A stretch of 39,644 nucleotides of DNA from a virus (taxonomy: Duplodnaviria > Heunggongvirae > Uroviricota > Caudoviricetes): the IMG/VR virus record IMGVR_UViG_2718218133_000003. One strand, 5' to 3'. The notes beneath the pieces are model-generated. The model saw only the letters and a list, made by a program, of their open reading frames with translations. It had not been told where the DNA came from and searched no databases. The position numbers and the translations under genes were made by a program. The number at the start of each line of letters is the position of its first letter. The first letter of the stretch is position 1. This document shows, in pieces, positions 1 through 39,644 of the stretch.

Positions 1-1
1 A

Positions 2-1297
2 TTAATTTTTTATTGCTTCGTTATGGGGCATGGTTGGGGCAAACTCGCTTAACTGTGTATTTAACAAAGCTACCTGTGCATTATTGTTTTCAGACATCCA
101 TTTTCCGTATACCTGAAATACCATTTGCGCATCTGCATGGCCCATCTGGTTTGCTATAAATGCCGGGTTAGCACCAGCTGTCAGCGACCAGCAGGCATAA
201 GTATGTCTCGACTGATATGATTTTCGATGGCGGAGTCCGGCACGTTTTATCGCTGCGTCCCACATCTGCCTTATTGAGTCAACGGTAAAATGGTCACCAT
301 AATTTTTTACTCTCGCTGACACTTCAGGTTGAAAAACAAAGGTGCATTTATGTTTTTCTGTTCTGCCATACTCTCTGAGGTGAACATCAATGATATGCTC
401 TTTGCTCAGTCTCGTTAATGTCATCTGACTCCGGAGAGCGTCGATTGCTGGCTTAATAAGATGAATGACCCGATTGGTTCCCGCCTGTGTTTTTGGTACC
501 GTGAAACGGTCTTTTGCTAAATTTCTCCTGATCATCATTGTTCCATTTTTCAGATCTATGTCCTCCCATCCAAGTGCACACAGCTCACCAGGGCGAACGC
601 CAGTATAAACAGAAACACACCATAAATTTTTGGCTTGCTGATTTCTGCACGCATCGATAAGACGGATGAATTCCTCCCGCGAAAGAGGATCCGGAATGGT
701 TCTTGATTCCTTTAATGGCGAGATCCCCTTAAACGGGTTATCTGCCAGGTAACCGTTATCAACACCAAACTGGAACACGGCGTTAAGATTTGTCATGTAA
801 TTATTTACAGTTACAGCCGATCTCCCTGGTTGTGTAACAATATAGTTACTTTTGGGGATCTGGTATCCAGTCAGTAGCTCTTTACGAACCTCCAGTAATT
901 TTTCTTTATTAATCGATGAGGCAAGATTTTTTTCACCGATTATGCTCAGGATATTTTTGATGACGGCACGGTATGTGTTGAGTGATGTTTTTGCGACTTC
1001 AGTTTCTTTCAGTGCCAGAAATTTTTCAGCCAGTTCTTTTATGGTTAAATCTTGTCGGGTCTCACCAAATTTTTCCAGATTGCGTGAGGAGGGAAACTGT
1101 TTTGCATAGTCGAAAACACCAGTTTTTATTGCGTAACAAACAGAGGCGCGTAGCTCACCTGCAACGCGCCTGTTTTTTGCTGTGTCAGGAACCCCCAGGT
1201 TTTCCCTGACTCTTACGCCTTTATAAACAAACCAGATACGTAATTTCCCTCCATGGTTTTCCACGCCTGTCGGATATTTCATTTCAATTTCTCTCAT
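2..1297 (-). CDS. int: Phage integrase, tyrosine recombinase family
   Basis: 431-aa ORF at prophage end, transcribed toward the end as in lambda; C-terminal R..H..R..Y-type catalytic region (HTYACWSL...QMGHADAQMVFQVYGKW). Confidence 0.9.
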   Translation of the reverse strand: MREIEMKYPTGVENHGGKLRIWFVYKGVRVRENLGVPDTAKNRRVAGELRASVCYAIKTGVFDYAKQFPSSRNLEKFGETRQDLTIKELAEKFLALKETEVAKTSLNTYRAVIKNILSIIGEKNLASSINKEKLLEVRKELLTGYQIPKSNYIVTQPGRSAVTVNNYMTNLNAVFQFGVDNGYLADNPFKGISPLKESRTIPDPLSREEFIRLIDACRNQQAKNLWCVSVYTGVRPGELCALGWEDIDLKNGTMMIRRNLAKDRFTVPKTQAGTNRVIHLIKPAIDALRSQMTLTRLSKEHIIDVHLREYGRTEKHKCTFVFQPEVSARVKNYGDHFTVDSIRQMWDAAIKRAGLRHRKSYQSRHTYACWSLTAGANPAFIANQMGHADAQMVFQVYGKWMSENNNAQVALLNTQLSEFAPTMPHNEAIKN

Positions 1298-1316
1298 TAG
1301 TTAGTGTGGCTTTTAG

Positions 1317-1568
1317 TCAAGTAAGATGACGTCTTGGTCTTGCTGATGCCTGGCGCTCAATCCAGCGATCAATTTCTTCCAGGTTGTAAAAGCATGGACT
1401 GTTATCCCATGGCATACCGTCATGAGCGACATGCTTATATTCCCTTCCTTCCATAAACGATTTTTCCCGGGCCTTTTTTAACGTACCTTTTTTTATTCCT
1501 TTCAGCGCAATTAACTGCTCTTCGGATACCCATTTGCCGGGAGAGACAATCATGATTACTTCGCTCAT
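1317..1568 (-). CDS. xis: Excisionase-like small DNA-binding protein
   Basis: 83-aa ORF immediately upstream of int on same strand; basic, REY.H-type motif resembling phage Xis proteins. Confidence 0.6.
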   Translation of the reverse strand: MSEVIMIVSPGKWVSEEQLIALKGIKKGTLKKAREKSFMEGREYKHVAHDGMPWDNSPCFYNLEEIDRWIERQASARPRRHLT

Positions 1569-1640
1569 CGATTTTTTTATCTCTTACATCAGACGAGCGC
1601 CGGTTGCAGAATACCAGTCACAACCGGCGACAGTTGAACA

Positions 1641-4148
1641 TTAAGAATCAGCCTGACTCGGGATCAGTTTTTGCCAGATAACTGAAACGTATTTTGCCTG
1701 GTAACGGGCGTCATCAAGTGCATTATGGCGCTCACCTTCGAATGGAATAGCCGTTCTGGCATCGAAGTCTATGGCTTTCCCCAGCTCAACGATTGTGCGT
1801 ACATCGCGATCGTTGTAGTAACGCCACGGGCAGGGGATCCCCTGCCGTTCGTATGAACGGCGCAAAATCGTGTTGTCGAAGTTGGCTCCATTTCCCCAGA
1901 CCTGAACAAAAAATTCACCGGAGTTTTCGTCGATAAATTCCCGCAATTGTAACAGTGCATCATCTAACGGGATTTCATCGGTCATAATGGCAGATTGCGC
2001 TTCGCGTGATTGCTTAAGCCACCATTTAATGGTGTCCCGATCAATGACTCCGCCAGCAGTTTCCAGATCGATAGTCTTACTAAATTCCGGTCCCATATCT
2101 CCGGTTTGCGGATCGAAAAATATTGCACCTATTGAGATGATCGGGGCATCAGGATTTTTTCCCATGGTTTCAAGGTCGATCATTAGATGGTCACACGTCC
2201 TGCTGGTGGATGTGATTTCTTGATGACCGTTCACCTTAATTGAGTGATCTGCCGTCTCGCCAGTTTCATTATCGCTATCGTGATGCTGATTGCCGACAGT
2301 GTTCTCCTTGTGTGGATGTTCAGCGCCTTCCATTTCCTCCGGATCATCTTCCTGAACTTCAACCTGATACTCTTCATCGAATGTTTCCTGGTATGTTGCG
2401 TCGCCCATTACCGCGCCACAATCAGGGCAGTTGCCGCCGCCGGTCTGACCGCAGGCGGTGCAGACTTTTTCCACTTCCTGTTGCGCCACTGATTCAGGCT
2501 GTTTCGTTTCTGGCTCGTTTTGTAACGCATTTGGGCTGTTTTGTTCCGCTTTTTGGTAGTTCCGTTCCGATTCATGCTGGTTCTGGTTCACAGAATCGCG
2601 GGTCTGGATCCCCTTAACCCATTTCGGATCATTCGGGTCACTAATCCCTTCAACAAATTCACCACGTGATGCAGCAAGCAACTTATCGGCGTCAGGCTGG
2701 ATGATATTGGCTGCCTGCATAATTTTGTTTACTTCGTCAGCGGTAACTTTTATCGGCTCTGGTTGTTCTGAATCTTCAGCGGTATCTACATTTTGCGGTA
2801 AGCCCGTGTATGTGCCATTTTTTCGGGCAAAATATTCTTCTTTTGTGATTTCAGTGGCGCCAGCAGCCAGTGCCTTATCCAGACCAGAAAGTTTGTTTGC
2901 GCGACCGTATTTTTCTCCGTCCTTATCTGCGAAGAGGAAATAGAACGGCCCCTCACGCTCTACAGATGGTTCAGCTTCCGGCGCGGTTTCATTTTTTGGG
3001 ATATCAGATACCTCAGTTTCCACTGCATCAGTTTGTGTTTCTGATGACTGGAGAACATCAACAGTGCCCAGGTCTGTTTCTTCATTCTCAAACACGCCCT
3101 TTGTCGTCAGGTATTCGCAGATATATTTGTTCAGTGCTACGGGATCTTTGTGAATGTCGATCGGACGCTCACGGACAAGGCCAAAAATAGTTTGGCGGTC
3201 GTAGCGAAGGGCATCAGGCTGTTTGCGCATTGATGCCGAGATACGCTTCCAGTCTTCGCGGTCGTTGTCGATAACTTCATTTTTTGCCCAGCGATGGATG
3301 CTGCCGTCAATGTTTCCGGCATCCACATCACCAGGCCAGAGAGCGTAGGCCAGTTCGTCATCCAGTGTTTTCCATGTCTGCTTGTATTCGCGATGAATGG
3401 CAGCAATGACCGGGCTGATTTTTCCTGTTGAATTTTCAGTGTACTGTTGATTGGCTCTGGCGCGGGCGAGATCAACAACAGACGTGTATTTTCCGGTTTC
3501 CTTGCGTTCACCTTCGCGACGTTTTTTCCAGATGCGCATCTCTGCCTGAATTTCGGGCCATTTAGCACCAGGAATACATTTATGCTTAACCCACCCAATG
3601 GCGTGCAACTTAAGCTCCGGATACATGGCGTTAACTTCTGGCATTTTCATCAACGCTTCAACGATATGTCCGTCGAATGTTGCCATGTCTTCCTGCAACA
3701 ATTCCTGTGCGCTAATAACCATATCAACGGTGATGTTTTCACATGTGTCGAACTTAACCATGACAGCGTTCTGTACTTCAGGGGCCAGCTTGTCAAAAGT
3801 GACGTTCATCGGATCGGATTCAGTCTCAACCGGGACAAAAGAAGCAGACTCCTCATCCCAGCGGTTTTCCTGCATATATTCAGCATCCCATGAATCGAGG
3901 GCAGGGCGGGGTATGCCAGGTTTATCCTCGCAGACAATAAATTTATAAGCGCAGTCCTGAGCAGCCGGATAATGTTCCAGGAATTGCCAGTGAAATTTTG
4001 CTCGAGCACGGCGTTCGTCGCCAGCTTCAATGGCTGTGGCTACAGCCACAGCGCCTTCTTCCCTTGTTGCCAGTTCGTCAGGAATAGCGGCGCAAATAAA
4101 GACTTTACTCATTTGTTTTAACCTCATGACAGATTTAAGGATGAACAA
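1641..4148 (-). CDS. Large phage exonuclease with C-terminal DnaQ-like DEDDh 3'-5' exonuclease domain (full-length form of the ydfE-type gene)
   Basis: 835-aa ORF; C-terminus shows Exo I (LMIDLETMG), Exo II (VWGNGANFDNTIL) and Exo III (HNALDDARYQAKY) motifs; sits in the exo position between xis and the kil-like genes. Confidence 0.8.
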   Translation of the reverse strand: MFILKSVMRLKQMSKVFICAAIPDELATREEGAVAVATAIEAGDERRARAKFHWQFLEHYPAAQDCAYKFIVCEDKPGIPRPALDSWDAEYMQENRWDEESASFVPVETESDPMNVTFDKLAPEVQNAVMVKFDTCENITVDMVISAQELLQEDMATFDGHIVEALMKMPEVNAMYPELKLHAIGWVKHKCIPGAKWPEIQAEMRIWKKRREGERKETGKYTSVVDLARARANQQYTENSTGKISPVIAAIHREYKQTWKTLDDELAYALWPGDVDAGNIDGSIHRWAKNEVIDNDREDWKRISASMRKQPDALRYDRQTIFGLVRERPIDIHKDPVALNKYICEYLTTKGVFENEETDLGTVDVLQSSETQTDAVETEVSDIPKNETAPEAEPSVEREGPFYFLFADKDGEKYGRANKLSGLDKALAAGATEITKEEYFARKNGTYTGLPQNVDTAEDSEQPEPIKVTADEVNKIMQAANIIQPDADKLLAASRGEFVEGISDPNDPKWVKGIQTRDSVNQNQHESERNYQKAEQNSPNALQNEPETKQPESVAQQEVEKVCTACGQTGGGNCPDCGAVMGDATYQETFDEEYQVEVQEDDPEEMEGAEHPHKENTVGNQHHDSDNETGETADHSIKVNGHQEITSTSRTCDHLMIDLETMGKNPDAPIISIGAIFFDPQTGDMGPEFSKTIDLETAGGVIDRDTIKWWLKQSREAQSAIMTDEIPLDDALLQLREFIDENSGEFFVQVWGNGANFDNTILRRSYERQGIPCPWRYYNDRDVRTIVELGKAIDFDARTAIPFEGERHNALDDARYQAKYVSVIWQKLIPSQADS

Positions 4149-4204
4149 ATCCCTGCCATTGCTGGCATATAAGAATGAAACCGGATATTTATTACGGAAC
4201 TGTT

Positions 4205-4396
4205 TTAAAGACCTGCCGGGATTTCGATATTATCCTGGTGAATAACTTTATCGACCGGGTAACAGTTACCGGGAATTTTCTGTTCGGTTGCTGCAGTCAT
4301 ACACTCCTGCATTGTCCTGTGAACACTGACTGCAATATCAACTGGCTCTCCGGAAACAAGAAAAACTGTCAGAACAAGCACAAATGCTGAATTCAT
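4205..4396 (-). CDS. ydfD: YdfD-like small lysis/membrane protein
   Basis: 63-aa product MNSAFVLVLTVFLVSG... with N-terminal hydrophobic segment; ATGA overlap with dicB stop; recognised from memory as Qin YdfD. Confidence 0.65.
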   Translation of the reverse strand: MNSAFVLVLTVFLVSGEPVDIAVSVHRTMQECMTAATEQKIPGNCYPVDKVIHQDNIEIPAGL

Positions 4397-4581
4397 TGTG
4401 CACATCCTTTTGGCATCAGACGTAAACGAGCCAGCATTGAAACAATGCATATTTTATTTAATAGCTCCCGTTCTTGTTTTCTCTTGTTAATGGCATCTTC
4501 AGTAAATACTGGGTTACTGATAGTGACACCAATTTCAAAACAACCTTCAGACGTATTAACGTTTGGTAATAACGTTTTCAT
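4393..4581 (-). CDS. dicB: Cell division inhibitor DicB
   Basis: 62-aa product MKTLLPNVNTSEGCFEIGVTISNPVF... recognised from memory as DicB; directly downstream of dicF as in Qin. Confidence 0.8.
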   Translation of the reverse strand: MKTLLPNVNTSEGCFEIGVTISNPVFTEDAINKRKQERELLNKICIVSMLARLRLMPKGCAQ

Positions 4582-4750
4582 TATCGCGTCCTCAACAATG
4601 AATTTTGTGATGCAGTGCCTGGTGCCTCCAGGTGACGTTAACCAGTTAACAATTAACGCCGGATACAGAGAATCCACCCATAACACTGTTTTTGGTTTTA
4701 ACTGTTCCGCGTGCGCTCAGCCGCATTCACCACATCACAAAATTCACTTT

Positions 4751-4808
4751 AAAAAGGGCGGCAGAGCAGTCACGGAGTAAAACTGATACCGCCAAACGTC
4801 ACCAGAAA
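4751..4808 (-). ncRNA. dicF: DicF small RNA (ftsZ-targeting) with intrinsic terminator
   Basis: Reverse complement reads UUUCUGGUGACGUUUGGCGGUAUCAGUUUUACUCCGUGACUGCUCUGCCGCCC followed by a U-tract; recognised from memory as DicF. Confidence 0.8.
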
Positions 4809-5067
4809 ATTGATAACAGAGGGCGTTGCAGCGGGGTTGTCACTTAAGCGTATGGTCAACCTGACAACCCGGTGTCCTCAACGGGGAAGGAATAACCCCG
4901 CCATACTTACCGCCGCGCCATTTTGCGGGTTGCCACAACCGGAAGCGCACGGTCGAATTAAATTTAACGACACCGTACAGTGAGACGAACTTCGCCGTGC
5001 GCTTTCGTGTTGTGTGCCTGCTTTTAACCACGTCAGGCGAGGTGGTATCCTTAAAATCACCACAGTT

Positions 5068-5643
5068 TTAAGGATTCATTAAGCAATGTCGCAACCACCA
5101 ATAAATCCGCTTAAGAACATGAAAATTGATTACTGGTATAAAGCGCTTACAGTTGTTGGCGCTGCGTTGTTTGTCTTTAATGGAACGTCTTTTTTTGACA
5201 GATATCCCGTTGTTCCATTGGGTTTTTTGTCCTCCGGCATCTTTTTTATTGGTTTGGGGGAGTGGATTAATCACCCTCTCAAAGTGAGATTTATTGGCCC
5301 TGGAGTTTGGACTCGTGGATATAATCGTTCTTCGTGCGCACTCGGTATCATCTTCGACATACTTGGTTGTTTCCTGATTGTTACAGGAGTCGTCAAGTTC
5401 TTCTGATGTAAAACCGCAAATGGGGCACGTAACGGGAATTTTGAAAAGCGTTTCTCCGGGTTCCAGAACAAAATTTTCTGCGGTCTGATTTTGCTTCTCA
5501 TATTTGTGCTCCGCGTCATTGTGAGAGCACATTCTTATTCTGAGTGCCTGTTTAAACTCACTGAAGCTGAGAGCTTCTTCGCCTTCGGCAAGGCCTTCGA
5601 AGTATTCTTCGTAAGCCTTTTCCATGATTGTGTCGAAATCCAT
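5068..5643 (-). CDS. Hypothetical protein; acidic N-terminal ~80 aa with CPICGF..C motif, low-complexity tail
   Basis: ATG at 5643 preceded by AGGTGAG Shine-Dalgarno; no in-frame stop until 5068; the 3' half overlaps the opposite-strand membrane ORF so the true extent is uncertain. Confidence 0.35.
   Translation of the reverse strand: MDFDTIMEKAYEEYFEGLAEGEEALSFSEFKQALRIRMCSHNDAEHKYEKQNQTAENFVLEPGETLFKIPVTCPICGFTSEELDDSCNNQETTKYVEDDTECARRTIISTSPNSRANKSHFERVINPLPQTNKKDAGGQKTQWNNGISVKKRRSIKDKQRSANNCKRFIPVINFHVLKRIYWWLRHCLMNP
5086..5406 (+). CDS. Hypothetical small membrane protein (three predicted hydrophobic segments)
   Basis: 106-aa ORF with AAGGA upstream; hydrophobic stretches ALTVVGAALFVF, GFLSSGIFFIGLGEWI, ALGIIFDILGCFLIVTGVV; antisense to the 5068..5643 ORF. 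Confidence 0.4.
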   Translation: MSQPPINPLKNMKIDYWYKALTVVGAALFVFNGTSFFDRYPVVPLGFLSSGIFFIGLGEWINHPLKVRFIGPGVWTRGYNRSSCALGIIFDILGCFLIVTGVVKFF

Positions 5644-5980
5644 ATCACTCACCTGAGTTTCTTTCCAGCCAGCGACGGGCACCATTTTCGGTTTTAAACG
5701 TTTTGCTTTTGGTATACGTCATCGCGGTGAACGTACCGTCCTGGTTGGGGAACACGCCACATACCGGAGATTCGCTGTTGCCAAGATCGATAGTATCCAT
5801 GCTGACCTCATTTCCCCTTAACGCCGGGGTAGCGGAACAAAAACCTGCTGCATAGTTATTAAAGTTGAACCCTGCCGTCATGTTCTTACGCCTCGGGCTG
5901 GCTACTTAACCCCTGACCACTGCCTGGTAACTCGAAGTATTGCCCTGCATTCTGTGGGGCGGGGTGGGTGGCAGGCATAT

Positions 5981-6024
5981 AATGTACTTTGTGTTCATTG
6001 TTGTAAAGTACTTTTAGTACATTT
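5981..6024. promoter_or_regulatory. Operator-like cluster (OL-type) downstream of repressor gene: AATGTACT repeats and palindrome AAAGTACTTT
   Basis: AATGTACT at 5981..5988, perfect palindrome AAAGTACTTT at 6005..6014, inverted copy AGTACATT at 6017..6024; same motif recurs at the divergent promoter 6541..6573. Confidence 0.45.
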
Positions 6025-6097
6025 TGTGTGTAAAAAAATGAGATGGGATAAAGTGAAGCACAAACCCGGAGGAAGGCGCTACCGGATTTATGCTGGT

Positions 6098-6517
6098 TTA
6101 AGAGGCTTTTTGTTTTTTCTTTCGTGCTAACTCTTCGTAAATTGCATTGTACTTCTGTTTTTTCTCTTCAAGAGTTTTTAAAAGTTCATCTGTCTCACTG
6201 TCAGGGAGCTCGTCCAGAAGGTCAATGATGATTTTTTGTCTTGGATTTAACTCCTGATAGAAACGTACCTGTCCACTTTCTTCTGTATCCTCTCCCAAAA
6301 GATAGGTTGGTGTTGTTCCTATTAGTGTTGCTAATTCCCTTAATTTCTCCCGGCGAGGAATTGTTTCGCCATTAAACCATTTGCTAACCGCTTTTGGTGT
6401 TAATTTCATTCGACGGGCAATTTCTGCCTGCCTTCCATGTTGTTCATAACCAGCGTTTTCACAGGCTAGCGCAAGCCTACTGGCGAACTCTTTACGCGCT
6501 TTATCTTCATGAACCAT
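6098..6517 (-). CDS. Prophage repressor, HTH XRE family (cI/DicA position), no LexA-like S24 domain
   Basis: 139-aa ORF with helix-turn-helix (QAEIARRMKLTPKAVSKWFNGETIP); divergent from Cro-like gene; apparently leaderless start (no Shine-Dalgarno). Confidence 0.8.
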   Translation of the reverse strand: MVHEDKARKEFASRLALACENAGYEQHGRQAEIARRMKLTPKAVSKWFNGETIPRREKLRELATLIGTTPTYLLGEDTEESGQVRFYQELNPRQKIIIDLLDELPDSETDELLKTLEEKKQKYNAIYEELARKKKQKAS

Positions 6518-6540
6518 AAGTTCAATGATATTCGCTCTTG

Positions 6541-6573
6541 AATGTACTGTCAGTTCTGTTATAGCATGTACTC
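6541..6573. promoter_or_regulatory. Operator-like repeats (OR-type) in the divergent repressor/cro intergenic region
   Basis: AATGTACT at 6541..6548 and ATGTACT at 6567..6573 between the divergent genes. Confidence 0.45.
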
Positions 6574-6596
6574 AAAGTTCACATTGTGAGGGTGAT

Positions 6597-6851
6597 ATGA
6601 ACCAGAAAACACTTGAAGATGTAATCAAAACTGTTCGCGTTGCTGTTGTGGCCGACGTTTGTGGTGTCAGCCAAAGAGCAATCTATAAATGGATGGATAA
6701 CGGAAAATTGCCTCGCACAGAATATACCGGCGAAACAAATTACGCTGAAAAAATCGCTCTTGCATCAAACGGATTATTTTCTGCCGATGCAATTTTAACT
6801 ATTGGCAGGAATAAAACTACTACGAAAAAGCTGATGGGAGTTGATTCATGA
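6597..6851 (+). CDS. Cro-like HTH DNA-binding protein (YdaS-like)
   Basis: ATG at 6597 with GAGGGTGA upstream; HTH motif VADVCGVSQRAIYKWMDNGKLP; divergent from repressor. Confidence 0.7.
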   Translation: MNQKTLEDVIKTVRVAVVADVCGVSQRAIYKWMDNGKLPRTEYTGETNYAEKIALASNGLFSADAILTIGRNKTTTKKLMGVDS

Positions 6852-7273
6852 AAATCAAGCATGAACACATCCGCATGGCGATGAATGCCTGGGCGCATCC
6901 GGACGGCGAAAAAGTACCGGCTGCGAAAATTACCAAAGCGTATTTCGAGCTGGGAATGACGTTCCCGGAACTGAATGACGACAGCCATCCGGAAGCCCTG
7001 GCTCGCAATACCCAGAAAATTTTCCGCTGGGTAGAGAAAGACACCCCTGATGCAGTTGAAAAAATTCAGGCGTTGTTACCAGCGATCGAAAAGGCAATGC
7101 CACCTTTGCTGGTGGCCAGAATGCGCAGCCACAGTTCAGCTTATTTTCGGGAGCTGGTGGAGACGCGGGAGCGACTGGTGAGAGACGCTGATGATTTTGT
7201 CGCAGTGGCAATCGCCGGTTTCAATCAGATGAACCGTGGTGGCCCGGCAGGAAATGCTGTGGCAGTACATTGA
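6848..7273 (+). CDS. YdaT-like (CII-position) protein
   Basis: 141-aa ORF beginning MKIKHEHI, recalled as the characteristic YdaT family N-terminus; ATGA overlap with upstream gene. Confidence 0.6.
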   Translation: MKIKHEHIRMAMNAWAHPDGEKVPAAKITKAYFELGMTFPELNDDSHPEALARNTQKIFRWVEKDTPDAVEKIQALLPAIEKAMPPLLVARMRSHSSAYFRELVETRERLVRDADDFVAVAIAGFNQMNRGGPAGNAVAVH

Positions 7274-7344
7274 CTGACAATAGCCATATCGAATCGCTTC
7301 CGGCAACTCGTGAGTAAAAAGATTCGGTATCAGAAGAGGTGAGT

Positions 7345-8415
7345 ATGGCTAACGCCTGGCTCAGATTATGGCATGACATGCCAAATGACCCTAAGTGGCG
7401 AACAATTGCCAGGGTGTCAGGGCAGCCAATTGCAACAGTGATGGCAGTGTATATCCACCTCCTGGTGAGCGCGTCACGAAATGTCACGCGAGGTCACATT
7501 GATGTCACGACAGAAGATTTGGCAAGTGCGCTCGACGTGACAGAAGAGGTAATTGATTCAATTTTGCAGACGATGCAGGGGCGGGTACTTGATGGTGATT
7601 TAATCACTGGATGGGAAAAACGCCAGGTGCTGAAAGAGGACAACGGCAATATTTCGCAAACCGCAAAATCTCCGGCAGAGCGCAAGAGGGCGCAGCGAGA
7701 GAGGGAAAGAAAGCGGGAACAAAATGGCGATTGTCACGGCGAGTCACGAAATGTCACGCACATGTCACGACGAGTCACGACAGATAAAGATACAGATAAA
7801 GATACAGATCAAGAAGATCAAAACACTATGGTCCATGGCGTAAAAAACGCCACGAACCAGGCAGGGGATGTTCAGACCGTCACTCCTGGCCAGCCCGCAG
7901 GCACGACACCGGAAGCCGATTCAGCGTATGCGCTGAAAGCCGATTCGGGCGCTGTGCAGCAGGTGATGACCGCAAGGCAGGAGCAATCACACCAACTTCA
8001 GCAGCCTGAAGCCGATTCCGCCATTCAGCGGGAAGCCGATCGGGTAGTCCCGGAAAACACCGGGCAGCCTGTGGGACGAGTGGATTATCCTGATGTGTTC
8101 GAACAGGTCTGGCGGGAATACCCGTTGCGTGCCGGGGCAAACCCGAAGAAATCCGCTTTCAGTGCCTGGAAAGCCAGATTACGCGAGGGGGTGCCACCAG
8201 AGGCCATGCTGGATGGTGTGAGGCGTTACGCAAGATACCTTGCGGCTACCGGGAAAACGGGAACGGAATTTGTTCAGCGAGCGACGACGTTTTTTGGACC
8301 GGACCGGCATTTTGAAAACCCCTGGCTGCTCCCGGTAAGCGGCACGAACAACCAGCGTTGTGTGAATCATATTTCTGAACCGGATAACGAAATTCCGCCG
8401 GGCTTCAGGGGGTAA
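7345..8415 (+). CDS. Replication initiation protein, O-like, with embedded iterons
   Basis: Position after cro/cII-like genes; SD AGAAGAGG; internal DNA iterons encode repeated VT-rich peptides; GTG at 7339 is an alternative start. Confidence 0.6.
   Translation: MANAWLRLWHDMPNDPKWRTIARVSGQPIATVMAVYIHLLVSASRNVTRGHIDVTTEDLASALDVTEEVIDSILQTMQGRVLDGDLITGWEKRQVLKEDNGNISQTAKSPAERKRAQRERERKREQNGDCHGESRNVTHMSRRVTTDKDTDKDTDQEDQNTMVHGVKNATNQAGDVQTVTPGQPAGTTPEADSAYALKADSGAVQQVMTARQEQSHQLQQPEADSAIQREADRVVPENTGQPVGRVDYPDVFEQVWREYPLRAGANPKKSAFSAWKARLREGVPPEAMLDGVRRYARYLAATGKTGTEFVQRATTFFGPDRHFENPWLLPVSGTNNQRCVNHISEPDNEIPPGFRG
7471..7780. repeat. Candidate origin of replication: two clusters of GTCACG iterons at about 10-bp spacing, followed by a GATAAAGATACA x2 tandem repeat
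   Basis: GTCACG at 7473, 7483, 7504 (GTCACA at 7493) and at 7733, 7744, 7753, 7763, 7773; inverted copy near 7545; tandem gataaagataca at 7784..7807. Confidence 0.6.
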
Positions 8416-8455
8416 GTGTTAATTTCTGGTCATGAGGTAATTTTCAGGAGGGCTT

Positions 8456-8872
8456 GTGGCAAAAGTTTTTACACAAGAAGAGCGGGAAAAAATTAAAGGA
8501 CAGGTTCTTGAACTCGTACGCCAGAGTGGGCGCGAGACGTTACGACAACTGGAAGCTAAAACTGGGGCAACAAGATATCTGATGAGCGTTCTGGCCAGAG
8601 AGCTGGTTGCCAGTGGCGATGTATACAATTCTGGCTACGGGTTATTCCCGTCTGAACAGGCGCGTAAGGACTGGCAAAATGCCCGTAAAAAGCTCTCAAG
8701 GGCAAAGCTGAAGAAACCATCTGCGGTTGATCCGGACCTTATCTGGTCATTACCTGATGGAGAAATACGTCGTTACGACAGGCGTCATAATATGATTTGT
8801 ACTGAGTGTCGTAAAAGCGAAGTTATGCAGCGCATATTGTCGTTTTATCAGGGGGATGTTCGGTTTTATTGA
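8456..8872 (+). CDS. Hypothetical protein, GTG start, in the position normally held by the helicase loader
   Basis: 138-aa ORF with strong AGGAGG 7 bp upstream of GTG; no recognisable motif. Confidence 0.5.
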   Translation: MAKVFTQEEREKIKGQVLELVRQSGRETLRQLEAKTGATRYLMSVLARELVASGDVYNSGYGLFPSEQARKDWQNARKKLSRAKLKKPSAVDPDLIWSLPDGEIRRYDRRHNMICTECRKSEVMQRILSFYQGDVRFY

Positions 8873-9139
8873 AGTGACGAGATTAAAGTGCATTAGTTCA
8901 GATGCAAATTGACATTTTGTGGCACAGGGTAGAGCTAGCGTGGTTGTCCGCTTTGTGCCAACAGCGGACATTATGGAAGGTCAGAGTTAAAGATTAAAAT
9001 GGGATGCTGTGTGTTTTCTCCAGGTTTTGCTCTATACCTTTCGGGATACTCCACCGACAGAATACGAAAATCAACATTATCAACGGCTCGAAGTGTCTAG
9101 ATTATCCATGGCAATTCATGGGAAATCCCATCCAACGGC

Positions 9140-10531
9140 TTATGCTTCATGTTGCTTTTTGAGATCGCTTCTAGCATAGCTCCACTCAATAATGTTGTCG
9201 GGTCGTTGCTGATCGAAAAGGATACGGGATTCAATACCATTACCTAAAAAGCTGGTATTCCCATCTACGTAAGAAGCTATCCCTTGTGAACCAACACGAA
9301 GAATATTTTCTAATGGCTGCTTTGTTCTTGCTGCATCGCTAAGGAGATATAAACCCGGGTACGTTTTGTTAGCACGGTGAAAAAAAAGTTCATTGTCAAA
9401 ACACATGACGATGATTATTTGTCCCGACATGAGATCGGAGAGCATTTCAGTTGGCAGATGCAAACTCATAAATGGTCGAGACAAAGGGTCAAAGAATGAA
9501 TCATTTATATTCACAACAGGGCTTTTTATACCGAGACTATCCATCCATCCATTGAAGGCAACAAAGCCCATTTCAGAATCACGGTACATACCTAAGAACA
9601 AACATTCATCAATAGTATCAATTGCCCAATTTTTTCCTCCGCGAATAATCTCCCACATTTTAACTAAGCGGTGGGTATAAAATTCAGACGGATGATCTAT
9701 CTCATTGATTTTAACTTTAGACTGATGAAAGTTGTCAAAGCCCTCGCCAGTATTAATCGCCTCCAGAACATTCATGCCACGAATGATTTGCCTTTTTATG
9801 CGATTAAATTGCTTAACATCATTATCAGGCATATTGTTAATGAAGTTTTCTTCAAAGTGCGGACATTCTGAGATAACAGAAAATTCAGCAGCTTCATAAA
9901 GCTCATTATTCTTTTCACCTGTTTTAACTTCCACGAGCTGGAAGCCATCCAGTAGATTAAAGGTGACTAAATCTCCCACATGAACAAATGTGCTCATGTC
10001 AGAGACAATCGCTACGGAGTGTTTGTCCTGGTTGATAAGATCGGCTGCGACCATAGAATCAATTATGTTATCTTCTGATAGATTGTCATTGCTTGCATTA
10101 ATAGGTAAACGCCGCAAACTAGAGTGTTCTTCATCAAGAATGCTCCAAATTATTGAGTCAATACAACGGCGAAGAATAAGAATTTCAAATTTTTTTAAAC
10201 TTATTTCATCAATACACTTTTCTTTATTTTCTTTATCCTTGTTTCGATGGTGCTCTTTTTTTTCAGTTTCCAATCTTTTTATATCTCTCAGCCGAATAAT
10301 AATCTCAAAAGATATGATTTTTTGTGAGTCTTTCCAATTTTTGAGACAGGTTTCATACTCTGCAAGAAAATCCTCATCATTGGAAGGTAGTTCTTGAATT
10401 GGATTCCCTCCCCTTATCATTTTGGCAAGTGCATGCATTAAAGATACATAATGAGGTGATAAAATTGTCCAAAACTTCCTAAACGGTTTGTACTTTTCAA
10501 GAAAAGTTGACTCATCAGTATAATTCATCAT
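9140..10531 (-). CDS. Hypothetical 463-aa protein, AT-rich, possible PD-(D/E)xK nuclease motif; candidate defence component
   Basis: ATG at 10531 with GAGG about 8 nt upstream; motif HVGDLVTF...QLVEVKTGE fits D...E.K; codon and base composition clearly more AT-rich than flanking phage genes. Confidence 0.6.
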   Translation of the reverse strand: MMNYTDESTFLEKYKPFRKFWTILSPHYVSLMHALAKMIRGGNPIQELPSNDEDFLAEYETCLKNWKDSQKIISFEIIIRLRDIKRLETEKKEHHRNKDKENKEKCIDEISLKKFEILILRRCIDSIIWSILDEEHSSLRRLPINASNDNLSEDNIIDSMVAADLINQDKHSVAIVSDMSTFVHVGDLVTFNLLDGFQLVEVKTGEKNNELYEAAEFSVISECPHFEENFINNMPDNDVKQFNRIKRQIIRGMNVLEAINTGEGFDNFHQSKVKINEIDHPSEFYTHRLVKMWEIIRGGKNWAIDTIDECLFLGMYRDSEMGFVAFNGWMDSLGIKSPVVNINDSFFDPLSRPFMSLHLPTEMLSDLMSGQIIIVMCFDNELFFHRANKTYPGLYLLSDAARTKQPLENILRVGSQGIASYVDGNTSFLGNGIESRILFDQQRPDNIIEWSYARSDLKKQHEA

Positions 10532-10620
10532 AACCAAACCTCATTCCTCTTATCTATTTTCCTCAAGGTATAAAATACCAGCCTTTTTTACATAATTATA
10601 GTTATAATATGAAGTCTCAT

Positions 10621-11490
10621 TCAGATATCTTCATACTGTACGTAAGAAATATTTGAGCCTCTGATACCATAATCTTCTAAACTGCCTGATTTTTTCTCAC
10701 CTCTATATAAAGCAACTATCCATCGAGCATTTTCTTGGATGCTTTTATTTATTTCAGTAAAGTATTCACCGTCAACTTCGGCGAGCGAGTGGCCTAAAAC
10801 GATGACCTCGTCCACATTTTTAAGCGATGAGAAAAAAACGTTTTCTTCTTTAATTATGTCTTCGCTGGGCTTGAATGTATTACCGAAGTATTCGTTTATT
10901 CTGTCGTATGCCTCTGCTATTCTTGTATCTTGATCCGGTCCTATATATGGATTTAGTGACTTTTCCACCCTAAAACTATGACCAAGTATGAGATCGTCAT
11001 CGTAACTACAATTGCCGTGAATATGTATGATTTGCTCGTCTGGAACGGCATAGATCTGCTGCAAGGTATTTGTATAATTAAATGAAAAATAGATGCTTTC
11101 TCTTGGTATGGGCGGGATGTATTGCTTAGGATTGTAAGCATCGGCTATGTTAATCCCTTTAACCCAATCAGCGAATTGCTCCTTCAAACGAGCTGACAGC
11201 ATTTGTGTGATTTTATTTACTTCATATTGGTAATCGTGATGATAAGCATCGCTCCAATCATCGGTATTGTATGAAGCCAAAAATATCTCACTGTTTTGAA
11301 GGATAAGCTCATAATCAATTTCACCTAAAGCATTTTCTAACTCATTCCACTCGTCCCCAGCAGGAATGTATTCTTCTATCGCGTCATATAGATCTTGGTC
11401 ATTTTTTTCTACATACGACTTAAAGTGCTTGTATCCTGTTGGTAAGCCATGACGCATGTCAAATCCATTTCCTATTATGTAAAGCCTCAT
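10621..11490 (-). CDS. AbiH-like abortive-infection family protein (candidate defence component)
   Basis: Start MRLYIIGNGFDMRHGLPTGYKHF matches the IIGNGFD..HGL N-terminal signature recalled for AbiH (Pfam PF14253); AAGGGA Shine-Dalgarno; AT-rich. Confidence 0.6.
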   Translation of the reverse strand: MRLYIIGNGFDMRHGLPTGYKHFKSYVEKNDQDLYDAIEEYIPAGDEWNELENALGEIDYELILQNSEIFLASYNTDDWSDAYHHDYQYEVNKITQMLSARLKEQFADWVKGINIADAYNPKQYIPPIPRESIYFSFNYTNTLQQIYAVPDEQIIHIHGNCSYDDDLILGHSFRVEKSLNPYIGPDQDTRIAEAYDRINEYFGNTFKPSEDIIKEENVFFSSLKNVDEVIVLGHSLAEVDGEYFTEINKSIQENARWIVALYRGEKKSGSLEDYGIRGSNISYVQYEDI

Positions 11491-12105
11491 TGTTTTTCCC
11501 TTAGTCGAATTGTATAAAAATACTAACATGGCCTGCTCCACGTTGACTACTATCCCCTCCTTTGAGTAATGCCTTCATCAGATGTAACAACATTTGCGAG
11601 CTTCCACAGTTCGCTCAAAGCGGACTAGAAGGTTAGCTTGCGTCGGACTTGGCGTATTTAAAGAAGTGCTGGTGGAGACTGGTTGTTGTGTTCCATTTCT
11701 ACAGAACAAAATCACAGAAACTATACCCAATAGTTATATTGAATCAATGATGAGACAGCCTCATATTTATCAGGACTGGTGTACGTCCAATACAGGAGGT
11801 TGTCGTGCTGGTTCTCAAATGTGCGCTAGCTATTGCGGCTGTAATGGCAATTTATTGTCTTGCTGTTGTTCTTACGGATCGCCTTTCTGATTGATTTTAT
11901 ATTGGCGAGGTGACGTGAGTTAAGTAGAATTGCTGCGGGTGCTTGAGGCTATCTGCCTCAGGCATGAACACCAAAGGCAGATAGAGAAAAGCCCCAGTTA
12001 ACATTACGCGTCCTGCAAGACGCTTAACATTAATCTGAGGCCAATTTCATGCTAGACACATGTAGGTTAGCCTCTTACGTGCCGAAAGGCAAGGAGAAGC
12101 AGGCT

Positions 12106-12261
12106 ATGAAGCAGCAAAAGGCGATGTTAATCGCCCTGATCGTCATCTGTTTAACCGTCATAGTGACGGCACTGGTAACGAGGAAAGACCTCTGCGAGGT
12201 ACGAATCCGAACCGGCCAGACGGAGGTCGCTGTCTTCACAGCTTACGAACCTGAGGAGTAA
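12106..12261 (+). CDS. hokD: Hok/Gef family type I toxin (HokD/RelF-like)
   Basis: 51-aa product MKQQKAMLIALIVICLTVIVTALVTRKDLCEVRIRTGQTEVAVFTAYEPEE; in-frame upstream extension to 12049 gives a 70-aa mok-like frame. Confidence 0.9.
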   Translation: MKQQKAMLIALIVICLTVIVTALVTRKDLCEVRIRTGQTEVAVFTAYEPEE

Positions 12262-12330
12262 GAGACCAGGCGAGGGAGAAATCCCTCGCCACCTCTGATG
12301 TGTCAGGCATCCTCAATGCACCCGCACTTA

Positions 12331-12356
12331 ACCCGCTTCGGCGGGTTTATTTTATC
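12331..12356 (+). terminator. Intrinsic terminator downstream of hok
   Basis: Hairpin AACCCGC-ttcg-GCGGGTT followed by a T-rich tract. Confidence 0.6.
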
Positions 12357-12719
12357 TGTAAATATTTTTATAAAAATAATGCCCACACACAGCATAAAAC
12401 AAAAAGTATCACAGATAAAAAAGGAGCGTAATGTGCAGATTTGTTGTTTTCCATATTTACTCACTTTAACATAATCAAAATTGATATGGTTGTTGTTTTG
12501 GTGGTTTCAAACGAGATGTTATGGTGATCTGGTAAAATTGCATAACATTAAAATTTAATTTATCTAATCGCTTTTAATAATAAGCGTTGTGTTTATCCCA
12601 ACAATCTGTTGTTTGATTTTTATTCCATTAATGTAGGGGCTTTACACTGGAACCAGTTTATTTATACTTTATACGCCAGCCTGAACAACTGGCACCTGCT
12701 GCGCCAGCAGAGACAACCG

Positions 12720-12998
12720 ATGGCGCACGATACCAAATTACACAATTCTGATGATTCTGCCGTCTTTGCCAGCAGGTGCGGACGGCGTTTTCATGCATTC
12801 AAATCGGACTGGTTCCAGCATCCACCATGCACTGAAGAGCAGGCTGAATGGATAATTCAGTGTTACCGCAGGCGCGGATACGAGGTTAAAAAAGCCCTTA
12901 GCCTCGACTACCGTCACTGGATAATCTCAGTCAGATTGCCTTACTCCGAACGCCCACCGCGTCCGTCCCGTACATTCCAGCAACGCATCTGGAGGTAA
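12720..12998 (+). CDS. rem: Rem-like small protein (Qin rem position)
   Basis: Synteny hok-rem-ydfU as in Qin; start MAHDTKL inside the longer ORF 12609..12998; assignment by position rather than recalled sequence. Confidence 0.4.
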   Translation: MAHDTKLHNSDDSAVFASRCGRRFHAFKSDWFQHPPCTEEQAEWIIQCYRRRGYEVKKALSLDYRHWIISVRLPYSERPPRPSRTFQQRIWR

Positions 12999-12999
12999 C

Positions 13000-14049
13000 G
13001 TGCGGGTATTACTTCGACCTGTTCTGGTACCGGAACTCGGGCTGGTGGTCGTTAAGCCGGGCCGTGAATCCATGCCGGTATTCCACAATACCCGGGTACT
13101 GGTGGAGCCGGAACCGAAAAGCATGCGTAATCTGCCGTCCGGGGTCGTTCCTGCCGTTCGCCAGCCGCTGGTGGAAGACAAAACATTGCTGCCGTTTTTC
13201 AGTAACGCACGGGTAATTCGTGCTGCTGGTGGTGCTGGTGCATTGTCTGACTGGCTGTTGTGCCATATTAAATCCTGCCAGTGGCCACACGGCGATTATC
13301 ATCACAGCGAAACCGTTATTCACCGTTATGGTACCGGCGCAATGGTGTTGTGCTGGCACTGCGACAACCAGCTGCGTGACCAGACATCCGAATCACTCGA
13401 GCAACTTGCTCATCAAAATCTGTCAGCATGGATGATTGACGTCATCGGTCACGCAATAAGCGGTACGCAGGAGCGTGAATTATCTCTGGCTGAATTATCC
13501 TGGTGGGCGGTCCGCAATCAGGTGGCGGACGCGCTACCGGAAGCGGTATTACGTCGTTCGCTGGGGTTGCGTGCGGAAAAAATCCGCTCAATGTACCGTG
13601 AAAGCGACATCGTACCGGGAGAGCAGACCGCCACCAGCATACTGAAACAGCGCACAAAAAATCTTGCGCCGCTGCCTCACGCCCACCAGCAACAGAACCC
13701 ACCACAGGAAAAGACGGTGGTCAGCATTGCCGTTGATCCTGAGTCTCCGGAATCTTTCATGAAACGACCTAAACGTCGCCGCTGGGTTAACGAGAAATAC
13801 ACACGCTGGGTGAAGACACAGCCGTGTGCGTGTTGTGGTAAGCCAGCCGACGATCCCCATCACCTGATTGGTCATGGTCAGGGCGGAATGGGGACAAAAT
13901 CTCACGATATTTTCACGCTACCGCTGTGTCGGGAGCATCACAACGAGCTTCATGCGGATCCGCTGGCGTTCGAAGAAATGCATGGTTCTCAGGTTGATTT
14001 AATTTTTCGTTTTCTTGATCACGCCTTTGCAACTGGCGTGCTTGGGTAA
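13000..14049 (+). CDS. ydfU: DUF968 family protein (YdfU-like) with C-terminal HNH-like Cys/His motif
   Basis: 349 aa, the same length as K-12 YdfU; C-terminus CACCGKPADDPHHL...CREHHNELH. Confidence 0.7.
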   Translation: MRVLLRPVLVPELGLVVVKPGRESMPVFHNTRVLVEPEPKSMRNLPSGVVPAVRQPLVEDKTLLPFFSNARVIRAAGGAGALSDWLLCHIKSCQWPHGDYHHSETVIHRYGTGAMVLCWHCDNQLRDQTSESLEQLAHQNLSAWMIDVIGHAISGTQERELSLAELSWWAVRNQVADALPEAVLRRSLGLRAEKIRSMYRESDIVPGEQTATSILKQRTKNLAPLPHAHQQQNPPQEKTVVSIAVDPESPESFMKRPKRRRWVNEKYTRWVKTQPCACCGKPADDPHHLIGHGQGGMGTKSHDIFTLPLCREHHNELHADPLAFEEMHGSQVDLIFRFLDHAFATGVLG

Positions 14050-14061
14050 AAGAGGTGACTG

Positions 14062-14436
14062 ATGCTCATAGATTTGGTTTTACCTTACCCGCCGACGGTG
14101 AACACTTACTGGCGACGCCGTGGCAGCACATATTTTATCTCGGAGGAGGGAAAGCGTTATCGCCGGGCTGTGGCGCTTATTGTTCGCCAGCAGCGGCTGA
14201 AATTAAGCCTGTCCGGAAGGCTGGCGATAAAGGTGATTGCAGAGCCACCGGATAAGCGTCGTCGCGACCTGGACAATATCCTGAAAGCACCGCTGGATGC
14301 GCTGACGCATGCGGGAGTGTTAATGGACGATGAGCAGTTTGATGAAATCAATATCGTTCGTGGTCAGCCAGTATCTGGTGGACGTCTGGGGGTGAAGATT
14401 TACCCCATAATGCATGAAGAGCAGGTCAAAAAATGA
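14062..14436 (+). CDS. rusA: Holliday junction resolvase RusA
   Basis: 124-aa ORF; LPYPPTVNTYWRRRG N-terminus and DLDNILKAPLDAL motif typical of RusA; nin-region position upstream of Q. Confidence 0.85.
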   Translation: MLIDLVLPYPPTVNTYWRRRGSTYFISEEGKRYRRAVALIVRQQRLKLSLSGRLAIKVIAEPPDKRRRDLDNILKAPLDALTHAGVLMDDEQFDEINIVRGQPVSGGRLGVKIYPIMHEEQVKK

Positions 14437-15254
14437 AACTGGAAGATTTACCGAAATACTACTCCCCAAAATCCCCTTGCCTGACCGATGCATCGGCCTC
14501 AACGTCAAAAGATGCGCTGAGTATCACTGATGTGATGGCCGCGCAGGGCATGACACAGAATCGGGCTGAGATGGGGTTTTCTGCGTTCCTGGGGAAAATG
14601 GGCATCAGTATGAATGACAGGGCGCGGGCAACAGAATTACTGGCAGATTATGCACTCAGTCGGTGCGATCGTGTGGCGGCGTTGAGAAAACTTCCGGCAG
14701 AAATAAAACCGGTAGTGATGCGCATTATGGCTTCGTACGCTTTTGAGGATTATGCCCGCAGCGCAGCGAGTAAAAAGCAGTGCCCTTGTTGCTATGGGGA
14801 AAAATTTATTGAAAGCGTAGTTTTTACAAACAAGGTCCAGTATCCGGATGGTAAGCCGCCGGTATGGGCAAAGTGTACGAAAGGTGTGTATCCGTCTTAC
14901 TGGGAAGAATGGAAAAAAGTCAGGGAAGTGGTAAAAGTTGCCTGTCCGGAGTGTGGCGGAAAGGGTGAGGTTTCCACCGCCTGTAAGGATTGCCGTGGGC
15001 GTGGTGTCGCCATTCACCGTGAAGAGTCGGTAAAACGTGGTATGCCTGTTATCAGAGACTGCCAGCGTTGTGGTGGTCGTGGCTATGAAAGACTACCATC
15101 AACGGAGGCATTTAATGCTATATGCGAGGTGACAAACCAGATAACACGCGCGTCATGGGAAAAAACAGTTAAGAAATTCTATGATGCGCTGGTGACCCGG
15201 TTTGATATTGAAGAAGCATGGGCTGAGCGGCAGTTAAAAAAGGTAACTAGGTAA
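14433..15254 (+). CDS. Q: Late gene antiterminator Q (phage 82/21-like, zinc-binding)
   Basis: 273-aa ORF with CPCCYG...CPECGGKG...CKDCRGRG...CQRCGGRG zinc-finger-like motifs; immediately upstream of a pR'-like promoter. Confidence 0.8.
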   Translation: MKLEDLPKYYSPKSPCLTDASASTSKDALSITDVMAAQGMTQNRAEMGFSAFLGKMGISMNDRARATELLADYALSRCDRVAALRKLPAEIKPVVMRIMASYAFEDYARSAASKKQCPCCYGEKFIESVVFTNKVQYPDGKPPVWAKCTKGVYPSYWEEWKKVREVVKVACPECGGKGEVSTACKDCRGRGVAIHREESVKRGMPVIRDCQRCGGRGYERLPSTEAFNAICEVTNQITRASWEKTVKKFYDALVTRFDIEEAWAERQLKKVTR

Positions 15255-15259
15255 CAAGG

Positions 15260-15298
15260 TTGATTTTTCCGGAATCTGTGGTAAATTCGTCATAATGA
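15260..15298 (+). promoter_or_regulatory. Late promoter pR' (-35 TTGATT, 16-bp spacer, -10 TAAATT) with predicted start near 15298
   Basis: TTGATT at 15260..15265, TAAATT at 15282..15287, then ...ATGGGC, closely resembling lambda pR' (TTGACT ... TAAATT ... ATGGG). Confidence 0.65.
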
Positions 15299-15334
15299 TG
15301 GGCTTTTTATGCCTGACGTTAGAAGAGTTTCTAC

Positions 15335-15360
15335 AACCCGCCGCCGAGCGGGTTTTTTAT
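15335..15360 (+). terminator. tR'-like intrinsic terminator (Q antitermination target)
   Basis: Hairpin AACCCGC-cgccga-GCGGGTT followed by TTTTTT, about 40-60 nt downstream of the pR' start. Confidence 0.65.
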
Positions 15361-15397
15361 TGCGGAATTAATTACGGACCGTTATTATTCTGCTCAC

Positions 15398-15473
15398 GGC
15401 CCTTTAGCTCAGTGGTGAGAGCGAGCGACTCATAATCGCCAGGTCGCTGGTTCAAATCCAGTACAGCGCGCCA
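15398..15473 (+). tRNA. tRNA-like sequence (ileX/ileZ-like, anticodon CAU) with non-complementary acceptor stem; probable pseudo-tRNA
   Basis: D-arm GCTC-AGTGGTGA-GAGC, anticodon loop CTCATAA, T-arm GCTGG-TTCAAAT-CCAG and 3' CCA are present, but 5' GGCCCTT cannot pair with 3' ACAGCGC. Confidence 0.5.
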
Positions 15474-15610
15474 TATTCATTCTTCCAGATTCCTTCCGGC
15501 AGAGCCTTATACTGAAATATACTTGGCTCAGGATCTTGTTGAAAATATTATATGTTTGTCAAAAATAAAAGTTCTGTTAAGTATTGATTGAGTGTTTGTT
15601 ATACCGTCTA

Positions 15611-15937
15611 ATGGTTTTTTCAGCATTAAATATTTATCATTCATATGGTGTGGGTAGAGTGAATATTGATGAGGCGTCGGGGTGTTTCATCCTTAGGCAG
15701 CGTATTGATATAGTCAATGCAGCACGAGCAAAGGCCTTCAGCCGTTTGACAGTTTTGTTTTGTACTCCTGATCGTCTTTCGGGAAGAGACGTTATTATTC
15801 TGAATAGTGATGCTATACAGAGGGTTTGCGATGAGTTCATGGTTGCTAATTCAGAATTATTTGCTCTTGTTCAGGAGTACAACAGAATAGCCAGGACCTG
15901 TGGTATGGATGAACTTCGGATTACTCATCTGGGGTAG
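15611..15937 (+). CDS. Hypothetical protein (start uncertain)
   Basis: ORF 15584..15937 with in-frame ATG at 15611; no recognised motif. Confidence 0.3.
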   Translation: MVFSALNIYHSYGVGRVNIDEASGCFILRQRIDIVNAARAKAFSRLTVLFCTPDRLSGRDVIILNSDAIQRVCDEFMVANSELFALVQEYNRIARTCGMDELRITHLG

Positions 15938-16411
15938 ATACATATCTGGATTATCACCTGTTACGGTAAAAAGTTATTGCTTACTGTTTTTGTGAATGGC
16001 ATTGCAGCAGCCGGATAATGTCAGTGCTGGCTGACGGTGTGCTGGTGGCGGGTGTGGTGGTTATTGCTTTCCCGTTGCTGAAAAAGAAAACGCCAGACTG
16101 TTAGCCGGGTATCAGTTAGCGGGAGAAATTTTTAAATACTTCACAATTCAGGCGGTTGACTGTTGTCTGGTTTGCGGGGAGTTTGTTAAAAGAAACTGGC
16201 ATGGTGAATCCCCCTGTGCGGAGGGGCAATCAGCGAGTAGGTATATGGGATAATCGCGGATTCAGGTGCTGGTACTGAATTCACCGGGAGGCACCCGGCA
16301 CCATGCACTTCAATAGATTCTCTCCACATTATGGATATTCTTTCAGAATATCCCACGCAGACTTTGTGTAAATGTTAACAAATGTGCGTTTTATTTGATC
16401 TGATTCGCTGT

Positions 16412-16441
16412 TTGAGCGTCCAAAACAACGGTATATATAAT
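16412..16441 (+). promoter_or_regulatory. Candidate sigma70 promoter for the first TolA-domain lipoprotein moron
   Basis: TTGAGC ... TATAAT-like element about 30 bp upstream of the gene start at 16471. Confidence 0.4.
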
Positions 16442-16470
16442 CCTTTACTATATGACATATGTGAGGAAAA

Positions 16471-16899
16471 ATGGGTTTTCGTAGCGCATCAATTCTTACG
16501 TTGATTATTAGTGGGATTATTATCGGGTGCACTGATGCTGTATCGACAAATTATCATGACCGTACATCATATTACTCCGATAAAGCAATAGAGACACAGT
16601 ATGTGAGTTCATCTGAACGTACTTCTGATGTTAGTGAGGATATCCGTCTGTATGCCCATCAAATCAAGAGCGCCATCGAAAAACAGTTCGGGGATGCGAG
16701 TAAGTATTCAGGAAAAGAGTGTACACTGAGAATGCATATGGCCCCGAATGGCCTTCTACTGGAGGTTAAAAGAGAAAGTGGAGACCTCGATTTATGTCGT
16801 GAAGCGATGAATGCGATAAAGAATGCTGATATACCTGCCCCCCCTTCGCCGGAAGTATATAAAGTATTTCAAAATGGGGTGCTGGATTTTAAACCCTGA
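16471..16899 (+). CDS. Lipoprotein with TolA C-terminal domain III-like domain
   Basis: Signal peptide plus lipobox (IIIGC); C-terminal ~85 aa (YAHQIKSAIEKQFGDASKYSGKECTLRMHMAPNGLLLEVK...PEVYKVFQNGVLDFKP) aligns closely with E. coli TolA domain III as recalled. Confidence 0.7.
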   Translation: MGFRSASILTLIISGIIIGCTDAVSTNYHDRTSYYSDKAIETQYVSSSERTSDVSEDIRLYAHQIKSAIEKQFGDASKYSGKECTLRMHMAPNGLLLEVKRESGDLDLCREAMNAIKNADIPAPPSPEVYKVFQNGVLDFKP

Positions 16900-17049
16900 T
16901 ATTTATTGTTTTGTAATAAACGGTTTCGGCTTAGGTTTGTTCTGACACAACTACGGCACTGAGCTAAATTTAGCGGATAGTCAACTCTGAGCCAGTGGCG
17001 GACGTAACAACTACTATTGCTGAGATTTTAATGGATTGAGGAGCAAGAA

Positions 17050-17445
17050 GTGGGATTAAAGAAAATCGTTATGTTGACTTTTTGGGTCGGTTTTGTTGCG
17101 GGATGCACACCTTTACACCCTTCAGATTGCCACAAAACTACTGCTACAGGTAGTTGCAGTTCAGGACGCTGGGATGATCAGGATGAATGGGGGGCGCAAG
17201 CGCGGGGAATCAGAGCTGCAATTAATGCCAAACTTGATGAGCCGCATAACTGGAAAGGGAAAAAATGCAGGTTGCATATGGAATTCTCTCAGGATGGCAC
17301 GGCGTTAAAAATATCTACCAGTAACGGTGATAAAGCCTATTGCGAAGCGATAAAGTCCGCAGCTCATAAAGCCAAATTTCCGGCCTTCAACAATCCGGAA
17401 GTCTACAGAGATTTTCAGAAATCTGGCTTTGACATGCGAGGTTAG
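17050..17445 (+). CDS. Second lipoprotein with divergent TolA domain III-like C-terminus (paralogue of 16471..16899)
   Basis: GTG start with GAGGAG Shine-Dalgarno; lipobox (VAGC); C-terminus GKKCRLHMEFSQDGTALKIS...PEVYRDFQKSGFD follows the same pattern. Confidence 0.6.
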   Translation: MGLKKIVMLTFWVGFVAGCTPLHPSDCHKTTATGSCSSGRWDDQDEWGAQARGIRAAINAKLDEPHNWKGKKCRLHMEFSQDGTALKISTSNGDKAYCEAIKSAAHKAKFPAFNNPEVYRDFQKSGFDMRG

Positions 17446-17570
17446 CTCTTCAATTACTATATCTCATTCATAGCAAACTGACAGATTTGATGATGTTCTA
17501 TATACGAAACCTGTGATGTCAAGTCTGAGCTAATACAAATAAACATAATATCAGAGAAATACATTTTATT

Positions 17571-17595
17571 AGCTCGCTACGGCGAGCTTTTTATA
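17571..17595 (+). terminator. Intrinsic terminator after the lipoprotein morons
   Basis: Hairpin AGCTCGC-tac-GGCGAGCT followed by TTTTTAT. Confidence 0.55.
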
Positions 17596-17696
17596 TTGCA
17601 TCGTCTCCAGCATATATATCAATTAAGGCTCCGATTGATGTGTCTGGAAGCCTACACATAATAACTATGCCATCCGTTCCGTGCGGAGGTGAGGCT

Positions 17697-17912
17697 ATGA
17701 AATCCATGGACAAAATTTCAACAGGCATTGCCTACGGCACCTCCGCAGGCAGTGCTGGCTACTGGTTTTTACAGCTGCTCGATAAAGTCACGCCCTCACA
17801 GTGGGCAGCAATAGGTGTGCTGGGTAGCCTGGTATTTGGCCTGCTGACGTACCTGACAAACCTTTATTTCAAGATTAAAGAAGACAAGCGTAAGGCTGCA
17901 CGGGGAGAGTAA
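17697..17912 (+). CDS. S: Class II holin (pinholin), phage 21 S-like
   Basis: 71-aa product [24 protein letters not shown]... with dual-start motif (MKSM...MDK); GGAGGTGAGG Shine-Dalgarno. Confidence 0.85.
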
Positions 17913-17916
17913 TTCA

Positions 17917-18231
17917 ATGACTCAAAAATATGAACTGATTGTGAAAGGGATCCGCAATTTTGAGAATAAAGTTACGGTAACTTTAGCGTTACGGGACAAA
18001 GAACGCTTTGACGGTGAAATTTTTGACCTGGACATCTCGCTGGACCGTGTTGAAGGTGCCGCGCTGGAGTTTTATGAGGCAGCAGCCAGAAGGAGCATCA
18101 GACAGGTCTTCCTGGATGTTGCTGCCGGGTTATGTGAAGGGGACGAGCTGTTGCCAGAAACGCGCCCCTGTTCAGAGGCGCGGTATACCATAAAAATTAA
18201 CAGTTCTGATAACTCGATTACGGGTTGTTAG
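17917..18231 (+). CDS. Hypothetical protein inserted between holin and endolysin
   Basis: 104-aa ORF with GGAGAG upstream; no recognised motif. Confidence 0.45.
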   Translation: MTQKYELIVKGIRNFENKVTVTLALRDKERFDGEIFDLDISLDRVEGAALEFYEAAARRSIRQVFLDVAAGLCEGDELLPETRPCSEARYTIKINSSDNSITGC

Positions 18232-18286
18232 CTTTTTGCAGTTGGCTTTCCGGTATCTTTCATTGGTAGCATCCTGATAAATATCC

Positions 18287-18820
18287 ATGAGCGCAAAAAT
18301 CAAATACGCCCTGTCAGCTGCTGTTCTGGCGCTGATTGCTGCAGGCGCGTCTGCTCCTCAGATACTTGACCAGTTTCTGGACGAAAAAGAGGGTAACCAC
18401 ACAACGGCATACCGCGATGGTTCCGGCATCTGGACCATCTGTCGGGGGGCCACGATGGTGGATGGAAAACCCGTTTTTCCCGGTATGAAACTGTCGAAGG
18501 AAAAATGCGACCAGGTCAACGCCATTGAGCGTGATAAGGCGCTGGCATGGGTGGAGAAAAACATCAAAGTGCCATTGAGCGAACCCCAGAAAGCGGGGAT
18601 CGCGTCATTCTGTCCGTACAACATTGGTCCCAGTAAGTGTTTCCCGTCGACGTTTTATAAACGAATTAATGCAGGTGATCGCAGGGGAGCGTGTGAGGCG
18701 ATTCGCTGGTGGATTAAGGACGGTGGCAGAGACTGCCGTATTCGTTCAAACAACTGCTACGGTCAGGTATCCCGTCGTGACCAGGAGAGCGCGCTGGCGT
18801 GCTGGGGTATCGACAGATAA
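18287..18820 (+). CDS. R: SAR endolysin (lysozyme with N-terminal signal-anchor-release domain), phage 21 R-like
   Basis: 177-aa ORF; N-terminal hydrophobic SAR segment YALSAAVLALIAAGA; lysozyme core motifs EGNHTTAYRDGSGIWTICRGAT. Confidence 0.85.
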   Translation: MSAKIKYALSAAVLALIAAGASAPQILDQFLDEKEGNHTTAYRDGSGIWTICRGATMVDGKPVFPGMKLSKEKCDQVNAIERDKALAWVEKNIKVPLSEPQKAGIASFCPYNIGPSKCFPSTFYKRINAGDRRGACEAIRWWIKDGGRDCRIRSNNCYGQVSRRDQESALACWGIDR

Positions 18821-18910
18821 GCAGAATATTTTGCTGAAAAATAAGGCATGGCCACGCGGGCGGATAACATGAAATCCTGCGAACTGGCGAAACGTAAGTG
18901 AATAAAAGTA

Positions 18911-18944
18911 AAAACCCCGTTTGTTGGCACCAAGCGGGGTTTTG
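18911..18944 (+). terminator. Terminator-like hairpin between endolysin and Rz
   Basis: AAAACCCCG-loop-CGGGGTTTT. Confidence 0.45.
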
Positions 18945-19118
18945 TGTTTCCTGACTCCGGAAAAGTCAAAGGAGAAAGTGTGTTTGATTTTAGCAAACTG
19001 ATTCGGGAGATTCGAGTGATGGCTGAAAAATTATCCACCTGGAAGTTCATTCTTATCTGGCTGGTGTTTGTGATTATGGCCTCCGGTTATTTCATCGGTC
19101 AGATACGCTGGTGGTGAA

Positions 19119-19583
19119 ATGAACCGCGTACTGTGCGTGGTCATCATTGCCCTGCTGGCGGCCTGTGGTGCGCTTAGTCTGGGGCTGAATCATTACCGTG
19201 ATAACGCCATTACCTACAAAGCCCAGCGCGACAAAAATGTCAGAGAACTGAAGCTGGCGAACGCGGCAATTACTGACATGCAGATGCGTCAGCGTGATGT
19301 TGCTGCGCTCGATGCAAAATACACGAAGGAGTTAGCTGATGCGAAAGCTGAAAATGATGCTCTGCGTGATGATGTTGCCGCTGGTCGTCGTCGGTTGCAC
19401 ATCAAAGCAGTCTGTCAGTCAGTGCGTGAAGCCACCACCGCCTCCGGCGTGGATAATGCAGCCTCCCCCCGACTGGCAGACACCGCTGAACGGGATTATT
19501 TCACCCTCAGAGCGCGACTGATAATAATGCAAAAACAACTTGAAGGGGCACAGCTATACATTCGAGAGCAATGCCTCAGATAA
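19119..19583 (+). CDS. Rz: Rz i-spanin
   Basis: 154-aa ORF with N-terminal TM segment and coiled-coil-like body; position after endolysin. Confidence 0.85.
19339..19521 (+). CDS. Rz1: Rz1 o-spanin lipoprotein embedded in Rz (+1 frame)
   Basis: 60-aa ORF with lipobox (VVVGC) and proline-rich mature region, entirely within Rz. Confidence 0.8.
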
Positions 19584-19902
19584 AAACCGGCCAAGGATAA
19601 TCCGCTGAAGATTCGCCTGTGGCTAAAGTGTGCCAAGAGTTCAATTTACGCAATTACTCCTGTCGATGCTATGCACCGTCTTTGTGAAGTCAATGGATAC
19701 CTGATTTATTTCTGTGCGCTGTATCGTCGCTGTACTCTTGCATTAATTATGACTGTAGCCTGACGGGGAACTCCTTCTGCGCGAGTGTGGGGGAATAATC
19801 AAAAACGATGTACACCGGGTTATTAACGCGTCAACTTAACGTGGGGTTGCTCTTTATGTCAGCCAGTCCGGTGCTGGGGTAGAAAAAACCGGACGTTATG
19901 GT

Positions 19903-20313
19903 TTAGTGTGGAAATATTTGTGATGTGCTCTGTATGTTTTCAGTAAAGAGTAATGAATTATCAAAGGTATAGTAATATCTTTTTTGTTCGTGGATATTTG
20001 TAACCCACCGAAAAACTCCTGCTTTAGCAAGGTTTCTTCTGTATTCCTGAAATGTGATCTCACTGGATTTCAGCTTATTAGCGGTCGTTTCTATAAGATG
20101 CCTATCCTTTGAAAATTTGACAGACACAATGTTTTTTAGGCCCTTTAATAACACTGTATTATCATTTTTTAATACAATATGAACATTATCTGTAGCTAAA
20201 TAGTAAATGTAATGTGAGACATTGTGACGTTTTAGCTCAGAATAAAACCATTGATAGTTTAAATCGTTTCGAACTTTATCAAATATTTGTTTAAAAATGA
20301 CTACCTGATCCAT
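19903..20313 (-). CDS. AT-rich moron protein, YbcV-like (DUF1398?)
   Basis: ATG at 20313 with GGAAGG Shine-Dalgarno; AT-rich, opposite strand, in the bor/ybcV position after Rz; family assignment from synteny only. Confidence 0.45.
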
Positions 20314-20600
20314 AGATAAACCTTCCATATGGTATGAGGGCACGTAGTTTGCAAGATCGTTTTTATCGTTTCAATCTGGTCTGACCTTTATATGTTTTAT
20401 TGATGATTTATGTCAAAAGTCAGGTGGAAAATACATAGTATTGATTCCGCTATAAAACCTGGTTTTTCTGATATGCCAGGTGGGAAACAAACGACCGATG
20501 TATGCAAGATCAACGCGCAGTGACTTCCACACTTCCACGCTCAAAGATTTGAAGTTATATTTTTAGCGACAAGTGAAGAACAAACGCATGGAGCGACAAA

Positions 20601-20807
20601 ATGCATAAAGATCAATGTACTGAGGCCCCCTCCCAAGAGCAGGTTCGTGTAAAAACTATGCTTAATAGCACCATTTCGATGAGTTACCCGGATGTTATAA
20701 TTGCATGTATAGAACATCAAGTATCTCTGGAAGCATTCAGGGCAATTGAGGCAGCGTTAGTGAAGCACGATAAGAATACGAAGGATTATTCCCTGGTGGT
20801 TGATTGA
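20601..20807 (+). CDS. Small hypothetical protein, YbcW-like (68 aa)
   Basis: 68-aa ORF with GGAG upstream; same length and position as DLP12 ybcW. Confidence 0.4.
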
Positions 20808-21369
20808 TCACCATAACTGCTAACCATTCTGACCATTTCACAAGTGACAGAGTCAATATCGTATTCTGTCACTGTCAGGCTAATACAGTACTGTAATTCA
20901 ACTACAGCAATGCCTCGTATTTAGGTGAATTTACAATATCGTCCAGTTCGGATGCTGGCTGCATTTCTGAAGATAAGGCATTTCGGTTCTCGTATTTTCC
21001 CCTCATGCTCGTCAGTCCTGCGCGTAGTAAGAAACAGGACACTCACACTAATTTGTGTGGGCATGCTGTGATGTCCTTCTGAATTATCCCCATGCCATTA
21101 TGTAAAGCTCTGTTTCAGATGCTCGTCACGGTTGTCAGGCTGTCGGGTCCTACCAGTGAGGGGCCCTGCCACGGGGCGGGAGCGTCGCGGAAAAAGACTA
21201 GTTTTTGCATTTCCATGGCGGCGGCAGCATGTTTGGTAATTTATTGATAATTAAAAGTTATTTCTCTTTTCACCTGTACAATATTTTTTTCTCCCTGTCA
21301 TTAGACCAGTTTGCAATTAATTGAAATATATAAATAAACCTGATTTTCACCTGCCAGATGGAGTTGCTT

Positions 21370-21897
21370 ATGTCAAATGTGAGCGGGATCGGTGATGCTT
21401 ATTACTGGAGTGTTTTTAAAATCGCCGAGGCCTTTGGGCTTCACCGGGACACAGTAAAAAAACGGCTCCTCGCGGCCAACACTCCTGTGGCTGCGACTGT
21501 CAGGGGGAACCCCGTTTACGCCCTGCAGCATGTCGGGCCCGCCCTGTTTAGTGTGAAGCATGAGGCAGCAGACTCTGTTCATGATCCATCCCGTATGGAG
21601 CCGAAAGAGAGAAAGGACTGGTACCAGTCTGAAAATGAAAGGATCAAGCTGGAAAAGGAGCAGCGAAAACTCATCCCAGTTGATGAAGTAGTCATCGTCT
21701 ATTCGTCCATGAGAAAGGCTGTCGTCCAGGTTCTGGAGACAATTCCGGATGTTCTTGAACGCGATTGCGCCCTGACTCCTCAGGCCGTCGGCGTTGTACA
21801 GCAGGCCATTGATGACCTGCGATACACTCTTCAGGAAAAATCCTACGAGGCTTGTGCTGCTGAATTAATTCCTGATGAGGAAGGAGAGAGTCTCTAG
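21370..21897 (+). CDS. Terminase small subunit
   Basis: Immediately upstream of large terminase; HTH-like N-terminus; GGAG Shine-Dalgarno. Confidence 0.6.
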   Translation: MSNVSGIGDAYYWSVFKIAEAFGLHRDTVKKRLLAANTPVAATVRGNPVYALQHVGPALFSVKHEAADSVHDPSRMEPKERKDWYQSENERIKLEKEQRKLIPVDEVVIVYSSMRKAVVQVLETIPDVLERDCALTPQAVGVVQQAIDDLRYTLQEKSYEACAAELIPDEEGESL

Positions 21898-21905
21898 GAG
21901 GAATA

Positions 21906-24005
21906 ATGGGTTTTTCATCAGCCCGAAATTTGGGAAGGGACATATCGGCAGGATTTTCCCCACCACGTCGCATGCCGATTTCGGAGGCTGTTAAAAAATT
22001 CATGCGTGTTCCCAAGGGGGCTGGTAACTCGGTGCCATGGGATCCTGAACTGACACCCTACATCATTGAGCCCATGAACTGCCTGGCATCGCGTGAATAC
22101 GATGCGGTGATTTTTGTTGGTCCTGCGCGAACAGGGAAGACCATTGGTCTGATCGATGGATGGATTGTCTATACCATCGTTTGCGATCCTTCGGACATGC
22201 TCGTTGTGCAGATGACCGAAGATAAGGCCCGCGAGCATTCTAAAAAGCGCCTTGACAGAACGTTCAGAAGCAGTGCGGCGGTAAAGAAAAGAATGAGTCC
22301 ACGTCGTAACGACAATAATGTCCATGATAAGACGTTCAGGGATGGCTCGTTCCTTAAAATTGGTTGGCCCTCGGTCAATATTATGTCGTCGTCGGATTAC
22401 CGGTTTGTCGCCTTAACCGATTACGACCGTTTTCCGGAGAATATCGACAGCGAGGGTGATGGTTTCTCCCTGGCCTCAAAACGTACCACCACATTTATGT
22501 CCGCCGGGATGACTCTGGTGGAGAGCTCGCCGGGACGTGACATCTGCGACAGCAAATGGCGACGTAAGTCGCCTCATGAAGCGCCACCGACGACTGGTAT
22601 TCTTTCCCTTTACAATCGTGGTGACCGCCGCCGCTGGTACTGGCCATGTCCGCACTGCGGTGAATATTTTCAGCCAGCTATGGATGCCATGACCGGCTAC
22701 CGTAATGAACCGGATCCCTTTAAAGCCAGTGAGGCGGCGTATCTACTTTGCCCGCACTGCAGCGGCATTATCACTGCGGAGAAAAAGCGTGAGCTCAATA
22801 GTGCAGGAGTCTGGTTGCGTGAAGGTCAGGTCATTGATCGTAACGGCAACGTTTCCGGTGAACCGCGCCGCTCCCGTATCGCCAGTTTCTGGATGGAAGG
22901 GCCAGCTGCTGCGTATCAGACCTGGGCGCAACTGGTTTACAAATTACTGACTGCAGAACAGGAGTATGAAGCGACAGGAAGCGAAGAAACACTCAGGGCG
23001 GTTATCAACACCGACTGGGGATTGCCTTATCTTCCTCGTGCCAGCATGGAGCAACGAAAAAGTGAACTGCTTGAGCAGCGGGCAGAGCCAGTTCCTTCCC
23101 GCAGTGTTCCGGATGGCGTTAATTTCCTTGTGGCGACAGTGGATGTGCAGGCGGGACGTCATCGCCGTTTTGTGGTTCAGGTAACGGGCTATGGCAGCCG
23201 TGGCGAACGCTGGATTATTGATCGTTACAACATCACGCAGTCATTGCGCAGTGACTGCGACGGGGAGAGCCAGCGAATTGATCCGGCCAGCTATCCGGAA
23301 GACTGGGATGTCCTGCTGACGGATGTTTTTCATAAAAGCTGGCCGCTGGCCTCCGATCCTTCTCAACAAATGCGACTGATGGCAATGGCGGTGGACTCCG
23401 GCGGTGAAGACGGGGTCACTGATAATGCCTATAAATTCTGGCGTCGTTGCCGTCGTGATGGCCTTGGTAAACGTATTTACCTGTTTAAGGGCGACAGCAT
23501 CCGGCGCGCAAAACTGATCAGCCGTACATTCCCTGATAACACCGGACGAACGGGCCGCCGGGCGCAGGCCGCAGGTGATGTGCCGCTCTGGCTTCTTCAG
23601 ACGGATGCCCTGAAAGACCGGGTGAATAACGCGTTATGGCGTGACTCGCCAGGTCCAGGCTATGTGCATTTCCCTGACTGGCTGGGGAGCTGGTTTTACG
23701 ACGAACTGACGTATGAAGAGCGGAGCAGTGACGGGAAATGGAGTAAGCCGGGTCGCGGTGCCAACGAAGCTTTTGACCTGATGGTGTATGCCGAGGCTCT
23801 GGTCATTCTGCATGGATACGAAAAGATCCGCTGGCCGGATGCACCGGAGTGGGCGAGCCGGGAAACCTGGCTGGAGTGTGTCCCGGACAGTACCGAACCG
23901 TCACCCTCACCGGAACCGGTACCCACGCCTGTTAAAAAACAAAAACGGAAGAAAACAGTAACTGACGATGTTAACCCCTGGCTGACTTCCGGAGGATGGT
24001 TATGA
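21906..24005 (+). CDS. Terminase large subunit (lambda gpA family)
   Basis: 699-aa ORF with Walker A-like VIFVGPARTGKT; followed by W-like and portal genes. Confidence 0.85.
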   Translation: MGFSSARNLGRDISAGFSPPRRMPISEAVKKFMRVPKGAGNSVPWDPELTPYIIEPMNCLASREYDAVIFVGPARTGKTIGLIDGWIVYTIVCDPSDMLVVQMTEDKAREHSKKRLDRTFRSSAAVKKRMSPRRNDNNVHDKTFRDGSFLKIGWPSVNIMSSSDYRFVALTDYDRFPENIDSEGDGFSLASKRTTTFMSAGMTLVESSPGRDICDSKWRRKSPHEAPPTTGILSLYNRGDRRRWYWPCPHCGEYFQPAMDAMTGYRNEPDPFKASEAAYLLCPHCSGIITAEKKRELNSAGVWLREGQVIDRNGNVSGEPRRSRIASFWMEGPAAAYQTWAQLVYKLLTAEQEYEATGSEETLRAVINTDWGLPYLPRASMEQRKSELLEQRAEPVPSRSVPDGVNFLVATVDVQAGRHRRFVVQVTGYGSRGERWIIDRYNITQSLRSDCDGESQRIDPASYPEDWDVLLTDVFHKSWPLASDPSQQMRLMAMAVDSGGEDGVTDNAYKFWRRCRRDGLGKRIYLFKGDSIRRAKLISRTFPDNTGRTGRRAQAAGDVPLWLLQTDALKDRVNNALWRDSPGPGYVHFPDWLGSWFYDELTYEERSSDGKWSKPGRGANEAFDLMVYAEALVILHGYEKIRWPDAPEWASRETWLECVPDSTEPSPSPEPVPTPVKKQKRKKTVTDDVNPWLTSGGWL

Positions 24006-24214
24006 ATCAGAATGATATTGAAGCCATGATTCAGCGTTATACGGAAGCTGAAATGGCGGTGCTGGACGGAAAATCCGTCACTTTTAATGGTCAGCAGATG
24101 ACCATGGAAAACTTATCTGAGATCCGGCAGGGGCGGCAGGAGTGGGAGCGCCGCCTTGCGGCTCTGATTACACGACGACGGGGGCATCCCGGGTACCGGC
24201 TGGCGAGGTTCTGA
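24002..24214 (+). CDS. Head-tail joining protein (gpW-like)
   Basis: 70-aa ORF between terminase and portal; ATGA overlap with terminase stop. Confidence 0.6.
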   Translation: MNQNDIEAMIQRYTEAEMAVLDGKSVTFNGQQMTMENLSEIRQGRQEWERRLAALITRRRGHPGYRLARF

Positions 24215-25722
24215 TGGCAATTCTTGATGATGTGATTGGCGTTTTTTCACCAAGATGGAAAGCGGCAAGGCTGCGTTCCCGTGCGGTGATCCAGGCTTAT
24301 GAGGCCGTAAAAACGACGCGGACACATAAAGCCCGACGGGAGAGCCGAACTGCCGACCAGTTAAGCCAGTACGGGGCCGTGTCGTTACGTGAGCAGGCCC
24401 GTTACCTTGATAACAACCACGATCTGGTCATTGGTGTATTTGACAAGCTGGAAGAACGGGTGGTGGGGAAAAACGGGATTATTGTCGAGCCACATCCGGT
24501 ATTACGCAATGGGGCCATTGCCCGTGATCTGGCAGCGGAGATTCGCACCCGATGGAGTGAATGGTCTGTCAGTCCGGAGGTCACCGGGCAGTTTACCCGT
24601 CCGATGCTGGAACGTCTGATGCTGCGTACCTGGCTGCGCGATGGTGAGGTGTTTGCCCAGATGGTTTCCGGGCGCATAAACAGCTTGACGCCTTCTGCCG
24701 GTGTTCATTTCTGGCTGGAGGCGCTCGAGCCGGACTTTATTCCCATGACCAGTGATGAGAGCAACAGGCTGAATCAGGGCGTGTTTGTTGATGACTGGGG
24801 GCGTCCCGAAAAATATCTGGTGTATAAAAGCCGTCCCGTATCCGGGCGGCAGATGGAAACCAAAGAAGTGGATGCAGAGCGAATGCTGCATCTTAAATTT
24901 GTTCGCCGTCTGCACCAGATGCGCGGGACGTCTTTGTTGTCCGGTGTGCTGATCCGCCTCAGTGCTCTGAAAGAGTATGAAGATTCTGAGCTGACTGCAG
25001 CAAGGATCGCCGCTGCTCTGGGGATGTACATCCGGAAAGGCGACGGACAGAGCTATGAAACGGATGGTAATGACAGCAAGGAGAATGAACGCGAGCTTAC
25101 CATTCAGCCAGGCATTATTTACGACGATCTGAAACCCGGCGAAGAAATCGGAATGGTGAAGTCGGATCGCCCCAATCCTAACCTTGAAACTTTTCGTAAT
25201 GGTCAGTTGCGTGCCGTGGCTGCGGGCAGTCGTCTGAGTTTTTCCAGTACAGCGCGCAACTATAACGGCACTTACAGCGCCCAGCGTCAGGAGCTGGTTG
25301 AATCTACTGATGGCTACCTGATCCTGCAGGACTGGTTTATTGGTGCCGTCACCCGCCCGATGTACCGTGCCTGGCTGAAACAGGCTGTGGCATCCGGTGT
25401 TATCAGGCTACCCCGCGATCTGGACCGATCTTCACTGTATACCGCGGTGTATTCCGGACCGGTGATGCCGTGGATTGACCCTGTTAAGGAGGCTGAGGCC
25501 TGGAAAATTCAGATTCGTGGTGGAGCGGCGACAGAATCAGACTGGGTACGTGCAGGTGGTCGTAATCCGGATGATGTCAAACGTCGGCGCAAGGCCGAAA
25601 TTGATGAAAACCGCAAGCTGGATCTGGTATTTGATACCGATCCGGCCAGTGATAAAGGAGGCAGCAGTGCCGCAACGAAACGACAGGAGCCGCAGCACAC
25701 CGACGACCAGTCCGAAGAATAA
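24214..25722 (+). CDS. Portal protein (lambda gpB family)
   Basis: about 500-aa ORF following terminase/W; start MAILDDVIG. Confidence 0.8.
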   Translation: MAILDDVIGVFSPRWKAARLRSRAVIQAYEAVKTTRTHKARRESRTADQLSQYGAVSLREQARYLDNNHDLVIGVFDKLEERVVGKNGIIVEPHPVLRNGAIARDLAAEIRTRWSEWSVSPEVTGQFTRPMLERLMLRTWLRDGEVFAQMVSGRINSLTPSAGVHFWLEALEPDFIPMTSDESNRLNQGVFVDDWGRPEKYLVYKSRPVSGRQMETKEVDAERMLHLKFVRRLHQMRGTSLLSGVLIRLSALKEYEDSELTAARIAAALGMYIRKGDGQSYETDGNDSKENERELTIQPGIIYDDLKPGEEIGMVKSDRPNPNLETFRNGQLRAVAAGSRLSFSSTARNYNGTYSAQRQELVESTDGYLILQDWFIGAVTRPMYRAWLKQAVASGVIRLPRDLDRSSLYTAVYSGPVMPWIDPVKEAEAWKIQIRGGAATESDWVRAGGRNPDDVKRRRKAEIDENRKLDLVFDTDPASDKGGSSAATKRQEPQHTDDQSEE

Positions 25723-25735
25723 TTCCTGGTTCAGG

Positions 25736-26536
25736 ATGCAGGCAGGTCACCAGAGTGACGCGGATATTTATATTTATGACGAGATTGGTTTCTGGGGTGT
25801 TACAGCGAAGCAGTTTATCAGTGATCTGAATGCACTGGGCGATATCACCCACATTAATCTCCATATTAATTCACCGGGTGGCGATGTCTTTGAAGGCATC
25901 GCCATTTTTAATGCACTGAAAACACATGGTGCGTCCATTACCGTTTATGTCGACGGTGTGGCGGCGTCAATGGCGTCGGTCATTGCGATGGTGGGAAACC
26001 CGATCATTATGCCGGAAAACTCCTTCATGATGATTCATAAACCATTTGGCTTTACGGGCGGTGATGCGGAGGACATGCGCACCTATGCCGACCTGCTCGA
26101 TAAAGTTGAGGCGGTTCTGTTACCCGCTTATGCACAGAAAACCGGGAAAACCACCGATGAAATTGCTGCCATGCTGGCGGATGAGACCTGGATGTCCGGT
26201 GCCGAATGTCTGGCACAGGGATTTGCTGATCAGGTGACACCAGCCGTTAAGGCAATGGCATGTATTCAGTCAAAACGTACAGAGGAATTTAAAAAGATGC
26301 CGGAATCCATTCGAAACATGATTACTCCGCCACGCAACAGTGCTCCACGCGTACAGGATGATGAACCTGCAGCCTCCCGGACGCCAGTGCAGGCAGCAGC
26401 ACCCGTGGTGGATGAAAACAGTATCCGTGCGCAGGTACTGGCAGAGCAAAAAGCGCGTGTAAACGGTATTAATGATCTGTTTGCCATGTTTGGCGGCGTT
26501 ATCAGATCACGAAGGATAAATGCAGCAAATGCCTGA
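25736..26536 (+). pseudogene. Head maturation protease (ClpP-like), 3' end truncated and fused across a deletion junction
   Basis: ClpP-type motifs (INSPGGDVFEG, GVAASMASVIAM); the frame runs into sequence that in another frame encodes the gpL C-terminus. Confidence 0.6.
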
Positions 26537-26609
26537 ATGGCTGTAAGTTTCGCAATAACGTCGGCAACTTTGGCGGCTTCCTTTCCATTAACAAACTTTC
26601 GCAGTAAAT
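26520..26609 (+). pseudogene. L: 3' remnant of tail gene L (last ~29 codons)
   Basis: Translates to CSKCLNGCKFRNNVGNFGGFLSINKLSQ*, matching the lambda gpL C-terminus as recalled; no upstream L sequence present. Confidence 0.7.
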
Positions 26610-26612
26610 CCC

Positions 26613-27355
26613 ATGACAGAGACAGAATCAGCGATTCTGGCGCACGCCCGGCGATGTGCGCCAGCGGAGTCGTGCGGCTTCGTGGTGAGAACGCCGGAAG
26701 GGGAAAGATATTTTCCCTGCGTGAATATCTCCGGTGAGCCGGAGGCGTATTTCCGGATGTCGCCGGAGGACTGGCTGCAGGCAGAGATGCAGGGTGAGAT
26801 TGTGGCACTGGTCCACAGTCATCCCGGTGGTCTGCCCTGGCTGAGTGAGGCTGACCGGCGGCTGCAGGTGCAGAGTGATTTGCCGTGGTGGCTGGTCTGC
26901 CGGGGGCGATTCACAAGTTCCGCTGTGTGCCGTATCTCACCGGGCGGCGCTTTGAGCACGGGGTGACGGACTGTTACACGCTGTTCCGGGATGCTTACCA
27001 TCTGGCGGGGATTGAGATGCCGGATTTTCATCGCGAGGATGACTGGTGGCGTCACGGTCAGAATCTCTATCTGGATAATCTGGAGGCCACAGGGCTGTAT
27101 CAGGTGCCGTTGTCAGCGGCGCAGCCGGGCGATGTGCTGCTGTGCTGTTTTGGTTCATCGGTGCCGAATCATGCCGCCATTTACTGTGGTGACGGCGAGC
27201 TGCTGCACCATATTCCTGAACAACTGAGCAAACGAGAGAGGTATACCGACAAATGGCAGCGACGCACACACTCCCTCTGGCGTCACCGGGCATGGCACGC
27301 ATCTGCCTTTACGGGGATTTACAACGATTTGGCCGCCGCATCGACCTTCGTGTGA
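26613..27355 (+). pseudogene. K: Tail assembly protein K (JAMM/MPN + NlpC/P60), split by a single-base frameshift near 26905
   Basis: ORFs 26613..26966 and 26885..27355 together match lambda gpK as recalled (MTETESAILAHARRCAPAESCGF...HSHP... then IHKFRCVP...); frame changes within a CGGGGG run. Confidence 0.7.
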
Positions 27356-27900
27356 AAACGGGGGCTGAAGCCATCCGGGCGCTGGCCACACAGCTTCCGT
27401 CGTTTCGCCAGAAACTGAATGAGGGCTGGTATCAGGTGCGCATTTCCGGGCGTGATGCAGGCGAAAATGAATTATCTGCCCGTCTTAATGAACCGCTGGC
27501 AAATGGTGCCGTGATCCACGTCGTTCCGCGTCTGGCGGGTGCCAAAAGTGGCGGTGTGTTTCAGGCGGTGCTGGGTGCGGCGCTGATTGCGGTGGCATGG
27601 TGGAACCCTGTTGGCTGGCTGGGGGCCGCGGCTGTATCGGGTCTGTATGCAGCAGGGGCCAGTATGATCCTGGGTGGTGTGGCGCAGATGCTGGCACCGA
27701 AAGCCAGGACGCCCACGGCAGCCAGTACAGATAACGGCAAACAGAACACCTATTTCTCGTCACTGGATAACATGGTTGCCCAGGGCAATGTTCTGCCGGT
27801 TCTGTACGGTGAAATGCGCGTGGGGTCACGCGTGGTTTCTCAGGAGATCAGCACGGCAGACGAAGGGGATGGTGGTCAGGTTGTGGTGATTGGTCGCTGA
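27253..27900 (+). CDS. I: Tail assembly protein I
   Basis: 215-aa ORF MAATHTLPLASPGMARICLYGDLQRFGRR..., near identical to lambda gpI as recalled. Confidence 0.85.
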   Translation: MAATHTLPLASPGMARICLYGDLQRFGRRIDLRVKTGAEAIRALATQLPSFRQKLNEGWYQVRISGRDAGENELSARLNEPLANGAVIHVVPRLAGAKSGGVFQAVLGAALIAVAWWNPVGWLGAAAVSGLYAAGASMILGGVAQMLAPKARTPTAASTDNGKQNTYFSSLDNMVAQGNVLPVLYGEMRVGSRVVSQEISTADEGDGGQVVVIGR

Positions 27901-27960
27901 TGCAAAATGTTTTATGTGAAACCGCCTCCGGGCGGTTTTATCGTTTATGGAGCATGACGA

Positions 27961-30900
27961 ATGGGTAAAGGCAGCAGTAAGGGGCATACCCCGCGCGAAG
28001 CGAAGGACAACCTGAAGTCCACGCAGCTGCTGAGTGTGATCGATGCCATCAGCGAAGGGCCGGTTGAAGGTCCGGTGGATAGATTAAAAAGCGTGCTGCT
28101 GAACAGTACGCCGGTGCTGGACAGTGAGGGGAATACCAATATATCCGGCGTCACGGTGGTGTTCCGTGCCGGTGAGCAGGAGCAGACACCGCCGGAGGGG
28201 TTTGAATCCTCCGGCTCCGAGACGGTGCTCGGTACAGAAGTGAAATATGACACTCCGATCACCCGGACCATCACGTCGGCAAACATTGACCGTCTGCGTT
28301 TTACTTTCGGCGTGCAGGCACTGGTGGAAACCACCTCAAAGGGGGACAGGAATCCATCGGAAGTCCGCCTGCTGGTTCAGATACAACGTAACGGTGGCTG
28401 GGTGACGGAAAAAGACATCACCATTAAGGGTAAAACCACTTCACAGTATCTGGCCTCGGTGGTGGTGGATAACCTGCCGCCGCGCCCGTTTAATATCCGG
28501 ATGCGCAGGATGACGCCGGACAGCACCACAGACCAGCTGCAGAACAAAACGCTCTGGTCGTCATACACCGAAATTATCGATGTGAAACAGTGCTACCCGA
28601 ACACGGCACTGGTCGGCGTGCAGGTGGATTCGGAGCAGTTCGGCAGCCAGCAGGTGAGCCGTAATTATCATCTTCGCGGGCGCATTCTGCAGGTGCCGTC
28701 GAACTATAACCCGCAGACGCGGCAATACAGCGGTATCTGGGACGGAACGTTTAAACCGGCATACAGCAACAACATGGCCTGGTGTCTGTGGGATATGCTG
28801 ACCCATCCGCGCTACGGCATGGGGAAACGTCTTGGTGCGGCGGATGTGGATAAATGGGCGCTGTATGTCATCGGCCAGAATTGCGACCAGTCGGTGCCGG
28901 ATGGCTTTGGTGGCACGGAGCCGCGCATCACCTGTAATGCCTGGCTGACCACACAGCGTAAGGCGTGGGATGTTCTCAGTGATTTCTGCTCGGCGATGCG
29001 CTGTATGCCGGTATGGAACGGGCAGACGCTGACGTTCGTGCAGGACCGACCGTCGGATAAGGTGTGGACCTATAACCGCAGTAATGTGGTGATGCCGGAT
29101 GATGGCGCGCCGTTCCGCTACAGCTTCAGCGCCCTGAAAGACCGCCATAATGCCGTTGAGGTGAACTGGATTGACCCGGATAACGGCTGGGAGACGGCAA
29201 CAGAGCTTGTGGAGGACACGCAGGCCATTGCCCGTTACGGTCGTAACGTCACGAAGATGGATGCTTTTGGCTGTACCAGCCGGGGGCAGGCACACCGCGC
29301 CGGGCTGTGGCTGATTAAAACAGAACTGCTGGAAACGCAGACCGTGGACTTCAGCGTGGGTGCCGAAGGGCTTCGCCATGTGCCGGGTGATGTTATTGAA
29401 ATCTGCGATGATGACTATGCGGGGATCAGCATCGGCGGGCGCGTGCTGGCTGTGAACAGCCAGACCCGGACGCTGACGCTCGACCGTGAAATCACGCTGC
29501 CATCCTCCGGTACCACGCTGATAAGCCTTGTTGACGGTCAGGGTAATCCGGTCAGCGTGGAGGTCCAGTCCGTCACCGACGGCGTGAAGGTGAAAGTGAG
29601 CCGTGTTCCTGACGGCGTTGCTGAATACAGCGTGTGGGGGCTGAAGCTGCCGACGCTGCGCCAGCGCCTGTTCCGCTGCGTGAGTATCCGTGAGAACGAC
29701 GACGGCACGTATGCCATCACCGCCGTGCAGCATGTACCGGAAAAAGAGGCCATCGTGGATAACGGGGCGCACTTTGACGGCGACCAGAGCGGCACGGTGA
29801 ATGGTGTCACGCCGCCAGCGGTGCAGCACCTGACCGCCGAAGTCACCGCAGACAGCGGGGAATATCAGGTGCTGGCGCGCTGGGACACGCCGAAGGTGGT
29901 GAAGGGCGTGAGTTTCCTGCTTCGCCTGACCGTGGCAGCGGATGACGGCAGTGAGCTGCTGGTCAGCACGGCCCGGACGGCGGAAACCACATACCGCTTC
30001 AGGCAACTGGCGCTGGGGAACTACAGGCTGACAGTCCGGGCGGTAAATGCGTGGGGGCAGCAGGGCGATCCGGCGTCGGTATCGTTCCGGATTGCCGCAC
30101 CGGCAGCACCGTCGAGGATTAAGCTGACGCCGGGCTATTTTCAGATAACCGCCACGCCGCATCTTGCGGTTTATGATCCGACGGTACAGTTTGAGTTCTG
30201 GTTCTCGGAAAAGCGGATTGCGGATATCAGGCAGGTTGAAACCACAGCCCGCTATCTTGGCACGGCGCTGTACTGGATAGCTGCCAGTATCAATATCAAG
30301 CCGGGCCATGATTATTATTTTTACATCCGCAGTGTGAACACCGTTGGCAAATCGGCATTCGTGGAGGCTGTTGGCCAGCCGAGTGATGATGCATCCGGCT
30401 ATCTGGATTTTTTCAAAGGAGAGATAGGGAAAACCCATCTGGCTCAGGAGTTGTGGACGCAGATTGATAACGGTCAGCTTGCGCCTGACCTGGCGGAAAT
30501 CAGAACGTCCATCACGGATGTCAGTAATGAAATCACGCAGACCGTCAATAAGAAACTGGAAGACCAGAGTGCAGCGATCCAGCAGATACAGAAGGTTCAG
30601 GTTGATACAAATAATAACCTGAACAGCATGTGGGCTGTGAAGCTGCAGCAGATGCAGGACGGACGCCTTTATATCGCGGGTATTGGTGCCGGTATTGAAA
30701 ACACCCCTGACGGCATGCAGAGTCAGGTGCTGCTGGCGGCAGACAGGATTGCGATGATTAATCCTGCGAATGGCAACACAAAGCCGATGTTTGTTGGTCA
30801 GGGCGATCAGATATTTATGAATGAAGTGTTCCTGAAATATCTGACGGCTCCCACCATTACCAGCGGCGGTAATCCTCCGGCATTTTCCCTGACACCGGAC

Positions 30901-31440
30901 GGGCGGCTGACGGCGAAAAATGCCGATATCAGCGGTAACGTGAATGCGAACTCCGGGACGCTCAACAACGTCACGATTAACGAGAACTGCCGGGTTCTGG
31001 GAAAACTGTCCGCGAACCAGATTGAAGGCGATCTCGTTAAAACAGTGGGCAAAGCTTTCCCCCGGGACTCCCGTGCACCGGAACGGTGGCCATCAGGGAC
31101 CATTACCGTCAGGATTTATGACGATCAGCCGTTTGACCGGCAGATTGTTATTCCGGCGGTGGCATTCAGCGGCGCTAAACATGAGAGAGAGCATACTGAT
31201 ATTTACTCCTCATGCCGTCTGATAGTGCGGAAAAACGGTGCTGAAATTTATAACCGTACCGCGCTGGATAATACGCTGATTTACAGTGGCGTTATTGATA
31301 TGCCTGCCGGTCACGGTCACATGACGCTGGAGTTTTCGGTGTCAGCATGGCTGGTAAATGACTGGTATCCCACAGCAAGTATCAGCGATTTGCTGGTTGT
31401 GGTGATGAAGAAAGCCACCGCAGGCATCAGTATCAGCTGA
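27961..31440 (+). CDS. J: Host specificity protein J (central tail fibre)
   Basis: 1159-aa ORF following I; lambda J-like throughout. Confidence 0.9.
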
Positions 31441-31458
31441 ATTTTATAACCCCAATAC

Positions 31459-31484
31459 GGGCGTCAGAAATGACGCCTTTTTTA
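31459..31484 (+). terminator. Intrinsic terminator after J
   Basis: Hairpin GGCGTCA-gaaa-TGACGCC followed by TTTTTT. Confidence 0.6.
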
Positions 31485-31507
31485 TTGCAGAAAAGCGAGA
31501 GGTAATT

Positions 31508-32107
31508 ATGCGTAAATTATGTGCTGTTATTCTGTCCGCAGTAGTCTGGCTGGTTGCCGCTGGTACGCCAGCGAGCGCAGCAGAGCATCAGTCCACACTA
31601 AGCGCCGGGTATCTTCAGACCCATACTGATATGCCAGGCAGTGATGACCTGAAGGGCATTAACGTGAAATACCGTTATGAATTTACGGACACGCTGGGGC
31701 TGGTGACGTCATTCAGTTATGCCAATGCCAAAGATGAGCAAAAAACGCATTACAGCGATACCCGCTGGCATGAAGATTCCGTGCGTAACCGCTGGTTCAG
31801 CATGATGGCGGGGCCATCTGTACGCGTGAATGAATGGTTCAGTGCTTATGCGATGGCGGGTATGGCTTACAGCCGTGTGTCGACCTTCTCCGGGGATTAT
31901 CTCCGCGTAACTGACAACAAGGGGAAAACGCATGATGTGCTGACCGGAAGTGATGACGGTCGCCACAGCAACACGTCTCTGGCGTGGGGGGCTGGCGTGC
32001 AGTTTAACCCGACCGAATCCGTGGCCATTGACCTTGCTTATGAAGGTTCCGGCAGTGGTGACTGGCGCACTGACGGTTTCATCGTGGGTGTCGGTTATAA
32101 ATTCTGA
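31508..32107 (+). CDS. lom: Lom/Ail family outer membrane beta-barrel protein
   Basis: Signal peptide; C-terminus DLAYEGSGSGDWRTDGFIVGVGYKF identical in pattern to lambda Lom. Confidence 0.9.
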   Translation: MRKLCAVILSAVVWLVAAGTPASAAEHQSTLSAGYLQTHTDMPGSDDLKGINVKYRYEFTDTLGLVTSFSYANAKDEQKTHYSDTRWHEDSVRNRWFSMMAGPSVRVNEWFSAYAMAGMAYSRVSTFSGDYLRVTDNKGKTHDVLTGSDDGRHSNTSLAWGAGVQFNPTESVAIDLAYEGSGSGDWRTDGFIVGVGYKF

Positions 32108-32133
32108 TTAGCCAGGTAACACAGTGTTATGAC

Positions 32134-32160
32134 AGCCCGCCGGTTCAGGCGGGCTTTTTT
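32134..32160 (+). terminator. Intrinsic terminator after lom
   Basis: Hairpin AGCCCGCC-ggttca-GGCGGGCT followed by TTTTTT. Confidence 0.65.
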
Positions 32161-32165
32161 GTGGA

Positions 32166-34544
32166 GTGGATATGGCAGCAGTAAAAATCTCAGGTGTGCT
32201 GAAAGATGGTGCGGGAAAACCAATACAGAACTGCACTATTCAACTGAGGGCAAAGCGTAACAGCACCACGGTACTGGTGAACACGGTGGCTTCTGAAAAT
32301 CCGGATGAAGCCGGACGTTACAGCATGGATGTTGAGTATGGCCAGTACAGCGTCACCCTGCTGGTTGAAGGTTTTCCGCCTTCACATGCCGGGACCATTA
32401 CCGTCTATGAAGGCTCCAGACCAGGTACGCTGAATGATTTTCTCGGTGCCATGACGGAAGATGATGTCATGCCGGAGGCATTGCGTCGTTTTGAGGCAAT
32501 GGTGGAAGAAGTGGCACGCAACGCCGAAGCCGCCTCTCAGAGCGCAGCGGCGGCAAAGAAATCCGAAACTGCAGCGGCATCATCAAAGAACGCGGCGAAA
32601 ACCTCAGAAACGAATGCAGCTAATAGTGCACAGGCGGCAGCGGCCTCACAGACTGCATCGGCAAACTCCGCGACAGCAGCCAAAAAATCAGAAACCAACG
32701 CGAAAAATAGCGAGACAGCCGCAAAGACGAGCGAAACCAACGCAAAGTCCAGCCAGACGGCAGCGAAAACCAGCGAAACGAATGCCAAAGCCAGTGAAAC
32801 TGCGGCAAAAAACAGCCAGGTTGCAGCAGCCCAAAGCGAGAGCGCGGCAGCCGGTTCTGCGACTTCAGCAGCCGGATCAGCAACTGCTGCGGCTAACAGC
32901 CAGAAAGCTGCGAAGACGAGTGAAACTAACGCAAAGTCCAGCCAGACGGCAGCGAAGACCAGCGAAACGAATGCCAAAGCCAGCGAAACTGCGGCGAAAA
33001 ACAGCCAGGATGCAGCAGCCGAAAGCGAGAGTGTTGCAGCTGGTTCTGCAAGCGCGGCGGCTGCTTCTGCCACTGCATCAGCTAACAGTCAAAAAGCAGC
33101 AAAAACCAGTGAAACCAACGCAAAGACAAGCGAGACTGCGGCAGCTAACTCGGCGAAAGCATCCGCTGCAAGCCAGACAGCGGCTAAAGCAAGTGAAGAT
33201 GCAGCCAGGGAGTACGCAAGCCAGGCAGCTGAGCCGTATAAACAAGTTTTGCAGCCACTGCCTGATGTGTGGATACCGTTTAATGACTCGATGGATATGA
33301 TTGCAGGATTTGGCCCGGGATATAAAAAAATAACAGTGCGCGATGATGTGGTCACTATACCATCCGACAAAATTGTCCCGTTTTCCCGCGCGAGTTCCGC
33401 GACCTATATCAATAAGTCCGGCGCTCTTACCATTGCAGAAATTAATGAGCCACGTTTTGAAAAAGAAGGGCTGTTAATTGAAGGGCAGAGAACTAACTAT
33501 CTAAAAAATTCTAATACACCGGAATTGTGGTACTACCACAGTTTACTGGCGAAAGAGTATGGGGTTGATAATTACGGTTTTAATTATGCAACCGTCACCG
33601 TGACAGACAGTCTTGTAGGCACAACCAGTAGTTATCAGATTCATAGTGTAACTGGAGAGAACAGGTTTTCTCTGTCCATCGGTGAAACCTGCACTTTTTC
33701 TGCCCGCTTTCGTGGAGTTAATTCACGTTGTCGCGTCCATATATCTCTTGTTATTGGCGAAAATGTTAAAACATCCGTTGATGTATGTCTGGAGCCAGAT
33801 ACAGGTGAGGTTAAGGCGTACGGTAATAAGGCGCTGGTGACATTCAGAACGGAAAAACAGGGGGACTGGTGTTACTTTGAAACAACATATACCGCCGCAG
33901 AGAATATTGACGAAGTGGTATGCGGTTTTTTTATAACCAATCCTGAAGATGGTGGTTTTTCTTCTGATTCGTCATTAACAATGACTACGCCGCAAATTGA
34001 AAAAGGGCCATGCGCTTCATCGTTTATTATTTCCGGAAACACACCAACCACGCGCGCCAGTGATATGGTTATTTTTTCAACCAGAAATAACATAAGTTCT
34101 GTCCCTTTAAGCTGTCTTGTTGAAATACATAAAAATTGGGACTCTACGCCAAATCAGGCCCCACGAATTTTAACCACTATTGGCGTGGCGACTAATGATG
34201 AACAACTGGTATTGGCTTTCAGGACGCCTACAAGTCCGGATGTAGAACCTTTACCTTATGTTCAGTTTGGAGTGAGATCTGCATATCTTAGTCCATCTGT
34301 GAAGGCCGGGCGCAAAATGATTGCTGGTTTTGTCTGTAATAGCTCGACTGAATTTCGTTGCTGTTGTAATGGTTACCTGTCACCTGTTCAGACTTCGTCA
34401 TGGAAGAATACCGGAGCTGCACATGAAATACGTATTGGGGGAACTTCTGCTGGAGGAGAACGTCACTTGTTTGGTCACGTTCGTAACCTGAGAATATGGC
34501 ATAAAGAATTAACTGATGCGCAAATGGGGGAGTCAGTAGAATGA
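32166..34544 (+). CDS. stf: Side tail fibre protein (Stf-like) with internal Ala/Ser/Thr-rich tandem repeats
   Basis: 792-aa ORF after lom; N-terminus lambda Stf-like; repeat block AAKTSETNAKSSQTAAKTSETNAKASETAAKNSQ. Confidence 0.8.
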   Translation: MDMAAVKISGVLKDGAGKPIQNCTIQLRAKRNSTTVLVNTVASENPDEAGRYSMDVEYGQYSVTLLVEGFPPSHAGTITVYEGSRPGTLNDFLGAMTEDDVMPEALRRFEAMVEEVARNAEAASQSAAAAKKSETAAASSKNAAKTSETNAANSAQAAAASQTASANSATAAKKSETNAKNSETAAKTSETNAKSSQTAAKTSETNAKASETAAKNSQVAAAQSESAAAGSATSAAGSATAAANSQKAAKTSETNAKSSQTAAKTSETNAKASETAAKNSQDAAAESESVAAGSASAAAASATASANSQKAAKTSETNAKTSETAAANSAKASAASQTAAKASEDAAREYASQAAEPYKQVLQPLPDVWIPFNDSMDMIAGFGPGYKKITVRDDVVTIPSDKIVPFSRASSATYINKSGALTIAEINEPRFEKEGLLIEGQRTNYLKNSNTPELWYYHSLLAKEYGVDNYGFNYATVTVTDSLVGTTSSYQIHSVTGENRFSLSIGETCTFSARFRGVNSRCRVHISLVIGENVKTSVDVCLEPDTGEVKAYGNKALVTFRTEKQGDWCYFETTYTAAENIDEVVCGFFITNPEDGGFSSDSSLTMTTPQIEKGPCASSFIISGNTPTTRASDMVIFSTRNNISSVPLSCLVEIHKNWDSTPNQAPRILTTIGVATNDEQLVLAFRTPTSPDVEPLPYVQFGVRSAYLSPSVKAGRKMIAGFVCNSSTEFRCCCNGYLSPVQTSSWKNTGAAHEIRIGGTSAGGERHLFGHVRNLRIWHKELTDAQMGESVE
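32700..33130 (+). repeat. Tandem duplication of about 190 bp inside stf
   Basis: 32722..32912 and 32913..33100 are near-identical, with a partial third copy. Confidence 0.7.
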
Positions 34545-34819
34545 AAGATTTTACGCTGAAGTTTCGAGATCGGGAAGGCTATAAAGCATTCTTGAATGAA
34601 ATTAATTGGGAAGATAATGAAGTATTGCAAGATCAACTCCTGATTGATGAAATTGGATTCGCTTTCGATGAAGTCGGCAGAAATGCCGACGACGAACCAA
34701 TTTATCAACGACGCGACGGTTATTTTGTAAATATTAGAATCTTAGATGAAAAGCTGGACGCATCACCATTTACCGGAAATGTAGTGATTCTTGATGCTCC
34801 TCTTCGTGAATGGGCTTGA
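34541..34819 (+). CDS. Hypothetical protein between the two fibre genes
   Basis: 92-aa ORF; ATGA overlap with stf stop. Confidence 0.45.
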   Translation: MKDFTLKFRDREGYKAFLNEINWEDNEVLQDQLLIDEIGFAFDEVGRNADDEPIYQRRDGYFVNIRILDEKLDASPFTGNVVILDAPLREWA

Positions 34820-34829
34820 GGGGTAATAT

Positions 34830-35870
34830 ATGGCGAACTTAACAGTAATTCCTGATGACATCAAAACGCTAAAATCCGACGTTAGCAAATTAAAAAAAGA
34901 TCAAGGAAGCTACGCAACAAAATCATATGTAGACAATAAAACAACATGGAATGGTTATTGCAATGTAATCTATGATCAAAAGACATTGCCGACCACTGGA
35001 ACTATATTTAGCGGTAAGATTCACTTGTCAAATAAGACAGGAGAAACCGAAAACGCTTATGGTGAGATGTACACCAGAAAAAATATTGACGGTACAAAAG
35101 ATACAATGACAAGGATTGTCACACACAATGGAACAAAAGGTATCTTTTGGGATTTTAGCGATCTTTACGGTGGAACATTAATTTTTCCAGGCAGTGATGG
35201 TTACCTTAAGATGGGGAACTGTCTCATGTCGTATGGTGTGCGGGGAAGTAACGCGCTTATTAAGTTTGACTGCACAGACACATTACAAATCAAATATGCT
35301 AATCATGGGTCAACCATGACAATAAACACACAAGGAACCGCTCACGCTGGCGTTACTGCTAGCTTGTGGGGCAACTCTAGCCGTCCGGTTGTATATGAAG
35401 TTGGTGCTGATGGTGGCGCGTATATGTTCTATGCGCAGAAACATACCGATAACACCTATATGTTAAGCGTTAATGGTGCATGTCATGCCACCGCATTTAA
35501 CCAGCATTCCGACCGGGATCTGAAAGACAACATTCAGGTGATCGATAATGCAACCGACCGCATCCGTAAAATGAACGGCTATACATACACTCTTAAAGAA
35601 AATGGCATACCTTACGCTGGTGTTATCGCGCAAGAAGCACTAGAAGCAATCCCAGAAGTTGTAGGCTCTGCAATGAAATATCAGGATGGTGGAAGCGGGT
35701 CGAAAGGTGAAGAAGGTGAACGTTATTACACAGTAGATTATTCTGGTGTTACTGGCTTGCTTGTTCAGGTAGCCAGAGAGTCAGACGACAGAATAACAGC
35801 ACTGGAAGAAGAAAACGCAGAATTAAGACAAAGATTATCTGCAATTGAGGTGGCGCTTGCGTCTAAATAA
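34830..35870 (+). CDS. Tail fibre/tailspike-like protein with C-terminal intramolecular chaperone (peptidase S74-like) domain
   Basis: C-terminus DRDLKDNIQVIDNATDRIRKMNGYTYTLKENGIPYAGVIAQEALEAIPEVV ... coiled coil ALEEENAELRQRL, typical of self-cleaving fibre chaperone domains. Confidence 0.7.
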   Translation: MANLTVIPDDIKTLKSDVSKLKKDQGSYATKSYVDNKTTWNGYCNVIYDQKTLPTTGTIFSGKIHLSNKTGETENAYGEMYTRKNIDGTKDTMTRIVTHNGTKGIFWDFSDLYGGTLIFPGSDGYLKMGNCLMSYGVRGSNALIKFDCTDTLQIKYANHGSTMTINTQGTAHAGVTASLWGNSSRPVVYEVGADGGAYMFYAQKHTDNTYMLSVNGACHATAFNQHSDRDLKDNIQVIDNATDRIRKMNGYTYTLKENGIPYAGVIAQEALEAIPEVVGSAMKYQDGGSGSKGEEGERYYTVDYSGVTGLLVQVARESDDRITALEEENAELRQRLSAIEVALASK

Positions 35871-35876
35871 TATTAA

Positions 35877-35899
35877 GGGGCCGAGCGCCCCGTTTTATT
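35877..35899 (+). terminator. Intrinsic terminator after the fibre genes
   Basis: Hairpin GGGGC-cgag-CGCCCC followed by GTTTTATT. Confidence 0.6.
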
Positions 35900-35912
35900 G
35901 GGTGGGATGAAA

Positions 35913-36206
35913 ATGGATATAACACCTTTCCTTCATGCACTTTGTGCTGTGGCTGCGCAGGTACTGGTTGGCCTTTTTACCGGAAACTGGGTTTACGGTG
36001 CGATAGCCGGTTGTACGTTCTTCATTGCGCGTGAACACACCCAGGCAGAATATCGCTGGATTGAAATGTTCGGGCATGGCAAGCGAATGAATATGCCGTG
36101 GTGGGGCGGTTTTGATCTACGCGCGTGGGATGTAGCAAGCCTGATGGATTTTGCTGTGCCGGTGGTGGCGTGTCTGCTGGTCTGGCTGTTGGTTAATCGT
36201 GTGTGA
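35913..36206 (+). CDS. Hypothetical small membrane protein
   Basis: Hydrophobic segments at both ends; GGGTGGG upstream; unknown function. Confidence 0.4.
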   Translation: MDITPFLHALCAVAAQVLVGLFTGNWVYGAIAGCTFFIAREHTQAEYRWIEMFGHGKRMNMPWWGGFDLRAWDVASLMDFAVPVVACLLVWLLVNRV

Positions 36207-36433
36207 AAAAAGGTGAGCTGTATATGCAACGGAGGAAGAAACCCCGTTGCTGGAAGCATGGAAAAAGTATCGGGTATTGCTGAACCGTGTTGATACGTCA
36301 ACTGCACAGGATATTGAATGGCCAGCACTGCCGTAGGGTAAAACATATAAATTCTATAATTAGATGTATCTTTCCATTTACGGCAAGGAAGGGGGCTTGG
36401 AAGACGTAAAGCATCTCACACCGAGATTATTTT

Positions 36434-37024
36434 TTATATGTCAGGTGTCTGAAGTTTTGCTTTGGCTCTTAAAATGGTTTGCCGCGAGGTTTTGAATTCC
36501 CGGGCAATGGCACTTATACTTACACCTGACTTAATTCGTTCGAATACCACCTGTTTCTGTTCTTCATTTAACACAGGTGGTCGACCAAAACGTTTCCCTG
36601 CGCCGCGGGCTCTTACTATCCCGGAATGAGTGCGTTCAAGTAAAAGGTCTCGTTCAAATTCAGCGACTGCTGAAATTACTTGCATCATCATTTTTCCTGT
36701 TGGACTGGTCAGGTCAATGCCACCCAATGCTAAGCAATGCACTCTGATACCTGTTTCGGTCAGTTGTTCCACTGTTTTCCTGATATCCATTGCATTACAA
36801 CCAAGGCGATCCAGTTTTGTCACAATCAATTGATCACCACATTTCAGGCGAGCAAGCAACCGGTTAAAACCAGGACGCTCACTGGTTGCTGCTGAGCCGC
36901 TAATGTGTTCTTCGATTATTTGCTGAGGTTTGATTTTAAAACCTGCACTTTCGATTTCCCGGCGTTGATTTTCGGTGGTCTGATCCAGCGTTGATATCCG
37001 ACAGTAAGCAAAAATTCGAGACAT
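36434..37024 (-). CDS. pinQ: Serine recombinase / DNA invertase (PinQ/PinR-like)
   Basis: 196 aa; N-terminal catalytic motif [10 protein letters not shown]; C-terminal HTH; position after the tail fibre genes as in Qin/Rac. Confidence 0.85.
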
Positions 37025-37340
37025 AGTGAGACTCTATACGAAATTGGTGTTCATATCATAATGCATCTCAGAAAATAATTATGATTATTTTTGTGCATAT
37101 TTGTATGTACACGTTCGAAAATAAACGAATGCGTATGCAACCCCGTAATTTTGGTGAGACCCAAAATCGATTTTGTGAAAAAAGGCTTTAACTCGGTTTG
37201 TTTTTCGAGTTCCGGGCGGACTCAAGGAAGAAGAATAGTGTTGCGTGTTATTTTAACCAGATTTCAAGTTGTTTGGTCGTGGAAAAGTGGAGCAAAATGT
37301 TGTTAAAGTGGAAAAATGATAAAAAAGTAAGTTTATTATA

Positions 37341-37574
37341 TTACATTTTACCATTTAAATTTTGGTTGTCTTTAAGAACTGATATCGCTGTTTGTAATAA
37401 TTCTTTGTTATCCAGCCATGATTTTTTCTTTATGTTTCCTTCAATGTAATCAAGCAATGTTCTGGTATTGATAGGTCTTCCCTGTTTTGCTACTTCCACT
37501 ACAGCATCCCCTAGGATAATTCTTACTTCAGGAAGCTGCGCAGGGAACCACTTTAGGGTGTCTTTTGATTTCAT
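37341..37574 (-). CDS. ydfK: YdfK/YnaE-like small protein (77 aa)
   Basis: 77-aa product from MKSKDTLKWF...; position next to pin at the prophage edge as in Qin/Rac. Confidence 0.5.
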   Translation of the reverse strand: MKSKDTLKWFPAQLPEVRIILGDAVVEVAKQGRPINTRTLLDYIEGNIKKKSWLDNKELLQTAISVLKDNQNLNGKM

Positions 37575-38360
37575 GAAGATATTCCTTAAAATATTATTGA
37601 TTTTCATTGCGATATTGTATGTCTGATTCAGGATATGTTGACTTATACATCGGTTTTGTCTGGGTTATTGGATATGCCAATCCCTAATTTTATTAGGGCA
37701 TGACTAAAAATGCTGAATATGATAAGGAGAGATGTGATTATCAGTATGCTGTTCATATAGCCTCGAATTAGTAATGTGTTATATATGATATAGTTGACAA
37801 TTTTTATCTTGGGTGTTCTTAAAGTTCGTAGATAAACATTGTCGTTTCAGGTATACAGGAATGCTAACAGGTGGCAGCAAAAATCAGGCGGTTTATGGCG
37901 CAAGCTGAAGCGGCAACTGTAAACTATCTTATGCAGAGACTCTACACGGATTGGGTTTAAAAGTATACATAGATAACAGTTTTTATCTGAAAAAGAAAAA
38001 TATCAAGGTGATATAGCCTATATGCCTTTGATGCGGAGGAATGAATGTGATGGGAGTGATGTATCTGAATAGTTGAAAAACCGCAGACACGCCTTATGCA
38101 AGAACGTGCTGCGGTTGGCTGGTAAATTTTTCGATAGTGTGAGTATTGAATGATTTCCAGCCGTTCTTGATTTTACGCATAAATCCATGAAAAAACTACT
38201 TATCTGTTGGGGAGTTTTTTTTGGGGCATATATGGGACAGAAATAGGCCCCAGATAGACACTGAGATCGAACTTAGGATGCTTTTTAAAAAATGCAACTA
38301 TCTGAAAAAACCTAGAAAACGCCAAGGAAACCACAGGATGGGAAAAAACACCTGTGAATT

Positions 38361-39644
38361 ATGGATTTCCAGTTATATTCGCTCGGCGCAGCGTTAGTGT
38401 TTCATGAAATATTTTTTCCTGAATCATCAACGGCAATGGCGTTAATTCTGGCAATGGGAACCTACGGTGCAGGTTATGTGGCGCGTATTGTCGGAGCATT
38501 TATTTTCGGCAAAATGGGCGACAGAATAGGGCGTAAAAAAGTACTCTTTATTACCATCACCATGATGGGGATCTGTACCACCTTAATTGGTGTGTTACCG
38601 ACCTATGCACAGATTGGTGTTTTTGCACCCATCTTGCTGGTGACGCTGCGTATTATTCAGGGATTGGGTGCAGGTGCGGAAATTTCCGGTGCCGGTACGA
38701 TGCTGGCGGAATATGCGCCAAAAGGTAAGCGCGGAATTATCTCCTCATTTGTTGCTATGGGGACTAACTGCGGAACCTTGAGCGCAACGGCAATCTGGGC
38801 CTTTATGTTCTTCATTCTCAGTAAAGAGGAACTGTTGGCGTGGGGATGGCGTATACCGTTCCTGGCGAGCGTTGTCGTGATGGTCTTTGCTATCTGGTTG
38901 CGTATGAATCTGAAAGAAAGCCCGGTCTTTGAGAAGGTTAACGACAGCAATCAACCGACAGCAAAACCTGCACCTGCTGGTAGCATGTTCCAGAGCAAAT
39001 CCTTCTGGCTGGCAACAGGGCTGCGTTTTGGTCAGGCTGGTAACTCAGGTTTAATTCAGACTTTCCTTGCAGGCTATTTAGTGCAGACGTTATTGTTTAA
39101 CAAAGCAATTCCAACAGATGCATTGATGATCAGTTCGATTCTCGGCTTTATGACCATTCCGTTCCTTGGTTGGTTATCCGATAAAATAGGTCGCCGGATC
39201 CCGTATATTATTATGAATACCTCTGCGATTGTGCTGGCGTGGCCAATGCTTTCTATCATCGTAGATAAAAGCTATGCCCCGAGCACCATTATGGTTGCAC
39301 TGATTGTGATTCATAACTGTGCGGTGCTGGGATTATTTGCTCTGGAAAACATTACCATGGCAGAAATGTTCGGCTGTAAAAACCGCTTTACCCGGATGGC
39401 TATTTCTAAAGAAATTGGTGGTCTTATCGCTTCCGGTTTTGGTCCTATCCTGGCGGGTATTTTCTGCACCATGACGGAATCCTGGTATCCGATCGCCATT
39501 ATGATCATGGCATATTCAGTGATTGGTTTAATCTCTGCGCTGAAAATGCCAGAAGTGAAAGACCGTGATTTAAGTGCACTGGAAGATGCCGCGGAAGATC
39601 AACCGCGTGTTGTAACAGCAGCGCAACCTTCAAGAAGTCTGTAA
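38361..39644 (+). pseudogene. ydfJ: MFS transporter (metabolite:H+ symporter family, ydfJ-like), missing about 40 N-terminal codons
   Basis: Homology to ShiA/ProP-type transporters begins at the very first codons (LGAALVFHEIFFPES...); an in-frame stop lies immediately upstream and no upstream frame encodes the missing segment. Confidence 0.75.

Follow-up and report, generated by a model that had tools for sequence, protein, structure and literature searches.

The Din systems (Gin and the G segment of Mu, Cin and the C segment of P1, Pin and the P segment of e14, and Hin of Salmonella) place the gene for a small serine recombinase beside tail-fibre genes. They contain 26-bp crossover sites and opposed alternative fibre genes, both orientations are seen, and the 5′ part of the invertase gene includes a Fis-dependent enhancer. 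Gin, Cin, Pin, and Hin share roughly 60–70% mutual identity. The locus described here resembles these systems in the placement of its recombinase gene and in the name pin, but has no such crossover sites, opposed genes, or second orientation.

The names pinQ and pinR are widely read as denoting Pin-type invertases, and automatic annotation carries the label onward to the resolvases of plasmid transposons; in plasmid papers, 'pinR' is an automatic label beside Tn5403. A 2025 paper (PMC12529663) reports that PinQ of Escherichia coli K-12, 99% identical to the protein examined here, makes inversion of the e14 P segment more frequent and gives protection against phage T2.

We analysed a 39,644-nucleotide stretch of viral DNA (IMG/VR record IMGVR_UViG_2718218133_000003; the window). 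The locus is the right arm of a Rac/Qin-type lambda-like (lambdoid) E. coli prophage integrated in ydfJ. It is ordinary and already known: 84 complete E. coli genomes carry it at 100% identity, with no difference of substance, and in each of the 40 listed it forms one collinear piece. RefSeq annotation of an identical genome matches the window gene for gene; with Pfam and PHROG, it places every gene named in a preliminary description of the sequence where that description had put it (Table 1). As a common, annotated prophage end, the locus itself carries little weight. Only the transposon origin and the active-site change of PinQ/R are mildly new.

Our main conclusion, which we hold to be likely, is that the fibre genes and pinQ are neighbours by history and not switch partners: pinQ is the remnant of a transposon resolvase gene, and no DNA in the window is inverted by its product.

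Table 1. Features of the fibre and pinQ region (window coordinates)
Feature	Position	Strand	Basis or remark
Stf side tail fibre	32172..34544 (ORF opens 32166)	+	790 aa by PGAP
92-aa protein, unknown function	34541..34819	+	phrog_1361
346-aa short tail fibre	34830..35870	+	PF13884 Peptidase_S74; phrog_4563 over full length
Terminator-like GC hairpin and T run	35877..35900	+	consensus scan, pattern match only; between fibre and membrane-protein genes
97-aa small integral membrane protein	35913..36206 (ORF opens 35898)	+	phrog_1443, function unknown
tfa scar (last 36 codons and stop)	36226..36336	+	PGAP pseudogene; proposed right-hand junction of fibre-cassette exchange
Terminal inverted repeat of Tn3-family (Tn5403-like) transposon	36389..36433	-	GGGG tip ~36391-36395; outer boundary of pinQ relic
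pinQ, 196-aa small serine recombinase	36434..37024	-	PF00239 and PF02796
res-site remnant and pinQ promoter region	37034..37160	-	position-for-position alignment with plasmid res; dyad scans
res subsite III	~37034-37059	-	alignment with plasmid res
res subsite II, 34 bp	37065-37098	-	alignment with plasmid res
res site I	one good half 37111-37120; possible poor other half 37150-37159		29 bp apart instead of 8 bp
Promoter-like match	37111-37084	-	consensus scan
ydfK/ynaE-type small gene	37341..37607	-	annotation; occupies would-be tnpA place
ynfT, then prophage end inside ydfJ	beyond ydfK/ynaE-type gene; ydfJ 38361 onward		annotation

The preliminary description had asked whether Pin has an invertible substrate here, as in e14, Mu, and P1, and had proposed looking for gix/hix-like inverted repeats and for inversion isoforms. 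The corresponding reading, in which PinQ inverts part of the fibre region in cis as a host-range switch, draws on the way the recombinase gene abuts the fibre genes, as in the classical systems. The sequence offers no such substrate. Scored with a matrix derived from hix, gix, and pix sites, which recovers the e14 control sites, the window peaks at 9.3 bits; real sites reach 28.6–33, and shuffled sequences have a median peak of 11.0. Few such sites are known, and the true site of PinQ may differ from them. Res-type dyads occur in the window only upstream of pinQ, with no second site. Neither the window nor 80 PinQ/R loci contain opposed copies of fibre, tfa, or stf genes; the fibre and tfa genes all converge with pin. 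The orientation of the recombinase gene differs as well: in e14 it is the 5′ end of pinE that faces the fibre genes, whereas here it is the 3′ end of pinQ.

Assemblies agree. In-silico inverted queries detect an inverted isoform in none of 5,426 genomes, every assembly showing a single orientation, whereas the same test applied to the e14 P segment, as positive control, identifies 112 genomes. (Finished assemblies are consensus sequences from which a low-frequency inversion could escape, though e14 inversion does show in them.) The authors of PMC12529663 likewise used BLAST to look for inversions in Qin and rac and found none. A perfect inverted repeat of 16 bp joins lom (31521-31536) to a stretch in the 3′ part of the gene for the short fibre (35787-35802); chance would give ~0.01 pairs of this kind in the 9.6 kb covered by the search. 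However, the repeat has no dyad symmetry, a flip between its two arms would cut short lom as well as the chaperone domain, and phages Tritos and PhiR11_1 have the fibre genes without lom. With no gix, hix, or pix site, no isoform, and a recombinase that is not of the Din family by sequence or context, the question of a fibre switch is answered clearly in the negative, and we give inversion in cis next to no credence.

What, then, is PinQ? The serine recombinase gene announced by the preliminary description is indeed there, on the opposite strand and converging on the fibre genes, but its product is 'Pin-family' in name alone, sharing 38% identity with e14 Pin (PinE). It scores 105 bits with Gin and 83 bits with gamma-delta resolvase. 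Its DNA-recognition region reads SRQT, which aligns with resolvases (ARST in gamma-delta) and not with Din invertases (GVST). The active site retains Y7, R9, S11, and R72, with Glu at the D36 position, as in plasmid homologues (Tn3 numbering: Y6, R8, S10, D36, R68, and R71). At the catalytic Arg position, R71 of Tn3 and gamma-delta, PinQ/R instead has Cys75 (DRLGC versus DRLGR). In Tn3 resolvase, substitutions R71A and R71K abolish recombination and lower cleavage ~1000-fold.

Close homologues of PinQ reside on plasmids. The protein is 84–85% identical, and its DNA 83% identical, to TnpR of a minimal Tn3-family transposon of enterobacterial plasmids, called Tn5403-like here from the plasmid papers and the gene content of the element, not from the Tn5403 reference sequence. 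One such homologue (P0014, 84% identical to PinQ) is encoded 160 bp from, and divergently to, a 994-aa DDE_Tnp_Tn3 transposase in seven of eight contexts. The plasmid element is bounded by terminal repeats of 53–57 nt and a 5-bp TAATA target duplication. Nucleotide homology between window and transposon begins 56 bp before the pinQ start and continues to the tip of the repeat, 45 bp beyond the stop; these last 45 bp align with the terminal repeats of the plasmid element, and the 83% nucleotide alignment stops there. The two genes also share the distance from start codon to res subsites II and III, the length of subsite II, and the repeat past the stop codon. There are also differences: the plasmid element, which consists of tnpA, res, and tnpR only, has a transposase, a second repeat, site I, and the catalytic Arg, none of which is intact in the window. 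No second terminal inverted repeat is present anywhere in the window, and tblastn with the 994-aa TnpA finds no match in it.

These features suggest a history. A Tn3-family (Tn5403-like) transposon would once have inserted just downstream of tfa, with pinQ as its remainder. Of this element, the window keeps a terminal inverted repeat at one end, the gene for the resolvase, and, overlapping the promoter of that gene, res subsites II and III. It has neither a transposase gene nor crossover site I in intact form, and the prophage lineage also carries Cys for Arg at the catalytic position.

Resolvase ancestry, together with the retention of subsites II and III upstream of pinQ, might imply that PinQ still acts at its own res site to resolve dimers of the circular phage genome. 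This is very improbable: the halves of site I lie too far apart, the left half is poor, and the catalytic Arg71 is replaced. Moreover, lambdoid phages need concatemers for packaging, so dimer resolution meets no obvious need.

At the other extreme, pinQ could be a functionless fossil whose decay is still to come. Loss of tnpA and site I and replacement of the catalytic Arg fit this reading, as does a dN/dS of 0.35 between the two Cys-bearing prophage lineages, where the path to the plasmid gene gives roughly half that value (0.15). Nevertheless, we regard it as unlikely. The reading frame is intact and 99–100% identical in the 80 viral-contig loci kept and in protein clusters of 2,148, 1,066, and 359 sequences. 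PinQ, PinR, and the Tritos protein show no nonsynonymous differences despite a few synonymous ones; the Cys also persists in a second lineage whose protein has diverged by 15%, again at a dN/dS well below 1; and phenotypes have been published for PinQ (PMC12529663). With a dN/dS of 0.35, pinQ remains under constraint; the word 'relic' refers to where the gene came from and not necessarily to its present state.

Purifying selection also favours the reading in which PinQ is a functional invertase and its substrate is found beyond the window: an e14-type P segment with its pix sites, inversion of which would alter a fibre-like protein that blocks T2 adsorption. Experiments point the same way: overproduced PinQ is reported to lift P-segment inversion from ~30% to 88%, fewer cells survive T2 infection once pinQ is deleted, and both e14 and stfP/stfE are needed for these effects (PMC12529663). 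PinQ may thus actively invert DNA at another place in the genome, which the window cannot show. Three properties of the protein and its supposed sites speak against it: the Cys where R71A and R71K are inactivating in Tn3 resolvase; the resolvase-like, not Din-like, DNA-recognition region; and the pix half-sites, which reach 5.8 and 2.3 bits of a maximum 15.4 with the res half-site matrix of the closest PinQ homologue. In addition, the P segment is locked in a pinE mutant, so PinE seems required (PMC12529663). On balance, this reading is possible but doubtful.

With similar reserve, we suggest that PinQ/PinR may be a domesticated Tn3-family resolvase: having lost its transposase and crossover site and exchanged Arg for Cys, it would be kept under selection in Rac/Qin-type phages. 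In that case it would have a role other than canonical strand exchange, perhaps as a site-binding regulator or by biasing the action of a second invertase such as PinE, and the 2025 report of e14 P-segment inversion by PinQ itself would have to be read anew. Resolvase descent and the altered active site bear in any case on how the report of PinQ-mediated phage defence is read and tested.

Stf begins with a lambda-type attachment domain (PF08400, residues 5-134, 222 bits in Pfam), and its residues 5-97 match a solved tail-fibre chain (PDB 9e7m, E=1.7e-48). The shaft is made of Ala/Ser/Thr-rich repeats, including a 189-bp unit present 2.3 times at 32709-33136, and the C-terminal part contains a 'GTA head-spike fibre' domain (NF048003, residues 437-631); phrog_1419 covers the full length of the protein. 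The next gene, for the 92-aa protein, always stands behind this type of Stf, whether or not a second fibre is present, and its position is also filled in Tritos, PhiR11_1, JenP1, and prophages of E. coli B and ST131. Its product matches nothing in Pfam, NCBIfam, or PADLOC, and an AF2 model is unusable (pLDDT 46).

The 346-aa protein is indeed a second, short fibre of the S74 type, with its own gene downstream of Stf: its intramolecular-chaperone domain is recognised by Peptidase_S74 at residues 227-278 (PF13884, 52.2 bits; cut-off 22). The HSDRDLKDNI motif corresponds to SSDRRIKKDI in the solved fibre 6f45, the only solved-structure match, which is weak (E=9e-4) and confined to the chaperone part. 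Within the motif, an S-x4-K dyad (S227-D-R-D-L-K232) aligns with S-D-R-R-I-K of 6f45. Self-cleavage is predicted from this alignment to occur just before Ser227 through the dyad Ser227/Lys232, which we take to be the catalytic pair by analogy with endosialidase chaperone domains. Proteins of the viable phages PhiR11_1, Tritos, 2G7b, HannyBb, and JenP1 are 70–89% identical to the 346-aa protein, whereas Stf-fused fibres (mEp460, Ayreon) match it only from residue ~114 onward. The protein has three parts: residues 1-~113, specific to the stand-alone form; ~114-226, receptor-binding; and 227-346, the S74 intramolecular chaperone. The short fibre would fold with its own chaperone and then cleave it off, and it may dock via the unique N-terminal ~113 residues. 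The virion probably carries two receptor-binding proteins.

Downstream, the 97-aa membrane protein has two strongly hydrophobic stretches of 17 residues, within ~3-27 and ~72-97, and no PADLOC match. Copies ~95% identical occur in many of the 1,885 genomes that match a module query, behind different fibre genes; the virulent phage JenP1 lacks the gene. Its position is moron-like, and it may act in superinfection exclusion or receptor masking.

The preliminary description also had the S74 fibre standing in for a Tfa-type assembly gene. It is true that no complete tfa lies downstream of stf, but a 36-codon remnant does. The presence of this scar indicates that the cassette replaced a Stf-Tfa pair, rather than that such a pair never existed. 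Alignment of the scar to K-12 tfaR/tfaQ begins at ...GCAACGGAGGAAGAAA, and a pin-free prophage (L007) has the same scar behind its cassette. (The scar had been overlooked in the preliminary description.)

Comparison among phages shows how the cassette varies. It occurs without pin in PhiR11_1 and two other prophages, and E. coli B and ST131 contain otherwise identical cassettes without the 346-aa gene; virulent JenP1 has the trio of Stf-like, 92-aa, and short-fibre genes. The 346-aa fibre gene is an optional insert in a widespread Stf/92-aa/membrane-protein cassette. We propose that this exchangeable unit (distal Stf, the 92-aa protein, the optional 346-aa fibre, and the membrane protein behind its terminator-like hairpin) took the place of the usual stf(C-terminus)-tfa pair through recombination, leaving the tfa scar. 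Lambdoid and virulent siphophages would thus trade a receptor-binding cassette of three or four genes, with the conserved tfa 3′ end as junction.

Known relatives place both halves of the locus in context. Escherichia phage Tritos (OV696610) has the same series, J, stf, 92/93-aa, 346-aa fibre, 97-aa protein, pinR, and ydfK-like, and differs in lacking lom; it is a viable phage with the gene order of the window, and its recombinase is PinR. K-12 Rac and Qin share the right end: pin, ydfK/ynaE, and ynaM/ynfT, with the same ydfK/ynaE to ynfT order, and an identical 97-bp spacer from the tfa stop codon to the pin stop codon. They differ in having a classical stf-tfa pair where the window has the cassette. 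For the fibres, the nearest parallel is provided by T5-like phages with branched lateral fibres (LtfA and LtfB of DT57C) and the T5-type S74 tip. LtfB of DT57C has no detectable sequence match to the 346-aa protein, which may attach to Stf or to the 92-aa protein. Nevertheless, both arrangements combine a long proximal fibre with a separate short fibre that ends in an S74 domain, and in both the tip-plus-chaperone unit is shuffled among phages.

In this lambdoid Escherichia coli prophage, a two-fibre cassette most likely took the place of stf-tfa, beside an orphan, transposon-derived recombinase that lacks a local substrate. Domain searches bear out the gene calls of the preliminary description: the Stf domain, the S74 fibre, the membrane protein, and the recombinase (see table). 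That description also held that no Tfa-type gene was present. Only a tfa pseudogene fragment is indeed seen, but this scar had been overlooked. The motif HSDRDLKDNI of the 346-aa protein can be aligned with its counterpart in 6f45, a fibre of solved structure. The prophage occupies the K-12 Qin attachment site, where ydfJ (an MFS transporter gene; window 38361-39644) loses its 5' end to the prophage just as in K-12 Qin. Qin is much less complete than this prophage, whose J, lom, and stf are intact.

Features of the right end of the window
Feature	Position	Strand	Remarks
J	27961-31440		
lom	31508-32107		
stf	32172-34544		PF08400 lambda-type N-terminal domain; residues 5-97 match solved tail-fibre chain 9e7m
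92-aa gene	34541-34819		
346-aa gene	34830-35870		Peptidase_S74 at residues 227-278, exceeding Pfam's cut-off
Terminator-like hairpin	35877-35891		between 346-aa fibre gene and membrane-protein gene
97-aa gene	35913-36206		two strongly hydrophobic segments
tfa pseudogene fragment	36226-36336		
pinQ	36434-37024	minus	resolvase and HTH_7 domains
res subsite III	37034-37059		same position as in plasmid element, diverged
res subsite II	37065-37098		same position as in plasmid element, diverged
Site I, one good half	37111-37120		
ydfK, then ynfT, then 5'-truncated ydfJ			distal to pinQ

Does this recombinase have something to invert? Invertible segments of the Mu, P1, and e14 type are defined by an opposed fibre duplicate. 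The preliminary description had raised the prospect of such a fibre switch by Pin, which was not borne out: there are no sites, no opposed genes, and no isoforms. Recognition sites were sought with a Din-site matrix derived from hix and gix sites together with the pix sites of K-12. Real sites score 28.6-33 bits, and both e14 sites are the top two matches in the K-12 control. The best Din-type site in the whole 39.6-kb window scores 9.3 bits, under the shuffled median maximum of 11.0. Matrices modelled on the res site of the closest PinQ homologue, whether or not the half-sites upstream of pinQ itself were included, found only one res-type dyad, the one kept upstream of pinQ. (Simple pattern searches with AAACCNNGGTTT and TTATCNNAAACC gave chance-level counts, and are superseded by the position matrices.)

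Gene orientation and genome comparisons give the same answer. Among 80 PinQ/PinR loci in viral contigs, no opposed fibre duplicate was found; all stf, tfa, 92-aa, short-fibre, and membrane-gene matches lie on the strand convergent with pin. An inverted query (33301-36340, with native flanks) reached more than 51% coverage in no genome, and a flipped pinQ segment (36391-37160) more than 72% in none; both values are the collinear expectation. The e14 P segment, the invertible fibre segment of PinE, was treated by the same construction and recovered 112 genomes with coverage of at least 80%, among them MG1655 assemblies at 100%; the method therefore detects real invertible segments in the genome collection. 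A 2025 study of PinQ likewise found inversions only in e14, and none in Qin or rac (PMC12529663). Thus, four independent tests say no: the window holds no invertible substrate.

In 30000-39644, the longest inverted repeats measure 16-28 nt, most of them with 71-83% complementarity. One perfect 16-bp pair joins lom signal-peptide codons (31521-31536) to the 3' part of the short-fibre gene (35787-35802); over the 9.6 kb scanned, the expected number of such pairs is about 0.01. As a crossover site it was rejected: it has no dyad symmetry, inversion would be destructive, and relatives without lom are without the repeat. Moreover, its isoform would show 62% coverage in the inverted query, in which none exceeded 51%. 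This repeat is probably due to chance.

PinQ itself is 99% identical to K-12 PinQ and 38% identical to e14 PinE. Its nearest non-prophage relatives (78-86% identity) are plasmid-borne. One of these, 84% identical, lies 160 bp from a divergent gene for a 994-aa Tn3-family transposase in seven of eight distinct contexts. The plasmid element spans 3.8 kb, with terminal inverted repeats of 53-57 nt that start with GGGG. Its intergenic region contains three dyads, one of 28 bp, one of 34 bp, and one by the start codon, with half-sites like TGTCCGAAA; this arrangement is the textbook res layout. In one plasmid copy, the 5-bp sequence TAATA is directly repeated just outside either end (L098:2818-2822 and 6638-6642), the target duplication that recent transposition would leave, so the plasmid pinQ relatives belong to an active transposon. 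Plasmid papers describe a 'pinR' beside Tn5403, a transposon with transposition genes only.

The window matches the plasmid element at 83% DNA identity over a stretch that begins 56 bp before the pinQ start and continues for 45 bp beyond its stop, where the homology ends, at the terminal-repeat tip (about 36391). Of site I, a single good half can be recognised; in the alignment with the plasmid res, a possible partner for it is 29 bp off rather than 8. Neither a transposase remnant nor a second terminal repeat was found in the window. The simplest history is that an ancestral phage of the Rac-like kind acquired a Tn3-family element directly behind tfa; all that lay past mid-res would then have been lost, leaving the resolvase gene.

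The catalytic region is also altered. A motif that is otherwise invariably DRLGR (in the plasmid homologues, in PinE and Gin, and in the resolvases of gamma-delta and Tn3) reads DRLGC in PinQ, PinR, and the protein of phage Tritos. Among the 120 homologues listed, the last residue of this motif is Arg in 112 and Cys in five; wherever the context of a Cys-bearing homologue was examined, it was a prophage form. A single transition, from CGT in the plasmid homologue to TGT, accounts for the change (pinQ codon 75; window 36800-36802, minus strand). The position is R71 of Tn3 resolvase, where the substitutions R71A and R71K abolish recombination and slow cleavage about 1000-fold. A protein from a second prophage lineage, 85% identical to PinQ, has Cys too. 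The dN/dS ratio is 0.35 between the two Cys lineages and 0.15 between PinQ and the plasmid gene; pinQ is therefore still constrained, though less tightly. In another E. coli prophage, near prfC/dinI (GCA_910593615.1; L103:7700-8700), the pin gene is a mosaic: its flanks and 3' end are PinQ-like, whereas most of the coding sequence, along with the right half of res subsite II, resembles plasmid TnpR, with Arg at the catalytic position. The two pools thus exchange sequence, and the pattern suggests gene conversion between plasmid transposon and prophage copies.

PinQ is reported to promote e14 P segment inversion in trans, thereby reducing T2 adsorption; the same study notes that the segment is locked in a pinE mutant (PMC12529663). 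Any such target segment would lie outside the window, elsewhere in the genome. A direct action of PinQ at e14 should be viewed with caution, although the claim may still hold. Five considerations advise this: resolvase ancestry; a recognition region like that of resolvases; pix half-sites that fit the res half-sites of the homologue poorly; Cys at R71; and the locked pinE mutant.

The fibre cassette is independent of pin, because pin-less carriers exist: phage PhiR11_1, as well as prophages located at two further sites in the chromosome, have the Stf, 92-aa, 346-aa, and membrane-protein genes, and no recombinase gene. Alignment of the window with K-12 Rac and Qin, Tritos, E. coli B, and a pin-less prophage places the start of tfaR/tfaQ homology at GCAACGGAGGAAGAAA, from which it extends to the stop codon of tfa. 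The same tfa scar occurs in the prophage without pin, which diverges immediately beyond it. The conserved tfa 3' end is therefore the right-hand recombination junction of fibre-cassette exchange. Within the Stf shaft, 2.3 copies of a 189-bp unit (32709-33136; 83% match), in which periodicities of 21 and 42 bp are nested, encode the Ala/Ser/Thr/Lys-rich repeats. The stretch is likely to be a hotspot both of length variation and of cassette joining on the left-hand side.

The locus is an ordinary one that public databases already contain: 84 complete E. coli genomes match 32100-37700 at 100% identity, as a single collinear piece in all 40 of the matches listed. The viable phage Tritos has the same gene order from J through PinR. 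The 346-aa gene is optional within the cassette; in E. coli B and ST131 prophages it is absent, and the membrane-protein gene follows the 92-aa gene by 12 bp. When E. coli was queried with the module, 1,885 genomes matched; in many of these, the match was to the membrane-protein gene alone, at about 95% identity. In the virulent Nonagvirus JenP1, a Stf-like protein, the 92-aa protein, and the short fibre are present as a trio, without the membrane protein.

This absence from JenP1, and a position behind the hairpin, suit a prophage-expressed accessory gene. The 97-aa product is a candidate exclusion or receptor-masking protein. PADLOC returned no match for the 92-aa, 97-aa, PinQ, YdfK, or fibre proteins, and structure prediction for the 92-aa protein gave a pLDDT of 46 from a shallow, 19-sequence alignment. 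At the loci compared (L006, L008, and L009), the gene immediately upstream of the 97-aa gene is always one for a receptor-binding fibre, though its type varies; at L009, that fibre gene encodes a 'pyocin knob' S74 protein, and adjoins a retron-like reverse transcriptase.

In phages such as mEp460 and Ayreon, the match is limited to residue ~114 onward of the 346-aa protein, there fused to the end of Stf. Comparison with the stand-alone form here identifies the receptor-binding tip plus chaperone as a shuffled unit. Presumably, the protein's own N-terminal ~113 residues serve docking. Such docking of a separate short fibre would fit the known two-protein lateral fibres.

Follow-up and report, generated by a model that had tools for sequence, protein, structure and literature searches.

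The right end of the stretch that we analyzed (39,644 nt, hereafter the window) almost certainly carries, at positions 38355..38372, the right junction (attR) between a Qin-type lambdoid prophage and the E. coli gene ydfJ, into which the prophage has inserted. The last 1284 nt of the window (38361..39644, plus strand) are an open reading frame of 427 amino acids corresponding to residues 29-455 of YdfJ, an MHS-family MFS transporter. These residues are identical (427 of 427, 100%) to the same part of the intact, 455-amino acid YdfJ of strain ST648, in which the gene is uninterrupted in the order rspA-rspB-ydfJ-ydfI. At the DNA level, the ungapped identity to uninterrupted ydfJ starts at 38359, and everything to the left of that position is unrelated. 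Particularly, the remnant lacks exactly 28 codons (84 nt) plus the native upstream region, and the absent N-terminal residues (MTIEKHERSTKDLVKAAVSGWLGTALEF) include the start of TM1. The initial annotation of this DNA had proposed a right prophage junction with a 5′-truncated host MFS gene, whose homology would begin abruptly at 38361 behind an in-frame stop codon, and our results bear out both statements. The ydfJ frame is closed on the phage side by a TGA at 38355-38357 (plus strand), only one codon (ATT) separates it from the ATG at 38361, and more in-frame stops are found farther upstream. The loss of N-terminal codons was also correctly anticipated, but it amounts to 28 codons and not to the suggested 40 or so. 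Nor had an N-terminal segment been overlooked in another frame, as searches of the whole window in all frames with the missing 84 nt or 28 residues (blastn-short and tblastn) returned chance-level matches only.

An alignment of attL, attR, and attB delimits the core of the attachment site, that is, the crossover region, as 11 bp shared by the three (TTATGGATTTC), located in the window at 38359..38369 (no strand assigned). The core is present as a single copy in the window when both strands are searched, and in exactly two copies, one per prophage end, in the 49.8-kb locus of strain 2021CK-00607 (L006). Around it, an extended imperfect att covers 38355..38372 and reads TGAATTATGGATTTCCAG in attR, TGAATTTATGGATTTCCAG in attB, and TGAATTTATGGATTTCAAG in attL; in their longer contexts the sites are cTTGAATTTATGGATTTCCAGtt (attB), cTTGAATTTATGGATTTCAAGag (attL), and cTGTGAATTATGGATTTCCAGtt (attR, from the window). 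With its imperfect flanks the att measures 18 bp in attP and attR and 19 bp in attB, and the two halves into which BLAST splits an attB probe overlap by 19 nt, which is the att sequence. The flanks of TTATGGATTTC differ among the sites by a T indel on the left and a C/A difference on the right, and both sort as expected, which fits an exchange within the 11 bp. In ydfJ, attB occupies codons 27-32, and the ATG at 38361 sits inside the core and is Met29 of YdfJ; it is because the core happens to contain this codon that a 427-amino acid ORF survives. An att site had been expected just upstream of 38361, with a direct repeat inside 38300..38360. The place was right, although the core overlaps the ATG and is not strictly upstream of it, and the repeat spans 38359..38369 instead of lying within that interval. 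The predicted empty-site attB junction is ...GAATTTATGGATTTCCAG..., and that of the circular attP is ...GTGAATTATGGATTTCAAGAG.... An att of 18/19 bp is defined for ydfJ prophages in the legend of S7 Fig of PMC8112680, where the attP-flanking region was sequenced from strain 11368 via PCR; as far as that legend goes, the published att and the one described here are of the same length, the likeness being one of length.

The left end of the prophage is represented in the window from the integrase inward. An intact tyrosine integrase gene (2..1282, minus strand), the counterpart of the K-12 intQ pseudogene, codes for 426 amino acids with an arm-binding domain (Pfam Arm-DNA-bind_2, 5.5e-24) and a catalytic domain (Phage_integrase, 3.8e-18), and its DNA is 98.97% identical over 1..1161 to the IS2-truncated pseudogene of strain J53. 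It is adjoined by an excisionase gene (1317..1568, minus strand; Pfam DUF1233, putative excisionase, E 1.6e-31), annotated in relatives as well. The left junction itself lies outside the window and was read from two relatives, L004 and L006, rather than from the source genome; their left ends are identical to the window at 100% (L004, first 1500 nt) and 99.99% (L006, first 11,388 nt), and at least 15 genomes show 100.0% BLAST identity over window positions 1..1500. In both relatives the order to the left of position 1 is rspB, a 57-nt spacer, and the ATG and codons 1-28 of ydfJ, followed by TTATGGATTTC, 36 nt of phage DNA, and the stop codon of the integrase. Hence the missing N-terminal codons and the matching core are found where they had been supposed to be, beyond the left end of the window, the left copy of the core lying 37-47 nt past position 1. 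The sequence expected after it in the left flank of the source is AAGAGTCAT.... According to a reading-frame check, the fused 5′ ydfJ ORF at attL stops after 42 codons. The attL of K-12 J53 has the same order of rspB, ydfJ codons 1-28, TTATGGATTTC, phage DNA, and integrase.

The junction is not a product of chance. The L006 prophage is 99.99% identical to the window besides two indels, and when the DNA between its cores was removed in silico we obtained the uninterrupted locus of strain ST648 with 0 mismatches over 2251 nt. The proposed comparison with an uninterrupted ydfJ locus thus supports the junction, and the in-silico excision leaves no scar. Moreover, joining the left flank of L004 to the right flank of the window yields an ORF of 455 codons. 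The core-to-core length of the element is 38,405 bp.

In lambda-type tyrosine recombinases, Int binds to arm and core sites and strand exchange takes place within the core. By analogy with that system, from which we take both the chemistry of the recombination and the functions of the arms, the integrase encoded at 2..1282 would have recombined the phage attP with the bacterial attB in ydfJ, with strand exchange inside the shared 11 bp. The resulting attL would have retained codons 1-28, the ribosome-binding region, and the link to rspAB just beyond the left end of the window, and attR would have kept codons 29-455 behind phage DNA carrying the in-frame TGA. Precise excision by Int and Xis would then give an intact ydfJ again.

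The remnant is most likely non-functional, and the transporter function has presumably been lost with the first half of TM1. Its fold is still recognized (Pfam MFS_1, 2.3e-37; Sugar_tr, 6e-25), but MFS_1 matches the remnant only from profile position 33 onward, as opposed to position 2 for the intact YdfJ, so that about 30 positions are missing, and with 28 residues gone the N-terminal helix bundle is incomplete. PGAP annotates the remnant in relatives as a pseudogene with the N-terminus missing. We regard it as very unlikely that the 427-amino acid ORF is instead a working, shortened transporter, started at Met29, transcribed from the phage side, and kept under selection. Such a reading could draw on the ORF being unbroken in the six interrupted loci examined (6/6), in which PGAP flags nothing other than the missing N-terminus, and on ydfJ RNA being differentially expressed upon induction of DicC in E. 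coli (PMC11430063). Nevertheless, a scan for promoters and terminators (37000..38600), in which site counts did not exceed those of shuffled sequences, detected no promoter-like site on the plus strand across 37600-38360, and by eye we found no Shine-Dalgarno motif of the GGAG/AGGA type in the approximately 15 nt before the ATG at 38361. Pairwise dN/dS values could also be taken as favoring a working protein, as they are 0.00-0.02 for the remnant vs 0.08-0.20 for the intact neighbor ydfI. We rejected purifying selection on the remnant as the cause of these low values, because identical alleles exist in the intact state: many intact ydfJ genes of other strains show 100% identity to the K-12 allele once it is excised in silico, and the intact gene of ST648 does so to the allele of the window. 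The synonymous divergence therefore arose while the gene was still intact, and it is silent on selection in the truncated form. The integrations, or excisions regenerating ydfJ, are recent relative to this divergence. For annotation, the window's last 1284 nt belong to the host, with the prophage ending at 38358/38369, and ydfJ is best called a 5′-truncated pseudogene (Δ1-28) and not a 427-amino acid transporter.

It is very improbable that 38359 belongs to a cluster of tandem or nested prophages as one of its internal junctions, with a left boundary that is not host DNA. PMC8112680 describes groups of two to four prophages at ydfJ in O157:H7, and the phage arm of the window contains a core-like motif (TGAATGATTTCCAG, 38148..38161). 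Against this, host ydfJ extends rightward from 38359, and in relatives ydfI, ydfZ, and rspR come after it. Four genomes match the window at 100.0% (BLAST) at both prophage ends, and in L006, the one of the four that was examined, rspB is directly to the left of the integrase. Furthermore, the window contains a single copy each of the integrase, terminase, and J genes (the names being taken from the annotation of the near-identical L006). Even less credible, to the point that we dismiss it, is a truncation by deletion, an IS event, or illegitimate recombination at the prophage edge in place of site-specific integration: IS1 and IS2 are active nearby (IS1 at 38064..38072 in strain IMT16316 and within the rspB-ydfJ span of strains NDM2 and "10", IS2 interrupting K-12 intQ) and the prophage does have internal deletions, but no ydfJ sequence was lost and the gene is rebuilt exactly from the core and the fragments on its left and right, which rules out deletion or IS-mediated truncation, the breakpoint is the same in clearly different prophages (L002, L003, K-12, and the window), and it is flanked by an 11-bp direct repeat with an integrase/excisionase pair adjoining.

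Turning to the phage side of the integration junction, the interval 37610..38360 had been described as AT-rich and non-coding. It is indeed AT-rich, with a GC content of 37.3% compared to 47.7% for the window and 46.5% for the ydfJ ORF, but it is not devoid of genes, and rather than an empty spacer it comprises ynfT, an orphan terminator, the scar of a DinI-like gene, and att-arm sequence. Closest to the junction among the sizeable phage genes is ydfK (37341..37574, minus strand), identified as an ORF and annotated in relatives as coding for a cold shock protein. It is followed by ynfT (37643..37756, minus strand), which encodes a 37-amino acid small protein of the YnaM/YnfT family (Pfam YnaM, E 1.5e-26) and is likewise annotated in relatives. 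After ynfT, approximately 320 nt are without a credible ORF. The ydfK-ynfT module and about 360 nt past ynfT (37300..38118) are 99% identical to the module of a Rac-type remnant that in strain ECCNB20-2 adjoins uspF/ompN. The sharing of the module up to 38118 places a mosaic boundary at about 38081-38118, where the att-arm-specific sequence begins. A hairpin resembling an intrinsic terminator, followed by UUUUU, is located at 38074..38116 on the minus strand (-20.7 kcal/mol, z -3.6); none of 200 shuffled sequences folds as well, and the hairpin is conserved in the alignment of ydfJ prophages. In the STEC prophage L003 the same hairpin sits after an 80-amino acid DinI-like gene (L003 2766..3008; Pfam DinI, E 1.2e-17) located between the att arm and the terminator. 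This gene is gone from the window and from K-12, which leaves the hairpin orphaned, and alignment with related prophages puts the scar of the absent gene, of about 80 codons, at 38162..38215 (no strand).

From 38191 to 38358 (approximately 170 nt, no strand) extends the phage-side arm of attR, which is conserved across different ydfJ prophages and is predicted to be the P arm of attP, where Int and IHF would bind. Homology of unrelated ydfJ prophages to the window runs from 38081, 38095, or 38222 onward to the core, and in L003 there are only about 130 nt between the start codon of the DinI-like gene and the core. We found no arm-type repeats shared by the P and P′ arms above chance; the counts of the candidates CAACTAT(C/T)TGA and (T/A)TGGGGCA(T/A) were within the range of shuffles, and the repeats in 37600..38420 were short two-copy families in about the number expected by chance. 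The TGAATGATTTCCAG motif mentioned above resembles the att minus its central TTATG. Four different ydfJ prophages conserve the motif, whose L002 version reads TGAATAATTTCAAG and corresponds to the attP-type right side. The motif could be due to chance, a 9-mer repeat being expected about once in 821 nt, or could represent a further site for the integrase or what is left of a prophage-in-prophage recombination. From 34800 to the end, strain IMT16316 shows 100% identity to the window apart from its IS1, which is inserted with a 9-bp duplication of the target in the stretch separating ynfT from the att arm. An Rfam scan of 36000..39644 (E<=1) gave sub-threshold matches only (IS009, 65.8 bits against a gathering threshold of 117; CssrB, 25 against 76; and mir-263), with nothing credible in 37600..38400. 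The IS009 match (36204..36302, plus strand, E 6.6e-14) has the tail-fibre region on one side and the pinQ invertase gene on the other.

The junction is already known and is an ordinary one, namely the published integration site of Qin and the PPydfJ prophages. ydfJ is the site of Qin in strains W, K-12, B, and Crooks (PMC3032704), the integration of Qin strips 28 N-terminal codons and the promoter from ydfJ (PMC6379469), and a lambda-like prophage of strain SE11 is listed "between ydfJ and rspB" (PMC2608844). The statement of the initial annotation that Qin interrupts ydfJ in K-12 therefore agrees with the literature, and we found the same junctions in C600 and J53. Qin of K-12 and the prophage of the window share the host gene, the breakpoint after codon 28, and the core; the attR of K-12 C600 and the attL and attR of J53 match over approximately 80 nt, with two substitutions in the phage-side arm of the J53 attL. 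Both elements have the ydfK-ynfT-pinQ module at the right end, with 99% identity. On the other hand, K-12 Qin is 20.5 kb long (PMC6379469) and the element of the window approximately 38.4 kb, IS2 cuts the K-12 integrase at the position that corresponds to 1161 of the window while the integrase and the excisionase of the window are intact, and the window carries terminase, portal, J, and tail-fibre genes but has a capsid-tail deletion of its own, of 8.4 kb. The prophage is a longer relative of Qin and not that of K-12, with about 99% identity to the latter at both ends.

The STEC prophages of the PPydfJ type (O26:H11 strain 11368; Nakamura et al. 2021, PMC8112680) also integrate in ydfJ via an 18/19-bp site, and the phage-side arm beside the core is conserved in them as it is in the window. 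They differ in carrying a DinI-like gene and effectors such as nleC beside attR, whereas in the window the DinI-like gene is deleted and no effector is found. The Int-Xis system of lambda is similar in its arm-binding integrase, its adjacent excisionase, and its short identity core, and also in the layout, with int next to one att arm and the longer arm on the far side. Its integrase has a different arm-binding family from that of the window (Arm-DNA-bind_2, 426 amino acids), and the lambda attB is intergenic, unlike the ydfJ attB, which is inside a coding sequence that the insertion inactivates. The likeness to the lambda att is read here from the sequence, in which arm-type sites do not exceed chance and the search identified no IHF sites. 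Rac, at the 5′ end of ttcA, is another lambdoid insertion in the 5′ part of a host gene, and has the paralogous ydfK/ynaE-ynaM module near its right end, like the ydfK-ynfT of the window. However, Rac supplies a replacement N-terminus and leaves TtcA complete (PMC6379469), while the Qin-type side supplies a stop codon and leaves YdfJ truncated.

Compared with the near-identical prophage of L006, the window is without 8,364 bp (L006 27917..36280, missing at window positions 26506..26507). The deletion runs from inside a gene fusing a ClpP protease and the major capsid protein to inside the gene of minor tail protein L, and the four best-matching complete E. coli genomes have 100.0% BLAST identity to the window and yet possess the additional 8.4 kb. 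The window does carry terminase, portal, J, and tail-fibre genes, as named from the L006 annotation. Since the 8.4 kb of the capsid-tail region are missing, the element is defective for particle formation, but its integrase and excisionase are intact. At 11380..11388, within the ORF 10621..11541 (minus strand), the window has the empty target of an IS1 that in L006 splits this AbiH-family abortive-infection gene, with a 9-bp duplication; the gene is uninterrupted in the window. Downstream of the antiterminator gene there is a phage-borne tRNA-Met (anticodon CAT; 15399..15473, plus strand), which is annotated in L006 too.

Finally, we surveyed the site in 5426 complete E. coli genomes, 5425 of which were matched by a megablast of 37300..39644, with homology starting across genomes at 37300, 38081, 38095, 38222, or 38355. 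A 211-nt attB probe was unsplit, indicating an intact ydfJ site, in 2009 of the 5426 genomes (37%), and was matched only as its left half, its right half, or both in approximately 3360 (about 62%); the integrase region of the window is present in 3050 genomes. Qin has been found in 48% of 638 strains (PMC6379469). The ydfJ site is thus polymorphic in the population and ranks among the E. coli sites that prophages occupy most often.

The retention of an intact integrase and excisionase in a defective prophage might be regarded as the sign of a reversible switch for ydfJ, of the "active lysogeny" type. In that case excision would restore ydfJ, rejoined to rspAB upstream and ydfI downstream. Bearing on this possibility, identical alleles occur in both states of the site within the same lineages, the majority of the genomes given above have a split site, and the in-silico excision of L006 is scarless; we nonetheless consider a switch very unlikely. 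The insertion parts ydfJ-ydfI from rspAB, in a neighborhood that has been associated with the catabolism of sugar acids (mannonate/gulonate-type). No prophage splits ydfJ in strains NDM2 and "10" (hits H101 and H102), and an IS1B is located between the end of rspB and ydfJ, which may represent an independent route of disruption of the locus.
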